Assembly (NCBI RefSeq): GCF_018977255.1 | Contig: NW_024704743.1 | Coordinates: 372,001 to 436,000, forward strand | Length of the DNA stretch: 64,000 nt | Reading direction: 5' to 3' | DNA from: Callorhinchus milii | Lineage: Eukaryota | Shown: positions 1-64,000 of the stretch, in pieces | Layout of the letters: the number at the start of each line of letters is the position of its first letter | Position numbering within the stretch: the first letter of the stretch is position 1 | Position numbers and translations under genes: made by a program | Notes under the pieces: generated by a model | The model's database searches: none | Seen by the model: the letters and a program-made list of their open reading frames with translations, nothing else | Told to the model about the DNA's origin: nothing

Positions 1-148
1 AGCGCTTAACAGTGGTGAATCTTAACGCTGAGCCGAGGCGACTCAATCCACGACTGGTCGTGGGACGCTGCTGTGTGAAATTATCTGCCGCGTTTCGCCC
101 ACAAGATACCCTGGGGAGCGAGGGAGCGTCGGAGCTGACGGGCGTTAC

Positions 149-473
149 CAATATCCGGGCTGACGTCCTCCAGAATGTCCTCCCGCTGGATTCTCTTGAG
201 CAGCTGCAGCAGGAGACCCACAGAGGAGGGCTTCTTCACCTCCCAGTCCTGGAGCAGTTTTCCGGTGGGATTTTCCTGGCTTTCGTAGCTCCTGATCTCC
301 AGGTACTCGAAGCCCATCTCCTCGGCCAGGCCTGTCCAGTCGGTGGCCACCACGCTCCTGGGGTTCAGGTACAAGGCCAGCCTCCTCCTGACGTGGAAGT
401 TCAGGGCCACCATGGGGACGCTGAAGTAATCAACGTCCTCCTTCGCCTCGTCCACCTTGGTGCAAGCGGACAT
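149..473 (-). CDS. MYD88: MyD88 first coding exon (death domain); gene continues beyond the left edge
   Basis: Translation MSACTK...VPMVALNFHVRRRLALYLNPRSVVATDWTGLAEEMGFEYLEIRSYESQENPTGKLLQDW...REDILEDVSPDI matches the MyD88 death domain (human ALNMRVRRRLSLFLN..AADWTALAEEMDFEYLEIR). Phase-1 GT donor at 148-147; AG acceptor at 480-479 just upstream of the ATG. Confidence 0.95.
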
Positions 474-659
474 CCTGTCTGCGACGAGAACTAACAGGGC
501 GAAACGACGGGCAAGGTTCCTTACTCCACACGCCTCGGTTTAGCTGGCGGTAAGTGGAAACCCGCCTTGTTAGTCGATCGTCCGATCGCTTTAATGACCC
601 CCTTAAAAAATATATAATAATAATAATCGGGTCACTCAATCCACGACTGTTTGTGGGTC

Positions 660-1250
660 ACTGCTGAACCCTCGACTCCCTTGCTCCCCCTGAAATCCAG
701 GGCTGTCTCCAAAATCCCTCCCCTGGTCTATCACCTCCTCCGCCCACGCCCCAAACTGCCTCCGTCCTCCTCCCCTCAAAAGGCCGAGTGGGAAAGAGGG
801 TCTTTTGGTGACCTCTTTGTGTCGGAGATCGAAACGTTCCCGCTTCGGCTGCAATCCTCCTCCCCCACGTCCCCTTCCGCGCCCTCCAGACCGTCCACGC
901 CACCTTCCCCTTGCGCCAAGGCACCTGCCACTCCCTCCCTCCCCCTCAACCGCCATCTCCCAGCTGGTGATCTCCCTTCCTCTCCCCGCTGCTGGCCGAC
1001 AAGTCACTCTCTCTCCTCAGGTTCTAATCCTCTTCCCCTTAAAACCGGTGTCGTCACTCCCCCCACCCCCACCCTCAACACACCCTCCCACTCCCTCAAA
1101 AAAAGACTCACCCTTGAACCCCTGGGACCTCACAAATTACTGAGCCCTTCCTGGCCAAAGCTCTGGAACCAACTCTGCTCTCACACACCGACCGCGCTTG
1201 TCAAGGTCTCCAACCACATCCTCTCTCTCACATCTCCTTGTCCTCTCTTT
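660..1250 (+). mobile_element. Degenerate, internally deleted L2-type LINE ORF2 fragments
   Basis: Pieces such as PLPLKTGVVTP..LKK and TALVKVSNHIL resemble [15 protein letters not shown] and [11 protein letters not shown] of the intact LINE at 39.7-41.9 kb. Confidence 0.6.
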
Positions 1251-1835
1251 CTTCCCCTTCTCTCACTCTCCCCTCCCCTCCCACCCCCCCCAACCCCCCT
1301 CTCACTCTCTCATTCTCTTCTCCCACTCTCTCCCATCCCATCTCTCTCTACCATCCCATCCTTTCTCTCTCCCCCATCCCATCCTTTCTCTCACTCCCAT
1401 CCCATCCTTTCACTCCCATCCCATCTTTTCTCTCTCTCATCCCATCCCATCCTTTCTCGCTCTCCCATCCCATCCTTTCTCTCTCTCATCCCATCCAATC
1501 CTTTCTCTCTCCCATCCCATCCTTTCTCTCTCCCTTCTCCTCTCTCTCTCATCCCATCCCTTCTCTCTCTCCCTTCTCCTCTCTCTCATCCCATCTCTCT
1601 CTCCCTTCTCCTCTCTCTCATCCCATCCCTTCTCTCTCTCCCTTCTCCTCTCTCTTTCTCCCACCCCCCCTCCCGTTCTTCCCCCCTTCTCACTCTCTAC
1701 CCCCCTGCATTTCTTTCTCCCCCATCTTTCCCCCCCTCTCTCTCTCCCACCCCCCATCCTCTCCAGTTCTCTCTCCATCCCTTTCCCCATCTCTCTCTCC
1801 CCCCCCCCCCCCCATCCCTGCTCCCCTCACCTCCC
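1250..1835. repeat. CT-rich low-complexity tract (CCCATCCCATCCTTTCTCTCT-like units)
   Basis: Directly visible. Confidence 0.85.
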
Positions 1836-1845
1836 CAATCCTTAC

Positions 1846-1980
1846 CTGCAGCTGATGACCATTAAACACACATTTTCTTCTTATTTGGCAGAAAAATGAC
1901 ACCAAGAAAAAGTTTATGTTCCTTAAAAGTTTGAAAGGACCTTAAACCTGACCAGTCTGTGATGACTGTGTGTCTCTGAC
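1846..1980 (-). other. Candidate 5' untranslated exon of MyD88 (3' boundary only)
   Basis: Consensus donor CAG|GTAAGG on the minus strand at 1846/1845 within an island of unique sequence. The coding exon has an acceptor 5 nt before its ATG, so an upstream exon is expected. The 5' limit is uncertain. Confidence 0.45.
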
Positions 1981-2159
1981 TTTACTCTGATCTCTGTCTG
2001 TCTCTGTGTCTCTGTCTGTACTCTGTGGCTCTCTGCGACTTGTCTTTGATTTCTCTCTCTCTCTCTCTCTCTCTCGTTCTGTCTTCACTCCGATATTTGT
2101 GTGTGTGTCTCAAACGTTACTCTGCTGCTGTCACTCTCTCTCTCAGAGTCTCTCCTCCT

Positions 2160-2393
2160 CTGCGTCTCTCTCAGTGGCTTTACTCTGTGTGTCTGTTTCT
2201 CTGTGAATTTACTCTGTGTGTCTGTCTGTCACTGTGGCTTTACTCTGTGTGTGTGTGTCTCTCTCTCTCTCAATGGCTTTACTCTCTGTGTGTGTGTGTC
2301 TCTCTCTCAGTGGCTTTACTCTGTGTGTGTGTGTGTCTCTCAATGGCTTTACTCTCTGTGTGTGTGTCTCTCTCTCTCAGTGGCTTTACTCTG

Positions 2394-2424
<31 letters not shown>

Positions 2425-2900
2425 GTGGCTTTACTCTGTGTGTGTGTGTGTCTCTCTCTCTCTCTCACTCAGTGGCTTTACTCTGTGTGTGTGTGTGTCT
2501 CTCTCTCAGTGGCTTTACTCTCTGTGTGTGTGTCTCTCAGTGGCTTTACTCTGTGTATGTGTGTGTGTGTCTCGCTCTCAGTGGCTTTACTCTCTCTGTG
2601 TGTCTCTCTCTCTCAGTGGCTTTACTCTCTGTGTGTGTGTCTCTCTCTCAGTGGCTTTACTCTGTCTCTCACTCTCAGTGGCTTTACTTTGTGTCTCTCT
2701 CTCTCAGTGGCTTTACTCTCTGTCTGTGTGTGTCTCTCTCTCTCTCTCTCAGTGACTTTACTCTGTGTCTCTCTCAGTGACTTTACTCTGTGTCTCTCAG
2801 TGACTTTACTCTGTGTCTCTCTCAGTGACTTTACTCTGTGTCTCTCTCAGTGACTTTACTCTGTGTCTCTCAGTGACTTTACTCTGTGTCTCTCTCTCTC
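2160..2900. repeat. Minisatellite: CTCAGTGGCTTTACTCT core with variable (GT)n(CT)n spacers
   Basis: The core recurs many times in tandem and changes to CTCAGTGACTTTACTCT near the right end. Confidence 0.9.
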
Positions 2901-2910
2901 TGTGTTAATC

Positions 2911-2990
2911 AGGTTCCAGTTTCCCTTTTCTCTGAACAAACTCTGGTTTCCTGATTCTCACTCTGACTCGTTTCGTGGAAGTGACGTTCT
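2911..2990 (-). promoter_or_regulatory. Candidate MyD88 promoter: ISRE-like, two GAS and ETS-CRE motifs
   Basis: AGTTTCCCTTTTC (2918-2930), TTCTCTGAA (2928-2936), TTCGTGGAA (2972-2980) and GGAAGTGACGT (2977-2987) lie within about 70 bp of unique sequence upstream of MyD88. Confidence 0.5.
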
Positions 2991-3714
2991 TCACTGATTC
3001 ACCCCTCAATCTCCACTCTCTGTTTGCACAGAGTGACAGAGTGAGGGGGAGAGAGAGAGAGAGAGAGAGATACAGGAAAAGAGAGAGACTAAGAGATACA
3101 GGAGAGAGAGAGAGAGAGAGATGGAGTTACAAGAGAGAGAAACACAAGAGAGAGAGAGATACAGGAGAGAGAGAGAGAGAGAGAGATGGAGTTACAAGAG
3201 AGAGAAACACAAGAGAGAGTGAGAAAGAGACAGAAGAGAGTTAAAGTACAGACAGAATATAAGAGAGATATAGATCGAGGGAATGAAAATTAGGACAGAG
3301 AGAGAGAGACACGATACAGAGCCACAAACCACACAGAGAGAGACAGAGACAGGAAACAGTAAATGAGAGCGAGAGAGAGACAAGAGGGAGAGAGAGAGAG
3401 ATAGAGGGAGTGAGAGAGCTACAGGACAGAGAGAGTTACACATATAATAATAATAGTAAATAATCCCCGCGTTTGATAAGGCGCCTTATCGCGTCTTCGA
3501 GACGTCTCAAAGCTCCCGACGGGAAACATCGTGAGGTGAACCGACTGCGTGTTCTGTGGGGACGGCAAACGGCCACAAATAGAATCGGTCACTCCCCACG
3601 CGGCGGCTCGCGGGACGAAGGGCTGCGCGCAAACCGGGCTGCGGCCCCGAACCGAGGGGACGAGGGGCAAGTGGGAGGCCAGATCCAGCTCCTCGGGGTG
3701 GGGGTGAAGGAGAG

Positions 3715-3960
3715 GGGAGGAGGTGACCGTAAGCACGGTCGAAGAGCAAGGTCCTCAATCGCGATCTAAAAGAGGGGAAGGGGAGGGTGGGGGGGGGTCC
3801 CCCGAGGCGGAGGGATCGAGGGAGAGAGTTGCGGGGGGGATAGAAGCTGAAGGCACGACCGCCGATGGTGGAGAGGAGGAGGGGAACGAGGGAGCCAGTC
3901 GGGCGGAGGCGGGAGAGGAGGTCAGGGAGAGGTAGGGAGGTGTCAGGGCGTGAAGGGATC
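3715..3960 (-). mobile_element. L2-type LINE 3' ORF2 fragment
   Basis: Minus translation [37 protein letters not shown] matches the LINE C-terminus [29 protein letters not shown]. Confidence 0.8.
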
Positions 3961-4024
3961 TTCAAATTCTTGATTCATCATCAGAATCACAAAGGGAGAG
4001 GATTAGGGTGGAGTTATTTTGCAT

Positions 4025-4405
4025 GGGGGGGGTGAGGGGGTGGGCAGGCGGGGGGGTGAGGGGGTGGGCAGGCGGGGGGGGGTGAGGGGGCGGGCAGGCG
4101 GCGGGGGGGGTGAGGGGGCGGGCAGGCGGGCAGGCGGGGGGGGTGAGGGGGCGAGCAGGCGGGGGGGGGTGAGGGGGCGGGCAGGCGGGGGGGTGAGGGG
4201 GCGAGCAGGCGGGGGGGTGAGGGGGTGGGCAGGCGGTGGGGGTGAGGGGGTGGGCAGGCGGGGGGGGTGAGGGGGTGGGCAGGCGGGGGGGGGTGAGGGG
4301 GCGGGCAGGCGGGGGGGTGAGGGGGTGGGCAGGCGGTGGGGGTGAGGGGGTGGGCAGGCGGGGGGGGGGTGAGGGGGCGGGCAGGCGGGCGGGTGGGGTG
4401 GGGGA
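4025..4405. repeat. G-rich tandem repeat GGTGAGGGGG(C/T)GGGCAGGCGGGGGG
   Basis: Directly visible units of about 23-26 bp. Confidence 0.9.
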
Positions 4406-4579
4406 GGCTTTTAGAACTCAACCAGCAACCAGCAGAGCTTTGGGATCTTTGCAGAGAGGATTAGGGAAATAATTGCCAAGGAAAAATATGCGGTGCATCC
4501 GGGAAAGTAGGGCAGTGGGAATGAACAGGGAGATCCTTCCGAGGGCTGAAGGGCCAAATGGTCGGACGCATCCTGTTTA

Positions 4580-4840
4580 CCTAATTCCGGAGAGTATTAG
4601 GCGCAGGTCGGCGCGAGCCAAGGCTTGTGGGGGGGGCGGGGGTGGGGGTGGAGCCCAGAGTGTGCGTTGGGGTAACTGCTGGAGTCTAACCATCTAAACC
4701 CACACACACAGCTCGGCCATCGAGAGCGCTGTCCGGCCAAGCTTCCCCAATGCTTGTCCGGCCGAGGACCAGCCTCCCCGCTAGTGAGTGAGTGTGTGAG
4801 TTAGTTAGTGAGTGAGTGAGTGAGTGAGTGAGTGAGTAGT
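4580..4840 (+). mobile_element. Unclassified short interspersed element ending in (GTGA)n
   Basis: The core CCCAGAGTGTGCGTTGGGGTAACTGCTGGAGTCTAACC recurs at about 14560-14870 (-), 19975-20060 (-) and 59195-59300 (+). Confidence 0.6.
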
Positions 4841-5194
4841 TAGATGGATAGTTAGGGCTAACATAACATAACATAACACAACATAACATAACAACAATCG
4901 TAATAATCCGACTCAGCGCCTTATCACACGGTCGAGACGTCTCAAAAGCAGACGGTCAAGCGGACTGACCGCGAGGGCGAAACCCGGGAGCCAACGAATC
5001 GCGGGCAGAGAGCGTCCCGCAAACGGCGGCGGACTGAAGCGACCGCGCCCCCACCCCCCCCCACCCCCCCCCCCCCCGCCCAATGAATCAATAACATTAA
5101 TCATTCATATCAATTAAGAAACCAACGAACATTAATGACCAATTGATCACAGTTCAGATTTTTTTTTCGCCCAAAGCTCTGGAGCGCAGTAACA

Positions 5195-5345
5195 CAGTGA
5201 GTGAGCGGTTTCCACTCACAATGTCTTGCGTTTACGCAGTACGGAAGTGTGTTGCGTGTGTGTGTGGGTGTGTGTGTGTGTGTGGTGTGTATTTGCCTGT
5301 GTTTGAGTTGAGCCAATGTGCATCACGTCACAGTTTCCTGGTACT
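5195..5345 (+). promoter_or_regulatory. Candidate MAP3K promoter (ETS CGGAAGTG, CCAAT, CACGTCA)
   Basis: Motifs lie in unique sequence upstream of a plus-strand donor CAG|GTAAAT at 5966/5967 that could end a non-coding first exon. Confidence 0.3.
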
Positions 5346-5471
5346 CAGGATTTACTGACGCCTGAGTTTTAGTAGAAAAAAAAGAGAGAGAGAAAGAGAG
5401 AGAGAGAAAGAGTGGGGGAAAAAGTGATCAAAGTTTACAGAGAGAGAGAGAGAAGAGAAGAAGAGAGAGAG

Positions 5472-5506
<35 letters not shown>

Positions 5507-5699
5507 GAGGATTGGAAAGCAGAAGAATGATGGTCAGAGGGAAAGGTTTTGCATTCAGGTCGTCTTCAACCAAAGGAGTTGCAAACTCTCTCTAAAGTTT
5601 GGTGTGTGGTTTAAAACTTTTTTTTGTGTGTGTGTGTGTGTGTGTGTGGTGTTGGTGGTGGAGAGAGAAAAGTTTTTCAACTGCAAATCAGCTGAGCTG

Positions 5700-5733
<34 letters not shown>

Positions 5734-5887
5734 AAGAGAGAGAGAAAAGACTTTTTTTTGCAGATCATAACACTCCCCAACTTTTTTTTATTCCCCTTTT
5801 ATTAAGAAAAAAAGTCAGACTAGAATGTCCACCAGAAAATCATCTGAACTGCACTGACACCAAAACTGCAGAGAGAAAAAGAGAGAC

Positions 5888-5947
<60 letters not shown>

Positions 5948-6259
5948 GAAACAACTTTAACGACAGGTAAATTTCTAATTTACTGACTTTATTTGTGTTT
6001 GGAGGGGAGGGGGGAAACTTTTTAAGGCTCAATGCAAAGTTTTTTTCACCCCCTCTCTTGTCCTCCCCCCCCCTCACCCCCATCTTGGGAATTGTCTGCA
6101 AATTGTCTCTTTCTCCCCCCAACCCTCCCTCCTGTCATCTCAAAACTCTCTCTCTCTCTCACTCTATCTCTCTCTCACTCTATCTCTCTCTCTCTCTCTC
6201 TCTTGCAGAGTTGATCACTGCTGTTTACCTGAGGTTGAGGTGTAATGGACTTTGATGAG

Positions 6260-6835
6260 GGAGAGGGAAAGGAAGGGAGAGAGAGAGAGAGAGAGAGAGA
6301 CAGGGGGCAAGAGTGTGTGAGTCAGAGTGAGGGGGAGAGTGAGAGTGGGAGGGAGAGTGTCTGAGAGTGGGAGGGAGAGTGTGTGAGAGTGGGAGAGAGA
6401 GTGTCTGAGAGTGCAGAGAGAGAGGGAGGTGTCTGGAGTGGAGAGTGTGTGAGAGTGGAGAGAGAGGGAGAGTATGTGAGAGAGGGAGAGTGAGAGAGAG
6501 GGAGAGTGCGTGAGAGAGGGAGGGAGAGAGAGGGAGAGTGTCTGAGAGTGGGAGGGAGAGTGTCTGAGAGTGAGAGAGAGAGGGAGAGTGTGTGAGAGAG
6601 AGAGGGAGAGTGTCTGAGAGTGGGAGGGAGAGTGTCTGAGAGTGAGAGAGAGAGGGAGAGTGTGTGAGAGAGGGAGGGAGAGTGTCTGAGAGTGAGAGAG
6701 AGAGGGAGAGTGTGTGAGAGAGGGAGGGAGAGAGGGAGAGTGTCTGAGAGTGAGAGAGAGAGGGAGTGTGTGAGAGAGGGAGGGAGAGTGAGAGAAAGGG
6801 AGAGTGTCTGAGAGTGAGAGAGAGGGAGGGAGAGT
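6260..6835. repeat. GA-rich compound tandem repeat (GGGAGAGTGTCTGAGAGTGAGAGAGA units)
   Basis: Directly visible; a similar array lies at 8868-9230. Confidence 0.85.
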
Positions 6836-7225
6836 GACCCCAAGACTTGGCTCCCACTTGGGTTTGGCTGCTGTCGAGCACGGTGATGGGTTTCCGCATG
6901 GGTCAGACACCAGTTAACTGAAAAAACAAGACACGTACACACACACACACACGCACAGCCACAAAGTGAATGACTAATGTTATCTGGCTGGGATTGTCAG
7001 CCAGGACACCGGGAGGAGAGAGAGAGAGAGCGAGGAAAAACGAACGGGAGAGCGAGAGAGAGAGAGAGAAACTCCCTTCGCTTTTCTGTCACAGTCCTAA
7101 ACCAAGACGGGATCTTGGATTGTGAGTAAGTCTCGTCTGAGTCAGCGGTTGCGCGCGTGTGTGTGTGTGTGTGCGTGTGCGTGTGTGTGAGACAGCAAAC
7201 TTGGGTCTTTGCTGGGGTTTAAAGT

Positions 7226-7581
7226 GGAGTCCCGTGGCTCAGTGGTTAGAGGGCTCTCGCCTCGCAAGCGAGAGGACCCCGGGTTCGATTCCCGGGCAGG
7301 GGGATACCTTGGGCAAATTTCCTTATTCCACACACGCACACGCACACACACGCACACACACGCACGCACGCACGCGCTTTGATAATAATCCCTCAAGAAA
7401 AGAAAAGAATATTAAATCGATCACTCAACCCACGGCTGTTTGTGGGGACGCTGCTGTGCGCAATTGGCCCCCAAGATACACGGCCGATTCGCTTTACAGT
7501 GTCTCCCGTGAAGCGCTTTGAGACTTCTCGACGACGCGATGAGGCGCTGTGTCAAATGCCCGGATTATTATTATTATATTA
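7226..7581 (+). mobile_element. tRNA-Ala-derived SINE of the dominant family (representative; dozens of copies or fragments in the window)
   Basis: A-box TGGCTCAGTGG, anticodon arm CTCGC-CTCGCAA-GCGAG, B-box GGTTCGATTCCC, internal (CA)n, 3' tail GAAGCGCTTTGAGAC..GGCGCTGTGTCAAATG and (ATT)n. Confidence 0.9.
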
Positions 7582-7699
7582 TAAAGATGTGACTCTCTCT
7601 CTCTCTCTCTCTCTCGCTTGTCTCGTTTTGAACAGGTCGGACCTGAAGACGAGAGGGTAGTCCACTGCAAGACACACAGCCCCAATGTTGACAGTCACC

Positions 7700-23630
<15,931 letters not shown>

Positions 23631-24734
23631 CCTCCCACCACCCCACCCCACCCCACCCACCCACCCACCCGCACCACCCCCATCACCCAGGCAATGCAAG
23701 GGAGAGGGAGGGGGAGCGGGTTTGGTGGGTCACCCATGTCTGTCACTTACAAACCCCCCCCCCCCCACCACCACCCCCACACACCGCACACACACACACG
23801 CACACGCGAACACCGGCAAAAAAAAAAAACGAGCCTTAAATTATTTTTTTGTTTCAGAAACAAACACACGCGCACTTACACATACACACGTAGACACACA
23901 CATGCATATATACATGGACACACACGCGCACACATAGGCACACGCACACACACATATGGACACACACGCACGCAAACGCACATGCACGCAAATCCAGACA
24001 CGCACACACTCACAGGCAACACATAAATACATGCGTACACACACTACACATACACACGTTATACGCGCACACATACATCTCACACACACACACACACATA
24101 CCCCGTGACGTGGGATTGTGAAACGCTTTCAATCTCTCTGGCTAAATTCATGCAGGGTAGCGTACCAGGGCCAAACACTGACAAGTAGCCCCCCCCCCCC
24201 CACACACCCACACACCCACACACACACAAAGGGCTACGCACATCCACACAGACAGACATACACCCAGACACGCACACGCACACACACACAGACACACACT
24301 CATCCCACTCACATTATCCCTCCCCACACAAACACACACACACGTATACACACACACACATCTCACTCACAATTGTCCCCCCCCCTTACACACACACATA
24401 CATACAGACCAACACATTCCACCTCACTCACATTATCCCCCGCGCGACCCCCCACCCCCAACACACACACACACACACACACACGCGCGCGCGCACACGC
24501 ACACGCACACACACACAGGACAGCCCAGCTCAGGACACTGCATTGTGTATTATTTTTATATATATATATAATTATTAATGAAACGAAAAAAGAGATTTTT
24601 TTATGATGATCTATTGGCTTCGGAGATGACGGGCGGACGTTTCTCTGTTGACACCCTGTTGCTCCTGTTTGAGATAGTTTTATAGTTTTCTGCCGTTCCT
24701 CACGTTTATCCTTTCCTCTCGACGTGGCCCAGGA

Positions 24735-24903
<169 letters not shown>

Positions 24904-25342
24904 CCCGTAAATACTGTAAATACTGCTTTATTTTGCTCCAGAGGGAGTGGTGTGTGTAAATGTGTGCGTGTAACTGTGTGTGTGTGCGTGTAACTGTGTG
25001 TGTGTGTGTGTGCGTGTAACTGTGTGTGTGTGTGTGTGTGTAACTGTGTGTGTGTGTGTGTGGGTGTGTGTAACTGTGGGTGGGTGTAAAACTGTGTATG
25101 TATGTAACTGTGTGTGTATATGTGCCTGTGTGTGTGTGTGTGTGTGTCTTTGTGTCTGTGCCTGTGTGTGTGTGTAACTGTGTGTGTGTGTGTGTATGTG
25201 CACCTCTCAGTGTGTGTCTGTCTTTCATGTTATGTCCTTCCGAAGTGAAAGGCGCTGTATAAATCCAATTTGTTGTTGTCGTTGTATGTGTGTGTGTGTG
25301 TGTATGTATGTGTGCATCTATGTGTCGTGTGCGTGTGTGTAT

Positions 25343-26118
25343 TGTCACGGTTTTTGCAACCCTTAGTAAATAATACGTATACATCTGTATAAAGATTATT
25401 TTAAGGCACGGGAGGGGGGAACGGGGGGGAGGACGTTGGGGGTGCGGTCCCTTCAATTAGATCCCGTTTAAGAAACTGCTTGGCCGAAGATTTAGTGGGA
25501 GAAGCTGTTCGCCAGCGAGTCAGCAAACGGCGCGCACCGGGTGCCCGAGGGTGGGGGGGGCGGAAAAAAAGCCTTCGCGCTTGCGAGGTACAGTGGCGGA
25601 GCCTATAAAAATCAGAGCTGGGTTAGCCTCGCGGTGGCGGTCTGATGGTGGCCGGCCAGTACGCACTGACACGTACAGGATTGCTGTACCCCTCGGGAGT
25701 CTTAGCACCGATGCAGCTGCTGCGCTGCTCGTTGTTGTAGTTATATATATATATACGTCGATCCCGTCGTTGCTTATCTTACCTTGTTTTTATTCCCCTT
25801 CGCGAGGCATCCCGGGGGTCACTCGCTCGCAATAAAGAGCTGCTGTTTTTACCGACTGCGTCCTCGAGGCTCCGTAGTATTTCGAAAGAAGAACGGGCGT
25901 TAAGCGCTCCGGGGAATAGCTGTCGACCTCGGGGAGTGCTGCTCGTGCGAAATGCCCGTTGCCCGGGCACTGGGGCGGTCGGGACATACCAGCGACTGGT
26001 TCTGACTCGGTTAAGTTAGCCCTCCTTCGGGCAGGGACTCGCACCGACAGGGTTAGGAAAGCGCACGAGAGCGTTCACTAGCGTTACGCGCGTACAGCGA
26101 GGAGCGAGAGCCGTCGCA
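25343..26118 (+). mobile_element. Probable solo LTR (about 776 bp)
   Basis: TG...CA ends with an imperfect inverted repeat (TGTCACGG / CCGTCGCA); TATAAAA at 25604; AATAAA at 25831; flanks GTAT/GTGT; CpG-rich block interrupting a (GT)n tract. Confidence 0.6.
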
Positions 26119-26589
26119 GTGTGTACGCGCCCGTGTGTACGCGTGCGCGTGTATTTATGCGTGCGCGCATGCACATGACGAGGTGTGTATGGATACGTGT
26201 GTGTATCTGTGGGTACGTGTGTGGATCTGCGTACATGTGCGTGCGTATCTGTGTGCGTGTGTATGTGTGTGTGTGTGCGTGTATGTGTGTGTGTGTGTTT
26301 GTCTGTGTGTGTGTGTGTGGCTCAGGCCTGGTTTGGACTGAGGTCTGACCCCGAGGAGGACGTTGTATGATGAACCGAGTTGCCTGCAAAACATGCACCG
26401 TTCCCATCGCTTTGTAAGAAATGTTTATCGTTTGCATTCCTTTATTAAAAAAAACACACCGAGAGTTTCTTTCTTTCTTTCTTTTATACAGTCCCCCCCC
26501 CCACACTTTTTGTGGTTTTTGTGAGGGACCTTGTGGCGGACAAAATGGCCACTCTGCCTTCCCGCATCGCACCCACGGCAGGAAATCTC

Positions 26590-27400
26590 CCCGTCTCGCT
26601 CAGTCTCTCAGTCTCCGTCTATCTCTCAGTCGCTTATCTATCAGTCTCACTCTCCATCTCTCAGTCTTTCTCTCTTAGTCTCAAATCTCTCTCTCAGTCT
26701 CTCTCTCGCAGTCTCTCTCTCAGTCTCTCAGTCTCAGTCTCGCTCTCAGTCTCTCTCTCTCAGTCTCTCTCTTAGTCTCGCTCTCTCTCAGTCTCGCTCT
26801 CTCGCAGTCTCTCTCAGTCTCTCTCTCTCTCAGTCTCAGTCTCACTCTCTCGCAGTCTCTCTCTCAGTCTCTCTCTCTCAGTCTCTCAGTCTCAGTCTCG
26901 CTCTCTCGCAGTCTCTCTCTGTCTCTCTCTCAGTCTCTCAGTCTCAGTCTCGCTCTCTCGCAGTCTCTCTCTGTCTCTCTCTCAGTCTCTCAGTCTCAGT
27001 CTCGCTCTCTCGCAGTCTCCCTCTCAGTCTCTCAGTCTCTCTCTCTCAGTCTCTCTCTCTCAGTCTCTCAGTCTCAGTCTCGCTCTCTCGCAGTCTCTCT
27101 CTGTCTCTCTCTCAGTCTCTCAGTCTGTCTCGCTCTCTCGCAGTCTCCCTCTCAGTCTCTCAGTCTCTCTCTCTCAGTCTCTCTCTCTCAGTCTCTCAGT
27201 CTCAGTCTCGCTCTCTCGCAGTCTCCCTCTCAGTCTCTCAGTCTCTCTCTCTCAGTCTCTCTCTCTCAGTCTCTCAGTCTGTCTCGCTCTCTCGCAGTCT
27301 CCCTCTCAGTCTCAGTCTCTCTCTCTCAGTCTCTCTCGCAGTCTCTCAGTTTCTCAGTCTCGCTCTCAGTCTCTCTTTCTCGCTCTCAGTCTCTCTCCCA
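26590..27400. repeat. CT-rich compound repeat (CAGTCT/CTCGCT units)
   Basis: Directly visible. Confidence 0.9.
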
Positions 27401-28486
27401 ATCCCTATGTCTCAGCCGCAACACTTTACTGTGAAGCGCTTTGAGACGCCTCAAAGACGCCCTCTCGAGGCGCGATATCCATATCAATCGCAAGGATTGT
27501 CACTGTTTTCTTAGCCTTTTTAACGCCGTCGCCGACACAGCAGTCACCACACTGCGCATTAAATCCTGTGAAGCGCTTTCATGGCACCTCTCCGTGGACT
27601 GTGAGCCAACTCACAAGTCCCCGAGGCAGGGGGCGCGAAGCCCTGGACCTCCCGGCTCAAAAGCGAGAGTGAAACCGACCGAGTCGGGGCTTAAAATATC
27701 CAGTAGGTGGTGCAACTCTACAGGTAAATGGTCTTGTGGTTCCCGGGGACTGAGTTCTTCCCACTCGGCCTCCGTTAACCCTGGCGGTGAGCGTTGGCAC
27801 GACTCAGGGAGGAGGAAGGTCTTCAGGCGTGACCCGAACATGGGGAAGGAAGGGAGGGGCAAGGCGGGGAGATACAGGGAGAGCGTTCCAGTTTCGGGGC
27901 CTGAAAGTGCGCCCCTCCGATGAGTTTCCGGGCGGCTTGGGGGGGTTGTGAGTGTAATCATAGCAATGAGTTTAACGTTACTGGGTACTCCGTGCTGTCA
28001 GATTCTGTGCGTGTGCGCGCGCGCGTGTGTGTGTGTGTGTGTGTGAAAAGCAATTTCATGTGCAATTAATTCCCACTGTTTCCATTGATGTGAAGACAGA
28101 AGTAAATCGCAAACGGTAGAAACACGGGTTGTTGGGGGGGGAATGGGAGGGAGAGGGGCGATGACACGGGCGAGCGAGCCAGCCAGGGAGAAAGGGGGAG
28201 AAAGGGGGGGGGGGCGGCGCGGGGTGACCCCGCGTCCCCCACAAACAGCCGTGGATTGAGTGATCACGTCATTATTTCTGTTTATTTTATTTTTTGGGAG
28301 GGATTATTACCATCCGCCCATCGACTCACAACCGGGTTCCCACCGACCCACTGGTGTGCGTGACTCTAAAGTCTCAAGACCCTCCTCTCTGACAGTGCCC
28401 TCGGCCACCCTCCCACCTCCCGCTTGTCCCCCACCCCTCTCGATACCAGCCCGCAGTGCCTTGACCTGTTAAGAGACGTTCCCCCC

Positions 28487-28511
28487 NNNNNNNNNNNNNN
28501 NNNNNNNNNNN
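28487..28511. other. Assembly gap (25 N), probably hiding the 3' exons of CRHR2
   Basis: N run 1.15 kb downstream (minus strand) of the last visible CRHR2 exon. Confidence 0.95.
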
Positions 28512-29109
28512 CTCGGGTCGCTCTGTAATGGCAGTAATAATAGTAATAACCCTTGAATTTTGTTCCGACGTCTCGGTGCGCTTCGCAGGGTACAGCGTAA
28601 AGGGGAGCGACCGCGTGTTTTGCGGGCGACACGCAGCAGCCAACCGCGCACGGCCACGTGCCCACAAACAGTCAACGCAGGGCCGAGCGGCACTTTTTTG
28701 GAGCTCGGCGGTCCGAGCGCTCGCCTGGCGGGCGGGGGGGCCTGGGTTCGATTCCCCCCGGCCGGGGCGAAATGTTGGGTAGGTTTCCTCGCTCCGCTGC
28801 GCCCGCAGAACATATCCCGTGAAGCGCTTTAAGACGTCTCGAAGACCTGATAAGGCGCCGGGTCAAATGCGAGGGTTATTATCATGTTATCTATTACGCG
28901 CAGCTTCGCTCCAGCGGGGGGAGCGAGCACTAAAGTACGAGGACAAAGGCTGAGCGGCCTCTTCGCTGACCCCGCAAACTCGCTCTGATTTCTCGGATAT
29001 TTAGGATTTTGGGGCGTAAGTCGCTTATTACCCTTTCGACTTGAAAGAATTGCAACAACTTCCATCAGCCCGTTCATGCGTCTCTGCCCATCCCGAGGCA
29101 AACTGTTTT

Positions 29110-29145
<36 letters not shown>

Positions 29146-29283
29146 AGATGCGATGTGACCTATTTTCTGGGAAGGCATTTGTCAGATGGATTCTTAAAGA
29201 GCGGCGAGAGGGATTTGTAACTGACACGGCCCGGCTGCTGTGTGCAGCATCACCTCCAACCGCAGTGCCTCTGGCTGAGCGCA

Positions 29284-29331
<48 letters not shown>

Positions 29332-29666
29332 CCTTGCATTTGACACAGCGCCCTATCACCGTCCTCAAAGCGCTTCACGGGACACGCTGCAAAGCGCAGT
29401 GGCTGTATGTTTTGTGGGCGAAACGCGGCAGCGGATTGCGGACAGCGGCGTTCCCCCCCACCCCCCCCCACCACCACAAACTGAACTACAGGGCTCCATA
29501 ACTTATTATGTTACAGTAAACCTCACGTAAGTCGTATCAGCTGGGACCGTACGACTTTTAACATGGTATTTAATGTGACTTATGCGAGGTCTGAGCTTAC
29601 TGGCACGGAATATAAACTCTTGTGACCCGAGAGGGACGTGTTGATCGCAGAGCGAGTGGAACTCAC

Positions 29667-29773
29667 CTCAAGCACAGGAACAGCGTGAAAGCAATGACGA
29701 GCGCTCCGATGGAAATGCAGTGCCCCAGGTAGTTGATGATCAAAACGACCTTGTAGTGGACCTGGTATTTACC
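29667..29773 (-). CDS. CRHR2: CRHR2 TM1 exon
   Basis: [36 protein letters not shown]; donor GTGAGT. Confidence 0.95.
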
Positions 29774-32020
29774 CTGTGGGGGGGGGGGGAGAGGGGGGGG
29801 GGGGGGGGGGAAAAAACACAAAAGCACTTTTAACCCAACAAGAGCGCCAGAGAGAGACGACGGTGTCAAGTGGATCGACGGCGTAACTTGTGGGTGTATC
29901 TCGTCTGCCAATATTTTGAGGGATTGTTACCCCCAGAAAGTGATCCGTCGATCGACTAACGACCTGTTTAGTATCAGGTAAACAGAGGCGTGTGGAGTAA
30001 GGCGACTTGCCCAAGGTTTCTCCCCGCCCGGGGATCGAACCCGGGTCCTCTCGCTTGCGAGGCGAGCGCTCTGACCGGGACTCCGCCTGACGTAAGGTAC
30101 ACTTTCGGGGATACCCACGAGGTCCCCGGACTGCGAGCTTCAAGTCCCCAACATCGGGCTTTGAACCCACAACCTTCTTGGCCGGGACGCGAGATGGACA
30201 GCTACGCTAAGCAGCAATCTTTTGTCAAGCACTTTAAAAATGTCTGGCGGTTGTAAGCGAAGGATAAATCATTAGTTATTTATCGGGCTTCGGTCTATTT
30301 TAGTCCGCAGCCGAATGAAAGGTTTTCCATTCACCACACCAGTGTTATTCATCCCATCACATGTCTCATTTTACTCCCCCTTCCCCCCTTCCCCCCCCAC
30401 CCCCACCCACCCCATCGCCCTCAATCATACAGAGTCCTGTAGCTCAGTGATTAGAGCCTTCGCCTCGCAAGCGAGAGACCTGGGTTCGATTCCCGGTCAG
30501 GGCGAAAGTTAGACAAGTCTCCCTTACCCCCCCCCCCCCCCACACACGCGCGCGCGCGCGCCTCTGTTTACCCGGCTGGACGCGATTCGCCCGCAAAACG
30601 CGCACACGATTCACTTTCCAGGACATCCCGCGGAGGGTTTTTAGACGTTTCCGACGTCGTGATAAGGCAAACGCACGGAATATCATTATTATTATTATTA
30701 TTATTATTATTAACGTCTCATCCGTAGAATGGAGGCAATGCAATGCAGCGTCCGGGTTTGGGTTTCGAGCGGAGGAGCGGAGGAGACTCTGATGCCAGAT
30801 GGAGAGGGGGTAGATTGGGAGACAGCCTTGTTTCAGAGAGGGGGGGGGGCGGGGGGGGGGGGGCACAAGGCTGTGTCAGGTTCGCTGCGGGCGGAAGGTG
30901 TCGAGAGGGAGAAGGGGCCCAAGGAGGAGAGAGCGTTCGTTGTGGGACTCGTGGGAGGGTGGGTGGGGGGGGGTGTAGGAGAAGGCGCGGTCGAAGAGGA
31001 AAGGATCCCCACCACCCCCTCCTCCTCCCCCCTTATACCAGGGGGTGCATGGGAGAAAGATGGTGGAGGGCTTGGAAGAGGGGAGCGGTTGGGGGGTGTG
31101 TGTGGGAGGCGAGGAAGATGAGGACACGGGCGTTTGTCAAGTCTGTTTAATCAGCCATTACCGGCTCTGTGCGCGAGCATTTCACTGACGTTAATGGAAG
31201 AAAACCACTTGAGCATATTAGGAATATTTTATACCTCGACAGCTCTGCAGCATTGTGCCCGAGTGGGATCTACACACACACACTGTGTCGGAGAGACTGT
31301 GCCCACAAGCGCTAACCACAATCATCACAACAATCCCTGCATTTGGCACCGCGCCTTATCCCGTCGTCGAGACGTCTCAAAGCGCTTCACTGCAAAGCAA
31401 ACCGACTCTGCGCGCCTTGCGGGCGAAACGCGGCGGCCCACCGCGCCCGGCGGCGTCTCCACAAACAGCCGCGGATCGAGAGGTTACACCATTGTTATTT
31501 TTATTTGAATTATTACCCCCCCACTCCCTCCCCCCCCCCCCCCCCAGATCCCGCCAATCGACTAACACAGCTTCACAGCCCAGAGCAGATCCGAATGGTC
31601 ATCATCTCTCATCGGTATTCATTCCCCCGTTGCAACAACAACAACGACGACGACAACAAATTGGGAGTTCCTTGAGGAGGGAGCGGGCAAGGATGATGAC
31701 AGACCCAACATCTTGAAATCCCTGAGGGGGTGCAGTTTGAACCCACCAGAACAATACGGCACCCTTCACGCAGGGCAGGGTCTCGGAGGGCTCAGCCTTC
31801 TGGCCGGCAAACAGACGGAGAAGAATGGTGACACTGTTCATCAAGTAAGTTGCTTCATTGAAAACCACAATTTTACAAGTCTTTGATCGACTCTCGGAGT
31901 AAGGCCAATCGCTCTCTGATATGGCCTCGATATGACCCCCCCCCCCAATCCAGCCCAGCCTCCAGTCATGGTACATATTGGCTCTTCGACCCCTCGTGCC
32001 CGCGTCTCCGCTAAAGAGAG

Positions 32021-32055
<35 letters not shown>

Positions 32056-35000
32056 TCTCCTACGTGATGAGGAGCTGTATCAAATGATTATTGTTTTCGT
32101 AAATGTGGTCTCCGAATCTGCCTGATCCAAAAAAAAACATCTCCCCGATAGTTTTTGAGGACCTCTGTCAGGACTCCTCTCTCTCCCTCCCCTGAACAGC
32201 CCCGGGTTCTCCAGTCTGTCCTCGTTTCTCTCAGCCCGACAGTCATCCTCGTGAACCTCCTCTCTCTCCGCGGACTTCATGTCCTTTCTTAAAGTGGAGC
32301 AATCAGAACTGGACACGATGACCCAATTTCTCTCTCCCACCCCCCCCCACCTCCCCCCCGACGTCCAAAATTTTCAGCGCATTCAAATCCTGCTGACAGT
32401 CACAAATAGTTTGATTAAAGAAGACCCTTTGGCTCATCTGATCTCCTCCCTCCAGAACCCCCGCCCTACCCGCTCCCCCATCACAGCATCGAGCAGCGGT
32501 TCAAACAGGTCCCAGTGTCTTGGCCTCAAGTCAATTTATGTTATATCCTGTGAAGCGTTTCGAGACATCTCGAAGACGTGATGAGGTGCGGTGTCGGATG
32601 CAAAGTTTATTATATTATTACTATCGAGAGAGAACGAAGGGAGAGGGAGGGGTGGAGGAAGAAGATAAGGGAGAGGCAGAACAGCGAGTGAGTGAGTGAG
32701 TGAGTGAGTGAATGAGTGAGTGAGTGAGTGAGTGAGGGAGTGAGTGAGTGAGTGAAGGAGGGAGGGAGGGAGGGTGGGAGGGGATGGAAGATGTGGAGCG
32801 GGAAGAAGGGAAGGTGAGAGAGGGAGGGAGATTGATGGAGAGGGTGGGAGAGAGATGGAGAGGGAGGGAGGAGGGATGGAGAGGGAGGGAGAGGGAGGGA
32901 GACAGAGGGAGAGGAATGGAGAGTGATGGAGAGGGAGGGAGATAGAGGGAGAGGAATGGAGAGGGAGGGAGAGGGAAGGAGGGAGGAAGGGAGGGAGAGA
33001 GGGAGGGAGGGAGAGAGGGAGGGAGGGAGGGAGGGAGGGAGAGAGAGGGGGAGGGAGAGTGATGGAGAGGGAGGGAGAGTGATGGAGAGGGATGGAGAGG
33101 GATGGAGAGAGAGGGAGAATGATGGAAAGGGAGAGGGAGTGATGGAGAGGGAGGGAGAGGGACGGAATAGAAGAGATGCGAAACGAGAGAAGTAAGACTG
33201 CTCATTAACAAAAGCAGTAATTTGGTTGTCCGTTGACGTCGCAAACACTTGTGGGATGAAATAATTACAGCTTTACAGAGCTGCTTTCCCAGGAGCGACC
33301 ATGAGGTAGAACTCCTTCCCTTCCCTTCCCTTCTCCGCAGGTCCAACAACTTGGAATTTTCTCGAGAATGTCTTCCGATTGCCGAAGATTTGGAACTCTC
33401 TCCCCATAGCCCTCATCAACCCCACTCCCCACTCCCCCCCCTCCCCACCCCCGTCCCACCTCCTTCCCCTCCTTCCCCCCTTTTAGACTGAACGCCTTCC
33501 ACCTCAACGCAGTAATAATCCCTCCAATAGTCCTCCCATTTGACACAGCGCCTCTCATCGGGTCTTCGAGACGTCTCAAAAGCGCTTCGCACAACAGTCT
33601 GTAAAGTGCAGCGGCTGCGGATTTTGTGGGCGACGGCAGCCGATTGCGCCCACACCCCCCACCAACACCCCCCCCACCACCACCCCACCCCGCCCCCCCC
33701 CACCTCCGTCGGGTACCACTTCACCGAGCGAGCGTTACCCTGGCAACCGCCTCGCGCGCGTTCAGCACTGATCAAAATGTCGCAACCGTGGCAACGAGGT
33801 AACCAATCGGTTGGCCAGACTCTCGACTCCGAGTCAGGGGACCACGGGTTCAAACCCCCACCGCACCCCATCCCACCCCACCTCACCCCCAACTCACGTC
33901 CGGGGGGCTTTTGAAGCTCGTAGTCAAGGGCGACCGCTCCAGCAGAGTGCTGGGGTAGGGTGGGGGGTGGGTGGGGTGGGGGGGGGTTGGGGTGGGGGGA
34001 GAGTCCATATTGTCGGATGAAAGATTAAACCTCACTCCCCATCTATGCCCTGTACAGGTGGACGTTAAAGATGTCTTGTGGCTCTGTCGGGGAAAGAGTT
34101 TCTACTCTGGTGTCCTGATCGACAATCCCACCACCACCACCACTACCATCACCACCACCACCACCACCACCATCACCACCACCACCACCACCATCACCAC
34201 CACCACCACCACCACCACCACCACCACCACCACCACCCCCACCACCACCACCCCCACCCCCACCACCACCATCACCACCACCATCACCACCACCATCACC
34301 ATCACCACCACACACCATCACCACCACCCCCACCATCACACCATCACCACCACCATCACCACCACCACCATCACCACCATCACCACCATACCACCACCTC
34401 ACCACCATCACCATCACCACCACCACCATCACCACCCACCACCATCACCACCACCATCACCACCACCACCATCACCATCACCACATCACCACACCACCAC
34501 CACCACCATCACCACCACCACCAACCACCACCATCACCATCACCACCACCACCATCACCACCACCACCATCACCATCACCACCACCACCATCACCCACCA
34601 CCACCACCATCACCACCACCACACCACCACCACCATCACCATCACCACCACCACCACCACCACCACCACCACCACCACCCACCATCACCACACCACCACC
34701 ACCACCACCACATCACCACCACCATCACCACCATCACCACCCACCACACCACCACCACCACCACCATCACCACCACCACCACCATCACCACCACCACCAT
34801 CACCATCACACCATCACCATCAACACCACCACCATCACCATCATGACCATCACCACCATCACCACCATCACCACCACCACCACGGACAAACATCAATTAC
34901 CCTCTCGCTCGCGCCCGTTTGAGGGGCAAATTGCCGTGCAATACGTTTCCCGAACAAAATACATCTGACGGCGTTTTTCTGTAAAGCACTTTGAGATTTT

Positions 35001-38000
35001 TAAGGACGATTTCTAATAATAATAATAATCCTCGCATTTGATATAGCGCTTTTCACGTCGGGAGGACGTCCCAAAGCGCTTCACAGAACCCACTGCAAAG
35101 TGAATTGACTGTATATTTGTGTGCGCAGCAATGTCCCACAAACAGTCGTGGGTTGAAAATGACCAATTTATTATTGTTTTTGGTTTTGATTCTGAGGCAG
35201 CGTCAAGGATTAATTAAGATTATAAAAATGAATTAGCTTCTGGGCCCGCGCGGCTCTCTCTCTGCCTCGCGTATAATACGTGCTAAATCCTGTTCGGCCT
35301 CCCCGCTGTGTAGTCCTCCCAGACAAAGGCGAAATAATCGGGCGTGAAGGGCACAGTGTAAATGCTAATTGGAGTCCCCGCGGTTGTTAGAGCGCTCGCC
35401 TCTCGAGCGAGAGGACCCGGGTTCGATTCACGGGCGGGGAGAAACCTTAGGGAAGTTTCCTTCCTCCGCACACGCACACACCCACGCGCGCACACACGCG
35501 CACGCACACACACACGCGCGCGCACACACACATACGCCTCTGTTTACCCGGCGGTAAGTAGGAACCCGGTTGTTAAGTCGATTGGCGGATCGCTTTTTTC
35601 CGGGGGTAACAATCCCTTCCAAAAAAAAATCACTCCATTCACGGCCGCGTGTTGGGACGTCGCTGTGCGCAATCGGCTGCCGCGTTCCGCCCCCAAAACG
35701 TGCAGTCGATTCACTCGACAGCGTATCCTGCGAAGGGCTTTGAGATGTCTCAACAATGTGATAAGGCGCTGCGTCAAATGCAGGGATTATTATTATTATT
35801 ATTATTAAGTTGTTGCATTTTTACACCTGGAAATCGCCACCAAGGGACCGATTGACTGTCAGACACCCGGCTGACCCCCCCCTCCGCCCCCCACCCACCC
35901 CAACGCCCCCGCCCCCACCCTCAAAATCTCTGCCCGAGCTGCAGTGACTGACCTTCTCTTCCAGAATAGGTTCGCATTGAGAGTAGTTGATTCTGGACGC
36001 CCAGGTCCCATTTTCTACGCATTCCCTGTAGACGCTTCCTGCAAACACACCACACGGGAGGTTCAGCCACTTCACCGCAGAAGAAAGGTTTGCGACCCGC
36101 ACCCGGGGAAAAATAATGGGGTTATTCCTCCCGATATCGCAAAAGATAATGATAATTTGATCACGCGCCTTATCGTGCCGGTGAGAAGTCTCAAAGCGCT
36201 TTGCAGAATACACTGTGAAGTGACTGTGTACGGTGTTTGCAGCCAATAGGGCACACACATCAATTCGGTCCCTCGGTGGTGGATCCAGGGGCCAAATTAT
36301 TATCGTTATCTTTTACTGAAGCGATTATTACCTCCGCCAAACGACTTAACAACCGGGTTGCCGCTTCCTGCCCGGCAAACAGAGTAAGGAAAACTTGCCC
36401 GAGGTTTTGCCCAGCCGGAGACGTCGATGTGAGGCTCCATCCGGGCCGGTTCGGGTGGGCGTTAAAAGCTCTCTCCCCATTGGGAAAGGGAAAGGAGCAA
36501 CCCACAAAACAGATGTCAAGAGTCTTTTTTTTTTACCTGGGGGGGGTGGAAATCGTTGGGTCAGGAGAGAAAAGCGTTCTCCTTGAACACTCCGTAACGC
36601 CCACCTGATCAGGCAGGCGGGGGCTTCAGCTTAACGTCTCATCCGAGGGAAAGCGCCTCCGTTAATGGTAATTCTCCATCCGAGACAAGACGGCTTGTCT
36701 CGATGGCAACTCCGCACCTGGAGACATTAGTCTTACATGAAAGACGCTGTATTAAAAAGCAGGTTGTCTTTTTTTTTTTTTACCGTTGCCGTCCCCTCGT
36801 TCTTCTTTCTTTCTTTCTTTCTTTCCAAGCGGATTGCTCAACGAGTTGAAAGAAATCAACAACAGATGGTCCCACGCTCTCGTTCCCGACAGGAATGGGC
36901 GAGGGTGTGTGAGGGGCACGTGGGGGGGGGGGGGGGGTGGGTGGTGCTGGGGGTAGCCGGGGAAATGATATCAATCCGTACTTTTGGTACGGCGCCTAAT
37001 CACGTTGCGAGATCGTCCCGGAGCGATTCGCAGGGCACCGGAACCGGGCGTTTTGTGGGCAAACCCGGCGGCCGATTCCTACGCGGCAATATCTCACGAA
37101 CAGCCGTGAGTGAGAGAGGAAACTCATCATAATAATAATAATAATAATAATACGTGGATTCGGTATAGCGCCTAACAAGTTTAGACGTCTCAAAGCGCTT
37201 CACAGGATATAATAATAATAATAATAATAATCCTTGCATTTGATATAGCACCTTATCACTTCTTCGAGACGTCTCAAAGCGCTTCACGGGACACACTGTC
37301 AAGTGTAGCGACCGTATGTTTTGTGGGTGAAACGCAAGTGCAAAGATTATTATTAGTAGTAGTAGTAGCAGTAGTATTATTCGGACAAGCTGAGGTGTGA
37401 CGCCTCAACAGCTCATCATGACCCGGAGCTGGAGACGGCACTTTATTTTCTCGCTGCAATTTTCGTCCTTAAATGTCACGGTTAAGTGCCACCGTTCCAT
37501 TACAACCCGGGAGCTCAGTGGGACCCTGAATGTGCCGTTCCTCGGAGGACCCTGAGCCTGGGGCGGTGAAACAGCTTCGCCCCGGCTCGGTTCATCACGT
37601 TCGCGCGGCCCGAAAGCTGAGCGCTGCTGGGCTTTCGGAGGTGCCGGCCTTCGGAAAGAGACGTCGAAACAGTCTGCCCGTACGGGTGGGTGTTATTGGC
37701 GGCGCGCGGGGGGGGGGGGGGGGTGGGGAGGTGGTGAGGTGCGTTGGGTGGGGGGTGGGGGGTAACTGTAACGGCTAAAACCGCGAAGCTTGCGGCCGAG
37801 AGCACTGACTTCCAACGAAACCCATTTAAAGATAAAGGTGATGGGTCCGACTGGGGTGAGGGAGGGCAAAGCTTCCCGTATAATTGCCAGTTAAGGTCCA
37901 CCTGGCTCTCAGCGATAGCGCAGTGAGCAGCCGCAGAGGGCCGGTACACCGGGAGCTGAGAGTCGCAGTGCACATCAACGACCGTTGGAGCCGTCAACGC

Positions 38001-41000
38001 GCACACACACACACACACACTCTCGCACGCGCACACACACACTCGCACGCGCGCGCGCGCACACACCCGCACAGCCTGCGAACAAGAACCATGCCTTGCG
38101 CGCCCACGCGCTAGCGCACAGACGGGGATTAGAGCCTTATTAAGCTGCTCGGGTCCTCACAGTCTCATTACACCCCTCCTCAGCCAACCAGCCTGACAGT
38201 CACCCACAGCCCTCTCTCGACGCCGGCTAATTACCAGGCACCGAAATCCAAAAAAATAATCCTCGGAGCTGCTCCGCAAGTCGGGAGGATGACTTCGAGG
38301 CCCTTCGCGACACGAGCGAATTATTATTTATCTGCTAATCAATCCACGGCCGCTGTTGGCATTCGGCCGCGCGGTCAGTGCGCTTTGCGGCCCGTTCTCC
38401 GAAGGGCTTTGAGGCGTCTCAACGACGCTACGACGTCAAATGCAAGGAATGTTATTATTATCATCGTTATTATGATTGCTACAGATGTCCTCCCGATGCG
38501 AAAGGCGCTGTGCAAACATCTTGTATTGTGTTGGCGAGAGAGAGTTGCCAACTGTGCCAGACTGAAAAGGAGAAGGAACAAAAAAACAAACGGGGGCTGG
38601 AAATTATGCCTTCAGATAAGGGGAATGTGAAATCCTGCCAGAAACCGCTCAGGCACTGAACTATTCTAATAATAATAATAATTAAGAATAATAATAATAA
38701 TAATAATCCTGGCATTTGATTTCACGGACGTCTCAAAAGTGCTTCATACTTCACAGAGTGAAGCACTTTGAGATGTTTAACGTCTCTTCCTTGGGAGGGT
38801 GGAGGGGGTGGGGTGGGGGGGTGGGGGGTGGGGGTTAGGAAGGTGCCTTCGAAGAGGAGGGTCTTGAGATGGGCCTCGAAGGAGGCGAGGGAGGGAGCCC
38901 GGGCTCCCGTCCTGTTGGCGTTCCAAACGCAGGTGAGGGCGGAGAGTCTGAAGGTCCGACCTTCGATGGTGGAGGTGTGGGCAGCGGAGGAGGCCAGAGC
39001 CCGCCGGGCGGAGGGAGCGGACGGGTCGGTAGGGGATCTGGGTGACACGTAACCCCCGGTGACCGCGCTTTGGGGGGCAAATGTGGAAGCCGATGTGTTG
39101 CGTTCTCTCTGCCCGTGTGCGTAGGGGTGTGTGTGGTGTGTGTGTGTGTAGGGGTGTGTGTGGGGTGTGTGTGTGTGTGTGTGCATTTCATAGAGCATCG
39201 TCAGATAATAATAGGCTGAGAATAATCGTTGCGGTCCACCTCCAAACACTGCTGATCGGGTGCTTCAAACCCACAGACCAGTCACTGGGAAGGGGGGGGT
39301 AAGGAATTCCCCCCCCCCCCCCCACCCCCCGACCTCTCCCTGAGCTCCCCCTTCGGAACATATCCCCCAACGCCATTCTTCCCTCCCAAGTCAGCCACCG
39401 AAGCTTCGCAAGGCTCTCAGCCCCATCTGCCGCAGCTCTTCCCGCCTCTCTTAAGCTGCTCCGTGTGCGTCTCTTTGTATTTTTTTCGCCCCCATCCTCT
39501 TCGCAGTTTGCAATGACACTTCGCATCGCGCCTCTCGCGGCCAAAGCCCTCGAACCGCTTCACAGCAATTACCGTCGAGTGCAAACACGTGTCGCTGCTA
39601 CCGTCGGACTGCAAAGAGGTGTCACTCTTCGTATCACGTCTTCGAGACGTCTCAAAGCCCTTCACAAAACCCGGGGTCTCTCTCTCTCTCTCTCTCTCTC
39701 GTTGCCCCCATCACTTCCCGCACTGTCTCCTACTCCCGCTCCTCCCCCTGGTACACCACCCACCTCCGCTCACTGAAATGCCAGGTGCGGGCTGCTGAAC
39801 GCACCTGTGTCAAATCTGGCCTAACGGTCCACCGACAAATCTGGCTGGACCTCCTCAAAATTTACCGCTCCACTCTAGCCTCGGCCAAGTCGTCCTTCTA
39901 CTCCAGGATAATCCTGGAGGCGAAGAACAACCCCAGGCTACTGTTTTCCACCACATCCCGACTCCTCCGTCCCCCCCGCCACCCCGCGCAGGTCATCTCC
40001 TCCAACCTTCACTGCGAGGAGATGCTGGATTTCCTTGAATCCAAGATCAAGGGAATCCGCTCCGCGGTCACTTCCCCTCCAACTTCCACCCACCACCCAC
40101 CCCTTCCCTCCCACACTCCGACTCCTACCCATCCTCCCCTACACACCTTCGTACCCGTTTCCCCACCCTCTGTCACTGAACTCATCCTATCCCTAAAACC
40201 AACCACCTGCTCCCTTGACCCCATCCCCACTCCACTCCTTATCTCCCAGCTCCATTTTCTTGCCCCACACATCACTGACATCATAAACCTGTCCCTCTCC
40301 TCTGGCTCTGTCCCCATTCCATTAAAAACTGCCATCATCACGCCCACCCTGAAAAAACCCTCCCTTGATGCGTCGCAGCTATCAAGCTACCGGCCCATCT
40401 CCAACCTCCCCTTTCTCTCCAAGGTCTTGGAAAGAGTTGTCGCCTCCCAACTGCGCTCTTTCCTCTCCACCCATTCTCTTTTTGAACCCCTTCAGTCAGG
40501 TTTCCGTGCTGCTCATAGCACAGAAACTGCCCTGGTCAAGGTCACCAATGATATCCTGACCATCTGTGACCAGGGCTCCCTCTGTCTCCTCGTCCTCCTC
40601 GACCTATCGGCAGCATTCGATACGGTCGACCACGCTATCCTACTCCACCGCTTGTCCTCCCACCTCAACCTTCAAGGCACTGTCCTTGAATGGTTTAGCT
40701 CTTACCTTTCCCACCGTCTTCACTTCGTCTCAACGAATGGCTTCTCCTCCACCCCCCGTACTGTCTCATGTGGTGTCCCTCAGGGCTCTGTCCTCGGTCC
40801 CCTCCTCTTCACCCTCTATATGCTCCCCCTCGGTGACATCATCCGCAAACATGGGGTTAACTTCCACATGTATGCGGATGACACCCAACTCTACCTTTCC
40901 TCCTCTACTCTCAACTCCACGACCACCGATGTCCTGACAGCCTGCCTGTCCGACATCGAGTCCTGGACGAGAGACAACTTTCTTCAGCTCAACGTGCGAA

Positions 41001-43649
41001 AAACCGAGGCCCTCCTGATTGGCTCACGTCAGCGCCTCCGCACCTCAGGCGCTGACACCATCAGCATCCAAGGCTGCACTCTCCACCTCTCAAAGCCAGT
41101 CAGGAACCTCGGCGTTTTGTTCGACCCTGAGCTGTCCTTTCTCCCTCACATCCGCACCACAACTGGCACCGCCTTCCATCACCTCCGGAATATCGCCAGA
41201 TTACGGCACTACCTCACCCCTCACGCTGCTGAAACCCTGGTTCACGCCTTTGTCACCTCAAGGCTGGACTATGGGAACTCTCTCCTCGCCGGCCTTCCCG
41301 CCACCTCCCTCCACAAGCTGCAGGTCATTCAGAACTCTGCAGCTCGTGTACTGTCCCGCACCAGGCTTCGGGACCACATCACTCCCACCCTCGCTCGCCT
41401 CCACTGGCTCCCCATCCCCCAGAGGATTGATTTCAAGATCCTCATCCTCACCTACAAGGCCATTCACGGCCTTGCTCCCTCCTACCTCTCCAACCTACTA
41501 TCCCCCTACCTACCTGCCCGTACCCTCCGTTCCTCTGGCTCCGGTCTGCTCCACGTCCCCCGCCCCAACCGCCCTACTATCGGTGGTCGGGCCTTCAGCC
41601 TCTCAGCCCCGAGGCTCTGGAACTCCATCCCCCAGTGCCTTCGCCTTGCTTCCTCCCTTTCCTCCTTCAAGGCCGGTCTCAAAACCTTTCTCTTTGACCG
41701 TGCCTTCAGCTCCCCTCTCGACTCTCTTCCTCCTCCTCGCTCCCTCCCTTCCCTCCCCTCACCCTGACCATTTCCCCCCTCCTCTCTCCCTCCCTTCCCT
41801 CCCCTCACCCTGACCATTTCCCCCCTGCTCGGGTCATGACCCAACTGTGCAGCGCCTTGGGACGTCCTCCTGACGTGAAAGGCGCTCTATAAATGGAATC
41901 TTGTTGTTGTTGTTGTTGTTGTTTGCAGAGCAGAGAGGGACACAGACTGGGACTGGGGCTGGAGGGGTGGGAGGGTGTGGGGGGGGGTGGGGGGGTGCGG
42001 ACAGGCACAGAGTGGGGAGAGGGACCGCGCGGGTCGGAAATGGGCCACGATGACTTCTTCAGCCGTGGGTCGCCGTTCGAGTGTTCGAGTTCCGCGCCTC
42101 TGAATCCTTTGTGTGCAAAGCCATTGCCTGGGGGCGTTGGGTGGGGGTGGGGGTGGGGTGGGTCGGGGGCGCTAGGGGGGTGGGGGGGGGCGGGGGGGAG
42201 TGAGAGAGTCCCTGTCTCTCCCGGGCGTGTGTTCCGTTTGCTATGAAAGGTCTCTCTCTCTCTCTCTCTGTTCAGTGCTGCCTTTAGGGTATTGCACGGC
42301 TTCATGTGACACTCAGGTGAAGCGTAGTTCACACACGGACAGAGGCATCAATAGAGCCTTTAGAGGGGGCAGAGGGTGGGGGGGGGTGGGAGTGGGGGGG
42401 GCACTGCGGAGAGAGGGGGAGGAGGGGGAGGGGGTGGAGATAGGGGGCATCCGAATCACCGGCTCCCAATCACCGAACGGATCGGTTTCAAGATCCTCTC
42501 ACTGCGTTTTCAAACCCCTTCAATCCCTCACACCTCCCCCTCCCTCCCTCCCCGACCTGCTTACCCCCCCCCCAACCCCCTCCCACCCATCACTGCCTCC
42601 GCTCGCCTGACCGCAGCCTCCCTCGTCCCCCCCTCCGCTCCACCACCACCAGCGGCCGTGACTTCAGCCGTTACCCCCCGAAACTCTGGAACTCTCTCCC
42701 TCGATCCCCCGCCTCGTGAAGCCACGACCTGATGATAATGAGCTTGAGCCAGACTGACACACACACGCACACGCACGCACACTCACACGCACACGCACAC
42801 TCACACGCGCACACGCGTATCACCCCCCCCCCCCCCCCCACAAATAAACAGTCACTTCACTGTGCAGCAAACTCCGCAGATGCTTCAAGGCAATGCCTCA
42901 AATTAGTCGGCGATGATTAACTGGGAATCATTACGAAGTTGGACACGGATCGCGGTTCCATGTCTCATCCACAAGATCTTCTCTCGGAAATGGGGTGTGT
43001 TTCCCCCCCTCCCTCGCTCCCTCCCTCCCCCCCTTCCTCGTTCCCTCCCCCCCTCCCTCCCCCCTCCCCCCCTCCCCCCCTCTTGAGGTGAGAGTGTGTG
43101 AGATGGAGAACATGCTAAGACGACAGATGTCGATAGCTTTTAAGGTCCTAACCCACTGAGCTTCGCTCCGTCAGCGCATTCATTACTGGAGAGTGAGCGA
43201 TGAGGACGGCTGAGCAGCACCGCCACTCTCACTGCTGCTGTGCTCCTCAAGGGCTGCACACACACACCCACACACACACCCACACACACACCCACACACA
43301 CACCCACACACACACCCACACACACACACCCACACACACACCACACACACACACCCACACACACACACACACACACCCACACACACACACCCACACACAC
43401 ACCCACACACACCCACACACACACCCCACACCCACACACACCCCCACCCACACCCACACACACACACCCACACACACACACACACACACCCACACACACA
43501 CACCCACACACACACCCACACACACACACACACACCTACACACACACACACACACCCACACACACACCCACACACACACACACACCCACCCACACACACA
43601 CACCCACACACACACCCCCCACACACACACACACACACACCCACACACA

Positions 43650-43684
<35 letters not shown>

Positions 43685-46600
43685 ACACACCCACACACAC
43701 ACCCCCACACACACACACACACACATTATTATTATTATTGTTACCCAGAGACACCCCACCTCCTCGGATCAGACCCTGAGATAGAGAACATGTGGGGGAA
43801 TGATGGCACTCAGGGGGGGACCGGGAGGCTCACAGTGTGCAACCAGACTGAACCCCCAAAATAGAGAAAGCCAATAATAATAATAACACATAACAACAAC
43901 AATAACAATACTGGCATTTGACTCAGCGCCTGATTCAGGTCTTCGAGACGTCTCAAAGCGCTTCGCGGGACGCACCGCAACGTGTAGTGACTGTGTGCTT
44001 CGCGGGCCGAATGCGGCAGCCAATTGCGCCCGGCGGCACATCGCACGTCTCAATCCGGAGGCCGTTGTCTTTTTTTTTCACAGGGTCCCCTCGGGCAGCA
44101 AAATCAGCCGCTGACTCACGCCCTCAACTCGCCCACTTGCCTCGTTCCCCCACACCCCCTCCCCCTCCCCCCCCACCCCCGCCCCGGCAGCGCCCCTCTC
44201 ACGTGAGCGCAGGGAGAAAGCGAGGGTTAGAGCGCTCTGCCGTGCGTTCCGCAAAGCGCTTTGCGCGGCCTCTCGGAGAGACGTGACGAGGCGGTGTGTC
44301 CGACGCGAGGATCGTTGGCGCTGTCGTTGCCGCGCGGGCAGACTGGGGTTGGCGGGGTTTACCGGTGGGGGGGGGGGGGGGGGATTTCGCGGAGAGTGAG
44401 TGCTTACTGGTGGTGTTGTACTTAATGCCGTTGAAGGTTTCGGGGCAGGAACGTGAGGCGACCTGTCCTGCCCGCGTCCGGGGCCAACACGTGCCGATCT
44501 GGTCCGTGGTGGCGTTGCAATAAACACCTACACTTAGAGGTGGGGGGAGAGAGAGGGGGGGAGAGAGAAGGGGGGAGAGTGAGAGAGAGATGGAGAAGAG
44601 AGAGAGGGGGGGAGAGAGAGGGGGGAGAGAGAGAAAGGGGGGAGAGAGAGAGGGGGGAGAGAGAGGGGGGAGAGAGAGAGAGAGGGGGGGAGAGAGAGAG
44701 AGGGGGGGGAGAGAGAGAGAGAGGGGGGGAGGGAGAGAGGGGTGGGGAGAGGGGTGAGAGAGAGAGAGAGAGGGGGGGATGGAGAGAGAGAAAGGGGGAG
44801 AGAACGAGAGGAGAGAGAGAGCGAAGGGATAGAGAGCGGGAAGGGGAAGAGAGGGGGATAGGGAATAGAGAGGGGGAGAGCACAAGAGGGGGAGAGAACG
44901 AGAGGAGGAGAGATGGGAGAGAGAGAGAGAGATAGAGGGGGGGGAGAGGGGAGAGGGGAGAGAGAGAGAGGGAGAGTTAGGAACATAAGAGCATAAAAAA
45001 GAAGATAATGTCCATCTAATTCTCCTTCCACTTTCCTGACCGTCGCCCGCACCCGTGTCCCGAACTCCCTCTGTACTGTATCCCATCGTATTATTTCCTA
45101 AAACTATCTGATCCGCGTTTGAAAGGGATCAACACTGAGGAGAGTGGGTGGGGAGAGAGAGGGGAGAGAAGGGAAGGGGAGAGAGGGCGGAGGGAGAGAG
45201 GGGAGAGGGAGAGGGGAGAGAAGAGAAGGGGAGAGAGAGCGGAGGGAGAGAGGGGAGAGGGAGAGGGGAGAGAAGAGAAGGAGGGAGGGAGAGAGGGGGG
45301 AGAGGGAGAGGGGAGAGAAGAGAAGGGGAGAGAGGGAGGAGGGAGAGAGGAGAGGGAGAGGGGAGAGGGAGAGAAGAGAAGGGGAGAGAGGGCGGAGGGA
45401 GAGGGGAGAGAAGAGAAGGGGAGAGAGAGCGGAGGGAGAGAGGGGGAGAGAGAGGGGAGAGAAGAGAAGGGGAGAGAGAGCGGAGGGAGAGAGGGAGAGA
45501 AGAAAAGGGGAGAGAGGGCGGAGGGAGAGAGGGGAGAGAAGAGAAGGGGAGAGAGGGCGGAGGGAGAGAGGGAGAGAAGAGAAGGGGAGAGAGGGCGGAG
45601 GGAGAGGGGGGAGAGGGAGAGGGGAGAGAAGAGAAGGGGAGAGAGAGTGAGGGAGGGGGAGAGAGAGGGGAGAGGGAGACGGGAGAGAAGAGAAGGGGAG
45701 AGAGGGCGGAGGGAGAGAGGGAGAGAGAGGGGAGAGGAGAAGAGAAGGGGAGAGAAGTGGGGGGGGGGAAGGAGAGAGGGGAGAGAGAGAGGGAGAGAGA
45801 GGGAGTGAGAGAGGGGGAAAGCGGAAGGAGAGCGAGACAGAGGAGGGGGAGAGTGGGGGGGAGAGGGGGAGAGAGATGGGGTTAATCCACGGGATATGAC
45901 AAATTCATATCGGGTCAATTTATTTTGCCCTTTCTTCGATGCAATTATTTCAGCCCCAGCGAAGAGAGAGGGAGAGAGACACAGAGAGAGAGAGAGAGAT
46001 AGGAGGGAGAGAGAGGCGGAGAGGGAGAGAGACAGAGAGGGAGAGAGACAGAGAAGGAGAGAGACACAGAGAGAGAGAGAGAGACACACACACAGACAGA
46101 GAGACTGATGGAGAGAGAGACACACAGAGAGACACAGACAGAGAGACTGATGGAGAGAGAGAGAGACACAGACAGAGAGAGAGAGACGGACAGAGAGAGA
46201 CTGATGGAGAGAGAGAGACACAGACAGAGAGAGAGAGAGAGAGACACAGACAGAGAGAGACTGGTGGAGAGAGAGAGAGACACAGACAGAGAGAGAGAGA
46301 GAGAGACACAGACAGAGAGAGACTGATGGAGAGAGAGACACACAGAGAGAGACTGATGGAGAGAGAGAGACACAGACAGAAAGAGAGAGACACAGACAGA
46401 GAGAGACTGATGGAGAGAGAGAGAGAAAGACACAGACAGAGAGAGAGAGACATAGACAGAGAAACTGATGGAGAGAGAGACACAGACAGAGAAACTGATG
46501 GAGAGAGAGACACAGAGAGACACAGACAGAGAGAGACTGATGGAGAGAGAGAGACACAGACAGAAAGAGAGAGACACAGAGAGAGACTGATGGAGAGACA

Positions 46601-46947
46601 CAGACAGAGAGAGACTGATGGAGAGAGACAGACAGACAGAGAGAGAGAGAGAGAGACACACAGACAGAGAGAGAGAGAGAGAGACACACAGACAGAGAGA
46701 GACTGATGGAGAGAGACACACAGACAGAGAGAGAGAGAGAGAGAGAGACACAGACAGAGAGAGACTGATGGAGAGACACAGACAGAGAGAGAGAGAGAGA
46801 GAGAGACACCGACAGGGTGTGATTCTCACCAGAGAGATCAAACTGAGCGGGAATGTCAGACGGATAGAAACTGTCCTGGAAAAGGTCGAAGAGGCTGCAG
46901 TTGGGATCGAACTCGTCAATTATAATCTGGAAGATGTCGGGGTCCAT
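29667..46947 (-). CDS. CRHR2: Corticotropin-releasing hormone receptor 2, alpha-type isoform, 5' part (ECD plus TM1); partial
   Basis: Join (minus) 46947-46830, 44527-44408, 36038-35953, 29773-29667 gives [125 protein letters not shown] introns, phases consistent. Confidence 0.93.
33800..35015 (+). mobile_element. DeuSINE-like element split by a CAC/CAT expansion
   Basis: Head GACTCTCGACTCCGAGTCAGGGGACCACGGGTTCAAACCCC, core GGATGAAAGATTAAACC..CAGGTGGACGTTAAAGAT..TGGTGTCCTG; the tail resumes after 34880 (GTAAAGCACTTTGAGA). Confidence 0.6.
34128..34882. repeat. (CAC/CAT)n trinucleotide expansion
   Basis: Directly visible. Confidence 0.95.
35371..35806 (+). mobile_element. tRNA-derived SINE, full length (dominant family)
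   Basis: Head, internal CA tract, GCCTCTGTTTACCCGGCGGTAAGTAGGAACCCGG segment, tail and (ATT)n. Confidence 0.88.
35953..36038 (-). CDS. CRHR2: CRHR2 ECD exon
   Basis: [28 protein letters not shown]; 86 nt. Confidence 0.95.
38830..39050 (-). mobile_element. L2-type LINE 3' fragment
   Basis: [36 protein letters not shown]. Confidence 0.75.
39700..41922 (+). mobile_element. 5'-truncated L2-type (CR1 group) LINE with an intact RT reading frame, antisense within a CRHR2 intron
   Basis: Open frame from about 39704 ([11 protein letters not shown]) to stop 41767 with [42 protein letters not shown] and YADDTQ. No endonuclease domain. 3' tail GGGACGTCCTCCTGACGTGAAAGGCGCTCTATAAATG plus (TTG)n. Confidence 0.95.
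39785..41767 (+). CDS. LINE ORF2 reverse transcriptase (N-terminally truncated)
   Basis: 660-aa ORF with the non-LTR RT motifs listed for the LINE. Confidence 0.85.
43257..43724. repeat. (CA)n/(CACC) microsatellite
   Basis: Directly visible. Confidence 0.95.
44408..44527 (-). CDS. CRHR2: CRHR2 first shared ECD exon
   Basis: [39 protein letters not shown]; 120 nt; donor GTAAGC. Confidence 0.95.
45135..46810. repeat. Long GA-rich tandem arrays (GGAGAGAAGAGAAGG.. and GAGACTGATGGAGAGAGAGACACAGACA units)
   Basis: Directly visible; a short unique spacer lies at about 45880-45960. Confidence 0.9.
46830..46947 (-). CDS. CRHR2: CRHR2 alpha-type first exon
   Basis: [39 protein letters not shown] closely resembles amphibian CRF2(a) MDSTIFEIIIDEFDANCSLLDAFQDSF (recalled); phase-1 donor GTGAGA. 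Confidence 0.93.
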
Positions 46948-47957
46948 GACGGGGGGGAACGGGGAATTATATCGTTTCCCCAAACAAATAGAAATAAGCT
47001 GAACGCAGTTTTTCTTTTGGGATGTGAGCGTGTTACTTTGCCCTCGCTCTCTCCCTCTCTCTCTCTCGCTCTCTCTCTCGCTCTCCTCGCTCTGTCTCTC
47101 TCTCTCTCTCGCTCTCCTCGCTCTGTCTCTTGCTCTCGCTAGCTCGCTCTCGCTCTTTCTCTCTGTCTCTTGCTCTCTCGCTCTGTCTCTCTCTTTCCCT
47201 CTAGCTTTCCTCTCTCTCTCTCTCGCTCTGTCTCTCTCTCTCGCTCTCCTCGCTCTGTCTCTTGCTCTCGCTAGCTCGCTCTCGCTCTTTCGCTCTCTCT
47301 CTCTCTCTCTCTCACACTCTCTCTCCCTCACTCTCTGTCTCGCGCTCTCTCTGAATTTGTGACTCCTCTCTCTCTCTCTCGCTCTGTCTCCCTCTCTCTT
47401 TCTTCCTCTCCCGTGCTCACTTTCTCTCTCTCTCTCTCTCTCTCTGTCTTTCCTCACTCTCTCGTCTCTCTTTCCATGCGTCTTGTTTTATTCTGGCTCC
47501 TGCTCTCTATCTCTATCTCCCGCTATCTCCCGCTATCTCTCTCTCTCTGTCTGTCGCTCTCTTGTCTCTGCGTCTCACTCTCTTGACTGTCTTAACTGTG
47601 TATCACTCTCTGTGTCTCTCTCTGCGTCTGTGAGTTTGCGTCTCTCTCTCTGTGTGTCTGTGCGTCTGTGTGTGTGTGTGTGTGTACGTGTCTGTGTGTG
47701 TCCCTCTCTCTCGCTCTCTCTCTCTCTGTGTCTCTCACACACTGCCTCTCTCTCTCTCTCTCTATCTCTCCGCGTGTCTCTCACACACTGCCTCGTTGCG
47801 TCTCTCTCTCTCTCTCTCTCTCCCTCTATCTCTGTGGTTTAAAGCCTCGGTCCCTTCCCTCCACACAGTCCATCCTCCCAACCAATGGAAGCTCAGCAGC
47901 TGCTGTGCCAAATAACATCAAGGCTTTTAGTTAATGAATTACGAGTCGTTTCCCTGC

Positions 47958-47989
<32 letters not shown>

Positions 47990-49559
47990 GATTGTCAGTC
48001 TGTCCTCCTCCCTCTCCTCCACTCTCACACCCTCCCCTCCTCTCTCTCTCTCTCTCTCGCTCTCTCTCTGTGTCGCTCTAATTAGCCATCCCCGGAGCTG
48101 GAGCTAATTTCTTCTCTTGACCTCTCCCTAACTGCCTCGTCTCTCGATCTCCCCTCTCTCTCTCTCTCTCTCTCTGTCTCTCCCGGTTCCCCCCACCCCC
48201 TCTCTCTCTATCTCTCGCTCTCTCTCGTCTCGCTGTCTCTCTCTCACACTCTCTCTCTCTGCCAGTATGATAAGAAATAATAATAATAAGCCTTGCATTT
48301 GATGCACCGCCTTATCATTTCTTTGAGACGTGTCTAAGTGCTTCACAGGATACACTGTAAGGTTTAGTGACTGTGCATTTTGTGGTGAAGTGTCTCTGTC
48401 AGTCTCTCTCTCCTCTCTCTGTATCTCTCTCTCTCTCTCTCTGTCTCTCCCAGTTCCCCCTCTGTCTCTGTGTGTGTATGTCTGACTCTCTCAGTCTCTC
48501 TCTCTCTCTCTGACTCTCCACTCAGTTTCTCTCTGATCTCAGTCTCTCGCTCAGTCTCTCTCTCTCTCTAACTCTCTCAGTCGCGCTCTCTGTCTCTCTC
48601 TCTCTCTCTCTCTCCCAGTCTCTCGCTTCTCAGTCTGTCTCTGTGACTTTCTCAGTCTCCCTCGCACTCTCTCGGTCTCTCTCCGGACAGACAAGAGGGA
48701 GATCGAGAGATGGGTTCAGACACCAATTCCTGCCTTAGGCAGCAGATGCCACAAAACTGATCTATATATTGAGCTCCGTGCCTCAGACCGGCTCAGAGGC
48801 ATTATTGCCCCCGGAAAGAGATCACGCCATTCAACCGCTTACTGCTGGGTAAGCGGAGGCGTGTGGAGTAAGGAAAGGTTCTCCCTGCCCGGGAATCGAA
48901 CCAGGGTCCTCTCTTGCCTGCAGAGGTGAGCGCTCAAATGTCTAAACTTCACGACTCCGCGATGGTGAGGTGCCCGTCCTGTCTCTGTCCCTGTGCCTCT
49001 CGCAGAAGGTAAAGGACGTTAAAAGTCCCGCGACGCTGCTGGAAAAGAGAAGGGAGTTTCACCCCAACTCCGTGTTATAGGAGCCCCGTAGCGTACTGGT
49101 TAGAGCACTCGCCGAGCGAGCGAGCGAGCGAGTGAGCGAGCGAGAGGACTCAGTCAGCGGGAACCCGGTTGTTCGCCGATTGATCGCTTCTCCGGGGGAA
49201 ATGATCCCTCGTAATAAATAATGATAATAATAAATCTGGTCGCTCGATCCACGACTCTTTGCGGGGACGCTGCTGTGCGCAATTCGGCTGCTGCGTTCGG
49301 CCCCCCAAAACACGCAGTCACCGCGCTTCACAGTGTATTTCGGCGAAGCGCTTTGAGACGTCTCGACGACGCGATAAGGCGCTGTAGCGAATGTAAGGAT
49401 TGCGATTCTTATTACCCATTCTCTCTCGCTGTTCAGCAGCTGCGCTGTTTGGAATGTTTGCCCACGTATTCAGTCACCGCATGTAAATGCAATTACACGT
49501 AAAGTGGCTTTTCCGTGTGAAAGGGCGGGTTAAACATACCCTTAAAGTCCATCACACGC

Positions 49560-49824
49560 TGACAGGCTGAGAGAGAGGGAGAGAGAGAGAGACTGAGACA
49601 GCGAGAGAGAGAGAGACTGAGAGAGAGAGAGAGACTGAGCGGGAGGGACACAGAGAGACTGCGGAGGGGGAGACCGAGAGAGAGAGAGACTGAGAGGGAA
49701 AGACACTGAGGGGGAGAGAGAGAGAGAGACTGAGAGAGAGAGAAACACTGAGCGGGAGGGACAGAGAGAGACTGCGGAGGGGGAGACCGAGAGAGAGAGA
49801 GACTGAGAGGGAAAGACACTGAAG

Positions 49825-49867
<43 letters not shown>

Positions 49868-49907
49868 TGAGCGGGAGGGACAGAGAGAGACTGCGGAGGG
49901 GGAGACC

Positions 49908-49939
<32 letters not shown>

Positions 49940-50060
49940 CTGAGGGGGAGGGACAGAGAGAGACTGCGGAGGGGGAGACCGAGAGAGAGAGAGAGAGAGA
50001 GAGAAGACACTGAGGGGGAGAGAGAGAAAGACTGAGAGTGAGACTGAGAAAGGGACTGAG
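49560..50060. repeat. Tandem repeat with core GACTGCGGAGGGGGAGACCGAGAG (4 units)
   Basis: Directly visible. Confidence 0.8.
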
Positions 50061-50104
50061 AGAGAAAGGGAGAGCGGAACCGAGTAGAGAGAGATATAAC
50101 ACAA

Positions 50105-50440
50105 AATAAATAATAACAATCCTCGCAGTTGATGCAGCGCCTCATCACGTCGTTGAGACGTCTCAAAGCGCTTCATAGAATACACCATAAAGTGTAGTGA
50201 CCGTGCATTTTGCGGGCGAAACGTGGCAGCCAATTGCACGCAAACAGCCGCGGATTGAGTGACCAATTTTATTCTTTTTTTTTCTTGAGGGATTATTATC
50301 AGCCGTGTGTGTGCGCGCGCGCGTGCGCGTGTGTGTGTGTGTGTGGAGTGAGGAGACCTGCCCAAGGTTTCGCCCGGCCCGGGAATCGAACCCAGGTCCT
50401 CTCGCTCGCGAGGCCAGCGCTCCGACCACTGAGCTACGGG
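50105..50440 (-). mobile_element. tRNA-derived SINE (dominant family)
   Basis: Reverse complement of head, CA tract and tail. Confidence 0.85.
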
Positions 50441-51024
50441 GCAGATAGACTGAGAAAACCGAGATAGAGAGCTGGGAAATGGCATTAGTAATAAAAACAC
50501 AAAACGGGGGAAATTTACAGGACAGGAAGGGTTGAAGCCTTTCCGCCTGTCGTGTGTTATCATTGTCTACTCCCTGTTTGATATATTCCTCCCTTTAGAT
50601 CCGTTAGATCCTCAAGGAACGACCCCACAAACAGCCCTGCACGTGAGCGGCGCGAGCAACGGTCCCAGTCCGCAGTCTGTTACTGCGGAGAGTTATCGCG
50701 TCAACCCCTTGTGGATGGTTCGTGTTAATGGGACGGTTTCCAACAAATTATCTACAGCTCAATTAAGCCGAACCTGACTCCAGCAGAAGCCGCAAACGGA
50801 AAAGTCCTGCGCTGTTAATAAATCCTTGCACTCGATGTACGCGCCGGTAGAGACGTCTCGAAGCGCTTCACGGAAATATACCGTCAAGTGGGGTGACCGT
50901 GGGGGCAAACCGCCGTGGACGGAGGTCTCCAAACCGAGCTGAGAACTCCACGCCTCCCACCTACGCGTGGAGAGCCCGGAGATAGAGTGTCGGAAGGGTT
51001 TAGCTGTTAACCTGTGGTATTTAC

Positions 51025-51103
51025 CTGTGATGTTGGGGATGGAGAGTGCCTCACAATCTGCCCGCAAGGCCGTGGGGAGGCACGACAGATCAGCAGGAGC
51101 CAA
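51025..51103 (-). CDS. CRHR2: Putative CRHR2 beta-type exon 1b
   Basis: TTTGACAG|LAPADLSCLPTALRADCEALSIPNIT-G|GTAAAT; 79 nt, phase 0 to 1; DCEALS..NITG parallels CRHR1 QHCESLS..NISG. Confidence 0.75.
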
Positions 51104-51837
51104 CTGTCAAATAAGATCGAAAGAATCTGTTAAATAATCCTAAATATAATGCATAATAACAACAAAGTACAACAACAATAATACTACATTATGACACAGA
51201 ATAAAATCACGATGACGTGGTTAGTTTCAGCACCTTTCAAGTCAAGGGGTTACTGCTTCGGTCACCGGTACGATATCGTAGGAACATATCATCGCGTAAT
51301 CGTAAAACAGAAATTAAATGATAAAAGGATAAAGAATTTATTTTAAAGCATTAAAAATCTGCGACAGCAAAATCGCACAGTTGTAGAAACTGTCGTTGTA
51401 AAACGTTAGGCTGATGATTTATTTAATACGATGAAATACAACATCAATAAAACATAATACTTTTTTTGCTTCAGAGGATGTGCTGTCACCGGCTAACGCC
51501 ACATAAATATAATTAGGAATACAATAATCCTTCCACGTGCTATAGCGCCTTATCATGTTGTTAAGTCGCTTCGCAGAATAGACTGCAAAGTGAATTGACT
51601 GTGTATTTTGTGGGCGAAACGCGGCAGACAAATTCCACCCAGCGGCGTCCCCACGAACAGCCGTGGATTGAGTGACCAAAGTATTATTATTATTTTTCGG
51701 GGGAGAGACTATTTAGCCCCGGAAAGCGATCCGCCGCCCATCGATTAACAACGGGGTTCCTACATACTGCTGGGCAAACAGAGGCGTGCGTGCGGAGTAA
51801 GGAAACTTGCCCGAGGTTTCGCCCCGACCCCGAGAGG

Positions 51838-52195
51838 CCGGGAATGTTCTCTTTAGAGCAGAAAATCTTTCTTGACACAGAGAGTTATTACGGTCTGGAA
51901 CGCGCTGCCGGAAAGGGCGATGGAAACAGATTCAATAAGAACTTTCAAAAGGGAATTGGATCGGAAATTAAAAAGGAAAACATCGCAGGGTCTGTGGGGT
52001 AAGAGCGGGGGGTGGAGGGGGGTGGGGGGGAGTGGGACTGATTGGGGTAAGAGTGGGGGGGAGCGGGACTGATTGGGGTAAGAGCGGGGGGGAGTGGGAC
52101 TTCTAGACATCTTTGTTGGTAGCTCTTCCAAAGGGCCCACACGGACAGGAACGTTGGGTCAAATGGCCGCCCCCTGTGCTGCGATGTCCTATGGC
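51838..52195 (+). mobile_element. CR1-type LINE 3' fragment
   Basis: TQRVITVWNALPERAMETDSIRTFKRELDRKL is a CR1 ORF2 C-terminus; a tail with AATGGCC follows. Confidence 0.8.
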
Positions 52196-53004
52196 TCCAT
52201 AGACCTCCCCCCCCCCCCCCACCATTAAACCTGAGAGATCATTAACGCACTTAAAGAGATGGATCCCACCAGGTCGCAAGTAACATCAATAAATCTCCAC
52301 TTTATCTCGAAATAAACCCCAAACGGTTCACGAAAGGCTCATCAACTCCCTTTATCCGTGGAGCCATCAGCGGTTAGAGAGGACCTGGGTTCGATTCCCG
52401 GGCAGGACAGGGCGAAACCTTGGGTAAGTGTCCTTACTCCGCACACACACACCTGATAATAATCCCTCAAGAAACAAAACGGACATTAATAAAAAAAAAT
52501 TGTCCTTTTCCGGGGCCGCCGCTGGGCGCAATTGGCCGCCGCGTTCCGCCCCACCCACACGCAGTCGATTCCCTTCGCGGTGTATTCCGCGAAGCGCTTT
52601 GAGGCGTCTCGAAGACCTGATAAGGCGCTGTATCAAAAGCCAGGATTGTGATGATCGTTTATCGGAGGTTACGGTTTATTTGAATCTCCAGCAAAACTGG
52701 ATCGAGAGACTACGCCCCTCGGGTTTCAGCCCGGAGTGCGGCACTCCCTTCCTGTCGTCAGCCGCGAGAGCCCCGGGATACTGCGCCCCCCCCCCCGGCA
52801 CAGGAACCCGGGGGCTAGAGACCGGCACAGAGAACGCTATACCTGCAATAACTCAAAGCGTCGCCTATTCTCGTCGGGGGGGGGGAAAAAAAGAGGTTTA
52901 GAGAGCCACAAAAGCCCCGAGCGCTCTCGAATTTGGGTCAGGTGTAACTATTTACACACACGCAGTACGGAAGCAGGTCATGGCTGTCTATCGCACTTAA
53001 TGTG

Positions 53005-53412
53005 GGAGTCCTGTAGTTCAGCGGTTAGAGCCCGAGCCCTCGTCCAAGCCACGGGACCCGGGTTCGATTCCCGGGCGGGACTAAACCCGAGGCAAGTTTC
53101 CTCACTCCGCGCACCTCTGTTGGCCCAGCAGTTAAGTAGGAACCCCGGTTGTTAGTCGTTTGGCGGATCGCTTTCCGAAGGAAAATAATACCCTTCGAAA
53201 GAAAAAGAAATAATAATAATTCGGTCACTTCAATCCACGACTGTCCGTGGAGGTGGGGGGGGGGAGAACGCCGCTGTGCGTAATTGGCTGCCCGCGTTTC
53301 GCCCACGAAATATACAGTCACTACGCTTTACAGTGTGTTCTGTGAAGCTTTGAGACGTCTCGAACAGGTGATAGGAAGCCATATCAAATGCAAGGATTAT
53401 TATTATTTATTA
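53005..53412 (+). mobile_element. tRNA-derived SINE, full length (dominant family)
   Basis: Head to (ATT)n tail. Confidence 0.85.
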
Positions 53413-55031
53413 TTGTATGAAATGGAAGGATTATGATTATGATTATGCGGTTCTCAAAAAAAAGCACACACTCTGACAATGCGACCGATTAATAATAATA
53501 ATAGTAATCCTTCCGTTTGATATAGCGCCTTATGACGCCTTCGAGACGTCTCGAAGCTTCACAGAATACGCCTTGAAACGTAAAGGCAAACAGAGCCCTG
53601 CGTGTGGAGTAAGGAAACCTGCCTGAGGTTTCGCCCGGTCCGGGAATCGAACTCGGGTCCTCTCGCTTGCGAGGCCAGGGCTCTAACTGTTGAGATACGG
53701 GACCACAGCGACCCAGACCGTGAGCTTAAAGTCCCCACTGGACCGACTGACCCTCCGGTACAGTAAGTACAGAGAAAAGGGGAAATGGGACTGAGAGAGA
53801 GAGAGAGAGAGACAGAGAGAGCGATGGTCATGATGGTCTGAATGGCCTCCTTCTGCCTTGTAGATCTCCTATGGTTCTTGTTGGAGTGAACCATTGGAGT
53901 TAGCAGTACTGCCCCCCACTGTCTAACATTAGGTACTGCGCCGATACGTCCCCTAGTTCCCCTTATCTCCAAACTCCCTCATCAGGTGGGGGAAAGGTCA
54001 AGGTGGTGGTCACGAAGCTGGCGGGTGGTGGGGCGGAGGGGGGGGTCTGGGCGAGCGCGGGTGGGAGTAAGGTCAGAGAGAGAGAGAGAGAGAGAGACAG
54101 AGACTCCGGGGTGGACTGTGGAGTGCGGTGAGGAAGTCCTGTTGCATCCCGTTATTACGTCACCAAAGCATCAGCCGAGTGCTTGACCAGACGCTCCTGT
54201 GAAGGGCGGTGACTACGAGCTGCGAAGGTGAACGCAGCGGCCAACGTGCGAAGAGCGATGAGTCTCAAGTCCCGACGAGGGGCGGGGGGGGGGGGGGAGG
54301 GGGGGGGCTTGAACCCGCAAACTTCCAGCTCGGAGGCGAGAGCCTCTTTCTTTCTGCGGAGAGAGTTTTTTTTGTGTTCCGATAACACTGGAACGAAAGA
54401 AACCCTCACGTCCTCCCACTTGACTCTCCCCGTAACATCCCTTTGTGAGCGGTTCAGCTGCAAACCGTGCGCAAAAACGCACAGCCACTACACTAAATAC
54501 ACTGTGCGCTTTGTGGGCGAACTTTTTGAAGTGATGACTATCCCTGGAAGAGGTTTGCGGAGTAAGAGGAAACTTGCCCCAACCCTTTGCCTCACCAAGT
54601 TGACCGGACAACTTGCATTTGTACGGCCGCCCTTCCGCACCAAACGACCTCGTGGAGAGCTTTCAAGGCTTCTCTAAAGTTAGAGACAGGTTTCCTGACT
54701 CCTGACCTAACGTATCAACACTTAACGCCTCTCTCGGGGATTTTACAATCTAAATCCCTTCCGCAACAAACGCCACAGGACAGCAAAAGAAAATTGGGTT
54801 TTACATTCCATTATTAATAATAATAATAATAATAATCCTCGCCTTCGATACGACACTTTTATCACGACCTCGAGACGTCTGGAAGCGCTTCACAGAGCGC
54901 GCGGTGAAGTGTAGTGACTGCGCGTTTTAGCGGGGGAAAAAAATTGCCTCGTCTTTTGTGGGGGGGGGGGGGGGGGGAATCTTCAGACCTTCGCCGGTCT
55001 TGATTTGACGGAGAAAAGAAAGCTCACTCAC

Positions 55032-55067
55032 CATCAAAATGCAGATCAACGTCCAGTTTAACATCAT
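55032..55067 (-). CDS. CRHR2: Putative CRHR2 beta-type exon 1a (signal peptide start)
   Basis: GTCGGG-ATG ATG: MMLNWTLICILM|GTGAGT; phase 0, compatible with exon 51103-51025. Confidence 0.65.
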
Positions 55068-55083
55068 CCCGACAGCCTGTGTG

Positions 55084-55117
<34 letters not shown>

Positions 55118-55140
55118 AGTCTCTCTCCCTCTCAGTCTCT

Positions 55141-55177
<37 letters not shown>

Positions 55178-55400
55178 CCGCCCTCTCTCTTTCTCTCCGC
55201 TCGCTCCTTAACAACTTGATCACTCTATGCTTCTCGCCCGCTTGGTGTCCAGCTCAGGTCCAGCCGCACGGGATGAAATGTCAGACGGGAGGAAAGCATC
55301 TCGAACGCACTGCATAACAAAAGTTCCTCCACTCTTCCCACTCTTAATACTCTCCAGTGAGAAAGTCAGCGGGGAGACTGCGTGTGTGTGTGCATCTGGC

Positions 55401-55439
<39 letters not shown>

Positions 55440-56711
55440 GACGGAAAGAAAGAGAGAGAGAGGGAGGAGGGAGGGAGGGAGAAGGAGATCAGTAGTCCTC
55501 TGGGGTTTCGCTGCTGGAGCTGAATAATCGCGCAACTCACACGTGTAGCTCAGCGGTTATTCCCTTCAGACGAGAGGACCCGGGGTTCGATTCCCGGGCA
55601 GGACAGGGAGAAACTTTGGGCACGTTTCCTCACTCCACACACACACACACACACAGACACACACACACAGACACGCGCACACACACAGACACGCACACAC
55701 ACGCACACACACACACAGACACGCACACACACACAGACACGCACACACACGCACACACACACGCGCCTCTGTTTACCGGCACAGTCAGTAGGAACCCGTT
55801 TGTTAGTCGATTGGCGGATGGCTTTTCCGGGGGGTAATAATCCCATCAAATAAATAAATGAATAAATAAATGAATAAACGGGGTCGCCCAACCCACGGCC
55901 GTTTGCGGGGGCGCTGCCGTGCGCAATTGGCTGCCGCGTTTGGCCCACAAAATACACGTGACAGCGGAGTCGGTTGGCAATTTATCAGGACGATCGAACG
56001 GGGTGTGGATTTAGCTCTAAGATCCACTATTCTGCGTGAGAGGACTCCCCCCCCCGATCAGACTGCTGACTGATATCTATCTGTGTCTGTTTCCGCGTCA
56101 CGGTCCTAATGAATTCAAGGTTAGATTTCTGGCAGAAGAGTTGCCAACATCTTTAAAAGGTTTTCCCGTATTCCGGACAATTTGGGGGAGCGATTTATTA
56201 GAGGAAGCGCTTCAAACCTTACGACGCCTTCTTTCAGATCGATAACATCTGAGAACATTCGACGTGAGATGTAATAATAATAATAATAATAATAATAATC
56301 CTCGCATTTGATATAGCGCCTTTTCATATTGTTGATACATCTCAAAACACAATACACTGTAAAGTGAATCGACTGTATATTTTGGAGGTGAAACCCGGCA
56401 GCCAATTGCGCACAGCAGTGTCCCACAAACATAGATAGCGCCTTATCGCGTCTTCCAGACGTCTCAAAGCGCTTCGCAGGAATATACTCTGTGTCGTCAC
56501 TCACGAGGGGTTAAGTAAACACCAGCACATATCACTCGCATTCACCCACGGGTCTGGAGGATTGTTGGCCAGGACGCAGCGGTTCACGAGATATTTAATC
56601 GTCAACGAGAACAGAGAATAACTAAACGGGGCTTTGGTTTAACATCTCAGCCAAAGGGCAGCACCTCCGACAGTGCGGTTCGCTAATTACATTGGAACCC
56701 ACAGAGACACA

Positions 56712-57040
56712 GAGAGACTATTTCCTCTGATGGAGGAATCCAGAACAAAGGGGCGTCATCTTAAAATGAGAGACAGACCGTTTTAGCAGTGAAATCAGGG
56801 CCAGTTTTTCACCCAAAGGCCAGTGGGAATCTGGACCTCTCTCCCCCAAAAGGCGGTGGATCCATTCACATTGTCAAGGCTGAGGTGGATTAGATGGTTG
56901 TTCGGTCGGGGGGTCAAGGGATATGGGGCACAGGCGGGTAATTGGTCTTGAGGTACAGATCAGCCGTGATCTTATAGAATGGCAGAACAGGCTCGAAGGG
57001 CTGAATGGCCTCCTCCTGCTCCTATATTCCAATGTTCCTC
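56712..57040 (+). mobile_element. CR1-type LINE 3' fragment
   Basis: Same family as 8156-8502. Confidence 0.8.
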
Positions 57041-57953
57041 AAAATCCTGACCTGGAGCTTGAACCTCCTGACACCTACCGGATCACATCGAATTACCTAC
57101 GGCACACAAAATATCCATCCCCCTGCCCCCGCCCCGCCCCGCCCCCGCCCCCGCCCCCCGCCCCCCGCCCCCCGCCCCCGCCCCCTGCCCCCTGCCCCCT
57201 GCCCCCTACTCCCACCCCCTTAACCGTACACTGCATAAACTTGATTTTAAAAAAAAATCGCGTTTACTATTTACGGTTACAATTGATTTAGTAGTAGTTA
57301 AATTGCTTCCGATCGACGGTTAACATTTACAATTGGTTGCATTTGTTTGTGCACTGAACATATCTTTCTAATGTGACCACAGAATACAAATGTAAATGGA
57401 ACGCTGTAGACTAGAATATCCAATATGACCCTCACACAGTTCCAGATACTCCCTTGGTTTCTCGTCATCGTCTGTTATTAACAGTGATAACCTCTATATA
57501 GACTGATATTAACAGTGGCACCTCAGTATGGTCCGATATCAGTCTGATGTAAATCTTTCAGCTTCTTGGGACGTCCTCCCGACGTGAAAGGCGCTCTATA
57601 AATGTAATTGTGTTGTTGTTGTTCTGCTTAATATAATGCGCATCTGCTTATTACAATGACACAACAATAACACAATGATAAATATAATGATAATATGATA
57701 ATGCATTTGACGTGGCAGCTCATCACGCCGTCGAGACGTTTCAAAGCGCTTCGCACAATACACCGTGGAGCGCAGTGACTGCATATTTTGTGGGCGAAAC
57801 GCGGGCCCAATTGCGCACGGCAGCGTCCCCCCGCAAACGGTCATGTATTTTGCCCACAACGTTGACAGTCAATTCACTTTACAGCATATCCTGTGAAGGG
57901 CTTTGAGACGTCGCGAAGATGTGATAAGGGGTGGTATCAAATGCAACAATTAC

Positions 57954-57988
<35 letters not shown>

Positions 57989-58827
57989 ACTGAGATCATC
58001 ACTGTGCAAGACCGAGCTGGGCTCCAAGTTGAGAGGCAATCATTTCACCCAACAGTTCGACACACTCTCACGGTCCCTAATGGCTTTGAACCGTTCTTCA
58101 AAGCTCCGAAACGCAGCCTGGAGCATTTGTGGAGATTATAAGAATTAAAACCTCAAAGAAAGTTTCCTGTCACTGTTCACAATGTTCTGCTGTGAAGATA
58201 ATAACAATAATAATAATAATAATACTCTTTGCGTTTGTCACAGCGCCTTATCACGTCTTCGAGACGTCTCAAAGCCCTTCACAGGACACGGCTGTGAAAT
58301 GGATTGACTGCGTATTTTGTGGGCAAAACGCGGCAGACAATTGCTCACAGCAAACAGTCGTCGATTGAGTGACCACATTATTTTTTTGGGGGGTGGGGGG
58401 GGGGGGGGGCGGGAGGGATAATTGTCCCCTCCACCCCAACCCCGGAAAACGATGCACCAATCAACGAACCACCGGGTTTCTGGCTAAACAGAGACGTCTC
58501 AAAGCGCTTCACAGAATACGCTGTCAAGCGAATCGACTGCGTATCTTGTGGGCGAAACGCGGCAGCCGATTGCGCACAGCGGCGTCCCCCACACAAACAG
58601 CCGCGGAGCGAGTGGCAGTGTGTTTCTTGCTGATAAAACGCCAGCAATTATCCTTTTTTTTTGTCTCTCTCTCTCTTCTCTCTCTCTCTCTCTGTATGAT
58701 TCCCTCGGTCCAAATCTTGGCTGTCACCGAAGCTGTGACTAATACTTTCCAGAAAGAATAACCTTCGGGACGAGAGGGCGAGAGAGAGAGAGAGAGAGTG
58801 AGAGTGTGAGAGAGAGAGAGAGAGAGA

Positions 58828-58861
<34 letters not shown>

Positions 58862-59419
58862 GAGTGGTACATTACTGACATTGGCTAATTTCCACCACGA
58901 TTTGGTTTGGAGATCAAAGTGAGGAGTTAACGCTGAACGCATATAAAACCTCGGTTACATAAGGAAGAATTCTCTATGGTCAAGTGGCAATACTTTTTCT
59001 CTGACCAGACGGGTGTCCGACACACACCGAAACCCGTCGCCGTCGCTTAAGAGTCTCCAAACCCAACTGAGAATTCCCCGCCTCCCAATTACACGTGGAA
59101 ACCCCAGAGATAAGATGGTTGGAAGGGAATGCGCTCCCTCCCTCTCTCTCTCTCTCTCTCTCCCTGGAGGGATGCCCCCCACCCCCCTGCTTACCTAATT
59201 CCGGAGAGTAATAGGCGGAGAGCCTAATACTTGTGGTGGGGAGGGGGGAGCCCAGAGTGTGCGTTGGGGTAACTACTGGAGTCTTAACCACATCACCAAC
59301 CTGGCTTTCCCTCCCCCACGGGGGGGAAAGTCAACTGCTCGGAGTCAGTCTCCACCACCGTTAAGCGCTCTGAGACGCTACTCTGAGTGGAGGGTCCTCA
59401 ATAAGTGCACGTTGTCGTC

Positions 59420-59780
59420 GTGAATGCTTCAAGGTACGGGGATCGGGAGTCGAACCTGATGCCTAGGTTGCGCACAGGTTCAGTAAAGTCTGAGGGAAAG
59501 GCCGGGGAGGTTGAGGAGGTCAGGGCCGCAGGAGAGAAGACGTCGGCGGGAGTCGAGCTGTATGGCTTCCGCCTCGTTGACATTGAAGCTGGCGCTCCTC
59601 TGGGGCCCCGATGGCCGCGAGGCACGCCGAGAGAACATCGGACGGCCTCAGAGTCGCGGCCGGAGGAGAAGTGGATTTGCGGTGTCACCCTCGTACGGGT
59701 AGAAGTTTCCCCCCGTGATCCCATCGCCAAGTGGGAGCGTGTGGATGAGGAAGCGGGGAGCCGAGTGGTACCCAATCGGC
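59420..59780 (-). mobile_element. Degenerate L2-type LINE fragment
   Basis: Minus translation includes TEPVRNLGIRFD (compare [11 protein letters not shown]). Confidence 0.6.
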
Positions 59781-60233
59781 CGACGCTTTCGCCTACAGAT
59801 CTACAGTCACTACACTCTGTAGCGATTGATTGCCTGGGTGGGTGGCGGGAGGGGGAGGTGTGGGGTGGGGGGGGGGGATGTGAAGCCATGCGTCCGATGC
59901 AAGGAATGTTATTATTATTATATTGTTATTAGATTCCCTAAGTTCTGCTGCTGTTGTTGGGATATTAACCCCGAGGGCATCAATTTAAGGGACAATAAAA
60001 TAATACAATTTACACGATCTGAAAGGGGGACTCGACACGGCTCTCAGCTCCAGCTCAGACTCCCACATCTTCTCCCCGGCTGCAAAGTGCTTCGCAGCCC
60101 TGTCAAGCGTAGTGACTGTGTATTTGGTGGGCCGATACGGGGCAGCCGTTTTTTGCACGCAGCGACGTCCCACAAGACGCGGAGGGAGCGACCGATTTTA
60201 TTTGGGGGATTGTCGGCCAGGACACCGGGAGAG

Positions 60234-60276
<43 letters not shown>

Positions 60277-60324
60277 GGGGAGAGAGAGAGAGAGAGAGGG
60301 AGAGAGAGAGAGAGAGAGGGGGGG

Positions 60325-60355
<31 letters not shown>

Positions 60356-60485
60356 GAGAGAGAGGGAGAGAGAGAGAGCGCACTAATCGCTGCCACACAG
60401 AATTTGTAACTGGGTTTTTCTTTCTTTCAATGGAACATTTATTATTATTATTATTTGACACAATCCCTCGATCCGCAAAATCCTG

Positions 60486-61130
60486 AGGCTCAGTGGTTAG
60501 AGCTCTCGCCTCGCAAGAGAGAAGACCCGGGTTCGATTCCCGGGCAGGTCAGGGCGAAACCTTAGGCAATTTTCCTTCCTCCGCACGCGTCTGCGTACCC
60601 AGCAGTAATAATAATCCTTTGCATTTGATATAGCGCTTTTCACGTCGGGAGGACGTCCCAAAGCGCTTCACAGAACACTGTAAAGTGAATTGACTGTATA
60701 TTTGAGGGCGAACGCGGCAGCCAATTGCGCACAGCAATGTCCCACAAACAGTCGTAGATTGAAAATGACCAATTTATTATTGTTTTTGGTTTTGGAGGGA
60801 TTATTATTAGGCTCTGTGTGGAGTAAGGAAACTTGCCCAAGGTTTCGCCCTCTGCCTGGAATTGAACTCAAGTCTCTCGCTTGCAAAGCGAGTGCTCTAA
60901 CCACTGAGCTACAGGACTCCACGAAGTAGGAACCCGGTTGTTAGTCGACTGGCGGGAGTAATAATCCCTAACAAAAAAAAAATCGCTCAACCCGCGGCTG
61001 TTTGCGGGCACTCTGCTGCCGCGTTTCGCCCGCAAAGCACACGGTCCATTCGATTTTTAAGTATATCCCGTGAAGCGCTTTGAGACGTCGCTCGAAGACC
61101 TGATCAGGGTCAAATGTGAGGATTATTATT
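60486..61130 (+). mobile_element. SINE interrupted by a second, antisense SINE (inner 60608-60920, minus)
   Basis: The outer element breaks at ..ACCCAGCAGTA and resumes at AAGTAGGAACCCGG (60924). Confidence 0.8.
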
Positions 61131-61461
61131 GTTTTTAGAACGATAGACAGCTTCTCGTCATAAACAGGCGAGCGCATCAGACAATGTCGGGCAAAGGTAA
61201 CCGGCGTGTAAATCGTTAAAAATACCAGACATTTAACTGGAATCCTGAAGTTTACACAGATGGGAAACTCAGACTCCATCTGTGCTACACAGTCAGTCAG
61301 GCACTGAGTATTCTGCATTTAATGGTACAGGGCTGAGCGAGAGGGAGAGGGAGAGAGAACACAGAGAGAGAGAGGGGTGGCGGGGAGCGAACAGGGGGAG
61401 AGATAGTGAGCAAACAGAGAGATAGACAGATGGACAGAGAGTGAGAAAGAGACAAAGCGAG

Positions 61462-61499
<38 letters not shown>

Positions 61500-61600
61500 G
61501 AGAGCAAATATATAGATAGACAGACAGACACACAGACAGACAGACACACAGACAGAAATTGAGATAGACAAATAGAGAGAGCAAAAGAGAGACAGGGAGC

Positions 61601-61637
<37 letters not shown>

Positions 61638-61778
61638 ACGAGAGAGGAAGGATGGAGAGAGAGAGAGAGGAAGGATGGAGAGAGAGAGAGAGAGAGAGAG
61701 AGGAAGGATGGGGAGAGAGAGAGGAAGGATGGAGAGAGAGAGAGAGAGAGAGAGGAAGGATGGAGAGAGAGAGAGAAG

Positions 61779-61818
<40 letters not shown>

Positions 61819-61924
61819 GGGTGGGGAGAGAAAGAGACAGTTTGGCTCAGTTGGTGGCACTCAGGGACATAATTAAAGCTATGACTTAAAAGTCCCGCAG
61901 CACTATTGGAAAAGAGAAGGGAGT

Positions 61925-61960
<36 letters not shown>

Positions 61961-64000
61961 CCTCTTGGCCAACAATCCCCCAAATAGCTGTTTGTGGGAC
62001 GTAATTGGCCGCCGGGTTTCGCCCACAACATACACAGTCACTACACTTTACAATATGTTCTCTGAAGCGCTTTGAGACGTCTCGATGACGGGATAAGGCT
62101 CTGCATCAAATGCCGGGATTATTTAGGATGATGCTAAGTTTGACTCAGCCCCTGCACGTCGCTGTGTACGAATTCACAGTCACTTCACTAACGCCTTGCA
62201 GCAGTTCTCCGTGATGTAAGACGTGACGTTTTAACTCTTTGATGGGAGCGGAGTGTGGGGCGGGGGGGGGGGCGGGGAAGGGAGGGAGGGAGGGGGTTTA
62301 TGAAAATGCGAGGATTATTATACATTATTATACTTCAAATTATTTATTATAATCGTTTAACTGGAAGGTTAACAGGAAAGATTCGGTTAATGAAGAGAGA
62401 CGGTTCGCTGCTCATGTACATGAACCTAATTTCCTGCTGCTCTCTTCCAGGTTGACCTCCTGTGCGTGTAAGAATGTGTAACAGAGAGTACGCGAGAGCG
62501 GGCGTGTGTGTTTGCGCGTGTGTGTGTGTGTGTGAGAGAGAGAATACGTGTGTGTGAGAGAGAATGCGCGTGTGTGTGTGTGTGTGTGAGAGAGAATGCG
62601 TGTGTGGGTGTGGGTGGTTGTGTGGGTGTGTGTGAGAGAGAGAGAATGCGTTTGGGTGTGTGTGTGTGAGAGAGGTTGGATAGTGGCAATCGGCTGCCCG
62701 CGTTTCGCCCGCAAAATATACAGTCACTACACCTTACTGCGTATCCTGCGAAGCCCTTTTGAGACGTCTCGAAGGCGCGATGAGGCGCCGGGTCAAATGC
62801 CAGGATTATTATTATTATCTCCGAGGACACCCCACTATCCCCCCCCCACCCACCAACTCCCCCAACTCCCCCACCCCCCAACTCCCTACCCCCCAAATTC
62901 CCCCCCCCCCAACTGCCGCGTTTCGCCGGCGAAAGGCGCGGTCCGTTCACTTTACAGCACATTCGGCGAAGCGCTTTGAGACGGCTCGAAGACGTGACCG
63001 GGCGCCGGATCGAACGTGAGGACTATTATCATTACAACTCCTGTCGGGAGCTGATCAGGAGGTAAGATGCTCTGAGCTGCTTATATTTTTTTTAATCCAG
63101 ACCCATTCAATCGGAGCAACGTGATGATCCTTGCGTTTCATTAAAGCGCTTTACCACCTGCAAAAATGACACACAGTCACTACAGTCAAATCCTTATAGA
63201 GCACTTGGAGACTTCCGGCTGAATGTGAAAGACAGACACCACGTCAAACCCGAGGTTTATCATTTATAATTCTATGTTACAAGTTGCCCTCGTCACCCCT
63301 GAACTTGCTCTCCGGCTCACTTGGCTTCCTGGAGAAGGTCCCCTTCTCTCAAGGTATCTCGGAGTCCTGTCGGGGTGGAGGTAACACGATAATAATCCTT
63401 GCATTCGATACAGCGTCTCATCGCGCCTTCGAGACGTCTCACGGGATACACTGCAAAGCGAGTTGACTGTATGTTTCCGTGGGGTTAGATCGCCGGGGCT
63501 CAAGTTCCCGGGCGGAGCGAAACCTCAGCAACCTTCGTCAGCGGGAACCCTTCCAAGTCGACCGGCGGATCGCTTTCCGGGGCTAACAACGTCCCGCAAA
63601 CAGCCAGGAAATCACAAGCTCTTTTGGAAGACGAAAATATCCAATCCTACGCCCTGTCGCGGCTCGACTCAAACCCACAAAGTTGCGGGTGGATTAAAAA
63701 CCCCACGTTCCGTGCGCAATTGGGGAATCCCGCCATTGGCCCACACAGCGCACAGTCACTGAACCCCACAGTATATTCTGTGAAGCACTTGGAGACGTCT
63801 TCAGCTCACAGCCCGGGGCGGAGGGGGTGTGTGTGTGTGTACGTGTGTGTACGTACGTGTGTGTGTCCGTGCGCGCGCAATAGATAGGGAACCACGGAAA
63901 TTCTGAGATCAGCTTCTCAAATAACACCACGTACACTGTAAACAAAACGAAACGGATTTTACAGAAATGTGGAATCAATGTTCGCTGAACTTTTCCTTTG

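What the first reader, a model, noticed from the sequence alone, without database searches (positions are those of the whole stretch)
51025..55067. Two hidden upstream exons give CRHR2 a signal-peptide, beta-type/CRHR1-like N-terminus in a probable cartilaginous fish
Seen: minus-strand exons 55067-55032 (MMLNWTLICILM, donor GTGAGT) and 51103-51025 (LAPADLSCLPTALRADCEALSIPNIT-G, AG/GT) splice in frame to the shared exon at 44527, bypassing the alpha exon. The product is [54 protein letters not shown]. It supplies a hydrophobic leader, the first ECD cysteine (DCEALS) and an N-x-T sequon before the junction Gly. Established: mammalian CRF2(b) uses two upstream exons and CRHR1 has the same two-exon start (QHCESLSLASNISG); CRF2(b) has usually been described as mammalian, with non-mammals credited with CRF2(a). 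Inference: the alpha/beta dual-promoter architecture may predate the split of jawed vertebrates, with beta being the ancestral CRHR1-like form.
Basis: partly seen in the sequence, partly recalled or inferred. Interest (0 to 1): 0.85.

Follow-up and report, generated by a model that had tools for sequence, protein, structure and literature searches.

The report
Ancient beta form of stress-hormone receptor
An elephant shark gene for the stress-hormone receptor CRHR2 carries, besides its annotated start, two unannotated upstream exons that give the signal-peptide 'beta' form which a review calls young and mammal-only; automatic database models already show that form in rays, fish, frogs and birds, and it looks like the original front end rather than the newer one.

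Summary
Two minus-strand exons (55067-55032, 51103-51025) have canonical splice sites and join in frame to the shared CRHR2 exon at 44527, skipping the alpha exon (46947-46830). The species is Callorhinchus milii; its one CRHR2 record seen uses alpha only. The two exons mirror exons 1-2 of CRHR1 in the same genome (36 nt phase 0; 79 vs 85 nt, phase 0 to 1; shared WTLI, CEALS, NITG). A 1435-nt contig from 1 of 4 putative RNA runs matches exon 2 without differences and leaves the genome at both borders; the exon 1-2 joint was not seen. A profile HMM missed the divergent exon 2, and SignalP could not be run. What remains is polarity: CRHR1 and a lamprey receptor have the beta-like start, the alpha exon is absent from the CRHR1 locus, so beta looks ancestral and alpha derived, against a 2014 review's 'younger, only in mammals'. 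I found no paper saying so in a limited library.

The parts
55032..55067 (-). Beta exon 1, coding part (12 codons, hydrophobic leader, phase-0 donor GTGAGT); homolog of CRHR1 exon 1
   Evidence: Same length and phase as C. milii CRHR1 exon 1 at G000:C23:9507829-9507864, shared WTLI. Best of 7 candidates. Joint to b2 not seen directly.
51025..51103 (-). Beta exon 2 (79 nt, phase 0 to 1): end of leader, first ectodomain Cys (C29 of the joined product), sequon N36, junction Gly; homolog of CRHR1 exon 2
   Evidence: Contig record 1 of run X5 matches 51023-51102 with 0 other letters.
46830..46947 (-). Alpha first exon, coding part (118 nt, phase-1 donor GTGAGA): acidic pseudo-signal-type N-terminus with Cys17 and sequon N16
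   Evidence: Equals the start of P0001. Alpha HMM from 22 non-chimaera proteins scores it 47.6 bits.
44408..44527 (-). First shared exon (hormone receptor domain), accepts both b2 and alpha in phase 1
   Evidence: Pfam HRM on P0001 residues 41-102.
35953..36038 (-). Second shared exon (ectodomain)
29667..29773 (-). Third shared exon (first transmembrane helix); last CRHR2 exon found in the assembly
   Evidence: later exons not found in G000; N gap at 28487-28511.

Best explanation
The elephant shark CRHR2 gene has two alternative starts. An upstream start transcribes b1 and b2, which splice to the shared exon and skip alpha; a second start inside the intron after b2 transcribes the alpha exon, which splices to the same exon. 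The b1+b2 product is CRF2(b): a short hydrophobic leader, most likely a cleavable signal peptide, then the first ectodomain cysteine and a glycosylation site, as in CRHR1. The alpha product is CRF2(a), with an acidic leader of the pseudo-signal type. b1 and b2 are the gene's original exons 1 and 2, inherited from the ancestor of CRHR1 and CRHR2; alpha was gained by CRHR2 alone before cartilaginous and bony vertebrates split, and both were kept. Shown: exons, frames, paralog homology, b2 inside a spliced-looking contig, both forms in database models of other classes. Inferred: two promoters, b1-b2 joint, cleavage, order of origin, and functional difference (by analogy with mammals, where CRF2(b) has a cleavable peptide and oligomerises while CRF2(a) has a pseudo signal peptide, is monomeric and lower at the surface: passages of PMC7226788 and PMC5551434).
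For: (1) Canonical sites, open frame. (2) CRHR1 in the same genome has a 36-nt phase-0 exon 1 and an 85-nt phase-0-to-1 exon 2; b2 vs CRHR1 exon 2 scores 44, p=0.0004 of 5000 shuffles; vs two ray beta tails p=0.0002 and 0.0008; vs alpha leaders p=0.29 and 0.58. (3) Run X5 record 1: 1435 nt, depth 31.6, minus strand, record 104-183 = window 51102-51023, 0 differences; the 2-nt overhang is what a join to the shared exon predicts, since that exon and the intron both begin GT and then differ; 1254 letters follow the exon end and a ray's shared coding part needs 1130; five intron bins have zero depth in X5. (4) 5 of 16 elasmobranch CRHR2 proteins listed are beta-type, 9 alpha-type, 2 N-truncated; 4 of 8 species show both. 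(5) Alpha HMM finds nothing above 5.8 bits in 60 kb of the CRHR1 locus, while the beta HMM hits CRHR1 exon 2 at 25.7 bits. (6) Lamprey CRHR1-like P0205 has a hydrophobic leader, Cys40 and a NITG junction. (7) Best hydrophobic 8-mer 3.32 (Kyte-Doolittle, scale recalled), against 2.0-3.3 in six beta forms, 2.86 in C. milii CRHR1 and 1.5-2.0 in three alpha forms.
Against: The b1-b2 joint is not among the 15 of 254 joints shown, which are repeat-driven; only 1 of 4 runs covers b2; run type is a guess by the tool; the contig match starts at 51102, one base inside the exon, unexplained. The beta HMM does not detect b2 (rank 30 of 1239): the exon has lost the LLExY-type motif. b2 vs slow loris beta p=0.17 and vs wallaby p=0.036. 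The end-anchored shuffle test is lenient: a ray alpha leader also gives p=0.005. The leader has no basic residue, carries a sequon at N4 and extra Cys at 9 and 20. In the tree the CRHR2 clade has only 82/88 support, P0001 fills 43% of columns, and the lamprey row is a long branch at an open fork; only one lamprey receptor cluster was seen. Database isoforms are automatic models, not cloned cDNAs as far as their names show.
Confidence: 0.85

Rival explanations
1. b2 is real and spliced, but its partner first exon is not b1 (another coding or non-coding exon lies upstream), so the leader differs from the reader's.
For: No b1-b2 joint seen; the contig match begins at 51102; bins 55128-55400 have zero depth in 4 of 4 runs. 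Bird and amphibian models show several different leaders joined at the same point of the exon-2 equivalent.
Against: b1 has the length, phase and WTLI motif of CRHR1 exon 1 and tops 7 candidates in 33 kb. The 103 letters before the match fit b1 plus 66 nt of 5' UTR ending in the GA repeat near 55133; the tool skips repeats.
Confidence: 0.07
2. The beta transcript is made, but the chimaera leader is an uncleaved or weak signal, so the protein behaves unlike mammalian CRF2(b); b2 is drifting under relaxed selection.
For: No basic n-region, sequon at N4, extra Cys 9 and 20, acidic residue at 17, divergent b2 missed by the HMM.
Against: Hydrophobic core as strong as in Xenopus, chicken and lamprey leaders; C. 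milii CRHR1 also lacks a basic n-region and has Cys in its leader; frame, Cys, sequon and both splice sites are intact.
Confidence: 0.12
3. Both starts predate the CRHR1/CRHR2 duplication and CRHR1 lost alpha, so alpha is not derived within CRHR2.
For: Only one lamprey cluster was seen and its orthology is unresolved. A ray alpha leader shows weak likeness to the beta leader (p=0.005), which could mean an old duplication.
Against: No alpha-type exon in the CRHR1 locus; alpha-type starts were seen only on proteins named CRHR2 (one beta-type fragment, P0008, is named CRHR1 by its source); the lamprey model is beta-like.
Confidence: 0.1
4. The two exons are chance open frames with splice-like ends in a repeat-rich intron.
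For: HMM miss; exons are short.
Against: Exact-border contig, paralog match in length, phase and motifs, rank 1 of 1257 donor sites.
Confidence: 0.02

Closest known systems
Mammalian CRF2(b) / CRHR2-beta isoform
   Same: Alternative N-terminus on the shared CRHR2 body, hydrophobic leader, first ectodomain Cys and sequon before the junction Gly; mouse tail P0110 aligns with b2 at p=0.0012. Reviews describe alternative first exons (PMC6778379) and a cleavable signal peptide (PMC7226788).
   Different: Shorter (39 residues to the junction Gly; the review gives 61 aa for the mammalian beta segment, counted differently, PMC3957495); lacks the LLxxYC motif; cleavage and tissue pattern untested.
Beta-type CRHR2 models of rays and skate (Pristis XP_051879364.1, Leucoraja XP_055489550.1, Mobula XP_062913700.1, Hypanus XP_059830602.1, Hemitrygon XP_072904767.1)
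   Same: Same gene, same kind of N-terminus, alpha form annotated in 4 of these 5 species; global scores 49 and 56 against the chimaera leader.
   Different: Four residues longer and closer to the vertebrate consensus; automatic models. No such model was seen for C. milii.
CRHR1 exons 1-2 (C. milii XP_007905561.1, G000:C23)
   Same: 36-nt phase-0 exon 1, phase-0-to-1 exon 2, motifs WTLI, CEALS, NITG; best single match to the chimaera leader (score 59).
   Different: Paralog; only one start seen, no alpha-type exon.
CRF2(a) / CRHR2-alpha pseudo-signal-peptide isoform
   Same: Present in this locus as the annotated form (P0001), with an N-x-S sequon beside its Cys as in guinea pig alpha (N16 vs N13).
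   Different: Single acidic exon lying downstream of b2; not homologous to b2 by local alignment (p=0.58).

Membership tests
CRHR2 gene (class B1 GPCR) | Hormone receptor domain and secretin-type 7TM | tested here: met
   Pfam HRM and 7tm_2 above cut-off on P0001; only the first transmembrane exon is in the assembly.
CRHR2 gene (class B1 GPCR) | Groups with CRHR2 rather than CRHR1 | tested here: met
   Tree of 33 rows without variable N-termini: with elasmobranch CRHR2 (88/78) in a CRHR2 clade (82/88), moderate support; a separate CRHR1 gene lies on C23; alpha exon present.
CRF2(b) isoform | Alternative N-terminal exon(s) upstream of the alpha exon, spliced in frame to the first shared exon | tested here: met
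   contig leaves b2 as a join to 44527 predicts, inferred from a 2-nt overhang and length, not read.
CRF2(b) isoform | Sequence homology to beta N-termini of other vertebrates | tested here: met
   Pairwise p<=0.006 for 10 of 12 beta or CRHR1 tails; 0.036 and 0.17 for two mammals. Unanchored HMM negative.
CRF2(b) isoform | Two coding exons joined to each other (two-exon layout in mammals is recalled, not read in a paper here) | tested here: inconclusive
   b1-b2 joint not among joints shown; matches CRHR1 layout.
CRF2(b) isoform | Cleavable signal peptide | not testable with these tools
   No SignalP; hydropathy only.
CRF2(b) isoform | Own promoter and distinct tissue pattern | not testable with these tools
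   Contigs cannot show starts or levels; tissues of runs are not given.
CRF2(b) isoform | Binds urocortins and signals through Gs | not testable with these tools
   Needs expression and assay.

The most novel reading that the evidence does not exclude
The accepted order of CRF2 isoforms is reversed and nobody has said so in print: CRF2(b) is the untouched ancestral start shared with CRHR1 and lamprey receptors, and the pseudo-signal-peptide alpha exon is an insertion into CRHR2 intron 2 in a stem jawed vertebrate, kept beside beta from chimaeras to mammals. This dates the birth of the first-described GPCR pseudo signal peptide and means that work on fish, frog and bird CRHR2 has largely ignored a conserved second isoform. 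I put the biology at about 0.8 and 'not yet published' at about 0.55.
Probability: 0.45. Interest if true: 0.58.

Novelty: new member of a known kind. Interest (0 to 1): 0.42.

Why it matters
It corrects a gene model for a reference cartilaginous fish and contradicts a printed claim that CRF2(b) is evolutionarily younger and found only in mammals (PMC3957495, citing Dautzenberg 2001). With chimaera, rays, teleosts and tetrapods all showing both starts, the alpha/beta switch, which in mammals changes signal-peptide cleavage, oligomerisation and surface level, becomes a jawed-vertebrate feature that can be tested in fish, frog and chicken. It is a revision within a known system, not a new mechanism, and anyone browsing RefSeq isoforms could reach most of it.

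Tried and rejected
Run search: no RNA holder listed for 50900-55400; runs were added by species label. X7, X8 and X9 have zero depth at 51051-51201, which is no evidence of silence. Joint, loose-end and piece tables were filled by repeat-derived contigs (15 of 254, 24 of 1132, 32 of 23160 rows shown), so the b1-b2 joint could not be read; the stretch laid did not include the shared or alpha exon. Unanchored beta HMM missed b2. No full-length C. milii beta protein appeared among 43 hits to the shared exon; it could hide inside another cluster. No true shark beta model was seen: the single shark CRHR2 row (Mustelus X3) is alpha, and its X1/X2 were not retrieved. Gar, bichir and coelacanth were not retrieved; the lungfish row is alpha (X2). 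Search of solved structures with the ray beta protein gave human CRF1 and CRF2 entries only as family confirmation. A whole-protein alignment was not used. Literature: ten searches listed no paper on a non-mammalian beta isoform; five papers asked for were not held, and subscription papers such as Dautzenberg 2001, Catalano 2003 and the CRH-receptor evolution papers were not seen, so absence from print is not established. Earlier-findings look-ups gave nothing on this gene. No folding was run.
Full report
Observation. On the minus strand, b1 (55067-55032, 36 nt) starts with two ATGs and ends at a phase-0 GTGAGT donor; b2 (51103-51025, 79 nt) has an AG acceptor and a phase-1 GTAAAT donor; the shared exon is 44527-44408. 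Joined to the next two shared exons (36038-35953, 29773-29667) the frame stays open for 142 codons. The alpha exon lies between b2 and the shared exon at 46947-46830.

Identity. The alpha path equals the first 143 residues of P0001, a record named CRHR2-like of Callorhinchus milii (XP_042188157.1 / V9LBR3), 207 residues, alpha start, truncated. A tree of 33 receptor rows with the variable N-termini removed places it with elasmobranch CRHR2 (88/78; CRHR2 clade 82/88, not starred; P0001 fills 43% of columns), and the second gene on C23 with CRHR1 (93/97). CRHR2 exons after 29667 were not found anywhere in G000; an N gap sits at 28487-28511.

Is it chance? An unanchored HMM from 29 non-chimaera beta tails missed b2 (rank 30 of 1239, 1.8 bits; shuffled best 4.5-12.3), though it hit CRHR1 exon 2 at 25.7 bits. 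b2 is therefore divergent. A test designed afterwards, scoring the 13 codons before every open Gly|GT site, ranks the b2 donor 1 of 1257 in the window (24.5 vs 15.0) and CRHR1 exon 2 1 of 1224 in its locus. Pairwise local alignments give p<=0.006 for 10 of 12 beta or CRHR1 tails, 0.036 and 0.17 for two mammals, 0.29 and 0.58 for two alpha leaders. For b1, 7 candidate ATG-to-GT phase-0 mini-exons with donor score of 3 bits or more (matrix recalled) exist in 32,897 nt upstream; b1 is first by hydrophobicity, donor score and likeness to ray leaders.

Paralog. C. milii CRHR1 (P0357, XP_007905561.1) starts with a 36-nt phase-0 exon at C23:9507829-9507864 and an 85-nt phase-0-to-1 exon at C23:9514023-9514107. 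These share WTLI, CEALS and NITG with b1 and b2. The 39-residue beta leader scores 59 against it in a global alignment (p=0.0002, the floor), 49 and 56 against two ray beta leaders, 26 against lamprey, -3 against its own alpha; a ray alpha leader scores 15 (p=0.005), which shows the end-anchored test is lenient.

RNA. No run was listed as an RNA holder. Four runs guessed to be RNA were laid on 50900-55400. In X5 one 1435-nt contig (depth 31.6, minus strand) matches 51102-51023 with no difference at record 104-183 and nothing adjoining; five intron bins have zero depth in that run. The two extra bases at the 3' side are expected if the shared exon follows, because it and the intron both begin GT and then differ; 1254 letters follow the exon end, against 1130 needed for a ray's shared coding part; 103 letters precede, enough for b1 plus 66 nt of UTR ending in the GA repeat. 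The b1-b2 joint itself is not among the 15 of 254 joints shown, the match begins one base inside the exon for reasons I could not resolve (a variant base, or how the tool splits ambiguous letters), and 3 of 4 runs do not cover b2.

Leader. SignalP was not available. The best hydrophobic 8-mer (residues 7-14) averages 3.32, against 2.0-3.3 for six beta forms, 2.86 for C. milii CRHR1, 3.29 for lamprey and 1.5-2.0 for three acidic alpha forms. Cys lie at 9, 20, 29, 42, 52, 66; sequons at 4, 36, 43, 76. C29 and N36 match the Cys and sequon of other beta forms. No basic n-region is present, as in C. milii CRHR1. Cleavage is inferred.

Other species. Of 16 elasmobranch CRHR2 proteins listed, 5 are beta-type (Pristis X1, Leucoraja X1, Mobula hypostoma X2, Hypanus, Hemitrygon X1), 9 alpha-type, 2 N-truncated; 5 of 8 species show beta and 4 show both. 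Beta-type models also exist for Denticeps and rainbow trout, Xenopus laevis, toads, axolotl, newts, caecilian, lizards and snakes, turtles, alligator and chicken. Several bird and amphibian models carry different leaders joined at one fixed point, indirect evidence that the second beta exon is a separate exon there too. These are automatic models. No beta model was seen for C. milii.

Polarity. An HMM from 22 alpha leaders scores the window's alpha exon 47.6 bits and nothing above 5.8 bits in 60 kb of the CRHR1 locus. The lamprey receptor P0205 (Lampetra, named CRHR1-like) has a hydrophobic leader, one Cys and a NITG junction, but its place in the tree is an open fork on a long branch. The simplest history: two-exon signal-peptide start in the ancestor, kept by CRHR1 and as CRF2(b); alpha gained in CRHR2 intron 2 before cartilaginous and bony vertebrates split. 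The origin of the alpha exon is unresolved.

Literature. [quoted passage not shown] PMC7226788 and PMC5551434 (passages) give cleavable peptide and oligomers for beta, pseudo signal peptide, monomer and lower surface level for alpha. PMC6778379 (passages) speaks of alternative first exons. PMC12781255, PMC5930453 (passages) list isoforms for humans and rodents only; PMC9353778 and PMC6727040 (passages) treat fish and chicken CRHR2 with no hit for isoform terms; the bioRxiv preprint gave nothing relevant. Ten searches (listings only) showed no paper on non-mammalian beta. The library lacks most subscription journals, five requested papers were not held and no supplements were read, so an earlier report may exist. 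That mammalian beta uses exactly two coding exons is recalled.

Verdict. A real, apparently expressed, unannotated CRF2(b) start in the elephant shark: a new member of a known isoform class that automatic annotation already shows in rays and other non-mammals. The part worth a specialist's attention is the reversal of the printed order of origin. Interest 0.42.

Noticed in passing
window 28487-28511 and downstream of 29667: CRHR2 exons after the first transmembrane exon were not found in G000. The database protein P0001 carries one further exon and a low-complexity tail with no match on C2, and stops at 207 residues. The 1435-nt contig in X5 is long enough to hold the whole coding sequence.
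   Followed up: partly
G000:C23:9514273-9514347 (L002 about 526-600): Partial tandem copy of CRHR1 exon 3 with its own AG acceptor, 166 nt after exon 2, with Arg in place of a conserved Cys; UniRef model P0343 uses it. Real duplication or assembly artefact not resolved.
   Followed up: partly
P0186, P0342, P0343, P0344: Four UniRef models of C. milii CRHR1 start with intron-derived sequence; only P0357 has the true exon 1.
   Followed up: partly
window 81-539 (-) and about 8000-22500 (+): Neighbours: a death-domain exon that looks like MYD88 and a multi-exon protein kinase that looks like MAP3K2/3 (Pfam Death and Pkinase; gene names from my reading of the translations).
   Followed up: partly
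window 39455-41767 (+): A 770-codon open frame that looks like a LINE reverse transcriptase, in the intron between the first and second shared exons (label recalled, not tested).
   Followed up: no
P0047 (Lepidothrix X1): This bird model's leader begins with the same five residues as b1 read from its second Met; probably coincidence, since other birds use a different first exon.
   Followed up: no
P0135, P0137 (Mobula X1): Ray alpha models with five extra residues at the alpha/shared-exon junction, suggesting an alternative splice site.
   Followed up: no
window 51500-53800: The b1-b2 intron holds several short interspersed repeats that draw thousands of contigs in all four runs.
   Followed up: no
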